Of a stretch of DNA of 64,000 bases, positions 1-64,000 are shown in pieces. The notes under the pieces are model-generated. The model was not told where the DNA came from. It did no database searches and saw nothing but the letters and a program-made list of their open reading frames with translations. How positions within the stretch are numbered: the first letter of the stretch is position 1; each line of letters starts with the position of its first letter. Origin of the DNA: Eubacteriales bacterium. GTDB taxonomy: Bacteria > Bacillota > Clostridia > Oscillospirales > CAG-272. Position numbers and translations under genes: made by a program. The DNA is taken from positions 12,906 to 76,905 of the forward strand of contig JAZTYY010000005.1 of assembly GCA_045637205.1 (NCBI GenBank). Direction: 5' to 3'.

Positions 1-4
1 AGTA

Positions 5-33
5 TTGACAAATTAAATCACTTGTGCTAAAAT
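5..33 (+). promoter_or_regulatory. sigma-A-type promoter of the tRNA pair
   Basis: TTGACA 5-10, 17-nt spacer, TAAAAT 28-33, about 28 nt before the tRNA 5' end. Confidence 0.55.
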
Positions 34-60
34 AAACAAGTCGCAGATGTGCGGTAATAT

Positions 61-137
61 GGCGGGATAGCTCAGTTGGCTAGAGCAATCGGTTCATACC
101 CGATAGGTCATGGGTTCAAGTCCAATTCCCGCTACCA
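61..137 (+). tRNA. tRNA with CAU anticodon (Met; a lysidine-type Ile2 cannot be excluded)
   Basis: Cloverleaf folded by eye: acceptor GGCGGGA/TCCCGCT, anticodon arm ATCGG-TTCATAC-CCGAT, T-loop TTCAAGT, encoded CCA. Confidence 0.85.
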
Positions 138-141
138 TTCT

Positions 142-216
142 GGCCCGTTGGTCAAGCGGTTAAGACACGGCCCTTTCACGGCTGTAACATGGGTTCGATT
201 CCCGTACGGGTCACCA
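142..216 (+). tRNA. tRNA-Glu (UUC)
   Basis: Acceptor GGCCCGT/ACGGGTC, anticodon arm CGGCC-CTTTCAC-GGCTG (anticodon TTC), T-arm ATGGG-TTCGATT-CCCGT, encoded CCA. Confidence 0.92.
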
Positions 217-230
217 AATGAAAATAGCTT

Positions 231-269
231 GAACTTTTTTACCATTGGAAAAAGGTTCGGGCTTTTTTG
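231..269 (+). terminator. weak A/U-rich hairpin plus T-run after the tRNAs
   Basis: GAACTTTTTT / AAAAAGGTTC stem, loop ACCATTGG, then GGGCTTTTTT. Confidence 0.4.
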
Positions 270-302
270 TTTCTTAGAAGAAGTTAAAAAGTATTAAAAA
301 TA

Positions 303-334
303 GCGGACGGAGTTTTCTCCGTCCGCCATTTTTT
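303..334 (+). terminator. rho-independent terminator
   Basis: Perfect 10-bp stem GCGGACGGAG-TTTT-CTCCGTCCGC followed by CATTTTTT. Confidence 0.7.
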
Positions 335-398
335 AGATATTTTAGGCAGATTAGAATTGTTTATTTTCAGTCGATTTGTAATATTTCTATCATAATAC

Positions 399-427
399 TG
401 GAAATATTTTCAGATTTGTGATATAAT
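399..427 (+). promoter_or_regulatory. candidate extended -10 promoter of ORF 559-4080
   Basis: TGATATAAT at 419-427, weak -35 TGGAAA at 399-404 (17-nt spacer). Confidence 0.35.
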
Positions 428-558
428 AAACACCAATCAAGTGTATTAAGTGTCTAATTTGCGACATGTTAACAATACAGATGTATGATATAGATCTGTT
501 ATAACGAGCAATAGTGATTAATTCGAGGTTATATTAAATTATATGTAGGAGAATATAA

Positions 559-3500
559 ATGACAAAAAAATCAAAGAAATATAAAGAAACCACAAAAACC
601 ACTGTATCCGCGCTGAGTAATCCTTTCTCTACTGGAGGCGGAGGAGTGGATTTTGAACATCGTGTTCAGGCCACATTCTTATTGGCATTGTTGGTAGAAG
701 GTTTTTCACCTTTGCTAAATCTGCCGATAACATCGGTGCTTTTTCAAGCTAAAAGATCAGGATATGATACGGACGATATTGTTTTATTTTCGTCTTCTGA
801 TACATATTCTGCAAAATTAATATGTCAAATCAAGCATGGGATAACTATTACCGAAAATAATAAAACATTTAAGGATGTAATTGCTTCTGCTTGGAGTGAT
901 TTTAATAAACCTACATTTAATAGGCAAACTGATAAAATTGTATTAATTACAGGAGCAGTCGCAAAATCCAATACATTGCGCTTCATATATGATCAAGCAA
1001 ATGGTGCGTTAGATGCAAATGATTTTATTAATAGAATATATAGTCCTGGATACTCTAATGATACCAATCGAGAAAAGCTGAATGCTATCAAATCTCTTTT
1101 GAAAAAGGCCCATAATGACCAGGATATTACTGATGAGCAACTGTGGGAATTCTGCAAGGTGTTTACAATTCTTGTTTTTGACTTGGATTATGAGAGTAGT
1201 GTAAATGAATTTCTCATTCACGCATTGATTGCTACAAATTGCAAGGATAACGCCATATCGGTGTGGGCTCAACTTGTTGATCATGCAGCGAGATGTGATA
1301 AAACGGCCGCTCATGTTTCATTAAATAACATTCCGGAGTATGTCAAGCAAAACTTTAAAAATTTATTGTCGATATCCGATTCTATGCCAGAACCTCTTGA
1401 TTTTGAAATTGATTCTATCTGGGCAAAATTAGCTTTAATGGGATCTTGGAATGAAAAAAATGATTTTGATAAGAATTTAGTAGAGTCATTTTTAGGAAAA
1501 AGTTATTCAGAAATCCAAAAAATCATACAAGAGAATTCTTTGCAGCCAAACCCAAACGCTTCTTTTTCGCAGGGGTTATGGCACATCAACCATAGACGAT
1601 CAATTGTCAAAATTTGTTCAAAATTTTATTTTGAAAACGATGTCAAGAAATTCTTTGAAATCTCCCAAGAGGTTCTTAAAGAAAAAGATAAACGAATTCA
1701 AGATAATGGAGATTTTAGTTTGTTAGTTCCAGAATCTGGACCATTTGTACATTCTGAAGCATTAAGAAATGGAATAATACAGGGCCTTGCGATGATTTGT
1801 AATCTGTCTGGAACACAATTGTCGTGTTCTGCAGAAACAATTAATTTTGAAGCTATAATGTTGATTCGCAATTTGTTCGATGAATCGAACAGTTCGACAT
1901 GGATAAGTTTAGATTCACATCTGCCTACTGTTGCTGAAATTCACCCAACAGAATATTTATCTTGTTTGGAGAGACAAATTATTAATACCCCTCAAAATAT
2001 AGAATCTTTATTTCCAAAGAATGGCGATAATTTGTTGTTTTCCAGAAATTTTATTTGCTCAATATTGTGGTCTTTGGAAGGCTTGGCGTGGGATGAAAAA
2101 TATTTTGTGAAATGTATTAGAATATTAGGACAAATATCAAAATTAAAATTTGACAAAACCAATTCATCCAACACACCAATTAATTCTATCATAAGCATCA
2201 TGCTTCCTTGGCATATACAGACTTTAGCAACTAAGGAAAAGCAGAAGAATGCAATTAAAGCATTACAACAAGAATGTCCGGATGTTGCTTGGATAGTAAT
2301 CAAAGGATTACTTCCACATGCTACACGCACCACAGGAGGCACACATCAGCCGAGATACATTATTTCCAATTTGCCTAAAGAAGTAAGAACTTCCAATGAA
2401 GATATTTTAAGTTTGTATCAATATTATTCGCATGTAGCTTTAGGCTTGGCTAAAGCTGATTATTGTAAAATGGTTGATTTGTTATCATATTACGATGATA
2501 TGGACCGTGATACAATCGTAGAGTATCTGTCTTTGATAACAGAACAGGCTGCAGGATGGGATGATTCAAAAAAATATCCATTTTGGAAGGAGCTTTCTAA
2601 TCAAAAAGAATGGTTGGTTCATAATACTGAGGATGAATTGGACGACTTTATGATGAAGTTGTTAGAGTCTACTATTGAAAAAGTTGATCCTACTGACATT
2701 AGGTATATATATAGAAGATTGTATGAACCAGGATATTTTGACTATGATGATGAAGGCGAATTTCAAACAAAATGGCAAGCTAAACGAAAAAAACAAGAAA
2801 CTGCAGTTTATGACATATATGTTTTGTACGGAATAGAGTCTGTAGTAGAATTCGCAAAAGAACTCAACAACGAAGGCTGGATTGCTCAAAACTTAGGTAA
2901 GCAACTAAGTGAAGAAGACATAAAATTGCTTTTAAAAATGTGTTATGAAACCAAGTTGAATAAGGAGTTTTTTGCATCAGTAATTTACGGATATATAATA
3001 ACTAATGATTATGATGCGATAACTCAAATGGAATTGGAAACATATAGTTTGGATTATATCTCTTGGGTGCTTTCTTGTCTTCGTCCTTCTATGCGTTTAT
3101 TTGAAATTGTCGAAGAATTGTTGAGTGAACAGAGCAATTTGTATTGGGATTCTATCATTATTCCGCGCTTTGGTTTGGATGATGATGTTGATTTGAACTA
3201 TGTGTGGAAAAAGTTGGTTGAGCAAAAACGATATACTGCTGCTATTAATCTTTTTGGTATTACCGCTGAAAATTGTAGTATATCTCATGATAAGCTACAA
3301 GAAGTATTAACCCAAGCAGCAATTACTGAAAGCAACGATAGGTTGGACTCTGATGCTGTTAGAAATTTAATTGAACTATTACAGCTGTCGAGAAGCATAA
3401 GCATAGAAGCAATTTCTAATGTGGAACTTATATATTTATCTTGGCTTGATGAATATTCCAAAGTAAAGCCATTAGCCTTGAGATATCGATTAGCAAATGA

Positions 3501-4080
3501 ACCAATGTTTTTCTGTGATTTGATAAGACTGTTCTACAAAAAAAGACATTCTGAAACACATGAAGAAAAAATATCCGAGCAGATGGCAAAAAGACTTTGG
3601 CAAATATTGCACAATTTCTGCGTAATTCCAGGAACAGACTGGGAGGGCAAATACAACGAAAACTGTTTTTGCCAATGGATTGATTATTGCAAGACTTGGG
3701 CTAAGGCAGAAGATCGAGAAGCTGTAGTGCAGCAAACTATCGGTAATGGCCTCTCATATGCACATAAACTCGAGAATGGTCTTATTGATGACTTTATTAT
3801 GAGAGAACTCAATAAGATTGAAAATGAAGAAATGCGCCGGGGATATAGAATAGGTATTTTCAATCAGCGAGGAGTTAGGTGGATTGATCCCGAGGGAAAA
3901 CCAGAATTCCAACTTGCCGAAAAATACAAAGATATGGCAGAATCTGCAGAATCTATAGGATATGCAAAATATGCAGAGATACTTCGTGTAATTTCAGATG
4001 ATTATATCAGTGAAGCAAAACACCACATTAGAGAACATCAACTTCAGCAAGAACTTCACAAAAGAGAAAATGACGACTAA
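559..4080 (+). CDS. large orphan protein, 1173 aa: PD-(D/E)xK-like N-terminal signature plus long helical-repeat body
   Basis: Uninterrupted 3.5-kb ORF, RBS AGGAG 7 nt upstream. N-terminal GGGGVDFEHRVQ ... YDTDDIVLF ... LICQIKHG. No Walker A, signal peptide or TM segment seen. Hairpin terminators on both sides. Confidence 0.85.
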   Translation: MTKKSKKYKETTKTTVSALSNPFSTGGGGVDFEHRVQATFLLALLVEGFSPLLNLPITSVLFQAKRSGYDTDDIVLFSSSDTYSAKLICQIKHGITITENNKTFKDVIASAWSDFNKPTFNRQTDKIVLITGAVAKSNTLRFIYDQANGALDANDFINRIYSPGYSNDTNREKLNAIKSLLKKAHNDQDITDEQLWEFCKVFTILVFDLDYESSVNEFLIHALIATNCKDNAISVWAQLVDHAARCDKTAAHVSLNNIPEYVKQNFKNLLSISDSMPEPLDFEIDSIWAKLALMGSWNEKNDFDKNLVESFLGKSYSEIQKIIQENSLQPNPNASFSQGLWHINHRRSIVKICSKFYFENDVKKFFEISQEVLKEKDKRIQDNGDFSLLVPESGPFVHSEALRNGIIQGLAMICNLSGTQLSCSAETINFEAIMLIRNLFDESNSSTWISLDSHLPTVAEIHPTEYLSCLERQIINTPQNIESLFPKNGDNLLFSRNFICSILWSLEGLAWDEKYFVKCIRILGQISKLKFDKTNSSNTPINSIISIMLPWHIQTLATKEKQKNAIKALQQECPDVAWIVIKGLLPHATRTTGGTHQPRYIISNLPKEVRTSNEDILSLYQYYSHVALGLAKADYCKMVDLLSYYDDMDRDTIVEYLSLITEQAAGWDDSKKYPFWKELSNQKEWLVHNTEDELDDFMMKLLESTIEKVDPTDIRYIYRRLYEPGYFDYDDEGEFQTKWQAKRKKQETAVYDIYVLYGIESVVEFAKELNNEGWIAQNLGKQLSEEDIKLLLKMCYETKLNKEFFASVIYGYIITNDYDAITQMELETYSLDYISWVLSCLRPSMRLFEIVEELLSEQSNLYWDSIIIPRFGLDDDVDLNYVWKKLVEQKRYTAAINLFGITAENCSISHDKLQEVLTQAAITESNDRLDSDAVRNLIELLQLSRSISIEAISNVELIYLSWLDEYSKVKPLALRYRLANEPMFFCDLIRLFYKKRHSETHEEKISEQMAKRLWQILHNFCVIPGTDWEGKYNENCFCQWIDYCKTWAKAEDREAVVQQTIGNGLSYAHKLENGLIDDFIMRELNKIENEEMRRGYRIGIFNQRGVRWIDPEGKPEFQLAEKYKDMAESAESIGYAKYAEILRVISDDYISEAKHHIREHQLQQELHKRENDD

Positions 4081-4129
4081 ATTAATTGCGTAATAATAAA
4101 CGTTGGCTATTTTTGAAGATAATAGAAAC

Positions 4130-4164
4130 AACGGACGGAGACATCTCCGTCCGTTATTTCTTTT
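4130..4164. terminator. bidirectional hairpin terminator between convergent genes
   Basis: AACGGACGGAG-ACAT-CTCCGTCCGTT then ATTTCTTTT; same 9-bp stem core as the hairpin at 303-326. Confidence 0.65.
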
Positions 4165-4253
4165 CGGAACATTCCGAGTAATCGTACGATTATGTTTTGT
4201 TATATATTAAATTATGATAGTTTTGTTTTAGGTGTTTTCATCTTAATTTTGTT

Positions 4254-4406
4254 TTATTGCTTTTCATTTTTGTTGCTTTCGTCACTTGCTTGTCTTTTCT
4301 CTTTTGAAAGTAAATACTCTCTGCATATCGGCAGAAGAATACGTGCAAGTGAATCAAGCTGATACTCAGAAATATCCAAATCATTATTTTGGATATTCTT
4401 TGCCAT
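4254..4406 (-). CDS. small hypothetical protein (50 aa) downstream of the integrase
   Basis: Hand translation MAKNIQNNDLDISEYQLDSLARILLPICREYLLSKEKRQASDESNKNEKQ; GGAGG about 13 nt upstream; below the ORF-track length cutoff. Confidence 0.3.
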   Translation of the reverse strand: MAKNIQNNDLDISEYQLDSLARILLPICREYLLSKEKRQASDESNKNEKQ

Positions 4407-4476
4407 AAAACAGTATTAACCTCCTTTCTTAGATGATTCTATATATATTATGATAGATTTGCCTTGAATTCTGCAA

Positions 4477-5517
4477 TCACCCCGAAATCGACGCCAAATA
4501 GTGATCCGCGACTATGCTCTCGCGATTATGTCCGAGGGCGCGAGATGCTTCAAAAAGTGCCTTGCGGTCATATGATGTGCCTTTTAGATCCTTGCGACAA
4601 TAATACGCGGAGCCCACGTCCCTGAAGCCCTTTAGCAATATTCTTTTGCCGTCTATTGTAGTGTAATAGTCCTCATTGCCTCTAATTAACTTTCTCCCGC
4701 TTTTTGACGTGTAGCTCTTGACTATCTCATTCTTGTATATGATTAATCTCTCATTCTTAAACTCATCGAGAGAGCGTTTGTAATCGTTGTATATGCGTGC
4801 TGCATATTCTCCCCTGTATGAGTGTATATCAGCATTTTCACTTGGGTTCGGGAATATCTTGTCCTCTCCTGACTTTTTACACAATTCAATTACAAACTTA
4901 ATCTCATTCTCATTACCAACGATAGGCGATATCCTTGTTCGTCCGCCCTTAGTGTTTTTTGTTATATGTAAAAAGTACTTTCCGTCTTTTTCTATAAGAT
5001 CATTTCCTCTTATTTGTGAAAGCTCTCCTCTGCGGAGTCCCGTGCATTTACAGAACATAATGAGATCAGCATTGTTCTTCTCACTAAAGTTTTTATCTCT
5101 TTCTGCTGTTCCTCTGCTTCTTGTGATATTACTTCTTTTTCTTTGTGGAGTGGTAATATCAAAATCTCTTGTACTGCAACCGTAAAGCTTTGCCAAAGCG
5201 CACGCCTCAAGTTTTATCGTATATGGAGATTGCCCTCTGTCTATTTCTGCCTGTATCCATTTTTCAACGAACAGTCTGCACTCTTCAAGAGTACGTACCT
5301 TATGACCAATGCGCTCATCAGCGGGTTGCTCCTTGCACCACTTGACGAAATAGCAGCAGTGCTTCAAATATGCTTTATACGTGGACCACGAATATATTTT
5401 CTCCGTGTGAGCATTTTTCAGCTTGGCTGCATATTTGCTCTCACCTATAGCAAGCTTGGAGTTAAGGTTTTCTTTCACTTGCTCTGTTAATGATTTTCTC
5501 GGTTTATTGTGTCCCAT
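4477..5517 (-). CDS. tyrosine-type site-specific recombinase / integrase
   Basis: 346 aa; catalytic-domain motifs TGLRRGEL (Arg I) and LGHNRESIVADHYL (His-x-x-Arg ... Tyr); N-terminal SAM-like core-binding region; RBS GGAGG. Confidence 0.9.
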   Translation of the reverse strand: MGHNKPRKSLTEQVKENLNSKLAIGESKYAAKLKNAHTEKIYSWSTYKAYLKHCCYFVKWCKEQPADERIGHKVRTLEECRLFVEKWIQAEIDRGQSPYTIKLEACALAKLYGCSTRDFDITTPQRKRSNITRSRGTAERDKNFSEKNNADLIMFCKCTGLRRGELSQIRGNDLIEKDGKYFLHITKNTKGGRTRISPIVGNENEIKFVIELCKKSGEDKIFPNPSENADIHSYRGEYAARIYNDYKRSLDEFKNERLIIYKNEIVKSYTSKSGRKLIRGNEDYYTTIDGKRILLKGFRDVGSAYYCRKDLKGTSYDRKALFEASRALGHNRESIVADHYLASISG

Positions 5518-5656
5518 ATTTACCTCCTTTCCTAAAATGACAATAGAAACCCGTAGGCACTTTTGAGTATATGTGCCCTCTATATGTATTAAATTATCCG
5601 TTAAAGCTAAGCATCCCCACCTGAATTATAGATGCGGCAGGCCATCTGTTTAGTCA

Positions 5657-5776
5657 CCCAATTTGTCGACAATCGTCGTTTTAAGAACCGATCCGCAAGG
5701 GTTTCTTGATTTTTTGCCCAATTTTGCCGCGATTGTCGTATTAAGAATCAATCCGCAAGGGCATTTTTAGATTTTG
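5657..5776. repeat. two imperfect 60-bp tandem repeats upstream of the integrase
   Basis: Unit A 5657-5716 and unit B 5717-5776 both read CCCAATTT(T)G..CGTCGT(T/A)TTAAGAA(C/T)C(G/A)ATCCGCAAGGG...GATTTT. Confidence 0.7.
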
Positions 5777-6100
5777 GCGCGTTATTTTACAGCCACGCGC
5801 CACGGCTGTTTGCGATTTTTCGAGGGGTCGCAAAACCCACAAAGATTTTCCCGTTTACTCGATTGTTTCACCACGAGTAACCGTAAAATCTCTCTTTTTT
5901 CTCTTTCATTTTGTTCTTTCAATTTCTCATTCTTTTGTTTCCTCCATTATTCTATCCGTATTTGCTTTCATAATTAAAGCGAAAGCGGTTTTTCTTTTAC
6001 TCCAATATTGTATATAGCTTCTACTATATATGGTGCAATATGGCAGTGCTCCGTAAACGGAGAGAAATGAAAGAGTGATGAGGGAAGAAAAAAGAGAGCA

Positions 6101-6138
6101 AAAACCTCCCTCAGCACTTAAATGCTGAGGGAGGTTTT
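6101..6138 (-). terminator. rho-independent terminator (minus strand)
   Basis: 16-bp perfect stem AAAACCTCCCTCAGCA / TGCTGAGGGAGGTTTT; on the minus strand followed by TTGCTCTCTTTTTT; lies just after the pseudogene stop. Confidence 0.7.
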
Positions 6139-6149
6139 GCTGTACCCTA

Positions 6150-6666
6150 TTAATTTGGTTCTTCTGACTCATCGCAATCTCTGATCAAATAATAGTTCAA
6201 ATTATCTGGATCATCATATCCTTCCCAATCGCCTTGAGCAAGGGAAAGAAAATCAGAATCAAAAAGAAGGAAAATCTACAATCGTTTACTCGATATACTC
6301 GAGTCTTGCATGTGTGATCTTCTTCATAGAATCTTGCCATAAAAGATATGGCTTCCTTGACATTCTGAAAACTTTGCATAAAACCACTATCTTTCATATC
6401 AAAGACAGCGTAAGAGTCCTCATTAAGATGAAGCTTTTTAATACATCTTCTGAAAACTCGGACAAAAACGTATCTCCGTTCCATTCTCGAGTAAGTATTA
6501 CTCTATCCATAGAACTCAAATTCTTGCCATACATATCTACCTCTAAATGATTATAGGGACATTAAAGTAAAGTTCTGTCATCCTCTAAATTGAACTGAGG
6601 CAAAGCTCCACAGCAAGGGCATACATTGGTTTTAATTTTAACCAATTTGATTTTTTTTGTATACAT
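6150..6666 (-). pseudogene. decayed gene (one in-frame stop plus at least two frameshifts), product unknown
   Basis: ATG 6666 with RBS AGGAGG gives MYTKKIKLVKIKTNVCPCCG...LL*. Protein-like segments continue in shifted frames (..EFSEDVLKSF / HLNEDSYAVFDMKDSGFMQSFQNVKEAISFMARFYEEDH / LAQGDWEGYDDPDNLNYYLIRDCDESEEPN*). Confidence 0.4.
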
Positions 6667-7033
6667 ATCTGTATACCTCCTATGTTATTTTTTGAGATAT
6701 TATTTCGTTTTGTATTCTCCAACACTCAATAACTCTCCATTACTGTTATGCAAGATGAAAACTAAAATAAGATAACGAAATTCTAAAAAACGACTGTTTT
6801 TTGAAAAATTTTTATTTTTTCTTGATTTTATTTTGAAATTTAACATTTTTTGATGTGGAATATCGCCATATAATAACATCGGCTGGATTTTGTTTTAGGC
6901 ATAACAGTATTCTAAAATTATGATAATATTTGACATTTTTTCAAAAAAATAACATAAATGGATAATTTAGTAATTATTTTATTAATCTTTTTCTACAAAA
7001 ACAAAATTATTATAAAAAAATTCATATTAGTTA

Positions 7034-7062
7034 TTGAATAATTGAAAAATTTGTGTTAGAAT
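7034..7062 (+). promoter_or_regulatory. promoter of the AraC-family regulator
   Basis: TTGAAT 7034-7039, 17-nt spacer, extended -10 TGTTAGAAT ending at 7062. Confidence 0.5.
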
Positions 7063-7082
7063 AGAGAAAAAGGAGGGATGAT

Positions 7083-7853
7083 ATGCAAAATTTTATATTT
7101 TACAACTATAGCCGACTGAATTCGGAAGAAATCAAGCACGAAGCTCACACCCACAACTCCTTTGAATTGATTTTCGTTTATGAAGCAACGGGCACCTATC
7201 ACGTTGAGGACAAGTATTATCAGATTAATTCCTACGACCTCATTATCACCCGCCCCGGTGTCCATCACTTCATAGATCTTAAGGCAAACACGAATTATGA
7301 AAGAATAAACATTCTTGTTGAATACAATAGCTCCCTTGCTTATCAGTTAAAAAAATACTGCAAACAGTTCGATATAATCAGCTGCAGAAACCTTGATAAT
7401 ATCGTGAGTGCTTTCGACAGAATGAAGGAATATCACGACAATTTAAGCAGTGAGGATTTTTCTCTTCTTCTCAATTCTTTAATAATCGAGATTGCAGTAA
7501 ACACTCAGTTTTTCACCAAAGATTACGCAAATACCCCCAAGAACATTTCTCCGACGATAAGCCAAGCACTTGACTATATCAATAAGCATCTGTTTGAAAT
7601 AGAAAACGTTCAAGAGATAAGCTCTGCTCTATTCATTTCAAAAAACTATTTGATTGCACTTTTCAAAGAAACGCTTGAGATCACTCCTATGAAGTATATC
7701 AACAACAAAAGATTGGTTATGGCGCAAAAGCGTCTTCTTAAAGGCGAAAAGCCAACCAAAATTTACGCGGAATGCGGTTTCAATAACTACGTAACATTTT
7801 ATAAAGCATACACAAATTATTTTGGACATCCCCCGTCGGATGATATAAACTAA
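7083..7853 (+). CDS. AraC-family transcriptional regulator (cupin-like sensor plus HTH)
   Basis: 256 aa; C-terminal AraC HTH ISSALFISKNYLIALFKE...MKYINNKRLVMAQKRLL...IYAECGFNNYVTFYKAYTNYFGHPPS; RBS AGGAGGG. Confidence 0.9.
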   Translation: MQNFIFYNYSRLNSEEIKHEAHTHNSFELIFVYEATGTYHVEDKYYQINSYDLIITRPGVHHFIDLKANTNYERINILVEYNSSLAYQLKKYCKQFDIISCRNLDNIVSAFDRMKEYHDNLSSEDFSLLLNSLIIEIAVNTQFFTKDYANTPKNISPTISQALDYINKHLFEIENVQEISSALFISKNYLIALFKETLEITPMKYINNKRLVMAQKRLLKGEKPTKIYAECGFNNYVTFYKAYTNYFGHPPSDDIN

Positions 7854-7884
7854 AAAGGTCGGTTGTATTCAACCGACCTTTTTT
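7853..7884. terminator. bidirectional terminator between the AraC gene and the ATPase gene
   Basis: AAAAGGTCGGTTG-TATT-CAACCGACCTTTT flanked by an A-run and a T-run. Confidence 0.75.
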
Positions 7885-7889
7885 AATAT

Positions 7890-9074
7890 TTACTTTCTGA
7901 TGCTTATTTCAGTTTTCTTATCGAAGATATGTATAGCTTCTTCGTCAAGACCGAGGATAATCTCGCTCTTTCTTGCAGGGTTATTCTTAAGTTTTGCAGA
8001 AGCTACGATGCTTGTGGGGCTCTTTTCGATTGAACCGTCAGCCTCTTTATCAAGATTAGCATAGATGATTGTTTCGTTACCAAGAGCTTCAATCACCTCA
8101 ACTCTGGCAGTTACGCTCATATCGTTTTCAACATCAAGAACCTTAAGGTCACCGGGACGAATACCCATAACGATATCAAGACCTGAACCAATCTTCTTTT
8201 CATCAAAGTTAGCAAGCGCTTCCTTAGAGAGCTTGATTGTCTGGTTATTAGCAAACGTAATCTTACCGTCAGGAGTAATTCTACCGTCAAAGAAGTTCAT
8301 TTGAGGTGTACCGATAAATCCTGCAACGAATGTGTTAATGGGATAATCGTAAAGTTCCTGAGGTGCACCAATCTGCTGTACAAAGCCGTCTTTCATAACA
8401 ACGATTCTTGTACCCATTGTCATAGCTTCAACCTGGTCGTGAGTTACGTAAATAAACGTTGCACCAAGCTGATCGTGAAGTTTGATAATTTCACTTCTCA
8501 TAGCTGCTCTGAGCTTTGCGTCAAGGTTAGAAAGGGGTTCGTCAAGAAGGAATACCTTGGGATTTCTTACAATAGTTCTACCAAGCGCAACTCTCTGACG
8601 CTGACCACCTGAAAGCGCCTTGGGCTTTCTCTTAAGATATTCTTCAATAGCAAGAATCTTTGCAGCTCTTTGAACCTTTTCATCAATTTCCTTTTTGGTG
8701 TACTTTCTGAGCTGTCCTGTTACAGGGTCTTGGATTTTACGAAGCTTAAGACCGAATGCCATATTGTCATATACGGTCATATGGGGATAGAGCGCGTAGT
8801 TCTGGAATACCATCGCGATATCTCTGTCCTTGGGTGCTACGTCGTTAACGAGTGTATCATCGATCCAGATCTCACCGTCGGTGATCTCTTCAAGACCTGC
8901 GATCATACGAAGTGTTGTTGACTTACCACATCCGGAGGGACCAACGAATACGATGAATTCCTTGTCCTGAATTTCCATGCAGAAATCAGAAACTGCGGGC
9001 TTTTGATTTTTTGCAGACTTTTTGTCTGCGTTGTCATAGATTTTGTACACGTGTTTAAGTGTTACTGTTGACAT
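7890..9074 (-). CDS. sugar ABC transporter ATP-binding protein (MsmX/MalK/UgpC type)
   Basis: Walker A GPSGCGKST, signature LSGGQRQR, Walker B FLLDEPLSNLD, C-terminal MalK-like regulatory domain (394 aa). Confidence 0.92.
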   Translation of the reverse strand: MSTVTLKHVYKIYDNADKKSAKNQKPAVSDFCMEIQDKEFIVFVGPSGCGKSTTLRMIAGLEEITDGEIWIDDTLVNDVAPKDRDIAMVFQNYALYPHMTVYDNMAFGLKLRKIQDPVTGQLRKYTKKEIDEKVQRAAKILAIEEYLKRKPKALSGGQRQRVALGRTIVRNPKVFLLDEPLSNLDAKLRAAMRSEIIKLHDQLGATFIYVTHDQVEAMTMGTRIVVMKDGFVQQIGAPQELYDYPINTFVAGFIGTPQMNFFDGRITPDGKITFANNQTIKLSKEALANFDEKKIGSGLDIVMGIRPGDLKVLDVENDMSVTARVEVIEALGNETIIYANLDKEADGSIEKSPTSIVASAKLKNNPARKSEIILGLDEEAIHIFDKKTEISIRK

Positions 9075-9195
9075 ATTTTTCTCCTTTTGCGTTACTTTTG
9101 GCCGCTATATTCGGTGGCATTAAAACAAAATTTGCCCCAGCGGTTTTCCTCAAACGCGGTTTATTTTGAATATATATAAATATATATTTCCTTAA

Positions 9196-10041
9196 TTAAT
9201 AGGTGATCTTTCTTGTGAATATAATTTCACTATTCGGAGAAAGGTTGATCACGCCTTTTCTCTCTTTAAATTCCTTTATTTCATCAACATATGACGGTAA
9301 GCATTGCCAAGGCTCAATGCAAAGCATTTTTGAACCATGTGGATGCCACAAAAGAAGATTTGAAAAGCCATCGAATGTAACTTCAACAACTTTTTTGCTT
9401 TTTTCTTTATGATAAAGTGCAACTCTTCTTGAGTTGATATTACCAAGAATAACGGTTGCTCCATTATCCGTAAATTCTTTCTCAAGTTCAAGAATTTGAC
9501 CTTCTCCATGACTGATATTTTGACCAGTTAATAAACCTTTTGAATCGTGTATCATAAAATCAAATTTTTCACTTTTTTCAAAAGCGACAAAATATTTTTC
9601 TACAGCATCATCAAGAGCAAAACTTTCGTGTCCACCACAAGCAAAAGGCATATCCTTGCAATCGTGATTTACTACTGTATAGGAAATTTGATAACCATTA
9701 TCCAAAATTTCATATTTTACTCTAAATGAAAATTCAAAGGGATAGATAGGTCTTGTTCTCTCATTTGCAGAAAACTCAAATTCTATATTGTTTTCAGATT
9801 GAGAAATAACATTGAACTCTTCATTTCTACAGAAACCATGTCTGTGATATCCGAAATCAACTCCGTCATACACAAGTCTATTAAAACCTGCGAATGGGAA
9901 AAGCAAAATTGCACATCCTGACCACTCACCTGTTTCGTTCTGCCAAGCGCGTTCACGTCCGTTATGTACTACGCTTCGCACCTCTGCACCGAGTGAATTG
10001 ATTTTAACTTCGGTTTTATCGTTTCTAATCGTGTAAATCAT
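9196..10041 (-). CDS. aldose 1-epimerase (mutarotase) family protein
   Basis: LLFPFAGF, HGFCRN and the overall pattern of the aldose-epimerase family. Start moved to ATG 10041 (MIYTIRND), directly after the upstream stop. Confidence 0.75.
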   Translation of the reverse strand: MIYTIRNDKTEVKINSLGAEVRSVVHNGRERAWQNETGEWSGCAILLFPFAGFNRLVYDGVDFGYHRHGFCRNEEFNVISQSENNIEFEFSANERTRPIYPFEFSFRVKYEILDNGYQISYTVVNHDCKDMPFACGGHESFALDDAVEKYFVAFEKSEKFDFMIHDSKGLLTGQNISHGEGQILELEKEFTDNGATVILGNINSRRVALYHKEKSKKVVEVTFDGFSNLLLWHPHGSKMLCIEPWQCLPSYVDEIKEFKERKGVINLSPNSEIIFTRKITY

Positions 10042-10042
10042 A

Positions 10043-11419
10043 TTATCTAATCTTCGGCAAGCTTGCAGCCGCAACGGATTGTCCAACACGTCTTGCCTTT
10101 TCGTCAGGGATATTAAGAGTCATCTTCTTATCAAGTTCAGGGAACTCAAGTGCTATTACCTCTCTCGCTTTGTTTAAGAGGATTTCTCCACCCTCACCAC
10201 TTGTTACTCGTCCCATAATGAGAACGTGCTTAATATCGTAAAATTCAGCGTAGTAAGCAAGTGAATAGCCGAAGTATGCACCGATTGTTTCATAGATTGC
10301 TTTTGCTCTCTCGTCGCCCTCTTTCATAAGGTTTTGAACCACCTTAAGCTTTTCTGCAGGAGAAAGGCTTTCGTCAAGCTCAATTCCTGCATAGGGGGCA
10401 AGTTTAATAACACCGTCCTGTGAGAAGTATTTAACTCCGCATCCGTAGTCGCCCGACCACTCGTCAACCATTGCGTCCTCGTTATAGTCAACGGGAGCGA
10501 ATGCGAGTTCGTTAAGCCAACCTGTGATGTTTCCGTCCATATCAACGTATCCCGCCGCTTCGCTTGTACCCATAGCGATACCGAGGATTCCGTTATCCTC
10601 AAGGCTCATAGCACCTGCAAGAGCGGTTACGTCACCGTCATTTGCAACTTCAATCGGGATATTTTCACCGATTTCTCTTGCAACGTCGATATACATATTC
10701 TTAACTGTCTTTTCAAAGTCTTCATCATTAACCTTTAAGAAAAGTGATGCGACCATTATTTTATTGTCAATATAAACACCTGCGCTCGATACACCGATAG
10801 CATCAACTCTCGGCATATGTGACGCCGCAGTTTTCATTGCATTGAGTATTCCCTCATAGTGATAGCTGGGATCGCTATTGAGTTTAGGAAACCAAACTAC
10901 TTCCTCGGAATATACGGTTTCACCGTTTACAACTGCAGACACCTTTCTGTCCGATCCGCCTGCGTCAAATCCGATACGGCATCCGTCAAGGTGTTTACCA
11001 ACGGGAGAAGCAGAGCTTTTTTCAACGGGAGCGTGTTCGAGGTCACAAACGATAACCTCAAACTTTTGCTCATATACTCTCTCCATAAAGCGAACGTCGA
11101 AATCTCTTGTTCCACCATAGCAAAAAGTATTTTTGATATATTCGCCAACAACTTCGCTTCCTGCAACTGTGATCTTATAGCCACCCGCTACCCACAAAAG
11201 AGTTTTTGCAATTCTATCGATAAACTTGCAGTTTTCTTCGTTGTGACCTGTGTTGTCTTTATATATTCTTGTTTTATAAACGTATGTATAGCCCTGATTT
11301 CTTTCTACTGCCACAATAATATCTTGTCCATCACTTGCAGTATTTTCTCTCATTTCTCTGCAAACGAGAGCCATGGGCATAAAGCCGCTATCAAGTTTTG
11401 CATTTACCTTAAGCTTCAT
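10043..11419 (-). CDS. ROK/ASKHA-type sugar kinase with ~140-aa N-terminal extension (putative HexNAc kinase)
   Basis: GFDAGGSDRK, ANDGDVTALAGA, GIAMGTSEAAGY; start overlaps the nagA stop. Confidence 0.7.
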   Translation of the reverse strand: MKLKVNAKLDSGFMPMALVCREMRENTASDGQDIIVAVERNQGYTYVYKTRIYKDNTGHNEENCKFIDRIAKTLLWVAGGYKITVAGSEVVGEYIKNTFCYGGTRDFDVRFMERVYEQKFEVIVCDLEHAPVEKSSASPVGKHLDGCRIGFDAGGSDRKVSAVVNGETVYSEEVVWFPKLNSDPSYHYEGILNAMKTAASHMPRVDAIGVSSAGVYIDNKIMVASLFLKVNDEDFEKTVKNMYIDVAREIGENIPIEVANDGDVTALAGAMSLEDNGILGIAMGTSEAAGYVDMDGNITGWLNELAFAPVDYNEDAMVDEWSGDYGCGVKYFSQDGVIKLAPYAGIELDESLSPAEKLKVVQNLMKEGDERAKAIYETIGAYFGYSLAYYAEFYDIKHVLIMGRVTSGEGGEILLNKAREVIALEFPELDKKMTLNIPDEKARRVGQSVAAASLPKIR

Positions 11420-12545
11420 ATCTTACAATGCCTCCGATGATAGTTTTCTTTACGTTAAATTCGTTATCAAGTATTACGATGTCCGCATCCTTGCCAACCT
11501 CAATAGAACCCTTTCTATCGGCAACACCGATAGTGGTTGCAGGGTTGAGAGTCGCGCAGTTTACACATTCGTAAAGCGGAATTGAGGAATTATTATACAC
11601 GTTCCAAACACCCTTATTGAGTTTAAGAACACTACCTGCGATTGTTCCGTCCTCAAGTTTGCAAAGGTTGTCCTTATAGATAATCTTTGCACCACCGAGT
11701 GTATATTCGCCCTCGGGGAGTCCTCCTGCAGGAAGGCAGTCGGTGATAAAGCAAAGCTTTCTTCCCTTCATCTTGTAAACCATTTCATAGAGTGCAGGGT
11801 CAACGTGATATGTATCAACGATAAGCTCACAGCTCACGTCTGAATTAAGTGCCGCGCCAACAACACCTGGAGCACGATGTGTCATAGGAGTCATCGCGTT
11901 AAAGAGATGTGTTACGTGCTTAACGCCATTCTTTGTGCTTTCCATAGCAGTTTTATAATCTGCAGAGGTATGGCCCATAGAAACTACTACGTCGGTTTCG
12001 TCAGCCATTCTCTTGATTTCAAGGAAGTCCTTGTCCTCCTCGGGAGCAAGTGTGATGATTTTAATAATATCAGCATTTGCCTTCACAAAATCCGCATTGG
12101 GTTTAAGTATGTATCTTTCGTCCTGTGCGCCCTTTTTAGATGCGGAGATGAAAGGCCCTTCCGCGTGAACGCCTAAGATGGTCGAGCCATAGTATTCGCC
12201 GCTATTCTTTACCTCACGGCAAGCGTCAAGTGCGCCCTCTATTACTGACATATCAACGGTCATAGTAGTAGGCAAAAAGCCCGTAACACCATTCTCTACA
12301 AGTCCGCCTGCGATAGTTTTAATGCTATCAACATTAGCATCGCAGACGTCCTTACCGAGATAGCCGTGAATGTGCAGGTCGATGAATCCGGGGGTTACAT
12401 ATCCACCCTTGCAATCAATAATTTCAACACCTTCGGGGATTTCACTTTCGTCAACCATACCATCGATCTTATCACTCAAAAGAAGCGCTTTACCATCTTC
12501 TATTCTATTTTCAAATATAATTATCCCATTTTTTATTGCAATCAT
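11409..12545 (-). CDS. nagA: N-acetylglucosamine-6-phosphate deacetylase
   Basis: GFIDLHIHG, HAEGPFIS, MGHTSADY, HLFNAM. ATG 12545 preferred over the track's TTG 12551 (RBS GAGGG 7 nt upstream). Confidence 0.9.
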   Translation of the reverse strand: MIAIKNGIIIFENRIEDGKALLLSDKIDGMVDESEIPEGVEIIDCKGGYVTPGFIDLHIHGYLGKDVCDANVDSIKTIAGGLVENGVTGFLPTTMTVDMSVIEGALDACREVKNSGEYYGSTILGVHAEGPFISASKKGAQDERYILKPNADFVKANADIIKIITLAPEEDKDFLEIKRMADETDVVVSMGHTSADYKTAMESTKNGVKHVTHLFNAMTPMTHRAPGVVGAALNSDVSCELIVDTYHVDPALYEMVYKMKGRKLCFITDCLPAGGLPEGEYTLGGAKIIYKDNLCKLEDGTIAGSVLKLNKGVWNVYNNSSIPLYECVNCATLNPATTIGVADRKGSIEVGKDADIVILDNEFNVKKTIIGGIVRYEA

Positions 12546-12569
12546 AAACAAACCCTCTGTGTAATTCTA

Positions 12570-13292
12570 TTACAATAACTTTGCCGCCTTTTCATCAATA
12601 ATCACAGTGCAATTAGGATGATTTTGAAGAACACTTGCAGGACAAGCTTCAGTTACTTCACCTTTTATCATTTTATATACGGCCTCTGCTTTACCTTCTC
12701 CATTTGCAAGTACAAGGATGTGCTTTGCATTCATAATTTCGGAAATTCCCATTGTAATTGCCATTCTTGGAACCTCAGAAATATCATCAAAAAGTCTTGA
12801 GTTATCTTGAATAGTGCTTTCAGTAAGCTCCACAACGTGAGTTACGCTCTTAAATCGTGTTCCCGGCTCGTTAAAGCCGATGTGACCGTTACTGCCAATG
12901 CCAAGTATTTGAATATCTTGTTTGAGATTTTCAAGCTTGTCCATATATCGCACACACTCGGCATAAAGACCGTTCGGTTTGCCATTTGGAATGTTTACAT
13001 TATTTTTGTCAACATCAATATGATTAAAAAGGTTATGGTTCATAAAGTAATTATAACTTTGCTCATGCTCGCCATCCAGTCCAACATATTCATCAAGGTT
13101 GACAGTAGTTATACCCTTAAATGAAACCTCACCATTTTCATATTTCTTTATTAATTTTTTATACAAGCCAATTGGTGTACTACCTGTAGCAAAACCTATT
13201 ATGGAATCAGGTTTAATTTTAACCTGCTCTGCTACTATTTCAGCGGCCGTTTGGCTCATTTCTTCGTAATCTTTAACTATAATTAATTTCAT
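12570..13292 (-). CDS. nagB: glucosamine-6-phosphate deaminase
   Basis: 240 aa; GFATGSTP, NLDEYVGL, GIGSNGHIGFNEPG. Confidence 0.92.
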   Translation of the reverse strand: MKLIIVKDYEEMSQTAAEIVAEQVKIKPDSIIGFATGSTPIGLYKKLIKKYENGEVSFKGITTVNLDEYVGLDGEHEQSYNYFMNHNLFNHIDVDKNNVNIPNGKPNGLYAECVRYMDKLENLKQDIQILGIGSNGHIGFNEPGTRFKSVTHVVELTESTIQDNSRLFDDISEVPRMAITMGISEIMNAKHILVLANGEGKAEAVYKMIKGEVTEACPASVLQNHPNCTVIIDEKAAKLL

Positions 13293-13395
13293 AACTTACC
13301 AACTTTTATTAAAACCATAATTCAACAGATAAAGTGCCTATAATTTCTAATATAATGAATTTTGTACATCTATGTTATGATATTAACCGAATTCA

Positions 13396-13427
13396 ATATA
13401 GGTCGGTTGAATTCAACCGACCTATAT
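13396..13427. repeat. perfect 32-bp palindrome, sequence-related to the hairpin at 7853-7884
   Basis: ATATAGGTCGGTTGAATTCAACCGACCTATAT; core GGTCGGTTG(A/T)ATTCAACCGACC shared with 7857-7878; sits between two operon blocks. Confidence 0.7.
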
Positions 13428-13434
13428 GTTTATT

Positions 13435-14511
13435 TTACATAAATTTTACAGGCAGATCGTTTTGTGCGTGTGCAATCTCAATAATACCGATGATTTTCTT
13501 TACCTTTTCGGGATCTATATACAATTCCCTACCCTCTGTGATAGCATGGTACACATCCTCATATAGCTTCTCCGTACCAACATCAAAAGCAGTGCCCGTA
13601 TAGGTTCCCTTTTCTTCGTGAACCACAAGTTTTTCACTACAATATATCGGTTTGCCGTTTTCATCCTGCAATGAAGCCTCAACGAGAGGTCTTTCTACGT
13701 TTTCACCGTCAACGATATACTTATACTCGTATGCAGTTGGTGTTGCTTTGTAACAACCCTTATCGCCCTGAATCTTAATATTATAACCCGAGTAGCACTC
13801 AGTATTGTTTATTTCAATATCCAATACCGGTTTATTGGGAGTATCAATAATTACCTTGCAGTAATCATCAGCATCACCGCTGGACATGGCAGTATTACCA
13901 AGTTTGCTGTAAACCACCTTAGCGTTCTCATCAAAATCAAGGAATCCAAGAGCTATTCCAAAGGGGTGAGGGCCCGTATTATATGCATTTCCGCCCATCT
14001 TCTTCTGCATTGTCTGCCAGTCCCATCTGCGGGCAAAGGCATTGAATCGAATGCTTATCTGTCTAACAGTACCAAATTTGCCTTCAGCAATCAATCTAAG
14101 AGCATCCTGGTAGTAAGGTGCAAAGAAAGTCTGCTGGAATACTGCGAGAAGAACGTTATTTTTCTTAGCAGTATTGATAAGGTCGCTGCACTCAACCTGA
14201 TTTCTTGCAAATGGCTTTTCAACTAAGACATTAAATCCATGCTCCAACAAATCTTTAGTGATTGCATAATGCATATCGGAATATGTAGCATTAACAACAA
14301 GATCTATATCATTATGACCGAAAAGCTCCTGATATGTTTCAAAAACCTCACAACCGGGATATCTTTCCAGAGATACGTTTCTTCTTCTTTCGTCCATATC
14401 CACTACGTAGGCAACATCATACCACTTATTTCTGTCTGATAAAAAGAAGGTACCGTGAATATCCTTTCCACTTCTTCCCTGACCAATAATAGCAACTCTT
14501 AATTTTTTCAT
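13435..14511 (-). CDS. Gfo/Idh/MocA-family NAD(P)-dependent oxidoreductase
   Basis: N-terminal Rossmann MKKLRVAIIGQGRSG, EKP motif NVLVEKPFA, 358 aa, no signal peptide. Confidence 0.85.
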   Translation of the reverse strand: MKKLRVAIIGQGRSGKDIHGTFFLSDRNKWYDVAYVVDMDERRRNVSLERYPGCEVFETYQELFGHNDIDLVVNATYSDMHYAITKDLLEHGFNVLVEKPFARNQVECSDLINTAKKNNVLLAVFQQTFFAPYYQDALRLIAEGKFGTVRQISIRFNAFARRWDWQTMQKKMGGNAYNTGPHPFGIALGFLDFDENAKVVYSKLGNTAMSSGDADDYCKVIIDTPNKPVLDIEINNTECYSGYNIKIQGDKGCYKATPTAYEYKYIVDGENVERPLVEASLQDENGKPIYCSEKLVVHEEKGTYTGTAFDVGTEKLYEDVYHAITEGRELYIDPEKVKKIIGIIEIAHAQNDLPVKFM

Positions 14512-14531
14512 CTCATTTATCCTTTCTGTTC

Positions 14532-15407
14532 TTAAATGTCTATCGCATGTATAGTTTCTTCTTGTCCAGATTCCATAGAACGCTTAATAGCATTCATAAC
14601 GAATACGGGCATAATAAATTCTTTATAGTCAATTTTTTGCTCAGCACCGCTAAGAAGCTCATAAAATGCATCAAACTCCTTAACAAAGCAATCGTTACCT
14701 ATCACAAAAGAATCTTGCTGTGCAGAATTCTCTGCCATTCTCATAACATAATAGAATTTATAATTGTCATTCACAAACAGACCCGTAACATCAAAATTAT
14801 CATATCTAAATGTAACCGTAATATCATTGTTGTTTTGATGCGCAATTACACTTCTAAGATCATATCCAAATGTAAACAATGTAATTTCAACCAAGTGTTG
14901 AGAATAGAAAAAGAATCCGCCGTGTGGATTATTCATATTTACGGGGCATCTTACATATCCACCGAGAGTTCTTCCGTCAACATTTTCTGCCACAAGACGC
15001 TTGGCTTCCCTTACCCACTCTGCGTGAATACAGGATGATCCGCCCGTGAGCTTAACACCATTTTCTTTGCAAAGTCTGATAAGCTCCATAGAATCTTCCT
15101 CGGAAATAGTAATTGGCTTGTCCATAAACACCGACACACCCTGCTTCAAGTATGGCAAAGCATACTTAAGATGTCTTGCACCATCGCGAGCGGTAACAAC
15201 AACACCGTCAACCTCTCCCGCTTTATCTCCAAAATCCTCTAACACAGGAACTCCGTGATTTTGATTGAGCTTTTCTGCCGCCTCTATTTCGTGGCTATAA
15301 GCCCCCACTGATTCAATATCGCTATATTTTTCGAGATTGTTCTTAATAATGTCCAAAAATATAGCAGAATGAGAATTTTCGCATCCCAAAAAAACTATTT
15401 TTTTCAT
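14532..15407 (-). CDS. divergent Gfo/Idh/MocA-like oxidoreductase
   Basis: MKKIVFLGCENSHS Rossmann start, VFMDKPITIS (EKP-like), 291 aa. Confidence 0.65.
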   Translation of the reverse strand: MKKIVFLGCENSHSAIFLDIIKNNLEKYSDIESVGAYSHEIEAAEKLNQNHGVPVLEDFGDKAGEVDGVVVTARDGARHLKYALPYLKQGVSVFMDKPITISEEDSMELIRLCKENGVKLTGGSSCIHAEWVREAKRLVAENVDGRTLGGYVRCPVNMNNPHGGFFFYSQHLVEITLFTFGYDLRSVIAHQNNNDITVTFRYDNFDVTGLFVNDNYKFYYVMRMAENSAQQDSFVIGNDCFVKEFDAFYELLSGAEQKIDYKEFIMPVFVMNAIKRSMESGQEETIHAIDI

Positions 15408-15435
15408 AAAACACCTCTTTAAGTATATTTATATA

Positions 15436-16317
15436 TTAATCATCTTCATTCCAAATTGTACCTCGACCGACAAGGTCGGAAAAATATTTGCTGTTAATAT
15501 GCTCATCCATAAGATTATACATAAACAAGCAGAATCCTATCATAATAAATCCACCGAGAATGGAATACATCAATCTGATAATAAGATTTGGATAAAAACC
15601 AAGCTCTGACATCATAACAAATGGCAAAACCAACGCAACCGCCAAAAGTAATATGATAAAATACTTTTTCATCATCAACGCAAGCGCTGTTTTGACATTT
15701 TGCATAAACGTATTGCTATAAATCGGAATACATACGCAAACAATCAAAACCATAGGTATTAAGATCAAACCATTTAGTGCCGCAGGTAAAAACAAAAGAA
15801 CTGAATAATTGCTATCTCCTACCACATATGACATATTTATTAAATATGTGCAAACAAAGTTAGCTGTGGAAAGCAAGAGTGCTGTCAAAGCACATTGCTT
15901 AAAGTTTTGTTTAATACCTATCAAGAAATCGTGCTTTAGCGAAACATTTTCGATCCAACAATACTGACGCACTATTCTCAAAAGGCCTGAAAATCCAATT
16001 GAAAAAATAATCAAAAGCGGAATCTTAATTAAAGCAAACAAATTCTTTATTGAAACAACACTATAAGCTATCGCATCAATATCTGCCTGCGCCATATTGC
16101 TATTTACGTTGGAGCTGATACTCGTAACATAAATATTCTCAAATAGATCGAGCGCGTGAAGAGGAAGCGAAAACACAAGAAGAATAAGTCCGATATAGAA
16201 CACTCTTGCGGTATGCAAATGCAAGATATCTCTAAACACCTGCTTCCTCGTGGTCGGCATCATATTTATACTATAATTCTCCGATGCCTTTTTCTGTTTA
16301 AAAAAATTAAATCTCAT
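15436..16317 (-). CDS. polytopic membrane protein of unknown function
   Basis: 293 aa with about 6-7 hydrophobic segments; no EAA loop recognised; immediately downstream of the short ABC ATPase. Confidence 0.7.
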   Translation of the reverse strand: MRFNFFKQKKASENYSINMMPTTRKQVFRDILHLHTARVFYIGLILLVFSLPLHALDLFENIYVTSISSNVNSNMAQADIDAIAYSVVSIKNLFALIKIPLLIIFSIGFSGLLRIVRQYCWIENVSLKHDFLIGIKQNFKQCALTALLLSTANFVCTYLINMSYVVGDSNYSVLLFLPAALNGLILIPMVLIVCVCIPIYSNTFMQNVKTALALMMKKYFIILLLAVALVLPFVMMSELGFYPNLIIRLMYSILGGFIMIGFCLFMYNLMDEHINSKYFSDLVGRGTIWNEDD

Positions 16318-16320
16318 AAA

Positions 16321-17004
16321 TCAAACAATTTCCTTATATTCATCGGGAGAGTATGAATTGACTATTTTTCCATCATCAATCTTGATTATTCTATCTGCAA
16401 TCAATATTGCATCGTCAATATCATGTGTAACATACACAAGAGTTGGATTGTATTCTTTATAATAATTCAATACCAACTTGCGCATTTTTCGTCTTGTTTC
16501 AATATCAAGATTTGAAAAAGGTTCATCAAGCAAAATGATACTCGGCTTTTTCACAAACGCCCTTGCCAAAGCAACAAGCTGTTGCTGACCGCCTGAAAGC
16601 TGAAACGGCTTTCTTGTGAGTAAATAGGTCAATCCAAATCTTTTTGCCACTTCTCTGACCATTCGATTGATTTCTTCATACTTGACCTTTGAATTAGTCA
16701 GAGGATATGCAATATTTTCAAATACGGTGAGATGCGGATACAAAACGTATTCCTGATTTACATACGCCATATCATTGCTGCGTTTATTAAACTCAGATAC
16801 ATCCCTGCCGTCGATCAATAGATCTCCCTCTGTATATTTAAGCATTCCTGCTATTGCTTTAAGAAGTGTTGTTTTTCCGCAACCCGATTCACCAATTACA
16901 ACCAGAGTTTGCCCTGTGGGAATAGATAAATCGATATTATCAAGCACCAATAGGTGTCCGCCTTTTACTTTGTAATAGCAAGAAAGATGCTTCAATTCAA
17001 TCAT
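16321..17004 (-). CDS. ABC-type ATP-binding protein, short form without regulatory domain
   Basis: Walker A GESGCGKTT, LSGGQQQ, ILLDEPFSNLD, H-loop VTHD; 227 aa. Confidence 0.88.
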   Translation of the reverse strand: MIELKHLSCYYKVKGGHLLVLDNIDLSIPTGQTLVVIGESGCGKTTLLKAIAGMLKYTEGDLLIDGRDVSEFNKRSNDMAYVNQEYVLYPHLTVFENIAYPLTNSKVKYEEINRMVREVAKRFGLTYLLTRKPFQLSGGQQQLVALARAFVKKPSIILLDEPFSNLDIETRRKMRKLVLNYYKEYNPTLVYVTHDIDDAILIADRIIKIDDGKIVNSYSPDEYKEIV

Positions 17005-17642
17005 TCAATATTAAATCCTTCCATTTTGCCGAATTCGGTCAACCATTCATTCGCGATAATATGTGCGCCAACCGCAGTTGGATGGATGCCGTCAGATATA
17101 TAATAATCCATCGGAGCGCCTTTTGTCAATACATCAAATTTGTCTTGCAATGAAATATATCGACAACCATGAGATAAAGCAACTCTTTGAGCAACGGAAG
17201 CATAATCCTTTATTTCGCTCATTTTTTCGTATGCATTCTCCGTTTCAGCTCCTAAAGTTACAAATGAACCCATGACTATTATTTCCACATCAGGGAGAAC
17301 CTTTTTAGTATCTTCTATAATCATATTATAGAATCTTTCATATCTATCAAGTTCCACCCCATTTCCATACTTAACCTCGTGGTAAACATCGTTAGCACCG
17401 ACAAGAATGGTAATAACGTCGGGAACCAAATTCCAGCAGTCTATTTTTATTCTTTGATAGATGTCAACTATTCTGTTGCCGCTGATTCCGCGGTTAAGAA
17501 TTTCATATTTTTGTGGAAATCTTGTTCCAAGATATCCCTCTATAGGAAATACATAACCGTTTCCATAGCTATAAACGGTATGATCCGCATTTCTATCGCG
17601 TCTCATATCGGTAATTGAATCTCCAATAAATAAAAGTCTCAT
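17001..17642 (-). CDS. SGNH/GDSL hydrolase (putative carbohydrate O-acetylesterase)
   Basis: FIGDSITD, VGANDV, DGIHPT blocks; 213 aa; no signal peptide. Confidence 0.85.
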   Translation of the reverse strand: MRLLFIGDSITDMRRDRNADHTVYSYGNGYVFPIEGYLGTRFPQKYEILNRGISGNRIVDIYQRIKIDCWNLVPDVITILVGANDVYHEVKYGNGVELDRYERFYNMIIEDTKKVLPDVEIIVMGSFVTLGAETENAYEKMSEIKDYASVAQRVALSHGCRYISLQDKFDVLTKGAPMDYYISDGIHPTAVGAHIIANEWLTEFGKMEGFNIE

Positions 17643-17651
17643 ATTTTCTCC

Positions 17652-19454
17652 TTAAAGGGTATTTACAGTAACGTAATTTGCCCAGTTGTAATATGTCAAG
17701 TGCTCGTCATCGGCATCCTGCCAATTGAACGGCAATATCTCCTGTTCCAACTCCATAATTGGAGTTCCGTTTTTCAAGTATTCATCAATTCGCTGCTTAC
17801 AGGTCTTAATTCTTTGAATAAGTCCGCCAATTCTAATATCTTGTATTTCAAAGCCCTGATGCTTATATTCGTCATTCCATTGAGCATACATAGCTTTATG
17901 GAATTCTTCAATACGAGAAATAAGCTCTGGACAATCAATCTCGGATATTCTGCGAAGCTTTTCCACATCGTTTGCCTTGTATGCAGCTCTTGCTTGCTTT
18001 CCAAGTAAAATTTTGATTTCAAGCACTCTGCAAAGCTGTTTTGCGGTATTAAATAAAAGCGGCAGATTTTCAACGTCAAGCGCTTCAAAATCTCTAACGT
18101 GCTTTTGCATACTCGGCAAGAAATCATCACAACAACGAGCATCCAAAAAACCACTAAAGAGATCATTATACAAATAATATTTGGTAGGACACTCTATTCT
18201 AAGTTTGGTTTTACCCAATTCATTGGGAGTGTCAAGCAACATATACGTATCCCAATCAATATCTGTAAGTGCCTTAAATTGCTCTTTAATTTCTAATAGG
18301 TCATATACGCCATAAAAATGAGAGGCAAAATAACAAAGCGAAGGCAAAATAGAGTATACCGAGCATTCTGAACCATTATCACCCCAACAAGTAGTAAAGA
18401 AATTCTTTATACAATGCTCTTTCATCATTGGATAAAGCGCATTAAATGTCTTAAAAGTATAATTATTATGCGGTACTATACCAATACACTTCCAAGCGGT
18501 ATTAACCATCCACACTTCCCTGTTGAATTTATTGTGTTCTTTGAGCATTCTGTCATATTGCTCGGAATCCATGCTTCTGTAATCCCAATATGCTAACGAT
18601 ACGTTTTCCGGCACCTTATCAATAACCTCTTGAGGGATAGGATTTTTTCCGTAGTATATACCGTCATTAACAATTCTAAAGAACATATCCGACCACATCA
18701 TCGGCTTAAATCCGTATTTTTCAGCAATTTGGCAAACTCTGTTCAAATGTTTAAGAATAATTGTAAATCTATCAACATATCCGTGCGCCTTGAGGTATCT
18801 ACCAAGTCCAACCATATCCGCTTCATCCATGCCGATATTTATAATATCAGTCTTGAAGCATTTACGCATAGAAGCAAACATGTCATCAATCCATTGATAC
18901 GTTTTTTCGTTATCACAAAGCAAAATATCGTTAACGTCAAACATATCTCCAAGCTCCCACCACTTCTTAGCTGCATTCATATGAGCTAAGGTCTGTATAC
19001 AAGGAACGAGCTGAATATCAAATTCCGATGCATACGCATCTAATTCTCTTAATTCATCATCAGTATATCTTCCGCGAAGATAACCAAAGTATGGGCGATT
19101 TTCAATTGTATACACATCTTCCATATACAATAAAACCATATTATAGCCCATAAGTGCACTAAGCCTAATAATATTTTTAATAGTGGAAATATTCAAAACA
19201 CCGTTTCGTGAGGAATCAAGCATAATCCCCATATTTTTAAGTTCACAATTTATATCAACATAAAAATCACCCTTGCCCTGATGCTTTTTAATTTCAAGCA
19301 AAGCGCGACCAAGTTGAACGTGGTTACTGTAAACGATAAGATACTTTTCCCCATTGCCCTGTACTGAACAATGATCAGAATCAAGTGTTTTTGTGAGATG
19401 TATATTATCAGCAGAGAGATTTATCTGCTCACACAATGTTTTCAATATATCCAT
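17652..19454 (-). CDS. GH20-like beta-N-acetylhexosaminidase (cytoplasmic)
   Basis: GIMLDSSRN ... MGYNMVLLYMED ... catalytic-pair-like NIGMDEA. ATG 19454 (MDILKT, RBS AAGGTG) preferred over the track's GTG 19463. Confidence 0.8.
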   Translation of the reverse strand: MDILKTLCEQINLSADNIHLTKTLDSDHCSVQGNGEKYLIVYSNHVQLGRALLEIKKHQGKGDFYVDINCELKNMGIMLDSSRNGVLNISTIKNIIRLSALMGYNMVLLYMEDVYTIENRPYFGYLRGRYTDDELRELDAYASEFDIQLVPCIQTLAHMNAAKKWWELGDMFDVNDILLCDNEKTYQWIDDMFASMRKCFKTDIINIGMDEADMVGLGRYLKAHGYVDRFTIILKHLNRVCQIAEKYGFKPMMWSDMFFRIVNDGIYYGKNPIPQEVIDKVPENVSLAYWDYRSMDSEQYDRMLKEHNKFNREVWMVNTAWKCIGIVPHNNYTFKTFNALYPMMKEHCIKNFFTTCWGDNGSECSVYSILPSLCYFASHFYGVYDLLEIKEQFKALTDIDWDTYMLLDTPNELGKTKLRIECPTKYYLYNDLFSGFLDARCCDDFLPSMQKHVRDFEALDVENLPLLFNTAKQLCRVLEIKILLGKQARAAYKANDVEKLRRISEIDCPELISRIEEFHKAMYAQWNDEYKHQGFEIQDIRIGGLIQRIKTCKQRIDEYLKNGTPIMELEQEILPFNWQDADDEHLTYYNWANYVTVNTL

Positions 19455-19483
19455 TATTATCACCTTTTTATTTTTTGAGGTTA

Positions 19484-19515
19484 TCCTTCCCCACGGCTTG
19501 CGCCGAGGGGAAGGA
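19484..19515 (-). other. intercistronic GC-rich stem-loop without T-run
   Basis: TCCTTCCCC-A-CGGC-TTGC-GCCG-A-GGGGAAGGA between the surface-protein gene and the GH20 gene. Confidence 0.5.
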
Positions 19516-19567
19516 ATCTTGTTTAGGAGGTAGCTATGAAAACATAACTACTTAACACCATAAAATC

Positions 19568-22500
19568 TTATTTTGTTAAACCAAGAGATGTAGCAAGAGC
19601 TGCAGCTGCTTCGTTTTCCCAAAGAGCAGCCATATCTGCAAAGTTTGCATTAGTTGTTCCTGTGGGGAAGTTCGCCTTTGTCCAACCCTGGTTATAAGGC
19701 ATATATGTTGCATCGGCAGCATTTACTGCATAGCAGTTGCTGAATATAGCTGTGTTATTTGTTCCGTGAAGCTTACCGAATGCTGTACCAAGACGAAGTC
19801 CGTCAGCAATTGATGTAAGCTCTACAATAGTATTATTAATCTTTGCAGCTGCCTGAATTCTACCTGCGAGAAGACCTGCACCAAAGTTTGTAAGATTGCT
19901 TGTTGCAGCCATACCATCCTTTGTAATAGAACCACTTACATATACGTTTTCGATTGTACCGGTCAATGCACCACCAACTATAAGAGCTGTGTTAGCCGAA
20001 ACTGTACCTGTAACCTTAAGATTCTTGATCGTACCGCTTACATCTGCAAACAAGCCAATATTACCTGTATTCGCTGCAATGTTAGACAATGTATAATTTC
20101 TACCGTCAAATTCGCCGGCAAAAATAGTACCAGTCAGACCGGAATTCTTAATTGTTACACCGTTAAGATCGATATCTTGGCCAAGCGCAAGCATACCACT
20201 ATATGTTTTACCATCAGCAGCTACTGTAAGATGATTCTTCATTTTAAGAACGTCACTTGCTGTATTGATAGTCCAAACAACCTTTGCACCCTCAATAGTA
20301 TAGATATGTGTTCCTGTTGTAACTACGATAGTAACCACACCCGAAGGCATTGTATCTGTCTTCATAGCTGCCGCGGGAATTGTAAGAGCACCGTTTGCGA
20401 TGCTACCGCCAACCTCGATACCTGCAACTGTCACAGAGGAAGGAGTACCCGTAAGATCTGCATGAGAAATTACAAAGTCAGTTCCCTCTTTGTTATTAGC
20501 ATAGTAAAGAACGTCAGAAACTGTAAGAGTTACTTCGGTTTTGGTATGTCCCTGACACTTTTCTGCACACTGCTTTTCTGCGCACTCACTTGCGCAAAGT
20601 CCGCAGATTTCACAAGGATTTGCACATTCGTGATGTCCTTCGCACTTCTTTGCACATGTAGTTTCTGCACATTCACTTGCACAAAGTCCACAGATTTCAC
20701 AAGGATTTGCACAAACGTGAGGTTTGGAGGGCTCTGCAATGCCGAGAGAAACTGCGAGTGCCTTTGCAGAATCGTTCGTTGTCCAAAGCTCGTACATTGA
20801 ATCGAAGTTTGCATTTGTGCCACCGGTGGTAAAGCTCTTCTTTACCCAACCCTGATTGTAAGGCATAAATGTTGCGTCAGCAGCATTGATTGCATAGCAG
20901 TTTGTAAAGGAGTTTTCACTTGCAGAACCGCCGTGAAGCTTACCAAAAGCTGTAGCAAGACGAAGTCCGTCTGTCATAGAAATGATTTCAACGATTACGT
21001 TGTTGATCTTGGCACCTGCATTAATTCTACCTGCAAGAAGACCGGCGCCAAAGTTTGTAAGATTGCTTGCAGCAGCCATTCCGTCAGCTGCAATAGTACC
21101 GCTTACGTATACGTTTTCGATTGTACCGGTTAATCCACCACCAACAAGAAGACCTGCATATGTAGAAAGAGTACCATTTACAACCTTAACATTCTTAATT
21201 GTTCCGCTTACATTGGTAAACAAACCGATATTACCACTGTTTGCAGGAAGAGACATGTTAGAAAGTGTGTAATTTCTACCGTCAAATTCACCTGCGAAGG
21301 TGTGGTTATTGGTCAAACCATGATTTTTAATTGTAACACCTGTAAGATCAATATCTGCACCAAGTGCAAGCATACCACTATATATGCTTCCGTTAAGAGT
21401 GAGATGTTCTCTCATCTTAAGGATTTCTGTTGCATTATTAAGTACCCAAACGAATGTTACGTCCTTAACGTAGTAGTTAGCATCGTTTTCAAGAACAAGT
21501 CTGAGCTCATTTGCACCTGTTGCGATAGGAGCAGAAGCTGCCGCCAAAGCTTCCTTAGTGATGGAAACCACACCATTTTCACAGGTAAGTGTAAGCTCTA
21601 CCTCTGATCCACTAACACCCATAGCATAAGCCTTAAGTGAGGTAAGAGTTGTGGGAACGCCGGAAATTGTGATAGTTGACTGATTTGCATCATTCAAATA
21701 AACTTTTTGAGCAAGGGTTGTTTCATTCTTAGTTTTAATGGCAATTTCCTTAGATACTTCGCCCCAAGTAATAGTGACTTTAGCGCCATCCGCCAATGTG
21801 AGAAGCTGGTTTGCAGTTACCCTACCGTTGGAGACTGTAAGCTTATCGCTATTGGATGTAATTACGCACGCATTGTAGTTATTAAGTAATGCCACTGCTT
21901 CACCAAGTGACAATTCCTTTTCTGTGGGAAGTCCCTCAAGCTCTGCCTTAAATACATCCGCAGATGACTTGAATGTCATTGTTGCAGTATCCCAAATATC
22001 GCTGGGATATGCTACCTTCTTTTCAGAATAATAATCACTTGCAAGCAATTCGCTCATAGATGTATATCTCTGAACTGATTTGCTATACTGTGTTGCTTCA
22101 TCAATAGCACCGCTACCACCGAAAAGCTTATCGGGAGAAACAACGAATACGTTTTCAAACGCACCCTTATTTGTTGCTGCTTCAAGGATACCGTACTTTC
22201 CTTCTGGGAATCCTTCGGGAACGGAGATTGAGCAGTTTGCAACTACAACTACATTCTTAATAACATTTTTATCATTTGCCTGAACAAACAAACCAGCTGT
22301 ACCGGTTACGTATCCGGTTGAAAGCTCATTAATACCAAAGTAGCAGTTTTCAAGTGTACCCATCATAGCATATGCCAAAACAGGTGCATGGCTTGTCGGA
22401 GCATTTACTTTAATATTTGTAAACGCAACGTTTTTAACTGTTGCAGTTGAAGATACGACACCAAAGATACCACCACCGGAGGAAATATTGAATCCATCAA

Positions 22501-23920
22501 TAGTATATCCGCGACCGTCAAATGTACCAACAAGACCAACACCGTCGCCACTATACCATCCACGTCCAACGAATGCTGCTTCGCTTGCATCGATGTTGTT
22601 ACCGAGAATATAATATCCATCAGCCTTGATATCAGGAATCTTTGTGCTTGACTGGAAGATAGCAAGGAACTCATCCATTGTTGTGATAACCTTGCTTACA
22701 AGAAGAACGTTAATTTTATAAGATATCTTTTCGCCCTCGATAACAAGAGTTCTATTACCAAAAAGGGTTACCTTGGAAGCATCAATTACGCCACTCTCAA
22801 CATTCCAAATATTTGTTTTGGTTTGATCTTCAAGATCGTAAACAGAGAGAATACCGAATTCTTCTCCAAAGAGTTGATCAACATTCAAACCATTTTCGGA
22901 TGAAAGATCAACTACAATTTCACCTTCAACGGGCTTTGTTACATTTGCTTTATCAACTGTAAATTCAACAGAGTTGGAAAGGATAACTCCCTCCTCTGCG
23001 AACTGATACTGGCAATAAATAGTAGCTTTATCGCCTACTTTTGCTGTAGGAGCCAATGTTACTACGCCATTTTCATCTACCAAAAGGATCTCTTCATCAG
23101 AGGATTTGAATACGATGTCAGCTGAAATATCGTTACCCTCGTAGATTGCTTCAAGAACAACAACCTTTGAGCTATCTTTATAAACTGTTTCGCCATCGGT
23201 TGCTCCCTGGAGATATATTACAGAGGATTCACCGTCTGCAATACCAACATTCATAGAGAAATTAGCCAAAACCTTAACATTAATGGTGAGTGTAAGGCTG
23301 CCGTCAATACCTGCGGCGGTTGCTCTGGGAAGATTTGCAGTTACTGTGATCTGTGTTTCGCCAACGCCAACGCCGATAATCTTGCCATCCTCGCTGATGG
23401 TTGCGATGCTATCGTTGGCAGAATCGAATGAATATGTAATGTCATAAGCTGCATTATCAAGAATTTCGCTCTTGAATTTTACAGAAGGAATTACCACTCT
23501 TTCCTGACGCTTAGCAATATGAACCTCTGCTTCAGTTACCATAAGCTGAGGTCTTACAAGTGCATCAACAGTTACTGTACAAGAAGTGCTAAACTCTCCA
23601 ACGCTTGCTGTGATCACAGCAGTTCCTTTAGCCATAGCATCAAGCTTGCCGTCATTAACTGCGACGATTTCGGGATGATCGGAAACCCAAGAAATTTCTT
23701 GGTCATTAACAAGTTCACCGTTATTATCTTTTACGGTAACTGTCAATTCTGCTTTGTCAAACACATCGAGTTCAAGCTCTGTATCTGACAATTCAAGTGT
23801 GTAAGTTGTTTTTGGGGGAGTAGTAGGTGTAGGATCAGGCGTACCGGTAAACCAATCACAACCTGCGAACAAGCTACTAATCATTACAAGCACCAACAAT
23901 AATAGGATACTTCTTTTCAT
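19568..23920 (-). CDS. 1450-aa surface lipoprotein: Big_2-type Ig domains plus GLUG-like repeat modules plus Cys-rich tandem motif
   Basis: Lipobox LFAGC. Ig-like segment ISWVSDHPEIVAVNDGKLDAMAKGTAVITA. Modules FxGxFDGRxYT(I/L)..NIGLF..GTIKN. Internal ~240-aa duplication. Confidence 0.85.
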   Translation of the reverse strand: MKRSILLLLVLVMISSLFAGCDWFTGTPDPTPTTPPKTTYTLELSDTELELDVFDKAELTVTVKDNNGELVNDQEISWVSDHPEIVAVNDGKLDAMAKGTAVITASVGEFSTSCTVTVDALVRPQLMVTEAEVHIAKRQERVVIPSVKFKSEILDNAAYDITYSFDSANDSIATISEDGKIIGVGVGETQITVTANLPRATAAGIDGSLTLTINVKVLANFSMNVGIADGESSVIYLQGATDGETVYKDSSKVVVLEAIYEGNDISADIVFKSSDEEILLVDENGVVTLAPTAKVGDKATIYCQYQFAEEGVILSNSVEFTVDKANVTKPVEGEIVVDLSSENGLNVDQLFGEEFGILSVYDLEDQTKTNIWNVESGVIDASKVTLFGNRTLVIEGEKISYKINVLLVSKVITTMDEFLAIFQSSTKIPDIKADGYYILGNNIDASEAAFVGRGWYSGDGVGLVGTFDGRGYTIDGFNISSGGGIFGVVSSTATVKNVAFTNIKVNAPTSHAPVLAYAMMGTLENCYFGINELSTGYVTGTAGLFVQANDKNVIKNVVVVANCSISVPEGFPEGKYGILEAATNKGAFENVFVVSPDKLFGGSGAIDEATQYSKSVQRYTSMSELLASDYYSEKKVAYPSDIWDTATMTFKSSADVFKAELEGLPTEKELSLGEAVALLNNYNACVITSNSDKLTVSNGRVTANQLLTLADGAKVTITWGEVSKEIAIKTKNETTLAQKVYLNDANQSTITISGVPTTLTSLKAYAMGVSGSEVELTLTCENGVVSITKEALAAASAPIATGANELRLVLENDANYYVKDVTFVWVLNNATEILKMREHLTLNGSIYSGMLALGADIDLTGVTIKNHGLTNNHTFAGEFDGRNYTLSNMSLPANSGNIGLFTNVSGTIKNVKVVNGTLSTYAGLLVGGGLTGTIENVYVSGTIAADGMAAASNLTNFGAGLLAGRINAGAKINNVIVEIISMTDGLRLATAFGKLHGGSASENSFTNCYAINAADATFMPYNQGWVKKSFTTGGTNANFDSMYELWTTNDSAKALAVSLGIAEPSKPHVCANPCEICGLCASECAETTCAKKCEGHHECANPCEICGLCASECAEKQCAEKCQGHTKTEVTLTVSDVLYYANNKEGTDFVISHADLTGTPSSVTVAGIEVGGSIANGALTIPAAAMKTDTMPSGVVTIVVTTGTHIYTIEGAKVVWTINTASDVLKMKNHLTVAADGKTYSGMLALGQDIDLNGVTIKNSGLTGTIFAGEFDGRNYTLSNIAANTGNIGLFADVSGTIKNLKVTGTVSANTALIVGGALTGTIENVYVSGSITKDGMAATSNLTNFGAGLLAGRIQAAAKINNTIVELTSIADGLRLGTAFGKLHGTNNTAIFSNCYAVNAADATYMPYNQGWTKANFPTGTTNANFADMAALWENEAAAALATSLGLTK
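20543..20716 (-). repeat. two in-frame 87-bp tandem repeats encoding a 7-Cys motif
   Basis: (H)xCANPCEICGLCASECAE..C..KC.GH encoded twice at 20630-20716 and 20543-20629. Confidence 0.9.
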
Positions 23921-23946
23921 AGTTTTTCTCCTTTTTAAATTTTATC

Positions 23947-24621
23947 TTATGCGGCAACTACCGCTAAGTTCAAAGTAATAATGAGTCCGTAAGCGTCCTC
24001 GCCGCCAACGCGTTCCAGTCCGCCAAGACCTCTCCAATAGGCATAAACAGTTACGGTTACATTGCCTGTTTTGTGAGCAGTGATAACACCGTTTTCATCA
24101 ACAGTTGCGATGCTTTCGTCCGATACCTCGTAAAAATACAAGGTATCTTCATCGTTTGTTGTAACACCGTTAAATGTAACACTGGGCTGCAATGTGAAGC
24201 TCTGTCCTTGAGCTACACTAAGAGAATCACCGTTAACGTTAAGCTTAAGCTGAGGTATTATTCCCTCATACGTTGCATTTACCTGGCAAGTAGCCTTTGT
24301 TCCGTCCTCAAGACTTGCGGTGATCGTTGCACTTCCCGCACCTTTTGCAAAAACAACACCGTCTTCGACCACAATGGAAGGATTGGAGCTCTTCCAAGTA
24401 ACTACCTGATCAACTGCATTACCATCAGCATCTGTAACTGTAGCAACAACAGTCTTTTTCTCATACATCACCATAGAAAGTGATTCTTGATCCAAAGTAA
24501 CGCTGTATTTGTTGTCGCTATTTTCGGTGGTGGGTTCAGTCTGCTTGGGCGGAAAAAGACCGCAGGAGCAGAGTCCAAGCACCATAGCCATTAAAATAAA
24601 TAATGTTATAATTCTTTTCAT
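23947..24621 (-). CDS. lipoprotein with two Big_2-type Ig-like domains
   Basis: Lipobox LGLCSC; VTWKSSNPSIVVEDGVVFAKGAGSATITA and SDESIATVDENGVITAHKTGNVTVTV. Confidence 0.8.
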   Translation of the reverse strand: MKRIITLFILMAMVLGLCSCGLFPPKQTEPTTENSDNKYSVTLDQESLSMVMYEKKTVVATVTDADGNAVDQVVTWKSSNPSIVVEDGVVFAKGAGSATITASLEDGTKATCQVNATYEGIIPQLKLNVNGDSLSVAQGQSFTLQPSVTFNGVTTNDEDTLYFYEVSDESIATVDENGVITAHKTGNVTVTVYAYWRGLGGLERVGGEDAYGLIITLNLAVVAA

Positions 24622-24636
24622 AATTTCTCCTAAATG

Positions 24637-26664
24637 TTATTCAATAATTCCCCAGCTCTTCATCAAGTCAGTAACTGTTCCTCTCATTTCACTCTCACGT
24701 CCAATGTTTGCAATCATCTGGTCGTGATAGAATTGTGATTTTGCGAGTTCAACGTCTGCATCCGTCATCATCGGCTGATAAAGCTTCAGAAGAAGATAGT
24801 TATATGCAATACGCTCTGTGGAAATATTTTTAACGTAAACATTGTAAAGTGCAACATTTTCGTCCTTAACAGACTCAACCTCTTCAAGTGCCTTGGTCAT
24901 CTGAGCCGTCCAATCAACGAGGAGTTGTCTCTCCCAAAGCTTCTTATCAAGTGCATTATAGAAAATGGAACGGGGACCGCAGTATCCAAGCACGTCGCTC
25001 TGATAGTTTGCAAATGCCTTCCATTCAAAGAACACCTTCTTCATGGTCTCAGCGGCAGGTCCAAAATAATTTTTCATAAATTTGTCGATAAGAGCATTTA
25101 TGTCCTGATCTACGTTCCAAGTGAGTTTAGAATAGAGATAAATCTTAAGCCAAGACCAACCTGTAGCGGAGCCCGTCTGATTTGACTGACCCTGATCGTA
25201 GATAAAGTCTACGTTGTTTTCTATAGCGAACTTGTATGTCGCCTGAGTTGTATCAAATGTGTTATAGGGCGTTAAGAAATATGAGAAGTTCGTGGAATAC
25301 ATCCAGAAATAGTTCGTATCACTTATAGATGCCCAGGCCTTAAGGTTCTCTGCGTAAGGAGCATTCGCTGATGTTTCATCATAGAAATCCTTAGTGTAGT
25401 CACCGTTGGTTTCAGCAAAATAAGGGATGATATGCTCGTTAAGAACTACCTTGTCATCGACAGGCACGTAAGTTCCGAGCGATTCATCATATTTTGCAGG
25501 AGCCGCATTCGTTGCGTGATAAGCAAAGAACACAATCTTGAAATCTCTTGCGTGGGGTTTGCCTTCTTCACTATTGAAATAATCTTCAACAAGCTCGGAA
25601 ACACCATTCAAGAAAACAACGATGGAAGCTGCTTGAGATCCATTGTAATATGCCTTCATCTCATTACAAGAATCACATTCGCAAAGACTCTGAGTATCCT
25701 CGTGAGTCATTGTAATAAGGAATTTTGTAGGATTATTAATATAGTGCTCAATAATAACGTCAGCAACTATTCTTTGCATCTTTGCCACCTCTTCAGGCTT
25801 ACCGTGAGCAGTATAGCAAAGATTCTTTTTATCTGTTGAGAACCAATCAGTATTATCCCCATAAATCGACTTAGGAATATATGCACTGGAATTATGAACC
25901 GTCTTTCCTCCAACGGGAATTACCATATCACCGAAATTAGTGAATCTCATTCTCTGTGCAGTTGTCTTATCAGACATAAGGAACTGATAGTTTGTTGCAC
26001 GGATACCAATATCGGGAACGTCTGTTACATCATAATTCATAAGAGGAACTTCTTTAACACCCTTATCGAGATAATAGCAGTCAACCCCGAAATAATCGAA
26101 ATTGAAAAGCTGCGTAAGTAATTCATATGTAGCAAACTGTGCAGCCTCGTTGGTATATCCATAAAGGAAGATGCTATTTCCTACAGTTTTGATATTGAAG
26201 CCTTGATTTCCAAGAACTTGATAATCAGGTGTAAGTTCTGCTGCGTCAAGTATTACATTTTGACCAATAACTATATACTTGCTATTATCGTCAAAAGTTA
26301 CATCCTCTGCATAAAGCAAAGGAAGGAAAACTCCTGTTGCTTCAACAAACATATTGGTAAAATCCTTGGCCGCAGTGTTTATTCTTTCATTGGCTGATTT
26401 TGAAATAACCAAGGAATATTCTGTAACACCGTTTTGAAGAATAAAAACACCTGTGTCGGTAATATTGTATTCGTGTACTGTTCCATCAACGTGGAAATCC
26501 GAAATGTTATCAATTTCAAGACCGTTTCCAACTTTATTTGGTGATTTTGTACCATCATTGTTATTCTCTCCTCCAGTACAGGACACCAAGAAGATGTTAG
26601 AAAGCAAAATTATCGTCAATATGAGGGATAATAAATTATTAATTCTGAATTTAGTATTTTTCAT
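24637..26664 (-). CDS. lipoprotein, DUF4838-like (GH20-accessory-domain-like) putative glycan-active protein
   Basis: Lipobox FLVSC; 675 aa; CECDSC motif; overall resemblance recognised by eye only. Confidence 0.6.
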   Translation of the reverse strand: MKNTKFRINNLLSLILTIILLSNIFLVSCTGGENNNDGTKSPNKVGNGLEIDNISDFHVDGTVHEYNITDTGVFILQNGVTEYSLVISKSANERINTAAKDFTNMFVEATGVFLPLLYAEDVTFDDNSKYIVIGQNVILDAAELTPDYQVLGNQGFNIKTVGNSIFLYGYTNEAAQFATYELLTQLFNFDYFGVDCYYLDKGVKEVPLMNYDVTDVPDIGIRATNYQFLMSDKTTAQRMRFTNFGDMVIPVGGKTVHNSSAYIPKSIYGDNTDWFSTDKKNLCYTAHGKPEEVAKMQRIVADVIIEHYINNPTKFLITMTHEDTQSLCECDSCNEMKAYYNGSQAASIVVFLNGVSELVEDYFNSEEGKPHARDFKIVFFAYHATNAAPAKYDESLGTYVPVDDKVVLNEHIIPYFAETNGDYTKDFYDETSANAPYAENLKAWASISDTNYFWMYSTNFSYFLTPYNTFDTTQATYKFAIENNVDFIYDQGQSNQTGSATGWSWLKIYLYSKLTWNVDQDINALIDKFMKNYFGPAAETMKKVFFEWKAFANYQSDVLGYCGPRSIFYNALDKKLWERQLLVDWTAQMTKALEEVESVKDENVALYNVYVKNISTERIAYNYLLLKLYQPMMTDADVELAKSQFYHDQMIANIGRESEMRGTVTDLMKSWGIIE

Positions 26665-26677
26665 TCATTTATCCTCC

Positions 26678-29600
26678 TTATTTAACAATTATTTCATAAG
26701 ATTCAAGAGTAAGGTTTCCACTCGAATCGATTACTAAGTAATTAACTGTGTAAGTACCTGCAGTTTTTGCAGTAAAGTAGTTAGTACGCTCACCAGTCTT
26801 ATCAAGCATTGCAAAGCTCTGTCCCTGAGGAGTTACAATCGAAACATAAACCACGAAGTTCTCTGCGTTCTTGTCGTTATTATCAACGATTTCAATATCA
26901 GCAACGTATATTGCTTCCCCTACCTTACCTTCAGTTGAATGATCCTTGAGGATTATCTCAGGAGGAGTCATATCGGAAGAAGTAATAACGTAAGTGAATG
27001 GGAGCTTATTACCTGATATATCAGTTACTGTGTAATTTACACTGTAGCTTCCGTACTGATCAAGATTGATAGTGTAGTCTGTGTAATACTTCGCGTTTTT
27101 TTCGTTGAGAATCGTACCATCAAGAGCAGTTACATAGCTTCCATCAGGTGCGGTAACAGACATCTTAATTGTAACACTGGGATCCAAAACGTCACTAATA
27201 TATACACTTGGAATAGTGAATTGACTACCAAACGGACGCGCGCCTGATTGTCCAACCGCAGAAATCTTGGGCTTGATATTATCAACGTAAATTCCGGAAA
27301 TAGGCTGTCCGGAAAGGTTGAATATATCTATTCCTGCTTGTTTGTAATTCGTAATATTTTCAAGTTCAACTGTCAAATATGCCATAGATTCATTAAAACC
27401 GTTAAACTCTTTTCCCGAAAGATCATTGGTAACCTTTACGCTGAGCACCGATGAACCCGTTGGCATTACTGTGCATCCATTGTCACTCAAAGCAAGATTT
27501 AACGGTGACTCAGAATCATCAAAGCTCACATTCTCAAGAACACTTTCAACACCGTCATTAACACTAAAGAATACCTGTCCGGATTCATATCTATACGTAA
27601 ATTTTAACTGAACTGTTGGATCAGCATAATCGGTAAGGATAATATTGATTGTATCCATACCAAATCCGGTAGCAGCAAGCTTCAATGAGAAGTCAAATGT
27701 CTGAAGTCTATTTATAAAGCTTGTATATACCTTTTCGCCAAAATCTGCATTAACAGCAAATCTGATATATTTTCCTTCAGGTGTTGATGTAAGTCCATTT
27801 TTAACAAAGTATTTGTCAATGGTATATGTACCGTTGTATCCAACGTCAATAACAGGTATTACCTTGGAAACGTATTCGGTCTTTTTGCCGTTCACTTCCA
27901 AGCGATAAATAATTTGCACGCTTTCATTAGCATATGAGATAAAGCGATATCCACTGGACATCTCACTCTTGCCATCCTCAATAATATAAATTTCAGGAAG
28001 GGTCTCTACAGGTTCACCTGTAGCATAAATCTTAGCAAGAATCTCCGGAAGTTGATATTCGCATCCCTTAATAAAGTATTCAGGAAGGACCGGATCCTCA
28101 AAGAATACAGGCACATCATTATCAATTGCCGTCAATGTTGTAGACACAGTGATTGAAGTAATGTAATCATCAACATAATAGGTAACTTCATATTTACCTG
28201 CATATTCTGGGAAAAATGTTGGGTTGTCAGAAGATATCGTGTATACTTTACCATTTGTCTGATGAACGGCCTCTGCTTTCCACTCGGCTGATCCTGTGAT
28301 ATTAGTAATCGTAGGAGCAGGAAGTGTGTAATCGGTTCCTATAGTAGCATTAGACAATGTAGGTGCCGTAGCACTCAATGAAGGTGTTCCCTTTGGCAAA
28401 GCATATACTTCTATTTCCAATTTTCCCATATTACCGTATTTATCTACGGCATAATAAACAATGGTATATTTTCCTTCTACAAAAGGTGTAAACATTCCAT
28501 TGACAAGATCAACTCTGACTTGATTGCCTGTTCCGTATGCATAGTAAACTTCAGTATAAGTAACAGGAGAAGCGGTATAATCATCGCTTACTTTTACAGG
28601 AAACAACTTATATTTAATTCCCGCAATAGCATTGGGATAACCATTAGCAAAAGATTCAGCATTTTGCAAAGAAACAGTTGGAGCAACAGTATCAACAAAT
28701 ATATTCTTTTTCAGCTTTTCAGCACTTTCAACATTTTCACTGTTAATTGCGTTGTTTCCAAGCTTGGTAATAGCAAGATTCAATGCGGATGCATTGTAGT
28801 TTGTCGCAGAAATGCTCAAGAAACATTCGCCTGTAGTAAATCCACTCCACGTACCATCCTTATATATATCCTCGCTTGAGAGAATAGTAACAAGCTGTCC
28901 GTTAGCATATATTGCTTGATTAGTCGTATCCATAGACAAAGCAAGCGTCTGTGTGCCAACTCCTTCGGGGGTATTATTGGGGTTTTCGAGAGAAACGTAA
29001 TTAGGATTTCCGGGAAGTGCAAAAGAAACGTTTGCTCCCCAAACATTAGCGTTATGAAGCTGATAATTCACGCCGTCAATTACGAGAGTTCCCTTGTTCG
29101 TCTCAAGCCCCGTGGGGTTTTGGAACGCTGCATTACCCGTTATATAGGAATTCTTTTCAGCCCAAGCAGCACCTGCCTGCCCTGCTGTTCCCTTTTTGAT
29201 TGCAATAGTTACAAAATTTGATGGATCATGCACGTCGGTTAATACAATTTCAATCTTATTTGCATCAGGAGTTCCTATAACCTCAGGAGTTACGAAAAAT
29301 TCAAGGAAGGATTCTCCGTTTAATTCGTTAAGATTGATTATCTCTGAATATGTAAATTTATCTGTACTTGCAATGGAAGCAAGTATTGCCTCGCGATCAA
29401 TAACATAATCGCCATAGGCGGGATTGCCGTATGAAAGTTGTGAAAGTGTGGTCTGCATACCATAAAGCTTCGAGCATGCCAAAAACTCAACACTCTCCTG
29501 ATAAACTGCTCCCTTGGAGTTTACAGCCTTGTAGACGAGTTTATGAAGTCCTTCCTGTTTGATTATAAAGGATTCTTCTACTCTGAGTAAAGCTCCCGAA

Positions 29601-29812
29601 GGTTGTTCGATCAAGGTGATAGCTTTTACATTCTCACCGTCAACATTTACGGTCTTACTTGGAATATTAACAGTATCTCCAACCATATACATTTCTTTTA
29701 TTGTCGCTTCTGCTTCCGCGTATGCAGGAATAGCTGCCACCAACAGCATAACCGCTACTATAAAAGAAACTATAACAGTCACAAATCTGTACATATTTCT
29801 CTTTTCCTTCAT
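26678..29812 (-). CDS. 1044-aa secreted protein with repeated Ig-like modules and a lectin/LamG-like central segment
   Basis: Signal peptide ...AAIPAYAEA; module starts VDTVAPTVSLQ, DNIKPKISAVG, DMTPPEIILKD; strong RBS AGGAGG. Confidence 0.75.
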   Translation of the reverse strand: MKEKRNMYRFVTVIVSFIVAVMLLVAAIPAYAEAEATIKEMYMVGDTVNIPSKTVNVDGENVKAITLIEQPSGALLRVEESFIIKQEGLHKLVYKAVNSKGAVYQESVEFLACSKLYGMQTTLSQLSYGNPAYGDYVIDREAILASIASTDKFTYSEIINLNELNGESFLEFFVTPEVIGTPDANKIEIVLTDVHDPSNFVTIAIKKGTAGQAGAAWAEKNSYITGNAAFQNPTGLETNKGTLVIDGVNYQLHNANVWGANVSFALPGNPNYVSLENPNNTPEGVGTQTLALSMDTTNQAIYANGQLVTILSSEDIYKDGTWSGFTTGECFLSISATNYNASALNLAITKLGNNAINSENVESAEKLKKNIFVDTVAPTVSLQNAESFANGYPNAIAGIKYKLFPVKVSDDYTASPVTYTEVYYAYGTGNQVRVDLVNGMFTPFVEGKYTIVYYAVDKYGNMGKLEIEVYALPKGTPSLSATAPTLSNATIGTDYTLPAPTITNITGSAEWKAEAVHQTNGKVYTISSDNPTFFPEYAGKYEVTYYVDDYITSITVSTTLTAIDNDVPVFFEDPVLPEYFIKGCEYQLPEILAKIYATGEPVETLPEIYIIEDGKSEMSSGYRFISYANESVQIIYRLEVNGKKTEYVSKVIPVIDVGYNGTYTIDKYFVKNGLTSTPEGKYIRFAVNADFGEKVYTSFINRLQTFDFSLKLAATGFGMDTINIILTDYADPTVQLKFTYRYESGQVFFSVNDGVESVLENVSFDDSESPLNLALSDNGCTVMPTGSSVLSVKVTNDLSGKEFNGFNESMAYLTVELENITNYKQAGIDIFNLSGQPISGIYVDNIKPKISAVGQSGARPFGSQFTIPSVYISDVLDPSVTIKMSVTAPDGSYVTALDGTILNEKNAKYYTDYTINLDQYGSYSVNYTVTDISGNKLPFTYVITSSDMTPPEIILKDHSTEGKVGEAIYVADIEIVDNNDKNAENFVVYVSIVTPQGQSFAMLDKTGERTNYFTAKTAGTYTVNYLVIDSSGNLTLESYEIIVK

Positions 29813-29827
29813 AATATCCTCCTGTTT

Positions 29828-30730
29828 TTATTCTTTTATACCGCCCATCGTCAAATTGCCCATAAGTTTATCCTTAAATGCAATAAACAACGACAGAACA
29901 GGAATTAACAATATGATACATGCCGCCATCTTTCGCGGTACCCAACTCAACTCACCAACCGTAGAGTTTCCAAGATTGAAAAGACCTACTGCGAGAGTCG
30001 GATATCCCGGCAAATAAAGCAATGGCGATTGGTAGTCATTCCACAATTCAATGAATTTAATAACAAGCACCGTAAAGAAGGTGTTTCTTACCAAAGGAAA
30101 TACTACCTTAAAGAATACGTGCGCCTCGCTTGCGCCATCAATATAAGCAGCTTCCATATAGGTTGACGGAAAACTCTTAAACGCAGCGTAATATACGAGG
30201 AAATACATTCCGAGAAAATGGAATTTCTGTATCCAGTTTCCCCAAATGGTATTATAAATACCAAGCTCCTTGAGGATTTGCATCTCAGATGGAGCTGAAC
30301 CAACGATGGGAAGCACCATAGCCACAATAACTATTCCATAAAGAACTGTGTTGAATTTGTAATCAAATTTTGCAGTCACGTAAGCGACTATACACGGAAC
30401 GAAAGCGGAAATGATAGATCCAACTCCTGCATAAAGCATAGTATTTGTAAGCATTCCCCAAAAGTCAACGTACTTCTGCTGACCGTTGGAGATTACTATT
30501 GATTGAAATTTAGAGAACACTATAGAAAAGTTTTCAAATGCCCAACCAAATTTTTCACTTGGAAATCCCAGAACGTTGGTTCTGAAATCTATTTGAAATT
30601 TTAATGAAGTAATGACCGCCCATAGAAGCAACAAGAACATAGCGATCGTATAAGTCAATAATATTGCGAATAAAGCAACGTACAGAGGGTTGGTCTTATT
30701 CACTTTTTTCTTTAAAGTTAATTTAGACAT
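29828..30730 (-). CDS. carbohydrate ABC transporter permease (MalG-like)
   Basis: EAA loop YMEAAYIDGASEAHVFFKVVFPLV. ATG 30730 (MSKLTLKKK) with RBS AAGGAGG preferred over the track's TTG 30757. Confidence 0.9.
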   Translation of the reverse strand: MSKLTLKKKVNKTNPLYVALFAILLTYTIAMFLLLLWAVITSLKFQIDFRTNVLGFPSEKFGWAFENFSIVFSKFQSIVISNGQQKYVDFWGMLTNTMLYAGVGSIISAFVPCIVAYVTAKFDYKFNTVLYGIVIVAMVLPIVGSAPSEMQILKELGIYNTIWGNWIQKFHFLGMYFLVYYAAFKSFPSTYMEAAYIDGASEAHVFFKVVFPLVRNTFFTVLVIKFIELWNDYQSPLLYLPGYPTLAVGLFNLGNSTVGELSWVPRKMAACIILLIPVLSLFIAFKDKLMGNLTMGGIKE

Positions 30731-30740
30731 AATTTCCTCC

Positions 30741-31661
30741 TTACGCTGTTGGATCAAGCTTATTAAGCAAGCGTCTTACCAAGAATGTTATCGGAACCAC
30801 GATAAGAGTAAACAAAAGTCCAAGCGCTGCAAGATAGGGATATTCACTTATAGCAGCACCCTTAATACCTCTGTAAAGATAGTATCCCAACGTCCAGATA
30901 GCTGGATCAGCATCTCTTCCAAAAAATCCGAAAAGTGACATCTGATTTGTGAAAACGCCAGCAACGCCAACTATGATAAATGTCGAAATGGTCGGGAAAA
31001 TGATTGGGAGGTCTATAGAAAAGAATTCTCGTATAGGACTGACTCCATCGAGCATTGCAGCCTCGCTAACACTATCATCTATTGCACTCATAGCATTTGA
31101 AAACATCATCATTTGTGTTCCAAATCCACAGAAAACGCAGAAGAAAATTATTGCGCCTTTAGCTGTTTCGGGATTTACAAGCAAACCCCATACCTTTTCT
31201 CCCGTAAGTGCTTCAACTATAGCGGGATACGCATTTTCTGTAAAATATTTGAAAATTAATACTAAGGTAATATTAGAAATAATATGCGGTAAGTATGCAA
31301 CAACTCTGAATCCGCTCGCAAATCTTCTCTTCTTATATACATAATAGGAAAAGAAGAGTGCCATAACCATAGTAGCTATAGTTACGAGATAATATTGCAA
31401 TGAATTTATCAAAGCTACGTGCAATACTCCGTCTTTTTCAAATTCTGAGAATATTCTCTTGAAATTCACAAGACCATCAAAATAGAACTTACCTGTAATC
31501 GCATCGTAGCTTTGAAAAGCCATCAATATCGAATTGAAGTTTACTCCGATATAGAATATCATATACTGCAGCAGCGGCAAACCCACTACTGCAATATAGA
31601 ACAATAACCTATCTTTTTTAATTTTCCGTTTAAACTTTTTACCTTTGACAATTTTAGTCAT
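30741..31661 (-). CDS. carbohydrate ABC transporter permease (MalF/LplB-like)
   Basis: EAA loop VSEAAMLDGVSPIREFFSIDLPIIFP; 6 TM segments. Confidence 0.9.
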   Translation of the reverse strand: MTKIVKGKKFKRKIKKDRLLFYIAVVGLPLLQYMIFYIGVNFNSILMAFQSYDAITGKFYFDGLVNFKRIFSEFEKDGVLHVALINSLQYYLVTIATMVMALFFSYYVYKKRRFASGFRVVAYLPHIISNITLVLIFKYFTENAYPAIVEALTGEKVWGLLVNPETAKGAIIFFCVFCGFGTQMMMFSNAMSAIDDSVSEAAMLDGVSPIREFFSIDLPIIFPTISTFIIVGVAGVFTNQMSLFGFFGRDADPAIWTLGYYLYRGIKGAAISEYPYLAALGLLFTLIVVPITFLVRRLLNKLDPTA

Positions 31662-31663
31662 TT

Positions 31664-33337
31664 TTATTTACCTTGATAAAATCTGCCGTAAGCAGCTTCC
31701 CAGTCTGACTGAGACATTTCCATACCTTCAAAATAAGTAATGGCACTCTTCTGACCGCCTCTGAATGCTGCAATCGGGAAGATATATTTGCTACTATTCC
31801 AATAGCTGTCATAAAGTGTGAACTTTGTTTCATTATTCATAAAGAGAACACTTGAAGAAAGAGGTGTGATAACATCGGACTCTTTACGAAGCTCAATAAG
31901 CTGTTTATAGAAACCGCTAAGACCCTTAATGGTATCTGCCGCGATATCATAATTCATACCCTTAAGCATACCTGTGTGCTTTGTGAAATCATTAAGCATT
32001 TCATCTGTGTAGATAAACTTAACGAAAAGCTTAGCAAGTTCAAGTCTTGCTCCACTTGCGTTTGCGTTGATACCGCAATAGGAGTTAATATAATCATTGA
32101 GAACCTGTGTAACACCGTTGCTCTCGTTAACTGTACCGTTATATACACCGGGGAGAGGCATCCAACCAAAGTTACGGTTCTTAGCTGCATCGCCATAAGC
32201 AGAAACAGAAAGATCAAAACTATCTTTGGCTTCCTTTTCCCAGAATGTGCCTTCTATAAGCATAGCAATTGGCTTGTTTTCAAGATCACTGAATATATAA
32301 GTTTCCTGTGCTTCTCTATTGGACATTGTAAGCTTAGCCATACTGTCTGTGTAATAGTAATCGGATGTGTTAAAGATCTTGAAAAGGAATTCAAGGGCTC
32401 TATATTTAGCTTCTGTCTGACGAAGCAAATATCCGTTTGCTTCGGTGATAGTAACCTCTTTTGTAACAGGCTGTCCGTTGCTGAACCCTGTAACAACAGT
32501 TGTAGTGTTGTCGCTTGAACCAACACCGAAATTATAGTTGAGTTTAGTTTCCTCAGCACCTGCCCAAGTATCAGCAAGAGCGTAGAGCAAAAATTCGCTA
32601 TAAGCATTCTGTTCACCGGACCATACAAAAGGAGTAATTCCCTTTGATACCATCTCATCGCAGAGCTTGAAAAATTCTTCATAGGTTGCAGGAAGACCGT
32701 CGTCCAAAGTATTCATCTTGCCATCAGGACCTGCAGATTTTGTTGCATTAGCATTAAGAATGAAATCGCTGTATGTTCTGTCAGAAGCGAAATAAAGATT
32801 ATTTTTATCGAAAAGATCTATGTCGTAAATAAGACCTCTGAATGCTTCGTAGTGAGGGAGCGCATATATTTTTCCATCACGTGCAGTCAAAGCATCGAGT
32901 TTGTCTGCAGAAAGCTTGGAATAAATAGTCTTTCCATCTTCGCCCATCTCGTTAACGAGATCGGTAATATCAAGGAAGTTGCCGTTAGCAGACCACTGAT
33001 TGTAACGAAGATTTTCATTGAAAATTACATCGTATGTAGAATTTTTGAAAGAATCTATCATTGTAACAGCTGTTACCTTTTGCTTATCGGGAATTACCTG
33101 AACACCCATTTTGCCTTCTTCAAATGAGGTATTTGCATATTTCGCCTCAAATGCTGCAATGGCTGAATCAAGCCAATCGTTTCCAACACCACCTTCATAA
33201 CTGAATACATACAACTGAGTCTTATCAGGATCGATCTCAATTACGTCGCCGCCACCGGAACCACCGGGACAAGCACAAAGCGTTAGCATTGTTGCAAAAA
33301 CAAGCAACATTACAATGATTTTTTTGAATGTTTTCAT
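31664..33337 (-). CDS. extracellular solute-binding lipoprotein (large LplA-type family-1 SBP)
   Basis: Lipobox LTLCAC, 557 aa, directly upstream of the two permeases. Confidence 0.85.
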   Translation of the reverse strand: MKTFKKIIVMLLVFATMLTLCACPGGSGGGDVIEIDPDKTQLYVFSYEGGVGNDWLDSAIAAFEAKYANTSFEEGKMGVQVIPDKQKVTAVTMIDSFKNSTYDVIFNENLRYNQWSANGNFLDITDLVNEMGEDGKTIYSKLSADKLDALTARDGKIYALPHYEAFRGLIYDIDLFDKNNLYFASDRTYSDFILNANATKSAGPDGKMNTLDDGLPATYEEFFKLCDEMVSKGITPFVWSGEQNAYSEFLLYALADTWAGAEETKLNYNFGVGSSDNTTTVVTGFSNGQPVTKEVTITEANGYLLRQTEAKYRALEFLFKIFNTSDYYYTDSMAKLTMSNREAQETYIFSDLENKPIAMLIEGTFWEKEAKDSFDLSVSAYGDAAKNRNFGWMPLPGVYNGTVNESNGVTQVLNDYINSYCGINANASGARLELAKLFVKFIYTDEMLNDFTKHTGMLKGMNYDIAADTIKGLSGFYKQLIELRKESDVITPLSSSVLFMNNETKFTLYDSYWNSSKYIFPIAAFRGGQKSAITYFEGMEMSQSDWEAAYGRFYQGK

Positions 33338-33352
33338 AAAAATTTCTCCTTT

Positions 33353-34339
33353 TTATTTGATTTCTATTGTTTTTCTATTTGATTTATATGCTTCCAAAAC
33401 AAGTTTAACCGCCTTGGATGCTTCTCTAAAATCTATAGGGAACGGCTTGTTGTTTTCAATACAAGAATAATAATCCTTTATCAAATGGTAATGACCGTAT
33501 CCCCAATAAGCTTTTGTATCAATACTAACACTGTCATCATCTATATTGACAATTTCATTATTGCGATAAATATATTTTGAATTGTATTCATAGGCTGCGA
33601 CATTAGTTTTCAAACAAGTCAAACCGTTAAAATTTGCAACCGCAGAATTTGTTGCAAATATTTGAGAAACAGCTCCGTTTTTATGCTCAAAAAACAACTC
33701 AGCAGTATCCTCGGCTTCTATAAAATCTGCCAATGTGTGAGTTGTCAGACTTGCGCAGACCTTATCAGGTTCACCGCCAATCCAACAAAGCTGATCCAGA
33801 GTATGTATTGCCTGGTTGATAAGCAATGCACCGCCCTCGGTATCGAATTTACCTCTCCAATCTCCGGATTTATAATAAGCCTCATCCTTATGCCACGCAA
33901 GCATTATAGATGCACCAACAAATCCCTCTCGTTCAACGGCATTTTTTATGTATTGGTTGACTTTAAGATATCTATGTTGAAAACACACACCTAAAGTAGC
34001 GTTGCTCTTTTCAACCGCTTCTTTTATCAAATCATACTCATTTTCTTTGATATACAACGGTTTTTCACAAAGACAATTAATATTTCTGCTAAGTATTTCC
34101 ACAACCATTTCACAGTGAAGATAATGAGGAGTTAAAACGTGAGCAACGTCGGGCTTTTCCTTGTCAAGCATTTCTTTGTAATCTTGATAGATTCTGCAAT
34201 TAAGCCCGAATTTTTCGCAATGCTTTTTGGCCTTTTGGTAGTCTATATCACATACCGCAGATATTTCCTGACCAAGCTTCAAAAGCACGTCTGTGTGTGT
34301 GGAAGAAATTACTCCACACCCTATTAAAACACTTTTCAT
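33353..34339 (-). CDS. Gfo/Idh/MocA-family oxidoreductase
   Basis: MKSVLIGCGVISSTH Rossmann start, CLCEKPL motif, 328 aa. Confidence 0.85.
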   Translation of the reverse strand: MKSVLIGCGVISSTHTDVLLKLGQEISAVCDIDYQKAKKHCEKFGLNCRIYQDYKEMLDKEKPDVAHVLTPHYLHCEMVVEILSRNINCLCEKPLYIKENEYDLIKEAVEKSNATLGVCFQHRYLKVNQYIKNAVEREGFVGASIMLAWHKDEAYYKSGDWRGKFDTEGGALLINQAIHTLDQLCWIGGEPDKVCASLTTHTLADFIEAEDTAELFFEHKNGAVSQIFATNSAVANFNGLTCLKTNVAAYEYNSKYIYRNNEIVNIDDDSVSIDTKAYWGYGHYHLIKDYYSCIENNKPFPIDFREASKAVKLVLEAYKSNRKTIEIK

Positions 34340-34340
34340 A

Positions 34341-35504
34341 TCATTTGATAAACTCTCCTTTCACAATTACTTTTGAAACGTTGATGTCTTCATCAAAAAG
34401 CACAAGGTTTGCATAATAACCGTTTTGAAGCTTTCCAACGTTTCTAAGATTCAAGAATGACGCAGGGGTTTCCGTCATCATTCTTATGGCTCTTGGGAGC
34501 GGTATACCCGCATTTTTCATAGTACGCACTAATCTGTCAGTGGTCGCAATACTTCCTCCAAACGCCTGTCTGTCAAGGAGCTTGGCTACACCGTCCTCAA
34601 TAACAACGGGCTGAGGCGACTCCTTACTTCCCAAGAATGAGTATTCAACGTCCTGGCACGCAGCGCGCATTGCGTCTGTGATAAGAGCGATATTCTCTGT
34701 TTTTTTGAATTTAGTTACAAATTCCAATAGCTGATTGGGGAGATGGCATCCGTCAGCTATGATCTCAACGTTAAGGTCATCAAACAAATAAGCAGTTTCT
34801 ACGATTCCTGCGTGTCTGAAGCCACCTATTCTTTTGATTGACGAGCAAGCGCTGTAAAGATGTGTTACCAATGAATACCCATTGTCTATTGCCCTTTTAA
34901 CATCTTCGTAGGTAGCATCGGAATGTCCCATTGACATCACAACACCTTTGTTCGCCATCGCTCTGCCGAATTCTATTGCTCCGTCAAGCTCGGGTGCTGC
35001 AGTCCATCTTATAATGCTGCCCTCCGACGCCTCATAGAGCGCCATATATTCCCTCTCACACGGTGCTTTAAGAAGCTCCTGCTTCATAGCTCCCGCCATT
35101 GCAGGATTTAGATACGGTCCCTCGAGATGCAATCCCGGCATATGTATCTTAATTCTTTTATCTTTTTTTGCAATATTGAATTGCTCAACCGCAAATTTCG
35201 TTTGCTCAAAGTCTGCCGAAATCGTTGTTGGTACGATGGTAGTTGTGCCGTGCATCGAATGACTGTTGCAAGCATCAACGTATCCTTCAGCACCGTCCAT
35301 AAAGTCAGCGCCTCCACCACCGTGAACGTGAATATCAACAAACCCTGCCGAAAGATACAATCCTTTAGCGTCAACAGTTTCGCCCGAAACCGTTCCGCTT
35401 GGAACTATGTCTTTTATTATTTCATCTTCGATGACGATATCCCTCTCTTGAAGGATATCATCACCGCTGATTATCTTTGCATTAGTAATAACTGTTCTTT
35501 TCAT
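34341..35504 (-). CDS. N-acetylhexosamine-6-phosphate deacetylase (NagA/AgaA paralogue)
   Basis: GFVDIHVHGGGG, LHLEGPYLN, MGHSDATYE, HLYSAC; ATGA overlap with the upstream gene. Confidence 0.88.
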   Translation of the reverse strand: MKRTVITNAKIISGDDILQERDIVIEDEIIKDIVPSGTVSGETVDAKGLYLSAGFVDIHVHGGGGADFMDGAEGYVDACNSHSMHGTTTIVPTTISADFEQTKFAVEQFNIAKKDKRIKIHMPGLHLEGPYLNPAMAGAMKQELLKAPCEREYMALYEASEGSIIRWTAAPELDGAIEFGRAMANKGVVMSMGHSDATYEDVKRAIDNGYSLVTHLYSACSSIKRIGGFRHAGIVETAYLFDDLNVEIIADGCHLPNQLLEFVTKFKKTENIALITDAMRAACQDVEYSFLGSKESPQPVVIEDGVAKLLDRQAFGGSIATTDRLVRTMKNAGIPLPRAIRMMTETPASFLNLRNVGKLQNGYYANLVLFDEDINVSKVIVKGEFIK

Positions 35505-37120
35505 TTTACACTTTTAATTGCTTTTGAAATGGTATCAAAAAGATTTACTATACACTCCTCTGTTGATTCATAACCGCCCTGTGAGAATGCAGAGCCGAAG
35601 GGTCTTAAAAGAAGCTCCTTGTCTATCGCTCCGCCGTTTTTCTTATAGTGGGGCTCGAGTACTATATATCCGTTATAGTCATTTTTCAAAAGACCCGCAA
35701 GCTGACCGACGCAGTCAAGCTCTCCATTCCCCCACGCAGCACCCTGGGTTTCACCATCGGTTCTTACGGCATCCTTAAGATGAACGTGCAAAACGTGATT
35801 TTTTATATGCTCATATCCATCGGGATAAGCAATTTCTGTTTCACCGTAAAGGTTATTACCGGGATCCCAAAGTGCACCGATATTATCACGGTCTACTTTT
35901 TTTAGTAAATGAGCAAGCTTTTCTCCGCTTGATGCATTAACGCTTGGCTCATTTTCAATAGCCATATACATTCCGTTTTTACGCAATATATCCGAATATT
36001 CTCTGAGTTTAGCAACAAGGGCATCTTCGGAATAATCCGCATCCTTGAAATGTGTAAAAGCTCTTATCATCTTGCAGTTAAGCTTATTGGCAATTTCAAC
36101 AGCGGAACGGAACTGTCCACCATCCTCTTCTCCCTGCTTGCACTTCAAAATTCCCGAACAGATGCAAGAGATTTTAAGAGAATATTTTAATACTATCGAA
36201 TTGATCTTATCTATCTGTTCGTTCGTAAGCTTTTCGGGAGCAGTTTCCCATACGCTTCTTATTTCAACCGCTTGCAATCCGTAATGTGATGCCAACCTAC
36301 AAGCGATCTCAAAATCCTGACTGATTTCATCAGTAATTACAGAGGTTTGAAATATTGCCTTTGCTCCGCTGTCTGCATCAACGTACATAGTAGCATCATC
36401 GTGCAATCGCATTATGGTTGCAGGTACTGCCTCGTCTATCGGAGCATACATTGTTTTAACCACCGCATTTGCCTTCGTGCTTGCAGGAACTGAGCAAACA
36501 AGCTTTTTCGCCGCGCACAATGCAGGCACTGTAAGTGTTACTGCGTGAGTGGGAACGTCGTCAATTTGAGCGAAACAACCATCGTTGACCTGCTGCTGAC
36601 GGCACGTTTCATCAAGAGAAACCACCTTAACAAGTGCTTCGTCGTTGAAATCTGCAACGTGAGGGTCGTTAAATGCGATGTGCGCGTTTTCTCCGATTCC
36701 CATAAACACAATGTCCACAGGATACTTTTTTAATAGCTCGGAATACTCCTTGCAAATCGTTTCGGAGTCCTTAAACTCGCTAAGATAGTGAACTTCCTTA
36801 AACGGCAATTTTGAAAAGATTGCGTTGTTAAGAAAATTACCGAAACACTGAGGCGCGCTGCTGTCAAGTCCAACATATTCGTCCATATGGAATGCTCTTA
36901 CACGAGTCCAATCTATTCCGGGATATTCAATTAAATATTTTAACGTTTCATTCTGGCTTGGTGCCGCCGCAAAAATTATGTTTACGTAATCTTTATTTTT
37001 TAATAGCTCGACTATAAACTCACCGCCGTCTTGAGCAGCAGCTCTGCCCATATCATCGCGAGTTGCATAAAAGTGAGTTTTTAAGTTGCCAACCACTATT
37101 TTTTTGACCATATTGTTCAT
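35501..37120 (-). CDS. fusion protein: NagB/6-phosphogluconolactonase-like domain plus xylose-isomerase-like TIM-barrel (sugar phosphate isomerase/epimerase) domain
   Basis: N-terminal half: FAAAPSQ, FHMDEYVGL, MGIGENAHIAFNDP. C-terminal half: AVEIRSVWE ... IENEPS ... ALWDPGN ... HVHLKD. ATG 37120 with RBS AAGGTGG preferred over the track's GTG 37135. Confidence 0.8.
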   Translation of the reverse strand: MNNMVKKIVVGNLKTHFYATRDDMGRAAAQDGGEFIVELLKNKDYVNIIFAAAPSQNETLKYLIEYPGIDWTRVRAFHMDEYVGLDSSAPQCFGNFLNNAIFSKLPFKEVHYLSEFKDSETICKEYSELLKKYPVDIVFMGIGENAHIAFNDPHVADFNDEALVKVVSLDETCRQQQVNDGCFAQIDDVPTHAVTLTVPALCAAKKLVCSVPASTKANAVVKTMYAPIDEAVPATIMRLHDDATMYVDADSGAKAIFQTSVITDEISQDFEIACRLASHYGLQAVEIRSVWETAPEKLTNEQIDKINSIVLKYSLKISCICSGILKCKQGEEDGGQFRSAVEIANKLNCKMIRAFTHFKDADYSEDALVAKLREYSDILRKNGMYMAIENEPSVNASSGEKLAHLLKKVDRDNIGALWDPGNNLYGETEIAYPDGYEHIKNHVLHVHLKDAVRTDGETQGAAWGNGELDCVGQLAGLLKNDYNGYIVLEPHYKKNGGAIDKELLLRPFGSAFSQGGYESTEECIVNLFDTISKAIKSVK

Positions 37121-37599
37121 TAAAACCACCTTCACTTTCCTTTACGAATTGAATTGTGATACAAGAATACAACTATTCAACCTTATATTATCATTTTTCC
37201 CCATTAATATAAATAAAAAAAATAACTGACAATATTAAAAATATACATATGATTAAAATTATTAAGTATTTTTTTGTGCATATTTAACAAATTTTCTTTA
37301 ATTAAATGTACACTATTAACTAAGCACAAATTTGCATATATGTGTGAATTTGCAAAAGTATATCGTTTTGTTGCCTACCTAATTATTATTTATTTGACTA
37401 AATAAATTTTTGCAAGGATTATATTAATTACTCGTTTCAACCGTTAATATCAAATATATGGTTCTCGCATAATAACGCATTAAGAATAAAGCAAGTCCCT
37501 CTTCCAGGTCAATCCCAAAGCAACCTGCATAGCGAATAAAATTTATTTGTTAACAAGTTGTTAATAATGTTGTTTTCAGCAACATTTTTTAAATTCATA

Positions 37600-37760
37600 T
37601 GATATAATATAATCGTAACAGAAATGGACTCGGTCCATTTTGTCCCCTCACATTAGAGGGAGAAATGCCCACATTAGGGCGCAAAGAAGAAATGCGAGGG
37701 CGCGCAAGCGCACCCCGCCGGCTTTCTTGCGTTTTAGTGTGGGCTTTTTGCGTGGCTATC
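37600..37760 (+). promoter_or_regulatory. extended -10 promoter plus GC-rich structured leader of the serine recombinase
   Basis: TGATATAAT 37600-37608. Hairpins 37622-40, 37645-60, 37667-80, 37698-714. Long-range helix 37668-77 / 37734-43 followed by CTTTTTG. Confidence 0.45.
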
Positions 37761-37813
37761 TTTCATACTAATAAGGCAAGAAATATTAAAATCATTCAAA
37801 TGGAGGTATTAGT

Positions 37814-39523
37814 ATGAATGGAAAGTTGAAAGCAGTTATCTATGCTCGTTTCTCTTGTAGCAAACAGAGAGAAGAAAGTATCGAAGGTCAGATCCGTGTG
37901 TGTACGGAGTACGCAAAGTATCATGATATAGAAATTGTCGGAACCTATATTGACAGGGCTGTATCAGGAAGAACAGATACCCGTCCCGAATTTGCCCGAA
38001 TGATGAGGGACAGCACTTACAAGAGATTTAACCTTATTCTTGTTTGGAAGTTTGACAGATTTGCCCGCAATCATTATGACTCGGCTCATCACAAATGGAT
38101 GCTCAAAAACAGCAACGTAAAGGTTATATCCGCAACAGAGTATATCTTGCCCGGTCCGCAGGGTATTATGTTGGAATCACTGCATGACGCTTTAGCTGAA
38201 GTGTATTCTGCCACTCTTTCTGAAAACGTAAGGCGCGGAATGTCGGAAAATGCTCTGAAGGGGCTTTGGAACGGAGGATCGGTTCCTCTTGGTTACAGAG
38301 TAAATTCTGACCGAAAGCTTGAAATAGATCCCGAGTCTGCCCTTGTTGTGAAAGAGATATATAAGCTGTATTCTGACGGAAGTACAATAATGGATATATT
38401 CAACTATCTCAACAAAATGCACATAACTCGTCCTAACGGTAAGGCACTAAGCTATAATGCAATCCGAAAGGTCTTAACCAACCGTATATATATCGGGGAG
38501 TACAATCATTCGGGAATAAAGATCGAAAACGCTATTGAACCCGTCGTTTCAGTTGAGATATTCGATGTTATTCAATCAAAATTGGCAAGGAATGCACGCG
38601 CCCCTGCCAGACACACCGCCAAAGAAGAGTATCTTCTCACAACAAAGCTTTTTTGCGGCAAATGCGGAGCAATGATGGTGGCTCAATCAGGCACAAGCAA
38701 AACAGGACGAATACACAAGTATTACGCTTGCACTCGTCAGAAGAAGCACCTATGCGATAAACGTATGCTACATAAGGATCAGATTGAAAACTTTGTAGTT
38801 CGCAAAACAATGGAAATGTTAACCCAACCGAAGATGATAGACAAGCTCTCTAAGATGCTTTTTGATCTTCAAAACGAAGAAAGTTCACTTCTTGCTTCAT
38901 TGGAAAGACAATACAAAGAGAAAGAAAAAGAGATAAACAACCTGCTTAATGCAGTTCAAAAAGGTCTTGCTACTGATATACTATTAACTCGCTTGGATGA
39001 GCTTGCTAAGGAACGTGATGCCGTTGCGGAATCCATTACTAAAGAGGAGATAAAAACACCAATCTTCACGCAGCAACAGTTTAAGGATGCGCTGAACCAT
39101 TTTAAGAATATGGACATTAGCACCGACGAGGGCAAAAGAAAGATCATAGACGTATTTGTGAATGCTATATACGCCTATGATGACCACATCAAAATCATAT
39201 ACAACACCAACGGCCAAGAAGAAAGCGTTTTGCTTGATGAAATAAACAGTTCTACCTTGTTTTCATCCAGTTCACCAAAACAAAAAAGAGGAGTGCAAAA
39301 GCACTCCTTTTTTTGTTTTGCCGATGCGTACGCATCAGAGAATCAATCACTGCAACACTCGTGTTGCAGGATTGGGTTCGCAAATTCGACGAAAGAACGT
39401 TCCGTGCTAGCACAGGAACTTCTCGGCGAATTTAGTTCACGAGTAACACGAGTGAACCTTCCCGTACATCTATGTCACCACAAAAGTGGTGCTTTTTTCA
39501 TTTTGTCGACACATATGTGTTGA
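37814..39523 (+). CDS. large serine recombinase (functional C-terminus uncertain)
   Basis: Resolvase motif VIYARFSCSKQ, DRFARN, recombinase domain, Zn-ribbon CGKCG...YYACTRQKKHLCD, coiled coil. The ORF runs ~70 codons past the terminator hairpin at 39284-39316 into repeat copy 1. Confidence 0.88.
   Translation: MNGKLKAVIYARFSCSKQREESIEGQIRVCTEYAKYHDIEIVGTYIDRAVSGRTDTRPEFARMMRDSTYKRFNLILVWKFDRFARNHYDSAHHKWMLKNSNVKVISATEYILPGPQGIMLESLHDALAEVYSATLSENVRRGMSENALKGLWNGGSVPLGYRVNSDRKLEIDPESALVVKEIYKLYSDGSTIMDIFNYLNKMHITRPNGKALSYNAIRKVLTNRIYIGEYNHSGIKIENAIEPVVSVEIFDVIQSKLARNARAPARHTAKEEYLLTTKLFCGKCGAMMVAQSGTSKTGRIHKYYACTRQKKHLCDKRMLHKDQIENFVVRKTMEMLTQPKMIDKLSKMLFDLQNEESSLLASLERQYKEKEKEINNLLNAVQKGLATDILLTRLDELAKERDAVAESITKEEIKTPIFTQQQFKDALNHFKNMDISTDEGKRKIIDVFVNAIYAYDDHIKIIYNTNGQEESVLLDEINSSTLFSSSSPKQKRGVQKHSFFCFADAYASENQSLQHSCCRIGFANSTKERSVLAQELLGEFSSRVTRVNLPVHLCHHKSGAFFILSTHMC
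39284..39316 (+). terminator. rho-independent terminator embedded in the recombinase ORF tail
   Basis: AAAAGAGGAGTGC-AAAA-GCACTCCTTTT plus a T-run. Confidence 0.7.
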
Positions 39524-39559
39524 ATCAAGCTATCTTTTTGCGAAGCAAAAAATTATGGG
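39369..39559 (+). repeat. 191-bp direct repeat copy 1 (hairpin-rich, with internal intrinsic terminator; candidate small RNA)
   Basis: Identical to 39643-39832 except for a one-T length difference; terminator CACCAC-AAAA-GTGGTG plus T6 at 39476-39498. Confidence 0.9.
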
Positions 39560-39642
39560 CAAGAATGCCTTAAGCATTCTTGGTTCTATTTCTCGCAATG
39601 CGAGAAATAGTATCTCGATTTCCGTACGGATTTTTTTATTCG

Positions 39643-39832
39643 GGATTGGGTTCGCAAATTCGACGAAAGAACGTTCCGTGCTAGCACAGGAACTTCTCGG
39701 CGAATTTAGTTCACGAGTAACACGAGTGAACCTTCCCGTACATCTATGTCACCACAAAAGTGGTGCTTTTTCATTTTGTCGACACATATGTGTTGAATCA
39801 AGCTATCTTTTTGCGAAGCAAAAAATTATGGG
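39643..39832 (+). repeat. 190-bp direct repeat copy 2
   Basis: See copy 1; terminator hairpin at 39750-39765 plus T5. Confidence 0.9.
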
Positions 39833-39856
39833 GAGCTTTCGCTCCCCCCTTTTTTT
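39830..39856. terminator. bidirectional terminator
   Basis: GGGGAGC-TTTC-GCTCCCC followed by CCTTTTTTT; on the minus strand it follows the stop of the small ORF 39858-39950. Confidence 0.7.
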
Positions 39857-39857
39857 A

Positions 39858-39950
39858 TTATCTACCGCAGCAGCAGGTGATAACAAGAAGCGCGATAAGA
39901 ATAAGCCAAATATAGTCGTTGTCAAAAAGATTGCAAAGGCAGTTGTTCAT
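39858..39950 (-). CDS. 30-aa hydrophobic Cys-rich peptide
   Basis: MNNCLCNLFDNDYIWLILIALLVITCCCGR. RBS GGAG 7 nt upstream. Promoter TTAACA (40040-45) -17- TAGAAT (40017-22). Terminator 39830-56. Below the ORF-track cutoff. Confidence 0.45.
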   Translation of the reverse strand: MNNCLCNLFDNDYIWLILIALLVITCCCGR

Positions 39951-40132
39951 AAATGCTCCGTTTCTGTTGCATGTGCAACTAATGTGATATGAGTGGGTTT
40001 TTCCCCACTTGATATCATTCTATGAAATAAAGCAAAATGTGTTAAATAAATTGGTGGTGTCAGTTGGTATAAAAATTTAAATGGATGCATAAGGAATATA
40101 ATCCCCCCAAAAAAACAAAAAGGACTGATTTT

Positions 40133-40921
40133 TCAGTCCTTTTTTGCTCTTGCAACGATATACCAGCGCTCGTCCGTATCGTTTATAGGCGTGAAATTAA
40201 AATCGGAATACATACCGATAAGCTCAAATCCATTGCTTTTAAGTGCATTTTCAATCTCTTCTCTTGAATAGCACCTCTCCACCTGAATTTCATCGCGTCG
40301 AGAATAGCCCTTGCTTCCCTCTTCCTTTTCAAACACAGTTAAGGAAAAGTCGCAAAGTTGACTTTCTTCGTCATAATAGTTTTGCCAAACGCAAAACGCA
40401 TTGTTGCCACAATCCTCTTCCTCATAAACGTAGGTGTTTAAACCGTAAACGTTTTTGAATTTGTGTGGTGTGTTAATATCAAATAAGAATAATCCGTCAG
40501 GATCAAGATAGTTGTGCACCAAAGAAAAGCACTTGTCAAGCTCTCCCTCTCCAACAAGGTAGTTCACACTGTCAAGACAGCAGGTGATTGCACCGACCGT
40601 GCCGTAAAGCTCAAATTCACGCATATCCTGAAGCAAAAACAACACAGAATGGGGCAAATCAAGGTCATATTTACGGTCAAATGCTACGTTAAGCATATCC
40701 TCTGAGCCGTCAACACCAATCATGTCATATCCACGCTTTGCAAGCTCAAAGGTCATGCTACCCGTGCCGCAAGCAAGATCGAGAACAAGCTCGGGGCGCT
40801 CTTTTAAGTACTTATCAAAGCACTCTTCAAAAAAATCAGCCCACGCGCTGTAATCTATATGCGCATTTATATTGTCGTAAATAGTCGATATTGCACCGTA
40901 ATTATCAAATTTTTTACTCAT
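40133..40921 (-). CDS. class I SAM-dependent methyltransferase
   Basis: Motif I LDLACGTGS. Start at ATG 40921 (MSKKFDNYG) overlapping the hprK stop. Terminator hairpin 40121-40140 overlaps the stop codon. Confidence 0.85.
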   Translation of the reverse strand: MSKKFDNYGAISTIYDNINAHIDYSAWADFFEECFDKYLKERPELVLDLACGTGSMTFELAKRGYDMIGVDGSEDMLNVAFDRKYDLDLPHSVLFLLQDMREFELYGTVGAITCCLDSVNYLVGEGELDKCFSLVHNYLDPDGLFLFDINTPHKFKNVYGLNTYVYEEEDCGNNAFCVWQNYYDEESQLCDFSLTVFEKEEGSKGYSRRDEIQVERCYSREEIENALKSNGFELIGMYSDFNFTPINDTDERWYIVARAKKD

Positions 40922-41855
40922 TTTCAGCTCCAAATTGCTCCAAAAGCTGTTTTTCAAGCTCGGCAGCAGTATTATAACCCATCTTCTTTTGACGATGGTT
41001 CATAGCGGCAATTTCAAGAATAATCGGCAAGCTACGTCCGGGACGAACAGGTACTGTAATCGAAGGAACGTCTATACCAAGAATGTTATAGGTTTGATCG
41101 TCAAGCCCAAATCTATCGTACATCTTACCCTCAATCCAAGGCTCAAGGTGAATAACAAGGTCGATTTTTTCGGTATCCTTTACGGCTCCCATACCGTAAA
41201 GACGGCGCACGTCGATAATACCAATTCCACGAAGCTCAACGTAGTGCTTTATAAGGGATGGTGCGCTACCAACAAGAGTTTTTGCCGAAACGCGCTTGAT
41301 TTCAACCGCGTCGTCAGCAATAAGACGGTGACCACGTTCAACAAGAGCAATAGCAGTTTCACTCTTACCGATTCCACTTTCGCCAAGAATCAACACACCT
41401 TCACCAAACACCTCAACCAAAACACCGTGCTGGGTAACTCTGTTGGCAAGGCTTGTGTTAAGGAAGGCAATAAGAGAAGCCATTGTGGGACTTGTCTTTT
41501 CTTTAGTTCTTAAAATTGGAACACCGTGCTTTTGAGCAGGCAAAAGTATTTCTTCACCAACCTCAAAATTTGTTGTTATTACAACAGCAACGGGCTTTTT
41601 GGCAAAAAATGCTTCAAGACGTGCTTCTGCCAAATTCTTGCCGATTTCATACAAATACTGCATTTCGGCACGGCCGATAATTTGCATTCTTGTGGGCTCA
41701 AATACCGTAAAGAATCCTGCCAAAGCAAGACCGGGACGCATTACCTCCCTGTTCGTTATTTTTATCTTTTCGGCAGGCACGGGCATATATACTTCTTCAA
41801 ACTGAAGCTCTTTCATCAATTTGTCAAGTGTAATGGAATAAAGCTGAGTATTCAT
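40914..41855 (-). CDS. hprK: HPr kinase/phosphorylase
   Basis: 313 aa; GVLILGESGIGKSETAIALVERGHRLIADDAVEI. Confidence 0.93.
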   Translation of the reverse strand: MNTQLYSITLDKLMKELQFEEVYMPVPAEKIKITNREVMRPGLALAGFFTVFEPTRMQIIGRAEMQYLYEIGKNLAEARLEAFFAKKPVAVVITTNFEVGEEILLPAQKHGVPILRTKEKTSPTMASLIAFLNTSLANRVTQHGVLVEVFGEGVLILGESGIGKSETAIALVERGHRLIADDAVEIKRVSAKTLVGSAPSLIKHYVELRGIGIIDVRRLYGMGAVKDTEKIDLVIHLEPWIEGKMYDRFGLDDQTYNILGIDVPSITVPVRPGRSLPIILEIAAMNHRQKKMGYNTAAELEKQLLEQFGAENE

Positions 41856-41865
41856 TTCCTTCTCC

Positions 41866-42618
41866 TTATTTATTAATCTTATTGGCTACCGTCTCGGCAA
41901 TAGCTCTTGCACCGTCCGCATTGGGATGCACCTTATCCGAGCAAAACCACTCACTGTGGCCCGAAGTGATATCATAGATATCTATGCACTCATATTCGTT
42001 AAGCAATGCAAAGGTTTTAATTCTTGTGACTATTTCTTCAACAACTGCAGGCTGAATGTCAAAGCTGGTCTCCCCCTCGGTCTTACCACCCGAGAAAAAT
42101 GCTCTTGGAGGAGTGCAAAGAATAATTCTCACGTCGGGATTATTCTCCCTATAGGTATCCAAAAGCGCCTCATATTCAGCTATAAAAGTTTCGGCATCAG
42201 TCCAGTTGTCAGGCTTTGAATCGTTTGTGCCAAGCATAAAAATAATAATGTCGGCATCATATTCCAGACTCAATTTATATTGATCACTTTCGACGTAGGG
42301 CATATCACCCTCACTTGAAAGTGTTCTTCCGCTATGTCCAAAATTTTCAACGTGATATTCATCACCAAGAATATCTTGAAGCTGGGCAGGGTAATTGTTC
42401 TTTTGCCAATTGCTAACTCCGTGACCGTATGTAATACTGTCACCAACACAGGCAACCTTTATTTGCCCATCATTAGGCTCAGTATGATGATGAATACCCA
42501 AAAGTCCGTTAGTATATAAAACAACCAGCAAAATCGTTGTCAAAACAAATAGCATACAAACGGCAATTAAAATTACTTTTGTCTTGTTTATATTTATCTT
42601 TTTAGTTATATTATTCAT
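41866..42618 (-). CDS. membrane-anchored SGNH/GDSL hydrolase
   Basis: N-terminal TM helix, VACVGDSITYGHG, LGTNDS, DKVHPN. Confidence 0.85.
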   Translation of the reverse strand: MNNITKKININKTKVILIAVCMLFVLTTILLVVLYTNGLLGIHHHTEPNDGQIKVACVGDSITYGHGVSNWQKNNYPAQLQDILGDEYHVENFGHSGRTLSSEGDMPYVESDQYKLSLEYDADIIIFMLGTNDSKPDNWTDAETFIAEYEALLDTYRENNPDVRIILCTPPRAFFSGGKTEGETSFDIQPAVVEEIVTRIKTFALLNEYECIDIYDITSGHSEWFCSDKVHPNADGARAIAETVANKINK

Positions 42619-42738
42619 TTTGACCTCTTATGATCATTTATTCATATCATTTTATCACATTTTATTGATATGTGTCAATAGATAAATTTTATTTGTAGCT
42701 CCAATGCTCACAACTTATCCTTATTTTTAAAAAAACTC

Positions 42739-42766
42739 TTGACAAAATAAAAAAATATGTTATAAT
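42739..42766 (+). promoter_or_regulatory. rpsF operon promoter
   Basis: TTGACA 42739-44, 16-nt spacer, extended -10 TGTTATAAT ending at 42766. The leader (42767-42857) contains two hairpins (GCGGACG-TATG-CGTCCGT; CGTGCA..TGCACG). Confidence 0.6.
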
Positions 42767-42857
42767 ACCATATGATGCGGACGTATGCGTCCGTCTCTCT
42801 GTCGTGCAAAAATTTATTCAAGTGCACGAACTTAAAGTCCATAGGGAGGTGTAAAAT

Positions 42858-43253
42858 ATGGAAAAGGTAATCAATACTTATGAAAACCTGTTCATCGTTA
42901 GTCTTGCAAACGGAGAAGCCGCTGCAAAAGAAACAGTGAACAAATTCACAACATTGATAGCTAACAACGCTGAAATCGTTGAGGTTGCTGAATGGGGCAA
43001 ACGCCGCCTTGCATATCTCATCAATGACGAAAGCGAAGGTTACTACACTGTTGTAACTTTCAAAACAGCATCCGATTTCCCCGCTGAGCTTGACCGTTTG
43101 TTCAACATCGACGAAAACGTTATGAGAGCAATGACAATTAAGCTTGACACAAAGGCAATCGAAAAGAACAACGCTGCTAAAAAGGCTCCTGTTGTTGAAG
43201 TTGCTGAGGAAGTAGTAGCTGAAGTTACTGAAACAGTAGCAGACGCTGAATAA
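42858..43253 (+). CDS. rpsF: 30S ribosomal protein S6
   Basis: YENLFIV...WGKRRLAY.I......GYY; conserved rpsF-ssb-rpsR order. Confidence 0.93.
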   Translation: MEKVINTYENLFIVSLANGEAAAKETVNKFTTLIANNAEIVEVAEWGKRRLAYLINDESEGYYTVVTFKTASDFPAELDRLFNIDENVMRAMTIKLDTKAIEKNNAAKKAPVVEVAEEVVAEVTETVADAE

Positions 43254-43274
43254 TTTGTTCGGAGGTAAGAAAAG

Positions 43275-43730
43275 ATGTCAAATCTCAACTTAAACAAAGT
43301 GGTACTTTGTGGCCGTCTTACAGCAGATCCGGAACTTAAACAGACTCAAAATGGAATTGCAGTTGTTTCCTTCACAATCGCAGTAAATCGCAGATTTACA
43401 AGAGGCGCTGACGGACAGAACAATTCCCAGGCAGATTTCATCAGCTGTGTTGCTTGGAGACAAACCGCTGAATTTATCTCAAGATATTTCAAAAAGGGTT
43501 CTTCTCTTTGCGTAACAGGTTCTATTCAAACAAGAACTTGGAACGATAACACTGGTGCAAAGCGTTACGTAACTGAAGTGGTTGTTGATGAAGCTATGTT
43601 CGTTGACTCCAGAACAGATAACGCATCTGCAAGCTATGTTCCCGATGCTTACGGTTCTCCTTCTTTCTCTTCAGGTGTAGATGCACCCAATTTTGAAGAG
43701 ATCAAAACAGACGACGATTTGCCGTTCTGA
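43275..43730 (+). CDS. ssb: single-stranded DNA-binding protein
   Basis: MSNLNLNKVVLCGRLTADPELK, OB fold, acidic tail DDDLPF. Confidence 0.93.
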   Translation: MSNLNLNKVVLCGRLTADPELKQTQNGIAVVSFTIAVNRRFTRGADGQNNSQADFISCVAWRQTAEFISRYFKKGSSLCVTGSIQTRTWNDNTGAKRYVTEVVVDEAMFVDSRTDNASASYVPDAYGSPSFSSGVDAPNFEEIKTDDDLPF

Positions 43731-43763
43731 TAACTAACGAAATAATACAGGAGGATTCATAAA

Positions 43764-44018
43764 ATGGAAAGAACAGAAAATGCTTCTCGTCCGGTTCGTT
43801 TCAACAACCGTAGAAGAAAAAAGGTTTGTATCTTCTGTGAAGATAAAATCGCTTATATCGACTATAAAGATTCTGCAAAGCTCAGAAAGTTCATCAGCGA
43901 ACGCGGCAAGATTCTTCCCAGAAGAATTAGCGGCACATGTGCTATGCACCAGAGAAAGCTCACAACAGCGATCAAACGCGCTCGTCAGGTAGCTCTTCTT
44001 CCTTACATCGCTGACTAA
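43764..44018 (+). CDS. rpsR: 30S ribosomal protein S18
   Basis: [21 protein letters not shown]...[35 protein letters not shown]. Confidence 0.93.
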
Positions 44019-44032
44019 TATAGTTAAAATTT

Positions 44033-44062
44033 AAAGGACGCACAAAGGTGCGTCCTTTTTTG
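44033..44062 (+). terminator. rpsR terminator
   Basis: AAAGGACGCAC-AAAG-GTGCGTCCTTT plus a T-run. Confidence 0.8.
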
Positions 44063-44069
44063 TTATCCG

Positions 44070-44290
44070 TTTGCTTCATAAATTGGGATTTGGCGGTGCG
44101 AAGCACCGCAACTAAATCCGCCTTCTGCGGAATAAATCCACAAATGGTGGATGAAATCGCTTGCGCGATGAAATCTGCCTTATGGCAGGTTAATAAAAGT
44201 CGGATTTGATTTCATCCAAGGCATTAAGCCGAGGATTTCATCCAAACTTGTTTGGATTTCATCGTGGCTTTTGCCACGATTTCATTTCTT
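44070..44290. repeat. array of about 9 short hairpins linked by the motif GATGAAATC / GATTTCATC
   Basis: GATGAAATC at 44150 and 44167; reverse complement GATTTCATC at 44208, 44234 and 44255; GATTTCATT at 44278. Spacers are small palindromes (e.g. ATCGTGGC-TTTT-GCCACGAT). Confidence 0.75.
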
Positions 44291-44336
44291 CAAATCTCCA
44301 CGATAAATCAAAATTTGAACCTTTTATATAAATTCA

Positions 44337-44367
44337 AACAGGGTGCACGTTTATGCACCCTGTTTTT
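44337..44367. terminator. bidirectional terminator downstream of the MBL gene
   Basis: AACAGGGTGCA-CGTTTA-TGCACCCTGTT then TTT. Confidence 0.7.
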
Positions 44368-44379
44368 CATACTATTATT

Positions 44380-46392
44380 TTATTTTATACAGTGTCCACA
44401 AGGTGTGTAACCCGATGTGCTTGTAATGTAAATTCTATTTGTAGATGATGGCAAATAGCTGCAAGTTGATATGTGATATACCTTACTTGTTGCATTTGCG
44501 ATATATGTGACACTTGAGCTTGCATAATTCTTTAAGCAACGTCCACAGGGGGTATATCCGGCAATATTAACAATCCACCAGTAGTTATACATCACGTTTT
44601 GCTTGGACGTAGCGGGCAAGTTGCCACAAGTGGGAAGGTGGAATACCTTTGTTTCAGTATTTCCAATAAAAATATCATATGAGGTGGATCCACTCGATGA
44701 GCCACCACTCGATGAGCTACCACTTGACGAGCCACCGCTTGATGAGCCACCGCTTGAAAGTCCGTTGCCTGAGCCTGTGGTATCAGTTGTGCCGTTAGGC
44801 AAGGTCAACACTGCACCGTTTGTGGAGAACACAACGTTTCCGTTCTTGTCAGTGCGATATACGGAAACACCTGCAGAGGAAAGTCTATTCAAGGTTGCTG
44901 AGGTGGGGTGACCGTAAGAGTTACTACCAACGCAAATTACACCATATTCTGCATCAACGGCATTAAGGAATGCAGTTGTGCTTGAATATTTACTTCCGTG
45001 GTGTCCAACCTTAAGCACGTCACAGCTAAGGTCATATCCCGATGAAATAAGTGTGGGCTCAACCTTCTCACCAACGTCACCTGTGAAAAGGAATTTGAAG
45101 TTTCCATACTCAAGCATAACAACTATTGATGAGTTATTAGTGTCATCTGAAACATTCTCGGAATAAATAACGGTAAGTGACAAATATCCATAAGTATATA
45201 CAGTGCCCTTGCTAGGCTTTTTAGCAGTTAAGCCTTCGTTTGCTATCGCAGAGGTAAAGTTTTTATAGGCAGCTGTTGATTTGCTTGTATTCTTTGAAAT
45301 CCAAACCTCTTCAACGACGTAATTGTTAAGAACTGTAGTAAGACCACCACAATGGTCGGCATCGGGGTGAGTGTTAATCATCAACTCAATATCGTCAACG
45401 CCCTGACTCTTAAGATAGTTGGATACGGTTGTTCCTTTGCTGGCTTCACCTGCATCAATAAGAATATCGCAATCTCCAACCTTAATAAATATACTGTCAC
45501 CTTGACCTACGTTGATATAGCTTACATAAAGAGTTTCACTATATCCCGAGGAGCCCGAGGGCGTGAGCTTATCACCTTCGGTTGTACCACAGGTTGTGCA
45601 GGTTTTGGGAGCTGATGTTGTTGCATCCTTCCAAGTGTGACCAAGCGCATCAATATAATTGGATACGTAGGTGTAGTCACAAGTAATGCAAATATAGGTT
45701 GTATAACCCATATTCAAGCAAGTGGGATTGGTTGTGTTTGCATCATAATCGTGTCCTGACGAGGAAACCTTGTTACCCACGTAGGAATAATCACAATCAG
45801 AGCAAGTATAGGTTGTGTAGCCGTCACTACTGCAAGTGGGTGCAGTTACAACTGAAGTGTAGCTATGGCCAAGGGGAGCAACCTTGTTGGCAACGTAGGA
45901 ATCACCACACAAATTACACGTATAGGTTGTATAACCCTCATTAGTGCAAGTGGGTAAAGTTACAACACTTGTATATCCATGTCCTAAAGAGTCAATATCA
46001 CCTGAAACGTAAGAATCGTTACAAATGGAGCAAACGTAAGTTGTATATCCGTGATTTTCGCAATCTGGAGTTGTTACAGTTGCCTTGTAATCGTGACCAA
46101 GAGCTTCAACTCTGTTGTCAACGTAGGAATCACCACAATCAGAGCAGGTGTGAGTAGTAAAGCCCTCACCTATGCAGGTTGGGTCAGTAACTGTAGCCAC
46201 ATATGTGTGTTCGTGTTGCGGGGGATCAATTTCCTCATTATTTGAATCGTCGGGATTTGGAATATCCGTTGGGGAGTCAGGCATTGTCACGGTTGTATCG
46301 TGCAAATGATCTGAGGAAGTATCCGGAACAACGGTAGTACAGCTTGTCATAATCAACAACAAGAGTAAAATTAAAGAAATTATTCTTTTCAT
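44380..46392 (-). CDS. secreted lipoprotein: five H/C3 repeats plus ComEC-type metallo-beta-lactamase domain plus two C-terminal H-C-C-C motifs
   Basis: Lipobox IMTSC. ~38-aa repeats Hx(11-12)Cx(10)CxxC. MBL motifs INVGQGDS, NTHPDADHCGG, KVGHHGS. Ser/Gly linker. Tail KV(F/Y)H..(T)C...GYTPCG(R/H)C twice. Confidence 0.8.
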   Translation of the reverse strand: MKRIISLILLLLLIMTSCTTVVPDTSSDHLHDTTVTMPDSPTDIPNPDDSNNEEIDPPQHEHTYVATVTDPTCIGEGFTTHTCSDCGDSYVDNRVEALGHDYKATVTTPDCENHGYTTYVCSICNDSYVSGDIDSLGHGYTSVVTLPTCTNEGYTTYTCNLCGDSYVANKVAPLGHSYTSVVTAPTCSSDGYTTYTCSDCDYSYVGNKVSSSGHDYDANTTNPTCLNMGYTTYICITCDYTYVSNYIDALGHTWKDATTSAPKTCTTCGTTEGDKLTPSGSSGYSETLYVSYINVGQGDSIFIKVGDCDILIDAGEASKGTTVSNYLKSQGVDDIELMINTHPDADHCGGLTTVLNNYVVEEVWISKNTSKSTAAYKNFTSAIANEGLTAKKPSKGTVYTYGYLSLTVIYSENVSDDTNNSSIVVMLEYGNFKFLFTGDVGEKVEPTLISSGYDLSCDVLKVGHHGSKYSSTTAFLNAVDAEYGVICVGSNSYGHPTSATLNRLSSAGVSVYRTDKNGNVVFSTNGAVLTLPNGTTDTTGSGNGLSSGGSSSGGSSSGSSSSGGSSSGSTSYDIFIGNTETKVFHLPTCGNLPATSKQNVMYNYWWIVNIAGYTPCGRCLKNYASSSVTYIANATSKVYHISTCSYLPSSTNRIYITSTSGYTPCGHCIK

Positions 46393-46469
46393 GATTTACG
46401 CTCCATATTTTTATTTGGCACATACCTAATTTATTTTAACACATCTCGAGTTTTTTTGCAAGTGCTATT

Positions 46470-47072
46470 TCAATTCTCCTTTGAAATTGGAATATAAATT
46501 TGATTTTTAGGTGGCAAGGATTTGGCATTCAAAAGGTTTTCAAAATAAATATCCACGTTGAAAACGTCAATATTCACACCAAGCACGTGTAAAAATCGCG
46601 CTTGCGCGTAATTATAGGTTGACAACGGACGATCCAAGGCGTCGTTTGATTGGGCGCAAATTAAAATATCGTCATCACGAAAACCCGAAACAATCAAGGA
46701 ATGATAAAACTCACCGCGAAAGTTTCCAAGCTGCACAACGTCACCAATTTTCACGTTTTCGCGTGTGACCTCCTCACAAAATGGCCCTTGACGGTCAAAA
46801 ACGGGAGCAAAATCACCAAGACCACAAGCAAATTCATAAAATTCTTGCACTCCCGTCCACGATGGTGCGCGATTGTTAACGTCGACGTAATACCAACCAA
46901 AGATTTCAGTTGGATTCATCACCAAGGAGCCTGCAAGCAAGCATTGTGAAACGAAATTTGTGCAATTCCCTCCCCCACCGGTAAAGTCAAAGAACAAGGG
47001 GTTGCGAGAGAGCGCCCATTTGCGAGCATATTCAACGGCGCGCTCTCTATTGTAAGGCATTGAAAGTAACAT
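46470..47072 (-). CDS. putative amidase-domain protein (NlpC/P60-like Cys hydrolase)
   Basis: YNRERAVEYARKWAL..NP.F.DF...GGNCTNFVSQCL pattern; RBS GGAGAG. Confidence 0.65.
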   Translation of the reverse strand: MLLSMPYNRERAVEYARKWALSRNPLFFDFTGGGGNCTNFVSQCLLAGSLVMNPTEIFGWYYVDVNNRAPSWTGVQEFYEFACGLGDFAPVFDRQGPFCEEVTRENVKIGDVVQLGNFRGEFYHSLIVSGFRDDDILICAQSNDALDRPLSTYNYAQARFLHVLGVNIDVFNVDIYFENLLNAKSLPPKNQIYIPISKEN

Positions 47073-47236
47073 ATTATTATCTCTCCTTCTAAAAAACGTC
47101 CTTACATCTTATGCAAAAAGAAGGAGCAACTTGACAAAATGATTAGTACAAGCAAAAAACCAAAAAAAGAAGCATAGATTAATAACACCGTCAACTTAAA
47201 CTATAGCACACGTTTTATTAATTCTTGGAGGTTTTT

Positions 47237-47920
47237 ATGCTGAGTCTGATTTTAAGTTTCATATTTCACATATATCATCTAATTTTGGGTGTCTCAACAC
47301 CAAATAAATTTCCTCCCCCTCTATCCCCCGCTGAAGAAAAGAAACATTTTGAGCTTGCTCGCGCAGGAAACGAAGACTCCCGTCAAAAATTGATACTTCA
47401 CAATCTTCGTTTGGTTTCACACATTGTGCGAAAATACTACTCTAACGCCCCCGACAACGAGGATCTTATCTCAATAGGCGTGATCGGTCTTGTCAAGGCA
47501 GTTGACACCTTTAAGCACGATGCAGGCACTCACTTTGCAACGTATGGCGCAAGGTGTATTCAAAATGAAATTTTGATGCATTTCAGAGCCCAAAAGAAGC
47601 GCTCGGGTGAGGTCTCCCTTGGCGAAACAATCGACATTGACCGTGACGGCAATCCCTTAACCTATATGGACGTTATTTGCACAAACGAAAATATGGGTGA
47701 CGATCTTGACAAAAAAGTTCAAATTGAACGCGCACTCCGTCTTGTGAAAAATTCACTTGATGAACGCGAAAAACAAGTAATTACAATGCGATACGGTCTG
47801 TTTGGCTTGCAAAAAAGCTACACTCAAAAGGAAATAGCCGAAAAGTTGAAAATTTCGCGCTCATATGTTAGCAGAATTGAAAAAAGTGCTCTTGACAAAC
47901 TAAGGGTAAAACTATTATAA
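47237..47920 (+). CDS. sigK: sporulation sigma factor SigK (pro-sigma-K), uninterrupted
   Basis: Short hydrophobic pro-sequence, then FPPPLSPAEEKKHFEL, HNLRLVSHIVRKY, NEILMHFRAQKK, ISRSYVSRIEKSAL. ATG 47237 with RBS GGAGG (track starts at TTG 47225). Confidence 0.8.
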   Translation: MLSLILSFIFHIYHLILGVSTPNKFPPPLSPAEEKKHFELARAGNEDSRQKLILHNLRLVSHIVRKYYSNAPDNEDLISIGVIGLVKAVDTFKHDAGTHFATYGARCIQNEILMHFRAQKKRSGEVSLGETIDIDRDGNPLTYMDVICTNENMGDDLDKKVQIERALRLVKNSLDEREKQVITMRYGLFGLQKSYTQKEIAEKLKISRSYVSRIEKSALDKLRVKLL

Positions 47921-47956
47921 TGTATAAAATAGTTTTTTTAAAAAGGATGGTGACGT

Positions 47957-50386
47957 ATGAAAAAAATAACAGCTTCGCTAATTTCTTTTATTATTATATT
48001 AACAATTATATTCACAGGGATTGCGCCAACAACAGCCATGGCTCTTGAGCACGTCGATAGTGAGAGTACCCCATCACACATTGACGTTCCCGTTAGTAAT
48101 CGCTATCACGTTATAGAAAACGGCTATCGCGGAAAATATGCTCTTCAAGAGGGTGTTTTTGGATATCAAACAGCCGAGCAAGAAAATAAAAATTCAGTTT
48201 ATTTTTATTCCGATGGATATTTTGAGGACTCCCCCGAAATTTATAACTCGAGTCTTTCAAGCATGTCACTTGCACTCGCCCTTTCGGGCTTCAATACTCA
48301 GCGCACCGATTTTGATAAAAATTTGCCAAGTGGATTGTATTCAAACCTTTTCCGTCACGCACGCGTTTTAATGTCCGACATTGGAATTGAAGATAAAAAC
48401 ATTTATGTAAATGATGATTTCACCACAAGACCAACCGAGGAAACCATTGGTATGATTATGGGCGCAAAGGAAATTTTTATAAACGATGAAAAATTCATTC
48501 TTGTTCCCATAGCAGTTCGCGGCGGAGACTATGAATCCGAATGGTCAAGCAATTTCACTTTGGGCACATCAGGTGAGGCATTTGGCTTCTCAAGTGCCGC
48601 TGACAAGATTGTAAACGACGTTAAAGCATATCTTGATTCAAACACATCGTTTGACTTTGCTTCAGCTTTAAATAACGGAAGAGTGAAATTTTGGGTTGTT
48701 GGATATTCACGCGGCGGCGCAGTTGCCAACATCACATCAAAGCGCTTAACTGAGGACTACGGTCAAGCGGGAAACTCAATTTACGGCTATTGCTTTGAAG
48801 CGCCTGCAGGTGGCGTTGATTCAGCTGTAATCAAGCAACCTTGGACTTATGAAGGAATCTATTCCAACATTCACAACATAATAAACACAGCCGACCTTGT
48901 TCCCCGTATTCCCCCAAAGGAAATGGGATTTAAACGATATGGAATTGACCACTTCGTTCCCGGCACAGACTCCGGTGAAATCACAAGCAATACGTATATA
49001 ACTCCAACCGGAATAACAGTTACCACCTATGCCGACAACGAGCCCTTAGAGGTTGGAAGTGAGGCTTACAACGAAAGACGAGAAAAAATGGTAGAAAATT
49101 TAGCAGAAATAGATGACACCATCGTCTTTAGTGACAGCTTTTCATTAGTAAAGCTTGACTTTTTCAATATTCTTTCAAACGGTGAAATTTTTTCACCCGT
49201 TGAAATGGCTACCGACGTCACAACTACCGAATGGCTTGACGCTCTTGCAAGTGATTTGCAAAATTGGGCTGCCAACGGAACTTATAGCTACGGACGTCTT
49301 GAGGGCGGCGGATACAACAACGATTTTAGACACTTTTATACTACTCACACAAAATTTGCAGGCAAAAATCACGTTACACTTGAAACTGCTCTAAGATGTA
49401 TTTTGAAATTGGCATTCACACATTACGAAGACCAAGAATTTTTGAACGCCTTATTGTATCGTTCTATTTCATTGACAATTGAATATGCAAGCATTCTTGA
49501 TTTGTATCTTAATCTCGTTCAAAAGTGGGACAATTTGCCCACCTTCAGACAACATGAGTATTTAGATAGAATTTGGGAGGTTTTGGATGGGGATATGTAC
49601 TATGCCGACGGCACTCCCGTAAAGAAAATCTCCGACTTTGTAGACGATGATGAGAAAGAATTGTTAGAGCATTCATTCTATACCCTTTCATCCTTCCTTT
49701 TCTTGTTCACGTCAAAGGATCACGACACCACTCCTCAGCTAAGCGGAGTTGACTCAAACGGTTTACATATCGTTACACTTATTCATAACGTTATGACCGT
49801 TGCGCAAGGACATTACCCCGAGGTTTGCTTGTCTTGGCTTAGAACGTATGACTCAAACTATTCAATAGACGGTGCTAAATATATTGATACAACCGTTACG
49901 TTAAATAATGATGAAAACAACCACGCGCCAAAAATTGAATACAAGATCGATATTCAAAACGAAGGCTCGGTGCTTTCCCTTTCAACAATTATAACGTCAA
50001 ATGACGGTGTGGATGCAAATTCAAAAAATAACGGTTCATCCATATATTACGCGTTTTTTGATGGAGATGAAGCAGTAACCGATTGGGAGCTTTATCAATC
50101 ACCAATTGTGCTAGACAGTACAAAAAATTACGGATACAGCTTAATAGCATTTGCTGTGCGCTTTGAAGAAATGGGAACAATGCTTGAATTGTCAAATGAA
50201 GAGCTTTATAATAATAGCCCATCGGTCAACCCTCCCGAAAACGAGGAGCAATCACAAATCAGCACAAATGCAAACACGACCCCACTTGTTAATAACAATA
50301 TCGTTATTATAATCTCAAGTGTACTTTTGGCTGCGATAGTAATTATAATCCTTGTTACAATATTCAAAAAGCGAAAGAAAAAATAA
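47957..50386 (+). CDS. secreted, C-terminally membrane-anchored alpha/beta-hydrolase (lipase-like) protein
   Basis: Signal peptide, nucleophile elbow VVGYSRGGAVAN, C-terminal TM plus KKRKKK stop-transfer. Confidence 0.65.
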   Translation: MKKITASLISFIIILTIIFTGIAPTTAMALEHVDSESTPSHIDVPVSNRYHVIENGYRGKYALQEGVFGYQTAEQENKNSVYFYSDGYFEDSPEIYNSSLSSMSLALALSGFNTQRTDFDKNLPSGLYSNLFRHARVLMSDIGIEDKNIYVNDDFTTRPTEETIGMIMGAKEIFINDEKFILVPIAVRGGDYESEWSSNFTLGTSGEAFGFSSAADKIVNDVKAYLDSNTSFDFASALNNGRVKFWVVGYSRGGAVANITSKRLTEDYGQAGNSIYGYCFEAPAGGVDSAVIKQPWTYEGIYSNIHNIINTADLVPRIPPKEMGFKRYGIDHFVPGTDSGEITSNTYITPTGITVTTYADNEPLEVGSEAYNERREKMVENLAEIDDTIVFSDSFSLVKLDFFNILSNGEIFSPVEMATDVTTTEWLDALASDLQNWAANGTYSYGRLEGGGYNNDFRHFYTTHTKFAGKNHVTLETALRCILKLAFTHYEDQEFLNALLYRSISLTIEYASILDLYLNLVQKWDNLPTFRQHEYLDRIWEVLDGDMYYADGTPVKKISDFVDDDEKELLEHSFYTLSSFLFLFTSKDHDTTPQLSGVDSNGLHIVTLIHNVMTVAQGHYPEVCLSWLRTYDSNYSIDGAKYIDTTVTLNNDENNHAPKIEYKIDIQNEGSVLSLSTIITSNDGVDANSKNNGSSIYYAFFDGDEAVTDWELYQSPIVLDSTKNYGYSLIAFAVRFEEMGTMLELSNEELYNNSPSVNPPENEEQSQISTNANTTPLVNNNIVIIISSVLLAAIVIIILVTIFKKRKKK

Positions 50387-50390
50387 ATAA

Positions 50391-50420
50391 AAAAGGATAT
50401 GCCGTGTGGCATATCCTTTT
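50391..50420. terminator. bidirectional terminator
   Basis: AAAAGGATATGCC-GTGT-GGCATATCCTTTT. Confidence 0.8.
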
Positions 50421-50423
50421 TAT

Positions 50424-51086
50424 TTATTCAAGATAGAGCGCGTCCGCGTCCAAAAATGCATGAGTATTAAGTGAATTGTCAGTCGGAATTCTTCTTTCAG
50501 CTCCGCAATCGCGACATTTCACCAAAACGTAATTCGAGAAAACCTCAAAGCCGTATTTTTCTTCATCTATTTCACCTTCGTGCTCACATTTGCAAAAGAT
50601 CTTTCCCTCAGCCTCAAGCTCGGAAAGCACGAAAAGCACGCTTTGTGTAAGCTCGGAGTCAAGTGCCTCGTCCTCATCCTCAGTGTTGGCGTTCTTAAAT
50701 GATGAAAGATCGGTAATTCCGTGCTCCTCCATCAACTCCATAAGCTTAAGCTCACCGCGGGCAAGATTTGCTTTAACGTGGTCCATATCACCAAGGAAGC
50801 AAATATCCATATCGGCATATGGGCAAGGGAGATAAAAGCCCTCACTGTCAAAGAAAACCTTTGAATTCAGCAAAAAGCTGTGTGGCTTGGGACAGAAAAG
50901 ACAGGGCACGGTAAGACGAATCTTGCCGTCACTTTGCTTTACAACCGTCATTTCACTGCCACCGCAGTCGCATTTGAGCTTTATCATGGGCGCTGAAAGT
51001 GTAAACACGTCAAGTGCGCACATAACTCCTGCGCCACAATGTGGGCAACGGTATGCAATTGTAGTTTGTTTATTTTCAAGTACCAT
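50424..51086 (-). CDS. hypothetical zinc-ribbon protein
   Basis: CPHCG...CDCGG and CKCEHEG...CRDCG motifs. Start moved to ATG 51086 because the track's ATG 51125 lies inside the terminator hairpin of the upstream gene. Confidence 0.6.
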   Translation of the reverse strand: MVLENKQTTIAYRCPHCGAGVMCALDVFTLSAPMIKLKCDCGGSEMTVVKQSDGKIRLTVPCLFCPKPHSFLLNSKVFFDSEGFYLPCPYADMDICFLGDMDHVKANLARGELKLMELMEEHGITDLSSFKNANTEDEDEALDSELTQSVLFVLSELEAEGKIFCKCEHEGEIDEEKYGFEVFSNYVLVKCRDCGAERRIPTDNSLNTHAFLDADALYLE

Positions 51087-51100
51087 ATAAAACCTTACCA

Positions 51101-51127
51101 AAATGGCACGGACAAGCCGTGCCATTT
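51101..51127 (-). terminator. terminator of the PPIase gene
   Basis: AAATGGCACGG-ACAAG-CCGTGCCATTT; on the minus strand followed by TTTTGG. Confidence 0.7.
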
Positions 51128-51141
51128 ATATTTATTTCTTA

Positions 51142-53292
51142 TTAATTACCAAGAAGAATTTCAGCAAAAATTTCATCGTTGAAGGAGATTCCGTAGTCAG
51201 GAAGCTCATCAAACCAGTTGCTCATATCTTCGTTTGTAGCGCCATCCTTAGCTGTTACTCTCCAAGCGATCTTATCAGTTTCGCCATTGTAGAACATGAT
51301 GTGCCAGCCGTATGTTGTTTCAACAAGACCAACTTCACCAACTGTTTCAGCGTCGAAGAGCCATTCTTCAAATGCTTCAACCATATCACCCTTAGCAACT
51401 TCATCATAGAATACGTTGGAGTCGTGTGTTACCTTACCATATTCTTCAAACTTTTCCTTTGTAAGATCAGTTTCACCCTTGATTGTGTTAAAGAGTGCTT
51501 CAGCAGCAGCCTTAGCTTCTTCTGATGTCTTGTAAGATACCTTAGGATCAGTTTCCTTAGCTGTATCTACCTTGAAGAGAATGTGACCTACGTTACGAAG
51601 CTTGTAGTCATCTCTGTGAGCAGCTTCAGTTACGAAGAATGCACTGTAAGAATATTCACCTGTCTTTTCAAAGTTAGCAATCTTTTCTTCACCCTTTTTG
51701 ATGTTCTCTTCAATCTTTGCAAGAGAATCTTCAAGAGCCTTCTTGCTGTCCTCAAGAGCCTTCTTAAGATCAGCATCTGTTTCTTCAGCGATATCAGCTA
51801 CCAATTCAGCAATTGCAGCTTCAGTAACTGTCTTCTGAATCTTGTAGTTTTCAACGTTCATAACCAAAACGTCTTCCATCCACGCAGAGTTAACCAATGC
51901 GTTTGTACCCTGTGTTTCAGTTTCTTCATATTCAATACCGTATTCAGCCTTTACACCACCGAAGAGCTTGTTGCCAAGAACGGATGTGAGTGTGTAGGAT
52001 ACGGGCTTTGTTGCGTCAGTAATAACCTTCTTAAGGTTTGTAATAATAGATTTGGGAAGTGCCTTAGCAGCATCAGTCCACTTTGTAGATGAGCCTTCAG
52101 CAATTACAACAAGGGATGCGTCTACGTCTGTGTCACCAGCCAATACTGCTTCAATAATTGCGCTCTTAAGTGCATCGTTCTTGAATGCATTAAGTGCGTC
52201 TTCAGAGGGCTTGTCAGCTGTTGCAAAGCTCTTTACCGCTGTGTTGTAAGCGCTTTCAAAGTTTGCATCGTACTTTTCTTCAAGAAGGATGCGCTTGAAT
52301 TCATCAGCTGTTGTGCAAGCAGCAAGCTTTTCGATAATTTCCTTATCTCTTGCGATAGTATTATCGTTTTCCATCTTGTTTTCTACAGCTGTCTTATAAG
52401 CTTCCTTATATGCCTTACTTTCAGCGCCGCCTTCGTAATCTTCAACGTTGATCTTTGCAACGTTTGCAGCTGTAAGACCTTCGATTGCTGCCTTATAAGC
52501 TACGGAATTAGCACCACCTACGTAATCCTCTGCCTTAGGCCATGTTACTGTCTTTGTGCTGCTGAGTGTGTACATAAGGTATTCAGCGGAAACGAAAGAA
52601 GAAATGTTATCTTCGAAGTACTTGTCTTCACGTTCGCTTGTAACTGCATCTCCAATTCTTTCAAGAACTGTCTGATAGTAGCTGGATGCAATGTGTTCGA
52701 TAACAAGTGCCTTGTGAAGGTCATCCTTATTTACGTTCTTACCGAAGTTGTTCTTGATGTACTGCTCAAATGTCATTGTCATACCATTTGTCTTGTACTG
52801 TTCATCGGATGCCTTTTTAGCTGCCTCCTTAAGACTATCAATAGTCTCGTTTGCATAATCGTTAGCTTCGTTTTCAAGCTTAGCAAAATCAATTGCGCCA
52901 TCAGCCTTAGCCGCTTCACAGTACTTAAGGTAAGCAGTAACTGCTGACTTTGTACCTGCTACGAAATAGTCATAGTATGTCTGAGTCTTAGATGTATCAG
53001 TATACTGCTGATCGTAGGGTGTGCTTGTGCTAAAGTTGATGTAACCAAGCAAAATGTAGTAGTAGTTCTGAGAATACCAGTTCTGAATGTAGGACTGTGT
53101 GTAGTATTCCATCATTGACGCGTTGATTTCAAAGTTGTTACTTGATGCGCCCTTCTTTGCACGGAAAAATGTGCCGGAATTAATTAAAGTAATACCAATC
53201 AAAGCAGCTACGAGAACAAGCGCAGTAACAATGATAATTATGGTACCTTTACTTAATTTTGTTGTCTTTTTTGTGGGTTTAACCTTTGCCAT
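51142..53292 (-). CDS. membrane-anchored PrsA/SurA-like parvulin-type peptidyl-prolyl isomerase (716 aa)
   Basis: N-terminal TM anchor, long chaperone-like region, parvulin motifs VGHILFKV ... YGWHIMFY. Confidence 0.8.
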   Translation of the reverse strand: MAKVKPTKKTTKLSKGTIIIIVTALVLVAALIGITLINSGTFFRAKKGASSNNFEINASMMEYYTQSYIQNWYSQNYYYILLGYINFSTSTPYDQQYTDTSKTQTYYDYFVAGTKSAVTAYLKYCEAAKADGAIDFAKLENEANDYANETIDSLKEAAKKASDEQYKTNGMTMTFEQYIKNNFGKNVNKDDLHKALVIEHIASSYYQTVLERIGDAVTSEREDKYFEDNISSFVSAEYLMYTLSSTKTVTWPKAEDYVGGANSVAYKAAIEGLTAANVAKINVEDYEGGAESKAYKEAYKTAVENKMENDNTIARDKEIIEKLAACTTADEFKRILLEEKYDANFESAYNTAVKSFATADKPSEDALNAFKNDALKSAIIEAVLAGDTDVDASLVVIAEGSSTKWTDAAKALPKSIITNLKKVITDATKPVSYTLTSVLGNKLFGGVKAEYGIEYEETETQGTNALVNSAWMEDVLVMNVENYKIQKTVTEAAIAELVADIAEETDADLKKALEDSKKALEDSLAKIEENIKKGEEKIANFEKTGEYSYSAFFVTEAAHRDDYKLRNVGHILFKVDTAKETDPKVSYKTSEEAKAAAEALFNTIKGETDLTKEKFEEYGKVTHDSNVFYDEVAKGDMVEAFEEWLFDAETVGEVGLVETTYGWHIMFYNGETDKIAWRVTAKDGATNEDMSNWFDELPDYGISFNDEIFAEILLGN

Positions 53293-53416
53293 TTTTGTAT
53301 CTCTCCTTTATAGGCATTAATAGAATTATTATAGCTTTTTTATATTTCTTAATTTTGAACTAATTATGAATAAATTGTGAATTGTGCTCCTATTCGTGCT
53401 TTTTATACAAATTTAT

Positions 53417-55372
53417 TTATACGTTCATTATAATAGGAAGAATCATTGGTCTGCGCTTGGTTTTTGAATAGAGATATTTTGACAAATCTTCCTTCAATTT
53501 TGTCTTGAGAGCGCTTCTGTCAACCATTCTCGCGTGGTCAAGATAGTTCTCTATCGACTCAGTTGCCGCATCCTTGATTTCGTCCATAAGATCCTCCGCC
53601 TCGCGAACGTAAACGAATCCGCGTGAAACGATGTCGGGGCCCGAAATAAGAAGCTTTGCATTAAGATCAACGCCTGCCACAACAACCACAAGACCATCCT
53701 GTGAAAGATGACGTCTGTCGCGAAGCACGATGTTACCAACCTCACCAACACTGTTTCCGTTAACAAGCACCTTGCCCGCAGGAACACTGCCCACAAATCT
53801 TGCACCCGTTGCCGACAATTCAAGCACCTTGCCAATGTCAGAGATGAAAATATCCCTCTCCTGCATACCCATCTCAAGAGCCAACTCGCGATTGGCATTA
53901 AGATGTCGGTATTCCCCGTGAATAGGCATGAAATATCTTGGCTTTAAAAGTGCCTGCATCAGCTTCAATTCCTCACGGCACGCGTGTCCTGAAACGTGGA
54001 CGCTAACCATTGTATCGTGGAGCACGGTCACGCCGTTTTTTGTAAGCTCGTTAATAATTCTGCTTATCAATTTTTCATTGCCGGGAATGGGGCTTGACGA
54101 GAGAATTACAACGTCATTTCTTCCAATAGTAACTTGGTTGTGATCAGAAAACGCCATTCGATAAAGCGCGCTCATCGGCTCACCCTGTGAGCCTGTCGTT
54201 ACAATTGTGATTTCCTCAGGTCTGAATCTCTTGATTTCCGAAATGTCAATTAAAACGCCCTCAGGAATATCCATATATCCAAGCTCGGTTGCAGCACCGA
54301 CTACGTTAAGCATGCTTCGTCCCGTAATAGCCACCTTTCTGCCGTGGCGCGCGCTTGTATCAATTACTTGCTGAACTCTGTGAACGTTTGAAGAGAAGGT
54401 CGCAATAATAATTCTCTTGTCACTTTGTGTGGAAAATACGTATTCGAGTGATTTTCCAACCTTGCGCTCACTTGGTGTATATCCCTCACGCTCGGCATTT
54501 GTGCTTTCGCACATAAGGAGCTCAATTCCTTCTTTTCCAAGCTCACCAAGACGTGTTATGTCCATAACCTCACCATCAATCGGAGTGAGATCGAGCTTAA
54601 AGTCACCCGTGTGGAAAAGCTTGCCCTGTGGAGTATCGATGCAAAGCGCACACGCATCTGCAATTGAGTGGTTAACGTGAATAAATTCAACGGCAAAATT
54701 TGTTCCGATTTTGATTGTGTCACCCGCGCTTACCACTCTCAAATCAGCATCAAAGGGCAATTTCACCTCAAGAAGCTTGTTTTTGATGATTCCAAGTGTC
54801 AAAAGCGTGCCGTAAACGGGAATATTCATCTCGCGAAGAAGATATGGAATGCCACCAATGTGATCCTCGTGCCCATGGGTGAGAAGAATTGCCCTAACCT
54901 TGTCCGCGTTATCTCTCAAATAGGTAAAATCAGGGATGACAAGGTCAATTCCGAGCATATCTTCATCGGGAAAACCAAATCCGCAGTCGATAACGATTAT
55001 ATCGTCACCGCACTCAATAGCGGTAATGTTCTTTCCTATCTCATTAAGTCCGCCAAGGGGTATAATTCTAACCTTTGCAGCAAAATCCCTTTGAATAACG
55101 GGCGCAAGCTCCCTTTGCTTTGATGCTTTTTTGCCCTGGCTTTGATTTTTAATGAATTTTTTCTCACTTTTTTTGTTGCCCTGTGATTTATTTTTTTCCT
55201 TTGGCTTTTCAAGGCTTAAAGCGGCTTCCTCTTGGAGCTTCGCAAGCTTTTCTCTAACCTTTTGCTTGGTTACCTGCTTCTTTTTGCCGCCTTCTTTTTT
55301 TCTTTTATGAGTGGGGGCACTAATCTTTTCCCCGTTCTCTTTTTTATTGATATTTTTTTCTTTTTTCTTCAA
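53417..55372 (-). CDS. rnj: ribonuclease J with ~95-aa lysine-rich N-terminal extension
   Basis: IIPLGGLNEIGKN, LTHGHEDHIGG, beta-CASP region. The only in-frame start upstream of the core is TTG 55372 (RBS AAGGAA 8 nt upstream). Confidence 0.9.
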   Translation of the reverse strand: MKKKEKNINKKENGEKISAPTHKRKKEGGKKKQVTKQKVREKLAKLQEEAALSLEKPKEKNKSQGNKKSEKKFIKNQSQGKKASKQRELAPVIQRDFAAKVRIIPLGGLNEIGKNITAIECGDDIIVIDCGFGFPDEDMLGIDLVIPDFTYLRDNADKVRAILLTHGHEDHIGGIPYLLREMNIPVYGTLLTLGIIKNKLLEVKLPFDADLRVVSAGDTIKIGTNFAVEFIHVNHSIADACALCIDTPQGKLFHTGDFKLDLTPIDGEVMDITRLGELGKEGIELLMCESTNAEREGYTPSERKVGKSLEYVFSTQSDKRIIIATFSSNVHRVQQVIDTSARHGRKVAITGRSMLNVVGAATELGYMDIPEGVLIDISEIKRFRPEEITIVTTGSQGEPMSALYRMAFSDHNQVTIGRNDVVILSSSPIPGNEKLISRIINELTKNGVTVLHDTMVSVHVSGHACREELKLMQALLKPRYFMPIHGEYRHLNANRELALEMGMQERDIFISDIGKVLELSATGARFVGSVPAGKVLVNGNSVGEVGNIVLRDRRHLSQDGLVVVVAGVDLNAKLLISGPDIVSRGFVYVREAEDLMDEIKDAATESIENYLDHARMVDRSALKTKLKEDLSKYLYSKTKRRPMILPIIMNV

Positions 55373-55662
55373 CTAATACACTTCCTTTCTATATGTAAAT
55401 AGGGGGGATTTGTAAATCTAACTAAAACGCGCAAAAAAGCGCGACCAAAGACCGCGTCATTGCGCGGTTTTTTAAATATTGAAGCACCCCTTGTAATATT
55501 GTATCCGCGGACTAAACCGACCACACCGCATAAGCAATATGTAAGCACTTCTTTTTTCACTGCCTTATCGTCATATTTATTATACCCCAAAACAAAAGTA
55601 TTGTCAATAGAAATGCATTGACAATATTTGTCACGTTTAGACAGTTTTTTCAAAAATTCTTG

Positions 55663-55691
55663 TTGACAAACCGATATTCTTGGTGTATAAT
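55663..55691 (+). promoter_or_regulatory. consensus sigma-A promoter of the abrB-like gene
   Basis: TTGACA 55663-68, 17-nt spacer, TATAAT 55686-91. Upstream inverted repeat ATTGTCAAT-N8-ATTGACAAT near 55600-55625. Confidence 0.65.
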
Positions 55692-55736
55692 TGGACTCAC
55701 CCACAAAAAATAAGTATAAAAAAGGAGCATATACCG

Positions 55737-55982
55737 ATGAAATCCACCGGCGTACAAAGACCCGTTGATAAATTGGGTAGAGTTGTTCTCCCTAAGGAAA
55801 TTCGTACAGCGTTCGACATTAAAACTGAGGACAAGCTCGATATTTCAATTGAGGAAAACAAAATCATACTCGTTAAGTCAGAAAACACATGTATTTTTTG
55901 CGATGCCACAGATGAGCTTGTGAACTTTGAAGGCAAAAAGGTGTGCAAGGCTTGTCTTGAAAAGCTTTCAACACTCGCATAA
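55737..55982 (+). CDS. abrB: AbrB-family transition-state regulator with C-terminal CxxC...CxxC tail
   Basis: MKSTGVQRPVDKLGRVVLPKEIR (SpoVT/AbrB fold), tail CIFCD...CKAC; ATG 55737 with RBS AAGGAG. Confidence 0.8.
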   Translation: MKSTGVQRPVDKLGRVVLPKEIRTAFDIKTEDKLDISIEENKIILVKSENTCIFCDATDELVNFEGKKVCKACLEKLSTLA

Positions 55983-56027
55983 AATTCCGAAGATATATCC
56001 ATTTGACACTTTAATATTATCATACAC

Positions 56028-56057
56028 AAGCCGAGCATTGCTCGGCTTTTTCTTTTT
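56028..56057 (+). terminator. abrB-like gene terminator
   Basis: AAGCCGAGC-ATT-GCTCGGCTT plus a T-run. Confidence 0.75.
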
Positions 56058-56120
56058 TGACGAGCATAAAGCCTTATATTTTTTCACACCCTGTGCAAAC
56101 TAACAAAAAAGGAGTGAAAA

Positions 56121-56939
56121 ATGAAAATTTTAATGCTTATTGATTCAATGAATATCGGAGGCGCTGAAACACACGTTGAAATTTTGGCAACCGAGCTGAA
56201 AAACTTGGGGCATAAGGTCATAATCGCAAGCTCAGGAGGCACCATTCAAAGCAAATTGGAGCACCAAGGACTCGCGTGCCTAACCTTCCCAAAAATTACG
56301 CGCAACATAACGCGCAATTCAACGCTCGCTAAAGCCGCACCACAAGAAACGCGAAATTCAACGCTTGCCAAAGCTGCACTACAAGAAACGCGCAATTCAA
56401 CGTTCGCCAAAGCCACAGCGCAAGAACCGGAGCACCCCCAATTTTGCCTCCCGCCGCGCGCACAAACTCAAAACGCGACGCCCTCCTCGGCGCAAAATAC
56501 ACCCCCTCCCCCAGCGCAAACCACACCAACGTGCGCCGATTCAAATCAAGCGCACAAAATTAACCAAAAAAGTCCGTGGATTTTTAGATTTTTGGCCGCG
56601 CGCAGCGTTATCAACAAAATTATTTGCCGCGAAATGCCCGAAATCGTACACGCGCACACGCGCGCCTGCGCGTTTTTGGTGCACAAAATTTGCAAAAAGC
56701 ACAAAATACCGTTAATCGTCACCGCACACGCGAAATTTTCAATGAATTTCCCCAAAAATCTGCTTTCAAAATGGGGTGAAGAAACAATTGCCGTTAGTGA
56801 GGATATCAAAAATCACTTAATTTCCAACGGAGTGCCAAAAAATCAAATTCGCGTGATTCCAAACGGAGTAAGATTGCCCCTTGACGAAAATTTTTCGTCT
56901 AAAAACACCACAAAAGGAGAAGAAAAATGCGAAAAATAG
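56121..56939 (+). CDS. GT4 glycosyltransferase N-terminal domain carrying a ~95-aa low-complexity insertion
   Basis: MKILMLIDSMNIGGAETHV, PEIVHAHTR, VIPNGV. Insertion of TRNSTLAKAxxQE repeats and a P/Q/T-rich tract between them. Confidence 0.75.
   Translation: MKILMLIDSMNIGGAETHVEILATELKNLGHKVIIASSGGTIQSKLEHQGLACLTFPKITRNITRNSTLAKAAPQETRNSTLAKAALQETRNSTFAKATAQEPEHPQFCLPPRAQTQNATPSSAQNTPPPPAQTTPTCADSNQAHKINQKSPWIFRFLAARSVINKIICREMPEIVHAHTRACAFLVHKICKKHKIPLIVTAHAKFSMNFPKNLLSKWGEETIAVSEDIKNHLISNGVPKNQIRVIPNGVRLPLDENFSSKNTTKGEEKCEK
56310..56426 (+). repeat. three in-frame 39-bp tandem repeats inside a GC-rich insertion (about 56290-56610)
   Basis: Units start at 56310, 56349 and 56388: ACGCG(C/A)AATTCAACG(C/T)T(C/T)GC(T/C)AAAGC...CAAGAA. 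Confidence 0.9.
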
Positions 56940-58567
56940 TCTTTGTTAGCCGACTTGATGCCGATTGCTCACTCGGTGCGCACGTTTTGTGCCACATCGC
57001 GCCCGATTTGGCTAAAAATTTTGACGATTTGAAGATAATTATCCTCGGTGGTGGCACGGAATTTGGAAAAATCAAAAGAAAAGCATCAAAAATCAATCGA
57101 ATTATCAACCGTAAGTTGATTTTCGCTTTAGGCTCGGTCGACTCCCCCACGGATTTCTTTGATGAAAACACTATTTTTTTAGGAGTTTCGCGCGCCGCCC
57201 TTGAAGCCATGGCACACCGTTTGCCAATAATTTTGATTGGAAACGAAGGATACCTCGGCCTGCTTGATGAAAGCAAGCTCGAAATAGCGCAAAAAACCAA
57301 TTTCACCTGTCGGGAAAATGGAAATTTAAAGGATTTTTCAACGCTAAGCACCCAAGTTTACAAGGAAATTTGCAATTATTTTTCACTAAGCAAGGAAGAA
57401 CAGCAAAAGCTAAAAAATTTTTCGTTTAACATCGTCAAAAACGGGTACACCTCGCTTCAAATGGCAACGAAAACGATGGAAATATATCAAATCGCACTTG
57501 AAAATCATAAAAAAAGCAAAGAAAAACTCAAAAAGTCATCAAAAAAAGTAGCAATTTGTGGTTATTACGGCAAGGAAAACCTTGGTGACGAGGCAATTTT
57601 GCAGGCAATTTGCACGTTGCTTGACAAATCCGCGCAAAAGAGCAAAATTTGCTTAATCAATAGTAAAAATCCGTTCAAAATTTTGAAAAATTTGTGGCGC
57701 GCCGACCTTTTTGTTTTCGGTGGTGGCTCACTTTTGCAAAATTCAACCTCGAATGCTTCACTTTTATACTATTTATTTGTAATGCACCTTGCAAGCATGC
57801 TATGTGGACAAAAAATAATGCTTGCAAACGGTGTCGGGCCAATCAAAAACGGGCTGATTTCTCGCAAAACCTGGTTAAGTTTAATTTCAAGAGCCACAAA
57901 TAAACTCGATTTTATAAGTGTGCGCGACACGTTTTCACAAAATTTACTTTCAAGCCTATTGCCAAGCAGAAAAATTCATCTGATACCCGATCCGACCTTG
58001 ATTTTTGCACAAGAAATCAACCAACGGTTGATAACCCAAAACAATGGTGGACATTTTGTGTTCATTCCCTGCTCAAGTGGACTAAAAAACGAGGGGATTT
58101 CATTGGATTTGCTTGCCTCCTCTTTAGAAAAGGTAGCACAATCGTGGAAAATCAACCTCGAAATCGTAGTTTTAAATTCGCGCGAGGACATCTCTGATGC
58201 GTGCGAGCTTGCGCATCGGCTAAAAAACGCAAGGGTCACAGCTCCAAGAGGTGCAAATGAGTTATTCGAGATACTTTCAGGTGCAAAATTTATGATTTCG
58301 CAAAGATATCACGGTGCTTTGTTTTCAGCAATGATGCAAATTCCAACCCTTGCCGTTTCAAACGACCCCAAAATGCACGCTCTTTGCAAGGATTTTGGCT
58401 TGTTTCCCTGCCGAAATACTAAAATTTTGAATTCAGAAGATAAAATTTTAGAAAATTTATCAAGCTTACAGGGGCATCACGTCAAAAACAAAGAAAAAAT
58501 TGCAAAAAGGTGTTGGCAAAACTCGACTTTTGCAAAATTGCAGCTAAAGAAAATACTAAAATTTTAA
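56927..58567 (+). CDS. GT4 C-terminal (Glycos_transf_1) domain fused to a CsaB-type polysaccharide pyruvyl transferase domain
   Basis: KIVFVSRLDADCSLGA...GVSRAALEAMA (GT4 C-terminal half). Then VAICGYYGKENLGDEAIL, FGGGSLLQN, ISVRD, QRYHGALF (pyruvyl transferase). 13-nt overlap with the previous ORF. Confidence 0.75.
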   Translation: MRKIVFVSRLDADCSLGAHVLCHIAPDLAKNFDDLKIIILGGGTEFGKIKRKASKINRIINRKLIFALGSVDSPTDFFDENTIFLGVSRAALEAMAHRLPIILIGNEGYLGLLDESKLEIAQKTNFTCRENGNLKDFSTLSTQVYKEICNYFSLSKEEQQKLKNFSFNIVKNGYTSLQMATKTMEIYQIALENHKKSKEKLKKSSKKVAICGYYGKENLGDEAILQAICTLLDKSAQKSKICLINSKNPFKILKNLWRADLFVFGGGSLLQNSTSNASLLYYLFVMHLASMLCGQKIMLANGVGPIKNGLISRKTWLSLISRATNKLDFISVRDTFSQNLLSSLLPSRKIHLIPDPTLIFAQEINQRLITQNNGGHFVFIPCSSGLKNEGISLDLLASSLEKVAQSWKINLEIVVLNSREDISDACELAHRLKNARVTAPRGANELFEILSGAKFMISQRYHGALFSAMMQIPTLAVSNDPKMHALCKDFGLFPCRNTKILNSEDKILENLSSLQGHHVKNKEKIAKRCWQNSTFAKLQLKKILKF

Positions 58568-58574
58568 AATCCCC

Positions 58575-58603
58575 TTGACAATTACGAACATTTGTTCTAT
58601 AAT
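58575..58603 (+). promoter_or_regulatory. perfect consensus promoter with an embedded LexA (Cheo/SOS) box
   Basis: TTGACA 58575-80, 17-nt spacer, TATAAT 58598-603. CGAACATTTGTTCT at 58585-58598 matches CGAAC-N4-GTTC. Confidence 0.7.
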
Positions 58604-58629
58604 GTAAAAAACGGCTCAAGGGGGTTAAA

Positions 58630-59028
58630 ATGCAAAGCAACGACAAAAGAAATGAAATAATTCGTGTATTTCGTAAATTTGCGCGACTTGGTCTTGATTC
58701 GGATAAATTAAATCCGATTCAAGTATATAAAAAGATCGACGTCCTGTGCTACTCAAGGCGCGCGCGTTTGGATATGCTATCGGTTTACGATACGCTTCGA
58801 ATTTTATGGCTATACGGTGAAACCGACACGCTTGATGCCATCAAGGACGTCTATTTTGAGGGGAAGGCATACCGTTTAACAAAATACGATATCAGTGCTC
58901 GCGTGCTTGCGCTTGCAAACGAAAATCATTGCGATGAAAGAACGATTTATCGCAGACTTGAACGTGCGCGAAATCTTTATGAGAAAATAAGGGAGCGCGA
59001 GGGATTAATAAATGACGATTTGCATTAA
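58630..59028 (+). CDS. 132-aa putative HTH protein (sigma-70 region-4-like C-terminus)
   Basis: C-terminal CDERTIYRRLERARNLYEKI resembles region-4/ArpU-type HTH; RBS GGGGG. Confidence 0.6.
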   Translation: MQSNDKRNEIIRVFRKFARLGLDSDKLNPIQVYKKIDVLCYSRRARLDMLSVYDTLRILWLYGETDTLDAIKDVYFEGKAYRLTKYDISARVLALANENHCDERTIYRRLERARNLYEKIREREGLINDDLH

Positions 59029-59112
59029 TTGACATTTTATTGTATTATTCTACTATTTTTTGCTAATTTCAAAAACATAGAAAACAACAATACTGTTATT
59101 AATTGTAAAAAG

Positions 59113-59229
59113 TTTTCCACACGAACATCCGTTTTCCACAAGATACAAACCGAGATTTTGTTGGGTTTTCCACACTTTCCACGGAGTTTTCCACACTTTT
59201 GTGTGTAAAACTCTTGGTTTTTTTACACA
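59113..59229 (+). promoter_or_regulatory. DnaA-box cluster
   Basis: TTTTCCACA at 59113, 59132, 59166 and 59187 (all same strand). CTTTCCACG at 59175. TGTGTAAAA 59202 and TTTTACACA 59221 form an inverted pair. Confidence 0.65.
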
Positions 59230-59307
59230 TTTTTGTTGAAGACTGTCAAAAATCATTGTTTCATTTTTCTATTGTTGTTTTATTTTATATCTTAAACAGT
59301 TCTCTTG

Positions 59308-59336
59308 TTGACTTTTATTCTATTTTGTGCTAAAAT
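59308..59336 (+). promoter_or_regulatory. promoter of the DUF1273 gene
   Basis: TTGACT 59308-13, 17-nt spacer, TGCTAAAAT ending at 59336. Confidence 0.55.
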
Positions 59337-59357
59337 ATATGAAAAGGCGGTGATAAT

Positions 59358-59831
59358 ATGTCAAAAATTTGTTGCTTCACCGGACATAGATATATGTCCG
59401 CTTTGCCACCCGAAAAAATTGAAATTAAATTAAAAAACAAACTCATAGATCTAATTGAAAACGAGGGCTTTACCGATTTTCGCACAGGGGGAGCAAAGGG
59501 CTTTGATTCACTTGCCGCGCTCACCATTTTAAAGCTGAAAAACAGATATCCCCACATTAAATTGCATTTGATTCTTCCCTGCAAGGGGCAAGAAAAATAT
59601 TTTTTGCCAATTGAAAGGCAAATATATCATTTTGCCATAAAAAATGCCGACAGTGTTACTTACATTCAAGAGCACTATAGTGACGGAGTTATGTTTGCCC
59701 GCAACAGAGCCTTGGTTGACGGCGCCGACCTTTGCTTCGCCTATCTTGAAAAGCTGCGCGGCGGCACCTACCAAACCATAAATTATGCGCGCAAGCAGGG
59801 TGTTAGGACTATAAATTTATTGAAGCTTTGA
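59358..59831 (+). CDS. DUF1273 / SLOG-family protein (YpsA-like)
   Basis: CCFTGHR...GFTDFRTGGAKGFDSLAA..IL.LK..YP.IKL.LILP. Confidence 0.75.
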   Translation: MSKICCFTGHRYMSALPPEKIEIKLKNKLIDLIENEGFTDFRTGGAKGFDSLAALTILKLKNRYPHIKLHLILPCKGQEKYFLPIERQIYHFAIKNADSVTYIQEHYSDGVMFARNRALVDGADLCFAYLEKLRGGTYQTINYARKQGVRTINLLKL

Positions 59832-59889
59832 TTTTTTCACAAAAACAGTAAAGCTCTCAATTTAAATTTTTTAAAAAGGAGAACTCAAA

Positions 59890-60315
59890 ATGAAAAAGAT
59901 ATTGGCAATTATACTTCTCATTTGCACACTTTGTCTTTCAAGCTGTGGAATATTAGAAGAACTCAAAACAGGCATAGACGAAGCAACTGCTCTTGCAGAG
60001 GATTTTTGTAAGGCTTTAGCAAGCGAAAACCTTGATAAAGCAAAAAGTTATTTGCACCCCGATTCCACACCAAGTCAGCACGAGCTTTCTTCTTTTGTTG
60101 CAAAATTAGAAAGGGAACATGATATTGACTTTTCTAACGGCGTATCATTCAAGCTTCGCAACGGAATAAACAGCTCTTATTACAACAGTATGTATGACGG
60201 CAGTGTGCACGAAATAGATTATTATATTCTTGTGGGTGACGTTACCGTAAATTTCTTCTTCGTTGTTGTAAAAAATGATAACGGCTACGGCTTATACAGC
60301 TTTGGAATTAATTAA
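59890..60315 (+). CDS. small lipoprotein of unknown function
   Basis: Lipobox LCLSSC; RBS AAGGAG. Confidence 0.75.
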   Translation: MKKILAIILLICTLCLSSCGILEELKTGIDEATALAEDFCKALASENLDKAKSYLHPDSTPSQHELSSFVAKLEREHDIDFSNGVSFKLRNGINSSYYNSMYDGSVHEIDYYILVGDVTVNFFFVVVKNDNGYGLYSFGIN

Positions 60316-60348
60316 ATAATTACATTACATATTCGGTCACACAAAATA

Positions 60349-60378
60349 AAAAGAGGAGCTTTTGCTCCTCTTTTTTTT
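60349..60378. terminator. bidirectional terminator
   Basis: AAAAAGAGGAGC-TTTT-GCTCCTCTTTTTTTT. Confidence 0.8.
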
Positions 60379-60390
60379 CATTTTTATTAA

Positions 60391-61254
60391 TTATACACTT
60401 CTAAAGCCCTTACCGATAATTTCACTACTTGTTGTAACAACGATAAATGCATTTTCATCAATTTTTTTGATTGCCGCGCGAAGCTTAATTGCCTCATATC
60501 TACGGCAAACGGTGTGAATCATACCCTTCTTTGTCTGAGTATAAGCACCAACCGCGTCAGTAATTGTTACACCGTGATGAAGCTGGCTCATAATATATTC
60601 GGAAACAAGCTCGGGCTTGTCCGTAATAACAATAAAATACTTGCAGGAATGGAAATTATCAATTACGCTATCAATAATAAACGAGTTCGCAAACAAGCCG
60701 ACAAGTGAGAGCAAGCCTCTTTCTACACCGGGGATGAAGAAAAGTGAGCCGCACGCGATAAATATGTTAACGAAAAGCACTGCTCTGCCAACGTCAATTT
60801 TAGCATATTTTTGAATAATAAGCGCCATAATATCCATACCGCCACTTGATGCGCCTGCATAGAAGATTATTGCAGTGCCGACAGCGTAAATAAGAATACC
60901 AACACAAAGCTCCAAAAACATCTCGTTTCTTTGAGTCAAGGGCAACCATTCCTCAGGCACGATATTTTGAAAAACAATCATCAATGAAGAATATCCAAGG
61001 CTGCAATATACCGTCCAAATGCCCGTTTTCTTTCCAAGAAAGATAAAGCCGATAATAAGCATAAAGACGTTAAGACAAATGAGCCATTCGGATGTAGTAA
61101 GCGGAGTGTTGGGAATTGAACCGAGAATGGTTGCAAGACCCGTCATACCACCCGTAACGAACTGATTTGGAACCAAAAAGAAGAACGTGGCAATTGCAAT
61201 AAGAACAATGCCTGCATTCATATACATCCAATCTTTAAATTTGATTTTAAACAT
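60391..61254 (-). CDS. YitT-family membrane protein (DUF2179 C-terminal domain)
   Basis: TM core with GGMTGLA and SSGGMD, C-terminal HGVTITDAVGAYT...FIVVT. Start at ATG 61254 (MFKIKFKD, RBS GAGGAA). Confidence 0.8.
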   Translation of the reverse strand: MFKIKFKDWMYMNAGIVLIAIATFFFLVPNQFVTGGMTGLATILGSIPNTPLTTSEWLICLNVFMLIIGFIFLGKKTGIWTVYCSLGYSSLMIVFQNIVPEEWLPLTQRNEMFLELCVGILIYAVGTAIIFYAGASSGGMDIMALIIQKYAKIDVGRAVLFVNIFIACGSLFFIPGVERGLLSLVGLFANSFIIDSVIDNFHSCKYFIVITDKPELVSEYIMSQLHHGVTITDAVGAYTQTKKGMIHTVCRRYEAIKLRAAIKKIDENAFIVVTTSSEIIGKGFRSV

Positions 61255-61419
61255 AATTTCCTCTAAAAAATCACTCCGTTCTCTTGCAATTGAAGGAAGG
61301 GAGAGAAATAACACAAAATTCTTTTTTGTGATGTTAATTATACAACAAATATTGCTAACAGTCAATCCTTATTTTTGATATTTTTCGAGAAATTTTAATT
61401 ATTTTTTTCACAAGTATAA

Positions 61420-61504
61420 TTGACATATTTCACGGTGTGTGTTATAATACATTTAACATTTAATTTAATTGTTAAATGTTGCAATTAACGTTAAAATTTG
61501 CAAC
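61420..61504 (+). promoter_or_regulatory. consensus promoter plus two inverted-repeat operators upstream of the ArsR-family gene
   Basis: TTGACA 61420-25, 17-nt spacer, TATAAT 61443-48. IR ACATTTAACA-N11-TGTTAAATGT (61449-79) and GTTGCAA-N13-TTGCAAC (61478-504). Confidence 0.6.
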
Positions 61505-61524
61505 ATTTTGGAAAGGTGTAAAAA

Positions 61525-61791
61525 ATGATTCAAGAAACACTTTTTGCCCTTTGTGATCCAACGCGCCGAGAGATACTAAAAATGCTGAAAAAGGGCAGCA
61601 AAACTGCCGGTGAAATAGCCGAAAGATTTGATATCTCACCCCCTGCCATATCTCGTCATCTTTCGGTTTTGAAGGATGCGGAGCTGGTGGAAACGCGCCG
61701 CGAGGGAAAATTTATTGTATACGAATCTAATTTTGAACCAATTGAAGATTTGGACGACTGGATTCGTGAGCTTTTAAAAGAAAATTTATAA
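61525..61791 (+). CDS. ArsR/SmtB-family (SdpR-like) transcriptional repressor
   Basis: LCDPTRREILKML...AGEIAERFDISPPAISRHLSVLKDAELV. Confidence 0.88.
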   Translation: MIQETLFALCDPTRREILKMLKKGSKTAGEIAERFDISPPAISRHLSVLKDAELVETRREGKFIVYESNFEPIEDLDDWIRELLKENL

Positions 61792-61807
61792 AAAAGAGGT
61801 TAATTTT

Positions 61808-62581
61808 ATGACAAACAAGACAGCAAAACAAATTGTTACGTCCTATAGAGTAGGATGCGCATTAATAGTGTGCGGCTATGCACTTGCACTTGCGGCACTT
61901 ATATTCCTTATGATGCTTAGCTTCCCCATTGCAATGATAGGAATCGTCCTTCTTGCCTCAACGCCCCGAAAGGCATTTGAAATGTGGCGCAAGAAATGTA
62001 TTGAAACCGTTATTTACGAAGATCTTGACCCCGAAAAATTCGGTGAGATGTTGTCCCTCGGTTTGCTCAAAAAGTCAAGAAAGCACAAAATGCTCTATTA
62101 TATGTCAAGCGGAAAGCACGACGACGTTTTAAAACTGGTTGAAGAAAGCGAAAAGAAAGCTCTTCACCCCATCGATCAGTGCAACAATCTTTACAGAATC
62201 GGTTACGTGCATTTTGAACGCGGTGAATATGAAAAATTGTCCGAAGTTTTTAAAAAATATGAAAGAATGAAGAAGGATAATCCAAAATTCGCATACGCGC
62301 TTAACTCATTTACAGTATTTGAAAAATTTGACGCCTTTGCCGACGAGGATTATGAATACGTTGTTGACGTGTGCGACATTGACCTTAAAGAGCTTGACAC
62401 AAAAAAGCAAAATCACAACCTTACAAAAATAAACGTTAGCTTCTACCGTGCTGTTTCCCTTTACAAGCTCGGCAAAATGAAGGAAGCCAAAGAGGGCTTT
62501 GAGGAAATTATCAAATTTGCCCCCAAAATGCACAAGGCTCAGCTCTCTAAGGAGTTCATTGAGTTGATCAATAAGGGTTAA
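61808..62581 (+). CDS. membrane protein with cytoplasmic TPR-like helical domain
   Basis: Two N-terminal TM segments, then a helical-repeat region; co-transcribed with the ArsR-family gene. Confidence 0.6.
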   Translation: MTNKTAKQIVTSYRVGCALIVCGYALALAALIFLMMLSFPIAMIGIVLLASTPRKAFEMWRKKCIETVIYEDLDPEKFGEMLSLGLLKKSRKHKMLYYMSSGKHDDVLKLVEESEKKALHPIDQCNNLYRIGYVHFERGEYEKLSEVFKKYERMKKDNPKFAYALNSFTVFEKFDAFADEDYEYVVDVCDIDLKELDTKKQNHNLTKINVSFYRAVSLYKLGKMKEAKEGFEEIIKFAPKMHKAQLSKEFIELINKG

Positions 62582-62613
62582 TTCCAACAACACCTTGAAT
62601 TTATATACTCAAC

Positions 62614-64000
<1,387 letters not shown>

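Follow-up and report, generated by a model that had tools for sequence, protein, structure and literature searches.

Single-protein sensors that couple an effector to HEAT repeats, such as DSR2 and Vulcan, recognize phage proteins without STAND NTPases, and few such families have been studied. DSR2 consists of a SIR2 domain, an HTH domain, a helix bundle, HEAT repeats and a C-terminal domain (CTD). It is triggered when the phage tail tube protein binds the HEAT/C-terminal cavity (PMC11263360). Vulcan, represented by WP_050009967.1 from E. roggenkampii, joins an NIR (DUF4062) domain to C-terminal HEAT repeats. A small lambda protein triggers it, and it is abortive at high MOI (10.64898/2026.09.04.749371). 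In LmuA and Avs7, tetramerisation switches on the Cap4 nuclease head. PrrC-EcoprrI, Ronin and PARIS are abortive back-ups tied to type I restriction-modification (R-M) systems (10.1101/2023.04.06.535777).

The window, a stretch of 64,000 nucleotides from a Eubacteriales bacterium, contains a gene whose product is probably (at a probability of about 0.72) a self-contained, NTPase-free anti-phage sensor-effector, in which a Cap4-type DNase and a solenoid sensor would work in the manner of DSR2 and Vulcan. The open reading frame (559-4080, forward strand) starts with ATG and encodes 1173 amino acids, as a preliminary description made from the sequence had listed; it is a genuine gene. A predicted Cap4-type nuclease head is followed by an adaptor/winged-helix unit and a HEAT-like body. 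The expression signals of the preliminary description were each located. An RBS, AGGAG (547-551, forward strand), is read in the sequence 7 nt 5' of the ATG at 559. A promoter-like site, TGGAAA-17-nt spacer-TATAAT with a TG upstream (extended -10; 399-427, forward strand), scored 10/12 in a consensus scan and is a pattern match alone. Strong palindromic hairpins flank the gene. The upstream one (296-333, stem CGGACGGAG) is terminator-like on both strands, and the downstream one (4124-4161), with the same stem sequence, is the terminator of the gene. Eight terminator-like sites were found, while 1.5 were expected.

The gene is AT-rich, as had been noted: its GC content of 0.344, compared with 0.392 across the window, ranks third lowest among 121 segments of 3.5 kb. 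Its setting between tRNA genes and a tyrosine integrase was likewise recovered. A tRNA-Met (61-137) and a tRNA-Glu (142-216), identified upstream on the forward strand by ARAGORN and Rfam, form a possible island insertion point; Rfam matches at the locus were tRNAs only. Downstream, a tyrosine-recombinase-like ORF of 346 amino acids (4477-5517, reverse strand) places the gene in a mobile-island context. This ORF has a weak Pfam Phage_integrase match below the curated cut-off (E=5.5e-4) and a PHROG integrase match (E=5e-8).

The head spans residues ~20-270 (616-1368, forward strand) and comprises a PD-(D/E)xK core and a helical subdomain. An AF2 model of residues 1-290 (pLDDT 85.7, pTM 0.79) has an alpha-beta-beta-beta-alpha-beta restriction-endonuclease-like core, formed by helix 28-45, strands 56-62, 74-80 and 83-92, helix 102-115 and strand 126-131. 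In the translation, the motifs STGGGG (24-29), FEHRVQA (from residue 32, with E33), DTDDI (from 70, with D72/D73) and CQIKHG (from 89, with Q90 and K92) were read at the positions given in the preliminary description. The model places E33, a putative metal-binding residue (codon 655-657, forward strand), on helix 1, the putative catalytic aspartates D72-D73 (772-777, forward strand) at the start of beta-2 and the (D/E)xK-equivalent Q90-I-K92 (826-834, forward strand) on beta-3. These residues are near-invariant in 115 full-length homologues, where E33, D72 and K92 are kept in 114 and D73 and Q90 in all 115. G26, G28 and G29 are conserved in 114/115 and Q37 in 112/115, while P51, Q63, W112, D125 and D208 are invariant (115/115). 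By comparison of these sequences, the conservation of the head motif is well beyond chance.

Cap4-type defence nucleases ranked first when the head model was searched against the PDB with Foldseek. The top 28 matches were exclusively LmuA (9hr5, E=3.7e-6, 257 aligned columns), Avs3 (8dgc, E=2.6e-5), HamA (E=3e-4) and CBASS Cap4 (6wan/6wam, E~3e-4). The Foldseek list also includes 7yia, the entry of a Cap4 K74A catalytic mutant. At the sequence level, the sole library match of the head is the PADLOC model PDLC02918 'DUF626_VIII' for a retron type VIII effector (E=3.7e-9 with the full protein, 2.5e-10 with the head alone), which is matched by 15 of 25 family members. In tblastn, an Avs4-like STAND protein proved to carry a related head (E=4e-15). 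Pfam PF14130 (DUF4297) gave no match to the window protein (E<=1) or to 25 diverse family heads. The modelled core, the Foldseek ranking and the residue conservation agree with the Cap4/Mrr-like PD-(D/E)xK signature first recognized by eye, and the model supports residues 1-~270 as a Cap4-type PD-(D/E)xK nuclease domain by fold. DNA is the presumed substrate. At position 90, the Asp or Glu of the classical motif is replaced by an invariant Gln, so the chemistry could differ.

Residues 286-345 (1414-1593, forward strand) contain an adaptor helix with the motif LxGxWxExNxxD and a winged-helix-like unit, assigned from secondary structure and junction data. The remaining residues, 346-1173 (1594-4077, forward strand), form an all-alpha, HEAT/ARM-like solenoid. 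The full-length AF2 model (pLDDT 82.7) is nearly all helix beyond residue 286 and shows a beta-hairpin in the winged-helix-like unit. In Foldseek, the body matched CRM1, CAND1, MMS19 and condensin (E~1e-4), with low TM values of 0.10-0.17. PHROG 18693 matches the body (E=2.5e-63); PADLOC-DB v2, Pfam and NCBIfam hold no model that covers it, and its profile found no relatives among PDB sequences. The model and the HEAT/ARM matches fit the proposed reading as a helical-repeat sensor or scaffold. As the PDB matches are generic and include no specific relative, the role as sensor is suggested by the architecture. The entropy profile of the body has conserved hubs at 481-600 and 1091-1150. Residues 601-905 are the most variable and a possible target-binding region, with a variability just moderately above the remainder. 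The body is rich in Leu, Glu, Ile, Ser, Lys and Asp. Of the composition described before (Leu, Glu, Lys and Asn), the first three residues hold, while Asn is just seventh, at 5.5%.

An NTPase is absent from the body, in which Pfam models for nSTAND, NACHT and NB-ARC found no match. In agreement with the preliminary description, a motif scan of the 1173-aa protein detected no Walker A motif. There is no convincing TM segment, since the maximal Kyte-Doolittle mean over 19 residues is 1.61 and falls within the nuclease core.

The protein had been called an orphan. This view did not survive the searches, which found hundreds of full-length homologues. The family is large, widespread and unnamed: it is present in at least 592 species genomes, its body profile retrieved representatives of 6359 clusters at 50% identity, and every named copy found in the searches is annotated 'hypothetical protein'. 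Members occur patchily in many bacterial phyla and in archaea, from gut Firmicutes to CPR bacteria and methanogens, and 17 viral or prophage contigs carry the gene. The distribution looks horizontally transferred.

The body family swaps immune-effector heads, either fused or encoded by a separate upstream gene. Of the 132 fused proteins among the top body-profile matches, 91 bear a Cap4-like head. Other fused heads are SIR2_2, TIR_2 (twice), PNP_UDP_1, DUF4062, FRG, SLFN_AlbA_2 and GT4-conflict, all exceeding the Pfam cut-offs. The SIR2-headed member P0141 matches the pAgo-SIR2 and ThsA models of PADLOC. In one variant, a PD-T4-6-type kinase is encoded by a separate gene upstream of the body gene (E=5e-71). 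Distant plasmid-borne relatives of the body carry HigA/XRE-type HTH heads, which are not effectors of the classical kind. The alternative heads all end with the LxGxWxExNxxD motif, natural two-gene variants split just past it at the common head/body junction, and an HTH-headed relative aligns in hhalign from the adaptor/winged-helix unit onward. Residues 286-345 are thus the junction at which heads are swapped or split off.

If the protein were a scaffold with a housekeeping or regulatory role, for instance in transcription control or DNA repair, and its nuclease-like domain had degenerated and lost catalysis, the Gln in the (D/E)xK motif and the DNA-binding HTH heads of some relatives would be accounted for. 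Such a role is highly improbable in view of the near-invariance of E33, D72, D73 and K92, the patchy and seemingly transferred distribution and the AT-richness of the gene relative to its surroundings. The neighbourhoods of homologues point the same way. In a sample of 69 loci, defence genes and integrases recur, and no locus shows the gene in a conserved housekeeping operon.

Type I R-M operons enclose the gene at 14 of these 69 loci. The typical order is hsdS-[gene]-hsdR, usually with overlapping or near-abutting reading frames; one copy lies upstream of hsdM and one in the order hsdR-hsdM-hsdS. At five further loci (5/69) the gene is directly downstream of pglX in BREX operons, with brxL also present in four of the five fetched stretches. 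The remaining loci, with integrases, Fic, PemK, HEPN_AbiU2, BrnT/A, PIN/MazE, SLATT or ICE genes, are integrase or toxin-antitoxin islands. L055, a 100%-identical copy of the window gene, shares its surroundings of tRNAs and transporter-sized ORFs upstream and a recombinase downstream, with no embedding in an hsd operon.

Placement between hsdS and hsdR or 3' of pglX suggests a guard of restriction systems like PrrC-EcoprrI, Ronin and PARIS (10.1101/2023.04.06.535777). The solenoid would bind complexes of type I R-M or BREX, or would itself sense anti-restriction proteins of phages such as Ocr, ArdA or Stp, and a block of restriction would free the nuclease. This explanation is doubtful, because about 70% of loci, the window and L055 among them, have no adjoining hsd/BREX-family gene among the recurring neighbour families that the Pfam scan covered; for L055, the flanking ORFs are known by their coordinates. 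Embedded members are moreover scattered among non-embedded ones: L077, which lies in an R-M operon, shares 90-91% identity with L036 and L038, neither of which is embedded, and 76% with L086 from a BREX operon. An obligate partnership explains this pattern less well than a mobile cassette that lands in defence hot spots. Genes for RhuM and Schlafen/AlbA_2 occupy the same R-M/BREX positions as the family, which marks these positions as general cargo sites. A broader proposal holds that the ~880-aa body is an undescribed, NTPase-independent recognition scaffold unrelated to the HEAT repeats of DSR2 and Vulcan, takes at least ten effector types in cis or in trans through its conserved adaptor helix, and serves as a general R-M/BREX guard sensing anti-restriction factors or restriction failure. 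It is unlikely; if true, the family would rank among the larger immune families of bacteria and archaea that still lack a name.

Competition between mobile elements, or addiction, offers another explanation, in which a nuclease borne by islands, ICEs, plasmids and prophages would exclude rival elements or kill cells from which its own element is lost. The gene occurs on integrative islands, an ICE, conjugative plasmids and prophage-like contigs, and the HTH/HigA-like heads of plasmid relatives recall addiction modules. Across the 69 loci, however, neither a cognate antitoxin gene nor an immunity gene is a conserved neighbour, and the repertoire of SIR2, TIR, PNP, DUF4062 and PD-T4-6 kinase heads together with the R-M/BREX embedding bears the hallmarks of anti-phage systems. 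This role is quite improbable. As the preliminary description had stated for the window, a partner gene is lacking; none is conserved across the 69 loci.

The sensor-effector reading is favoured by these comparisons. Counting against it are the missing DUF4297 match of the head, the Gln at position 90, the generic PDB matches of the body, the HTH heads of distant plasmid relatives and the modest excess in variability of residues 601-905. Because the family swaps weapon heads and often sits in R-M/BREX operons, the protein is very probably an anti-phage immune sensor. Head swapping, R-M/BREX embedding and the lack of a partner lend strong comparative support to the candidate function proposed at the outset, that of a single-gene defence or abortive-infection effector. 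In the mechanism envisaged, the ~270 N-terminal residues would provide a Cap4-type PD-(D/E)xK DNA endonuclease as weapon, and the last ~830 residues a HEAT/ARM-like alpha-solenoid as sensor. The adaptor helix and winged-helix-like unit (residues ~286-345) would couple any head to the body. The nuclease would be kept inactive in the uninfected cell. During infection, the solenoid would bind something produced by the phage, most likely one of its proteins. Binding would cause a conformational change or self-association that brings nuclease heads together, so that activation would presumably proceed via oligomerisation. The gathered heads would cut DNA indiscriminately, resulting in abortive infection.

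The family represents a natural experiment in modular immunity: one scaffold and one adaptor helix serve many heads, some of them encoded separately. The heads include nuclease, NADase (SIR2, TIR, DUF4062), PNP, kinase, FRG, AlbA_2 and glycosyltransferase types. The repeated presence of the gene between hsdS and hsdR, or just behind pglX, provides a testable link from restriction systems to abortive back-up immunity. If the function is validated, annotation tools would gain a defence family that is now missed, including in gut bacteria of humans and animals such as the one from which the window comes.

Several known systems share parts of this architecture. A hsd-operon placement like that of PrrC, Ronin and PARIS is found at ~20% of family loci, but these proteins are unrelated to the family and most members, including that of the window, are not beside R-M genes. 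The retron type VIII effector (Mestre et al. 2020) matches in the first ~180 of 474 model positions; membership was rejected, as no RT-like ORF flanks the gene and Rfam gave tRNAs only. CBASS Cap4 resembles the head in its nuclease fold and in where the putative catalytic Lys would lie. A SAVED domain is absent by Pfam and in the model, and no cyclase-like family recurs among neighbours at the 69 loci, so the protein was not assigned to CBASS. The best structural match of the head, LmuA of Lamassu, requires the SMC-like LmuB and LmuC, and its region C-terminal to the head is unrelated to the window body. Lamassu membership was dismissed: an SMC-like neighbour is neither present in the window nor recurrent in the 69 loci, where reverse transcriptase families are not recurrent either.

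Avs3 and Avs7 (AVAST) possess an N-terminal nuclease of like kind, and an Avs4-like STAND protein bears the sequence-level relative of the window head. The Avs proteins and the window family share an N-terminal effector, a C-terminal helical sensor and heads that are swapped among relatives. Assignment to Avs was rejected, since the STAND P-loop NTPase with its Walker A motif is missing and the near-all-helical body has no beta-rich domain. Without a STAND NTPase, ATP-dependent oligomerisation cannot drive activation of the window protein.

DSR2 is likewise a single gene product, of ~1000 aa, in which an HTH domain with a beta-hairpin follows the effector head. Homology of the two bodies was not accepted, given the lack of a PDB sequence match and the absence of DSR2 from the top 50 Foldseek matches of the body. 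The PADLOC matches of the window protein and of P0141, with its SIR2 head, include no DSR-named model. The N-terminal SIR2 NADase of DSR2 is replaced by a nuclease head, yet the domain order runs parallel: head, winged-helix-like unit with a beta-hairpin, helical solenoid and C-terminal helical domain. Vulcan and the window protein are alike in architecture, each being one polypeptide with an N-terminal effector, a C-terminal HEAT-type repeat and no NTPase. They differ in the head, which is an NIR (DUF4062) NADase in Vulcan and of the Cap4 nuclease type in the window protein. The Vulcan-type DUF4062 head is also found within the body family, on P0178 (71 bits) and P0263.

The ORF at 559..4080 (+) begins with ATG and encodes 1173 aa. 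The product is built like a sensor-effector: its N-terminal weapon is swappable, its adaptor is fixed, and a large region of helical repeats follows; it has neither a nucleotide switch nor a partner. The signals described in the preliminary description were recovered: a TG-extended -10 promoter-like site (pattern match, 399-427, +), the RBS AGGAG 7 nt 5' of the ATG, and strong palindromic hairpins 5' (296-333) and 3' (4124-4161) of the gene. tRNA-Met and tRNA-Glu genes just 5' of the ORF and a tyrosine-recombinase-like ORF downstream (4477-5517, -) were present as described. The low GC content also held: at 0.344, versus 0.392 for the window, the gene ranks third lowest among 121 segments of 3.5 kb. 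It forms a monocistronic cassette flanked by tRNA genes and a recombinase, and neither a restriction-modification (R-M) nor a BREX gene was seen next to it.

The two hairpins have a common 9-bp stem (CGGACGGAG....CTCCGTCCG) and ~45 nt of flanking similarity. In the 64 kb there are exactly two occurrences of this pattern, against a chance expectation of 0, and it recurs around the gene for a 100% identical product in a Eubacteriales MAG (locus L055). It was not found in the locus of an 85% identical homologue (L001) or in any other locus, and is therefore a trait of this genome, not of the family. The hairpins could represent a duplicated bidirectional terminator or the ends of an inserted 3.8-kb cassette. 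In a search for att sites, the tRNA 3' end was not directly repeated anywhere within 9 kb. The region 4081-7080, which separates the gene from an AraC-type regulator (7083-7853), holds the recombinase-like ORF and otherwise only short ORFs, and the GC content drops to 0.26 at 6501-7000; these features fit a decayed remnant of an island. Immediately upstream of the start of the recombinase-like ORF, in a stretch without a convincing ORF, two 60-nt units form a tandem direct repeat (5657-5776, 75% identical), which gave no match in an Rfam scan.

The N-terminal head (residues ~20-270) carries the motifs STGGGG (24-29), E33, D72/D73 and Q90-x-K92, at the positions named in the preliminary description. 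The putative catalytic residues are near-invariant in 115 full-length homologues (E33, D72 and K92 in 114, D73 and Q90 in 115). The glycine-rich loop G26/G28/G29 and P51, Q63, W112, D125 and D208 are kept in 114-115, Q37 in 112 of them. An AlphaFold2 model of residues 1-290 (pLDDT 85.7, pTM 0.79) has the restriction-endonuclease core topology alpha(28-45)-beta-beta-beta-alpha-beta, in which helix 1 bears E33, strand 2 starts with D72/D73 and strand 3 bears Q90-x-K92. The invariant Gln at the (D/E) site of (D/E)xK is a real deviation from the classical motif; metal ligands could be supplied by E33 and the Asp pair.

In a Foldseek search of the PDB, the top matches of the head were all nucleases of the Cap4 type from anti-phage systems, namely LmuA of Lamassu (E=3.7e-6), the Avs3 nuclease domain (E=2.6e-5), Hachiman HamA and CBASS Cap4 (both E=3e-4). 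TM-scores were moderate, 0.4-0.5 across 230-270 aligned columns. The model thus agrees with the Cap4/Mrr-like head proposed from the translation, and the head is predicted to fold as a Cap4-type nuclease with a putative nuclease function. A Pfam scan of 25 heads and the window protein did not reach DUF4297, and a PDB sequence search gave no match for the protein or the head profile. Among library models, the head consistently matched the PADLOC retron type VIII effector, over that model's first ~180 positions (E=3.7e-9); 15 of 25 family members gave this match. In tblastn (E=4e-15), the head also matched the N-terminus of a 1735-aa Azospirillum protein, which is Avs4-like (PADLOC E=1.4e-23). 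These two matches identify the head as an effector module that defence proteins share. The body is covered by no PADLOC model.

The Azospirillum protein is encoded on a plasmid of A. oryzae (L092, 5001-10208); this STAND protein has the same 'STGGGG..FE' variant of the Cap4-like head as the window protein, and its gene is followed by a very large second ORF. The retron type VIII effector (PDLC02918) was reportedly called a putative serine esterase in 2020. Judged by the homology of its first ~180 positions to the head of the window protein, it may also contain a nuclease domain.

The full-length model (pLDDT 82.7, pTM 0.67) continues with a low-confidence linker (268-277), after which residues 286-345 form a short helix plus a winged-helix-like unit that includes a beta-hairpin. 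A nearly pure helical solenoid reaches from there to the C-terminus, in line with the helical repeats originally suspected in the body. The model contains no beta-rich domain fit for a P-loop NTPase, and the protein has no Walker A motif, as noted from the translation, nor a convincing hydrophobic segment. Foldseek matched the body only with generic HEAT/ARM solenoids (CRM1, CAND1, MMS19, karyopherins and condensin Ycg1; E~1e-4, TM 0.10-0.17), and the body profile had no match among PDB sequences. When the whole protein was scanned against Pfam, NCBIfam and PHROG, no named domain emerged; the sole match, PHROG 18693 (function unknown), covers residues 291-1155 (E=2.5e-63). Conservation peaks in the nuclease core, at 481-600 (LWALExLAW...LPWxPQT) and at 1091-1150 (NxRGxxWVDPxGKPE), and is lowest at 601-905. 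Two divergent body relatives gave weak PADLOC matches to PD-Lambda-4_A (= Avs8; E 1e-3 to 1e-4), which fall in the helical region of that model; they were attributed to repeat-level similarity and rejected as homology.

The initial label 'orphan' is contradicted by the size of the family. A word-indexed search yielded 149 relatives, mostly full length (1150-1200 aa), from Firmicutes, Gammaproteobacteria and many metagenomes; every named one is annotated as hypothetical. When one genome per species was scanned, relatives turned up in at least 592 species of Firmicutes, Proteobacteria, Planctomycetota, Chloroflexota, Cyanobacteria, Bacteroidota, CPR bacteria and several methanogens, mostly with 27-31% identity. 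In an exhaustive HMMER search, a body-only profile matched 6359 cluster representatives (clustering at 50% identity) with E<=1e-3; 3564 of them reached E<=1e-30. Members occur on 17 IMG/VR viral contigs and on conjugative plasmids; a tblastn search of the phage GenBank collection gave no match. The patchy distribution across species is what horizontally transferred genes typically show.

Heads are exchanged on this body. The relative P0120 combines a body as in the window protein with an unrelated head. Head classes were counted among the 150 best of the 6359 body-profile matches, and the 132 best fused matches were clustered by their N-terminal regions, using an HMM of the Cap4-like head. This head was present on 91 of the 132, a ~380-aa head of unknown type on 18, and the remainder was diverse. 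The ~380-aa class, second commonest on the body (P0120, P0165 and 16 others), reads '...GQPGYDG...SYWEIG...' and is encoded, for instance, in L005 (5535-9353) and L111 (3894-7712). It had no match in Pfam, PADLOC or PDB sequences and may be an undescribed effector domain. Other heads passed the curated Pfam cut-offs as SIR2_2, TIR_2 (twice), PNP_UDP_1, DUF4062, FRG, SLFN_AlbA_2 and GT4-conflict; the corresponding PADLOC models are short pAgo/SIR2, ThsA, ThsB, bSEFIR, CBASS PNP and PDC-S15. No PADLOC model spans the body in any alternative-headed member.

In several genomes, the head has a gene of its own, whose stop codon overlaps the start codon of a body-only gene (~860 aa) behind it (L081, 7301-7945 / 7935-10517; L075, 6992-7975 / 7959-10556; L082). 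Such a head gene encodes, as in L075, a protein kinase of the PD-T4-6 type (E=5e-71; 54.6 bits to Pfam Pkinase) or a 214-aa protein with an Rx4H motif. The motif of this 'RNExYH' head, read by eye, hints at a HEPN-like domain, and a PDB sequence search gave no match; a DUF4145 match below the Pfam cut-off similarly hints at a second HEPN head. The Cap4-like head itself is a separate gene in L080 (7980-8942 plus the next ORF) and L087 (7980-8945 plus the next ORF); in L080, a head of 320 aa accompanies a body of 863 aa. The split always falls directly after the LxGxWxExNxxD helix, which closes every head, fused or separate. The position of the split suggests docking of the head onto the body via this helix. 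An hhalign match to an HTH-headed plasmid relative begins exactly at the same motif (probability 100%, E=3.7e-55). The junction behaves as a universal head-body adaptor. Distant plasmid body relatives of ~1370 aa (L090, 152-4264, Shewanella pS19502; L091, 4570-8688, Rhizobium pPR4) owe their annotation as HigA antitoxin or HTH regulator to a HigA/XRE-type HTH at residues ~7-90, which ~370 unassigned residues separate from the body. The Rhizobium gene is followed by a hypothetical gene of 1281 aa.

Neighbourhoods were compared in 69 species loci by simple ORF calling and clustering of neighbours. An obligate partner is thus absent: no neighbour gene recurs in the majority of loci, in agreement with the single-gene system initially proposed. 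Two kinds of context were recurrent. Fourteen of the 69 copies lie inside type I R-M loci (neighbours identified by Pfam), in most cases with hsdS before the gene, often in overlapping frames, and hsdR 3-24 nt downstream. Five follow pglX in BREX loci; brxL lies within the fetched stretch in four of these, three of them with a ~777-aa gene directly before it. The other loci are integrase-bearing islands with Fic, PemK, HEPN_AbiU2, BrnT/A, PIN/MazE, SLATT, UvrD and AAA genes and an ICE. Embedding in R-M and BREX loci would suit the main rival reading, a guard of these systems in the style of PrrC, Ronin and PARIS, but stand-alone copies are the majority and the embedded copies are scattered among non-embedded ones. 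Embedded copies do not form a clade: R-M-embedded L077 is 90-91% identical to non-embedded L036/L038 and 76% to BREX-embedded L086. The sensor and guard readings could be combined if the cue were an anti-restriction protein.

RhuM-family and Schlafen/AlbA_2-HATPase_c_4 genes repeatedly occupy the intra-operon positions that the family gene takes in type I R-M and BREX loci (L016, L018, L033, L060, L065, L073, L076, L089, L024, L086); such positions seem to serve as cargo sites for accessory defence genes in general. In a Phycisphaerales and a cyanobacterial genome (L035/L040), the family gene directly follows two large genes of ~970-985 aa and ~950-1120 aa, which may be another defence operon hosting the cassette.

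Context and modularity argue strongly for a defence role of the family; all functional statements on it are computational. DSR2 consists of SIR2, an HTH with beta-hairpin, a helix bundle, HEAT repeats and a C-terminal domain, and is switched on by phage tail tube protein in the HEAT/C-terminal cavity (PMC11263360). Vulcan (DUF4062/NIR plus HEAT repeats) confers protection on E. coli; its action at high MOI is abortive, and a small lambda protein serves as the trigger (10.64898/2026.09.04.749371). The Cap4-type heads of LmuA and Avs3/Avs7 become active once oligomerisation joins them. Based on these precedents and the sensor-effector anatomy, cue-triggered head pairing is proposed. The solenoid would bind a cue, presumably phage-derived, and rearrange or self-associate; the heads could then pair into an active nuclease, probably a DNase, and abort the infection.

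The protein falls outside several systems with related parts. Its head is predicted to share the Cap4-type nuclease fold but fails the Pfam DUF4297 sequence test. It differs from Avs by the lack of a STAND NTPase, from CBASS Cap4 by the lack of a SAVED domain and a linked cyclase, from Lamassu by the lack of LmuB and from retron effectors by the lack of an adjacent reverse transcriptase. It is not linked to DSR2 by any DSR-named PADLOC model, by any PDB sequence or by any of the top 50 Foldseek matches. The libraries and literature searched contained no description of the family, its adaptor junction, its nuclease-headed majority or the R-M/BREX embedding. A single-protein effector with a helical-repeat sensor is a kind of system already known. 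By analogy, the closest functional precedents would be DSR2 and Vulcan, both single-protein systems, the latter likened by its described architecture.

Follow-up and report, generated by a model that had tools for sequence, protein, structure and literature searches.

Two near-identical 190-bp direct repeats lie downstream of a large serine recombinase gene in the window, i.e., the whole 64-kb stretch of DNA analyzed here, and each contains a folded module that is an undescribed, conserved structured element. Its compensatory evolution is unusually clean, and its flanks copy an adjacent tRNA, namely tRNA-Glu in the window and tRNA-Cys in related genomes. We tentatively regard the repeats as marks of an integration hotspot at a tRNA gene, either tandem relics of att sites or integrative elements of miniature size; the recombinase probably closes a much larger element at the same tRNA gene. 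The features are listed in Table 1.

Table 1. Positions of the tRNA gene, the recombinase gene, the repeats and their parts in the window.
Feature	Position	Strand	Basis or remarks
tRNA-Glu(UUC)	142-216	+	ARAGORN, Rfam tRNA; proposed integration target (attL, B arm), template mimicked by the units
tRNA-Glu 3' end GGGTTCGATTCCCGTACGGGTCACCA			Colinear match in the repeat unit
Proposed left end (P' arm) of the recombinase element	217-334	+	Includes terminator 303-326
CcrB-like large serine recombinase, conserved coding part	37814-39279	+	Pfam, family tails, homology end; ORF reads on to 39523 through flanking DNA
tRNA-Glu-3'-end-like sequence CTTGTTTTCATCCAGTTCACCAAA in the last recombinase codons	39256-39279	+	Alignment with the tRNA-Glu end, L001/L002
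attR junction	39279/39280		TCACCAAA common to both junctions
Bidirectional terminator hairpin	39289-39308	.	Minus-strand terminator scan; A-run on one side, T-run on the other
Folded module copy 1	39350-39468	-	H3, junction GCGAAC, H2, H1, closing helix P1; covariance model
Repeat copy 1	39369-39559	.	Parts read on the plus strand
Copy 1, 5' part			GGATT; P1 GGG 39374-39376; TTCGC; H2 39382-39433; H1 39435-39457
Copy 1, P1 and tail			P1 CCC 39461-39463; tRNA-Glu-like tail CCCGTAC..GTCACCA 39461-39480
Copy 1, terminator-like hairpin	39476-39491		Followed by T6 39493-39498
Copy 1, end			61 nt with palindromes 39509-39520 and 39535-39551
83-bp spacer	39560-39642	.	Hairpins 39560-39582 and 39586-39610
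Spacer, degenerate tRNA-Glu 3' fragment TCGATTTCCGTACGGA	39615-39630		Followed by T7; alone not significant against shuffles
Folded module copy 2	39622-39742	-	Covariance model match
Repeat copy 2	39643-39832	.	Equals copy 1 except T5 for T6
Bidirectional terminator hairpin GGGGAGC-TTTC-GCTCCCC	39830-39847	.	Flagged on both strands by the terminator scan

A tandem repeat pair behind the recombinase gene

The two repeat copies are identical but for one T in a T-run (T6 versus T5), comprise exact blocks of 129 nt (39369-39497 = 39643-39771) and 66 nt (39494-39559 = 39767-39832) and recur with a period of 274/273 bp, which bears out the positions, the one-T difference and the period given in the initial annotation. 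The repeat occurs no more than twice in the window, with no third copy elsewhere in the 64 kb, and blastn revealed related copies in other genomes. The same 78 nt lie downstream of both window copies. The 601-nt stretch 39270-39870 gave a much more stable fold than its shuffles (z = -12.96), and one repeat unit gave z = -2.96; a terminator scan returned 13 terminator-like sites, above the 2.4 expected by chance. All the perfect hairpins listed earlier are present, but those of the flanks had been called unrelated, and two of them are homologous parts of the same element, helix H3: CTGCAACAC-TC-GTGTTGCAG (39350-39369) is H3 of copy 1, and TCCGTACGGA (39621-39630) falls in H3 of copy 2. The hairpin at 39830-39847 ends a small candidate gene on the minus strand (39858-39950), whose ORF, RBS and promoter were read from the sequence.

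Other identities of the unit were rejected. It shows no similarity to any other part of the window, and its alignment with the 3' end of the recombinase gene, of which it might have been a decayed copy, is not significant (270 of 500 shuffles scored as high). Each reading frame either contains stops or lacks an RBS, and Pfam returned nothing; a coding role was therefore discarded. The six-frame translation had no match among 5.8 billion proteins, a search that served as a trap for spurious ORFs. The blastn search of the repeat region against phage and plasmid collections also returned nothing.

A conserved folded module with compensatory changes

The module of ~100 nt consists of a short (4-bp) closing helix, a hairpin H1 and a 21-bp irregular hairpin H2, and is preceded by H3. 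A covariance model (R1), built from relatives without the window sequence, matched copy 1 over the full model length (87.6 bits, E = 4.7e-25) and copy 2 with 81.3 bits (E = 4.5e-23). Compensatory changes on both sides occur in 18 of the 36 pairs, with 95% of cells paired, in a comparison of ~7 independent sequences from one genus-level group, where the changes come from few lineages; slide and shuffle controls were negative, the slid ones being near zero. Within H2, 11 of the 21 pairs differ between two variants with compensation, and all bulged or unpaired bases are conserved. The covariation supports the nested helices that had been drawn on paper, i.e., AAATTCG/CGAATTT enclosing GTTCC..GGAAC, GTTCAC/GTGAAC and the short closing helix.

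Module matches of 63-79 nt were found by blastn in the related loci L092 and L095-L097 at 84-89% identity, which is the level of ribosomal protein genes and far above that of other intergenic DNA; a pattern search added L090, L091 and L100. In related genomes, the module adjoins tRNA-Cys with no recombinase nearby. It occurs singly or, in L100, as a tandem pair, and is cleanly absent from L093; the indel that separates L092 from L093 is bounded by a 9-nt direct repeat, which suits slippage as well as the target-site duplication of a MITE. The near-identical loci L091 and L092 differ by an exchange of the H2 variant. At gathering thresholds, Rfam 15 identified tRNAs only in the window and eight related loci, and an E-value search of the repeat region and its L095 homolog gave sub-threshold noise only (e.g., Clostridiales-1 with 18.8 bits, its cutoff being 48), in agreement with the initial impression that the unit belongs to no known RNA family.

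The module flanks mimic the adjoining tRNA

On both sides, the module is bordered by sequences copied from the neighboring tRNA, namely from its T-arm and acceptor strand. The window unit is colinear with tRNA-Glu through TGGGTTCG, TTCCCGTAC and GTCACCA, a match equaled by 2 of 500 shuffles, and the modules of L090 and L091 match the end of their own tRNA-Cys (TCTGGGTG--GCCTCCA; 0-1 of 300 shuffles as high), with negative cross-controls. In L048, tRNA-Cys is followed by a 130-nt array of 3.6 copies whose units each close with 15 nt identical to the tRNA 3' end; in L043, 20 nt of the tRNA-Gly 3' end recur exactly at a distance of 122 nt downstream, after two hairpins. Mimicry was found with three different tRNAs in independent genomes. 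The tRNA-like T-stem halves sit on either side of the module, not together, an arrangement that a simple attR does not predict.

The serine recombinase and its missing stop

The recombinase scored above the cutoffs of the Pfam families PF00239, PF07508 and PF13408 (Resolvase, Recombinase and Zn_ribbon_recom). Its best NCBIfam match was CcrB, at 146.6 bits against an equivalog cutoff of 900 bits, so it is not CcrB itself. DNA homology to the loci of its closest relatives, L001 and L002 (92% and 82% amino acid identity), ends exactly at 39279, and in all 40 homologs inspected both sequence and length diverge after ...SSTLFSxGAP. The ORF, already noted to run into copy 1, has no stop until 39523. 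Throughout the family, the stop is missing because the attachment site lies in the last codons, for which there is a precedent (PMC3146451): with the crossover presumably located there, the ORF lacks its own stop and continues into flanking DNA. The odd read-through into the repeats is explained without a new mechanism. Relatives of the recombinase are located at the outward-reading end of mobilizable elements, e.g., L086 with a Mob_Pre relaxase.

The proposal that the repeats are a specific RNA partner or substrate of the recombinase did not hold. The homology stops before the repeats begin, no module was found in the recombinase-bearing loci L001, L002 and L083-L089, and modules occur at tRNA-Cys without a recombinase. 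The link is only indirect, both the recombinase element and the repeats being tied to the 3' end of tRNA-Glu.

A probable ~39-kb element at tRNA-Glu

The initial annotation saw no obvious element around the recombinase, but the gene probably closes a ~39-kb element (217-39279) integrated at tRNA-Glu, the boundaries being deduced from sequence comparison. The relative L002 joins both ends: its DNA after the recombinase is 92% identical over 124 nt to window positions 211-334, which abut tRNA-Glu, and a piece upstream of the recombinase is 85% identical to 4470-4668. An imperfect copy of the 3' end of tRNA-Glu (142-216) is present at 39256-39279, and both contain TCACCAAA. The sequence from 39280 onward would therefore be the original tRNA-Glu trailer, and before integration the tRNA gene would have been joined directly to AAACAAAAAAGAGGAGTGC... 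The hairpin at 39289-39308 is probably the original terminator after tRNA-Glu; relatives have the same order of tRNA, terminator and module. The window probably holds a serine-recombinase element by which an uncultured gut Clostridium received an amino-sugar/glycan utilization cluster in one of its tRNA genes.

No recognizable transfer genes were found in the 39 kb, and neither GC nor GC3 marks the element, the GC content being unremarkable. Exact-protein look-ups of the recombinase, the methyltransferase, HprK and a 30-aa peptide yielded no conspecific empty site, and that of SSB yielded only ~1-kb contigs; the empty exact sequence and protein look-ups indicate that the species of the window is barely sampled. 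A neighborhood of tRNA-Glu and the methyltransferase was not seen in relatives, where the place is taken by other genes or by a tRNA cluster (Val-Asp-Phe-Gly-Cys).

Origin and nature of the repeats

The explanation that we favor, with slightly less than even confidence, is that the repeats derive from integration at a tRNA hotspot, as att-site remnants in tandem or as miniature integrative elements. They would be two tandem copies, in the tRNA-Glu trailer, of a composite unit in which the folded module is embedded in a copied tRNA-Glu T-arm and 3' acceptor strand and accompanied by a terminator-like hairpin. Such units may be att-site repeats, left behind by, or derived in miniature form from, integrative elements whose recombination takes place at the tRNA T-loop or 3' end; they would pile up in tandem like the ssrA 3'-end repeats of Dehalococcoides, with the folded module as the conserved element-side arm. 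The separate ~39-kb element would have entered the same tRNA-Glu 3' end, which would have pushed the old trailer and its repeats 39 kb from the tRNA. The repeats were probably made by another element family than the recombinase element. The 78 nt shared after both copies fit attP-like tandem junctions or a segmental duplication, not two independent integrations. Neither a cognate integrase nor a full-length module-bearing parent element was found in ~1 Mb of related loci or in viral contigs.

To our knowledge, classical att arms do not require folding, and the compensated pairs and conserved bulges are less suggestive of double-stranded DNA bound by a protein than of an RNA or a single-stranded DNA site that folds. 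With limited confidence, we propose that the module represents a new structured element class of gut Clostridia tRNA trailers, which may act either as an ncRNA that mimics or pairs with the 3' half of the neighboring tRNA, or as a folded-DNA recombination site of miniature elements inserting at the T-loop; its flanks would be re-tailored to the adjoining tRNA either way.

Taken as RNA only, the module would be the gene, or tandem genes or domains, of a new structured ncRNA family in tRNA trailers, the main alternative, which we regard as somewhat unlikely. The strong covariation, the conserved unpaired bases, the ribosomal-protein-like identity to relatives and a cUUCGg loop in H1 of one module copy would suit such a gene, but the clean presence or absence between close relatives fits it poorly, Rfam contains no match, and the Cys-to-Glu switch of the flanks with the neighboring tRNA is not explained by an RNA gene itself. 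Tandem modules are known in several multi-domain RNAs, and those of L100 are a parallel. A plus-strand RNA would mimic the 3' half of the tRNA and stop at an intrinsic terminator; a minus-strand RNA would have a 5' end complementary to the 3' end of the neighboring tRNA and stop at the shared bidirectional terminator. In both cases it may act by mimicking, or pairing with, the neighboring tRNA or its precursor. The strand signals are mixed: terminator-like hairpins are found after the unit in the plus-strand direction in the window and L048, and on the opposite strand in relatives, wobble pairs number 4 on the minus versus 9 on the plus strand, and no convincing conserved consensus promoter was found upstream of the module on either strand (partly read by eye). 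The shared terminator had suggested that the minus strand is functional; the terminators of L048 and the wobble counts indicate the opposite, so that either strand may be the functional one. An RNA of this kind would constitute a new tRNA-mimicking or tRNA-pairing family.

It is improbable that the repeats arose by a recent, local duplication of a segment of intergenic DNA without function, or that they are a MITE-like repeat of low copy number, with ordinary terminators as hairpins and a chance likeness to tRNA. The identity of the two copies, the only ones in 64 kb, would indicate a recent event, the single tRNA matches are only moderately significant, and neither the six-frame translation nor a 21-mer from the central hairpin, searched for exactly in genomes, metagenomes and viruses, had a match in large public collections. 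However, other genomes have kept the module, with compensatory changes, the mimicry recurs with three tRNAs in independent genomes, and the flanks and spacer are unduplicated, unlike in a simple tandem duplication. As for a MITE, the unit ends lack terminal inverted repeats, and each genome fragment carries one locus, with no dispersed copies in ~1 Mb of related DNA.

Serine-recombinase sites have the general shape of an imperfect palindrome around a central dinucleotide, and H2 is a 52-bp imperfect palindrome of this shape; the unit tail CATCTATGTCACCA resembles the tRNA-Glu end, which is the recombinase target, and the recombinase P arm CATCCAGTTCACCA, and the window H1 (AGTTCA-N13-TGAAC) resembles the reconstructed attP (AGTTCA-N16-TGAACT). 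That the units are substrates or decoy sites of this recombinase, with the tRNA-Glu-like tails or the palindromes H1 and H2 as pseudo-attB, is nevertheless very improbable, given that relatives carry modules with no such recombinase nearby, no recombinase-bearing locus has a module, the alignment of the unit with the 3' end of the recombinase gene is not significant, the motif spacing is unlike attP, and a double-stranded DNA site recognized by its sequence would not be expected to have variable, compensated arms.

Comparison with known systems

DsiB, a CcrB-like serine recombinase of the ssrA-specific genomic islands of Dehalococcoides, is encoded by an ORF that overlaps att without an internal stop, with divergent C-termini and a stop only outside the island (McMurdie et al. 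2011, PMC3146451). Tandem islands in Dehalococcoides are bounded by ssrA 3'-end direct repeats and include gene-less 'cis-mobilizable' remnants downstream (PMC3146451). The window resembles these islands in having a large serine recombinase at the edge, an ORF over att with an outside stop and divergent C-termini; the gene abuts att, the homology ends at the gene 3' end, and the tails vary. Likewise, integration is directed at a tRNA-like gene, whose 3' part is the proposed target, and 3'-end repeats accumulate downstream in tandem. Unlike in Dehalococcoides, the target is tRNA-Glu and not tmRNA, the recombinase, located at the far end (attR), has the orientation of the tRNA-like sequence, a second small recombinase or an integration module was not observed, and the inter-repeat 'islands' are only ~274 bp long, with a conserved folded module.

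CIMEs are gene-poor remnants between att repeats that occur in tandem with intact ICEs or IMEs at one site (PMC5704250). Our units recall such accretion as gene-poor, att-bounded putative remnants in tandem with an intact element, and a unit with a copy of the adjoining tRNA 3' end was found in the window, L090, L091, L048 and L043. The described CIMEs, however, are kilobases long, whereas the units, as putative remnants, are below 300 bp.

Among small RNAs, PrrF1 and PrrF2 are tandem paralogs, and the repeats are similar to them as near-identical structured units ~100 bp apart with a terminator-like hairpin after each. They differ from PrrF1 and PrrF2 in their tRNA-end mimicry and presence/absence polymorphism, and no promoter was identified in or before the units.

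With integron attC sites, the module shares the conservation of structure over sequence, with compensated pairs and conserved bulges, and the occurrence of variants side by side in arrays. It differs in lacking the R''/R' core motifs (RYYYAAC/GTTRRRY), its helix bases being GGGAAC/TGCGAAC and GTTCCC/GTTCGC, and in having no IntI or other tyrosine recombinase nearby and no cassette ORFs; tRNA mimicry is a feature of the module that attC lacks. As folded DNA, the module would follow an attC-like logic, unrelated in sequence and recombinase, and would indicate that tRNA genes host integrative elements that are very small and depend on structure.

Conserved structured repeats downstream of the recombinase gene

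The two direct copies described in the initial annotation were recovered as exact 129-nt and 66-nt blocks whose sole difference is one T in a T-run, with a start-to-start period of 274 bp; no further full or partial copy was detected in the 64-kb window. Every perfect hairpin named there was also found, and the suspicion that the repeat region belongs to no known RNA family held up, Rfam giving no match at any threshold. Folding of the surrounding 601-nt stretch is more stable than that of shuffles by 13 standard deviations, and terminator-like sites are enriched (13 against 2.4 expected). On the plus strand the unit reads GGATT-GGG-TTCG-[C H2 A H1 C]-TT-CCCGT-AC(ATCTAT)GTC-A-CCA, followed by CACCAC-AAAA-GTGGTG-T6.

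Contigs of genus-level relatives were found through an exact match to ribosomal protein S18. In these, blastn identified homologues of the 5′ two-thirds of the unit, 84–89% identical, in the opposite orientation and at a different locus adjoining tRNA-Cys. Ribosomal protein genes show the same level of identity, against only ~75% for the methyltransferase and hprK genes, and other intergenic DNA is unalignable. A pattern search located the module also in two related genomes (L090, L091) and in the metagenome contig L100. The aligned modules share a 4-bp closing helix P1, a 6-bp hairpin H1, a 21-bp irregular hairpin H2, a conserved junction GCGAAC and a further hairpin H3.

A covariance model trained only on the relatives matched both window copies across the entire model (87.6 and 81.3 bits); it had no other match in the window and none in the recombinase loci. 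When the sequences are aligned to the model, 95% of cells are paired and double-sided changes occur at 18 of 36 pairs; such changes are almost absent from shuffled and slid controls; since few lineages underlie these changes, they represent few independent covariation events. H2 occurs as two variants, AAATTCG... and ATTTTTG..., differing at 11 of 21 pairs, always with compensation, and all its bulged or mismatched bases are conserved. Compensated pairs with conserved bulges are expected for a folded single strand, RNA or DNA; the H2 pattern is not expected for double-stranded protein-binding DNA.

Copy number differs between loci: one module in each of L090–L092 and L095–L097, two of different H2 types 16 nt apart in L100, and two identical units in the window. 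L091 and L092 are nearly identical in sequence with different H2 types, and L093 shows a clean absence of the module, flanked by two copies of a 9-nt repeat.

Between rpsR and a convergent 670-aa gene lies another intergenic stretch rich in hairpins, five of them perfect; the covariance model found nothing significant in it.

Mimicry of tRNA 3′ ends

The unit reproduces the T-stem, T-loop and 3′ acceptor strand of the window's tRNA-Glu (ATGGG TTCGATT CCCGT ACGGGTC A CCA), with both hairpins placed in the T-loop and P1 as the T-stem counterpart; this colinear match was equalled in 2 of 500 shuffles. Among the relatives, module flanks resemble tRNA-Cys, and those of L090 and L091 include the discriminator base and CCA (TCTGGGTG--GCCTCCA), a match equalled in 0 to 1 of 300 shuffles. 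L092, L095 and L096 show a tRNA-Cys match in the same place, each alone not significant, and the cross-comparisons (Glu against the L090/L091 modules, Cys against the window unit) gave background only.

Two more distant Clostridia MAGs carry further such repeats. After its tRNA-Cys, L048 has 3.6 copies of a 130-nt repeat reaching the contig end; the unit comprises a terminator, a hairpin region and CCGG-TTCGG-[hairpin]-ATT-CCGGGTGGCGCC, contains 15 nt of the tRNA-Cys 3′ end and, minus the hairpin, is a canonical T-arm. L043 has an exact 20-nt copy of its tRNA-Gly 3′ end 122 nt downstream, behind two hairpins, and a second copy of the two-hairpin block 287 nt further on; its tRNA-Gly 3′-end copies are both direct and inverted. 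In the window, the spacer piece TCGATTTCCGTACGGA and the palindrome GATGCGTACGCATC resemble additional, decayed pieces of tRNA-Glu, a likeness not significant for either alone.

The recombinase gene and a putative element at tRNA-Glu

The recombinase ORF indeed lacks a stop. Its product combines Resolvase, Recombinase and zinc-ribbon domains; it is a large serine recombinase, a new representative of a known type, whose nearest curated model is CcrB, at a score under that model's cutoff. Protein search retrieved thousands of relatives; the 40 that were compared agree to ...ESSTLFSxGAP (about residue 485) and then bear unrelated tails of 0 to 250 residues. DNA likeness to the two closest, L001 (92% aa) and L002 (82% aa), ends exactly at 39279, after CCAGTTCACCAAA, beyond which each has a different hairpin and T-run. 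On longer contigs the gene stands at the outward-reading end of mobilizable elements, e.g., beside a Mob_Pre relaxase. Together, the homology stop, the unrelated tails and this position place the element boundary in the last recombinase codons, the tail being encoded by outside DNA.

The DNA 3′ of the L002 recombinase matches the stretch directly 3′ of tRNA-Glu in the window. The recombinase 3′ end (TTCGTTTTCATCCAGTTCACCAAA) is similar to that of tRNA-Glu (TTCGATTCCCGTACGGGTCACCAAA), TCACCAAA is common to both junctions, and a second window segment has its counterpart just upstream of the L002 recombinase. The simplest reading, and probably the right one, is a single integrated element of ~39 kb that has its attL at tRNA-Glu and its attR inside the recombinase gene, in which case 39280 onward would be the original tRNA-Glu trailer. 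As cargo the element would carry a gene cluster for the use of amino sugars and glycans: GH20, DUF4838, a hyaluronate-lyase-like domain, NagA/NagB-like enzymes, GFO/IDH oxidoreductases, ABC transporters and an AraC regulator. No relaxase, conjugation or other transfer genes were recognised in this interval, its composition is unremarkable and no empty site was retrieved.

The initial annotation had raised the repeats as a possible partner RNA or recombination substrate of the recombinase. This link is not supported: the element boundary precedes the repeats, the loci of the recombinase's relatives that were compared (L001, L002 and L083–L089) lack them, and host relatives carry them without the recombinase. 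Repeats and recombinase element are both tied to the tRNA-Glu 3′ end, which accounts for their adjacency.

Several neighbouring features were observed. The recombinase leader, downstream of an extended -10 promoter (TGATATAAT), is highly structured (z = -5.4), with a long hairpin and two small ones, both with CACATTA loops; it is 91% conserved in L001, absent from L002 and without an Rfam match. A 1173-aa ORF with no Pfam domain is bracketed by a GGACGGAG...CTCCGTCC terminator that, flanks included, is present in two similar copies. In L002 only one copy exists and the ORF is missing, which makes the ORF look as if it had been inserted between duplicated terminators. A 346-aa ORF, also without Pfam domains, has a truncated remnant of its 3′ end immediately upstream of the L002 recombinase, which suggests an accessory gene of this element family. 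Two long hairpins inside the glycan cluster, with the common core GGTCGGTTG(T/A)ATTCAACCGACC, may be a repeated terminator or operator. The terminators at the recombinase junction and at the end of the methyltransferase gene (CCAAAACAAAAAAGAGGAG... and CCAAAAAAACAAAAAGGAC...) are 70% alike over 47 nt, A-rich and T-rich flanks included, a likeness that may be accidental or may mark a duplicate of the target flank. A small candidate gene, which would encode a hydrophobic Cys-rich peptide of 30 aa (MNNCLCNLFDNDYIWLILIALLVITCCCGR), comes with a GGAG RBS, a TTAACA-17-TAGAAT promoter, a structured leader and a GGGGAGC terminator; the peptide had no NCBIfam match and no exact match in the protein index. 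In one relative, L094, a different serine-recombinase element (Resolvase, Recombinase, Zn ribbon, DUF4368 and a Mob_Pre relaxase) just downstream of rpsR shows this neighbourhood to be a recurrent landing zone for such elements.

Features of the window and of related loci
Feature	Position (strand)	Remark
tRNA-Glu	142-216	
Match to DNA 3′ of L002 recombinase	211-334	92% over 124 nt
Putative integrated element	217-39279	
Duplicated terminators	290-334; 4115-4186	
1173-aa ORF	559-4080	
Match upstream of L002 recombinase	4470-4668	85%
346-aa ORF	4477-5517 (-)	
Glycan-cluster hairpins	7852-7883; 13396-13427	
Extended -10 promoter	~37600	
Recombinase leader	37612-37813 (+)	long hairpin ~37667-37744
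Recombinase ORF	37814-39523	
Junction terminator	39275-39321	
Repeat units	39369-39559; 39643-39832	
Spacer piece	39615-39630	
Candidate 30-aa gene	39858-39950 (-)	promoter 40045-40017
Methyltransferase terminator	40107-40153	
Second hairpin-dense stretch	44033-44365	
Remnant of 346-aa ORF	L002 411-609	85% identical
tRNA-Gly 3′-end copies	L043 7897-8310	
130-nt repeats	L048 9383-9854	
Serine-recombinase element	L094 11935-15227	

Origin of the units

We tentatively favour the units being att-type repeats, i.e., remnants or miniature offshoots of integrative elements using the T-loop or 3′ end of tRNAs. Tandem accumulation of such repeats would parallel the Dehalococcoides ssrA region and CIME accretion, and the folded module would represent the conserved arm on the element side. 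An att origin accounts for flanks that match the adjacent tRNA, for the tandem arrays, for the presence/absence polymorphism and for the location at a demonstrable integration hotspot. It leaves unexplained why the arm is selected for its fold, why T-stem halves flank the module, and the parent element, of which none was found.

Next in likelihood is that the units belong to a new family of ncRNAs encoded in tRNA trailers. This main rival draws on the covariation, the conservation and the terminators and is weakened by the lack of a recognisable promoter and an ambiguous strand (4 wobble pairs on minus vs 9 on plus); the two readings are mutually compatible. A functionless duplication or MITE is improbable, being contradicted by conservation in other genomes. 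Least credible is a decoy or pseudo-attB for this recombinase, whose sole basis is short motif resemblances.

The recombinase follows the same design as DsiB of the Dehalococcoides ssrA islands, whose ORF overlaps att and takes its stop outside the island; DsiB C-termini are divergent, and repeats of the 3′ end of the gene delimit the tandem islands (PMC3146451). No description of the covarying fold exists in Rfam, and the literature searched yielded general precedents only; the module has an appreciable chance of being a new class of element. The repeat arrays fit the known type of att repeats at tRNA-like genes, but their units differ from known att repeats in being very small and in carrying a conserved, covarying fold.
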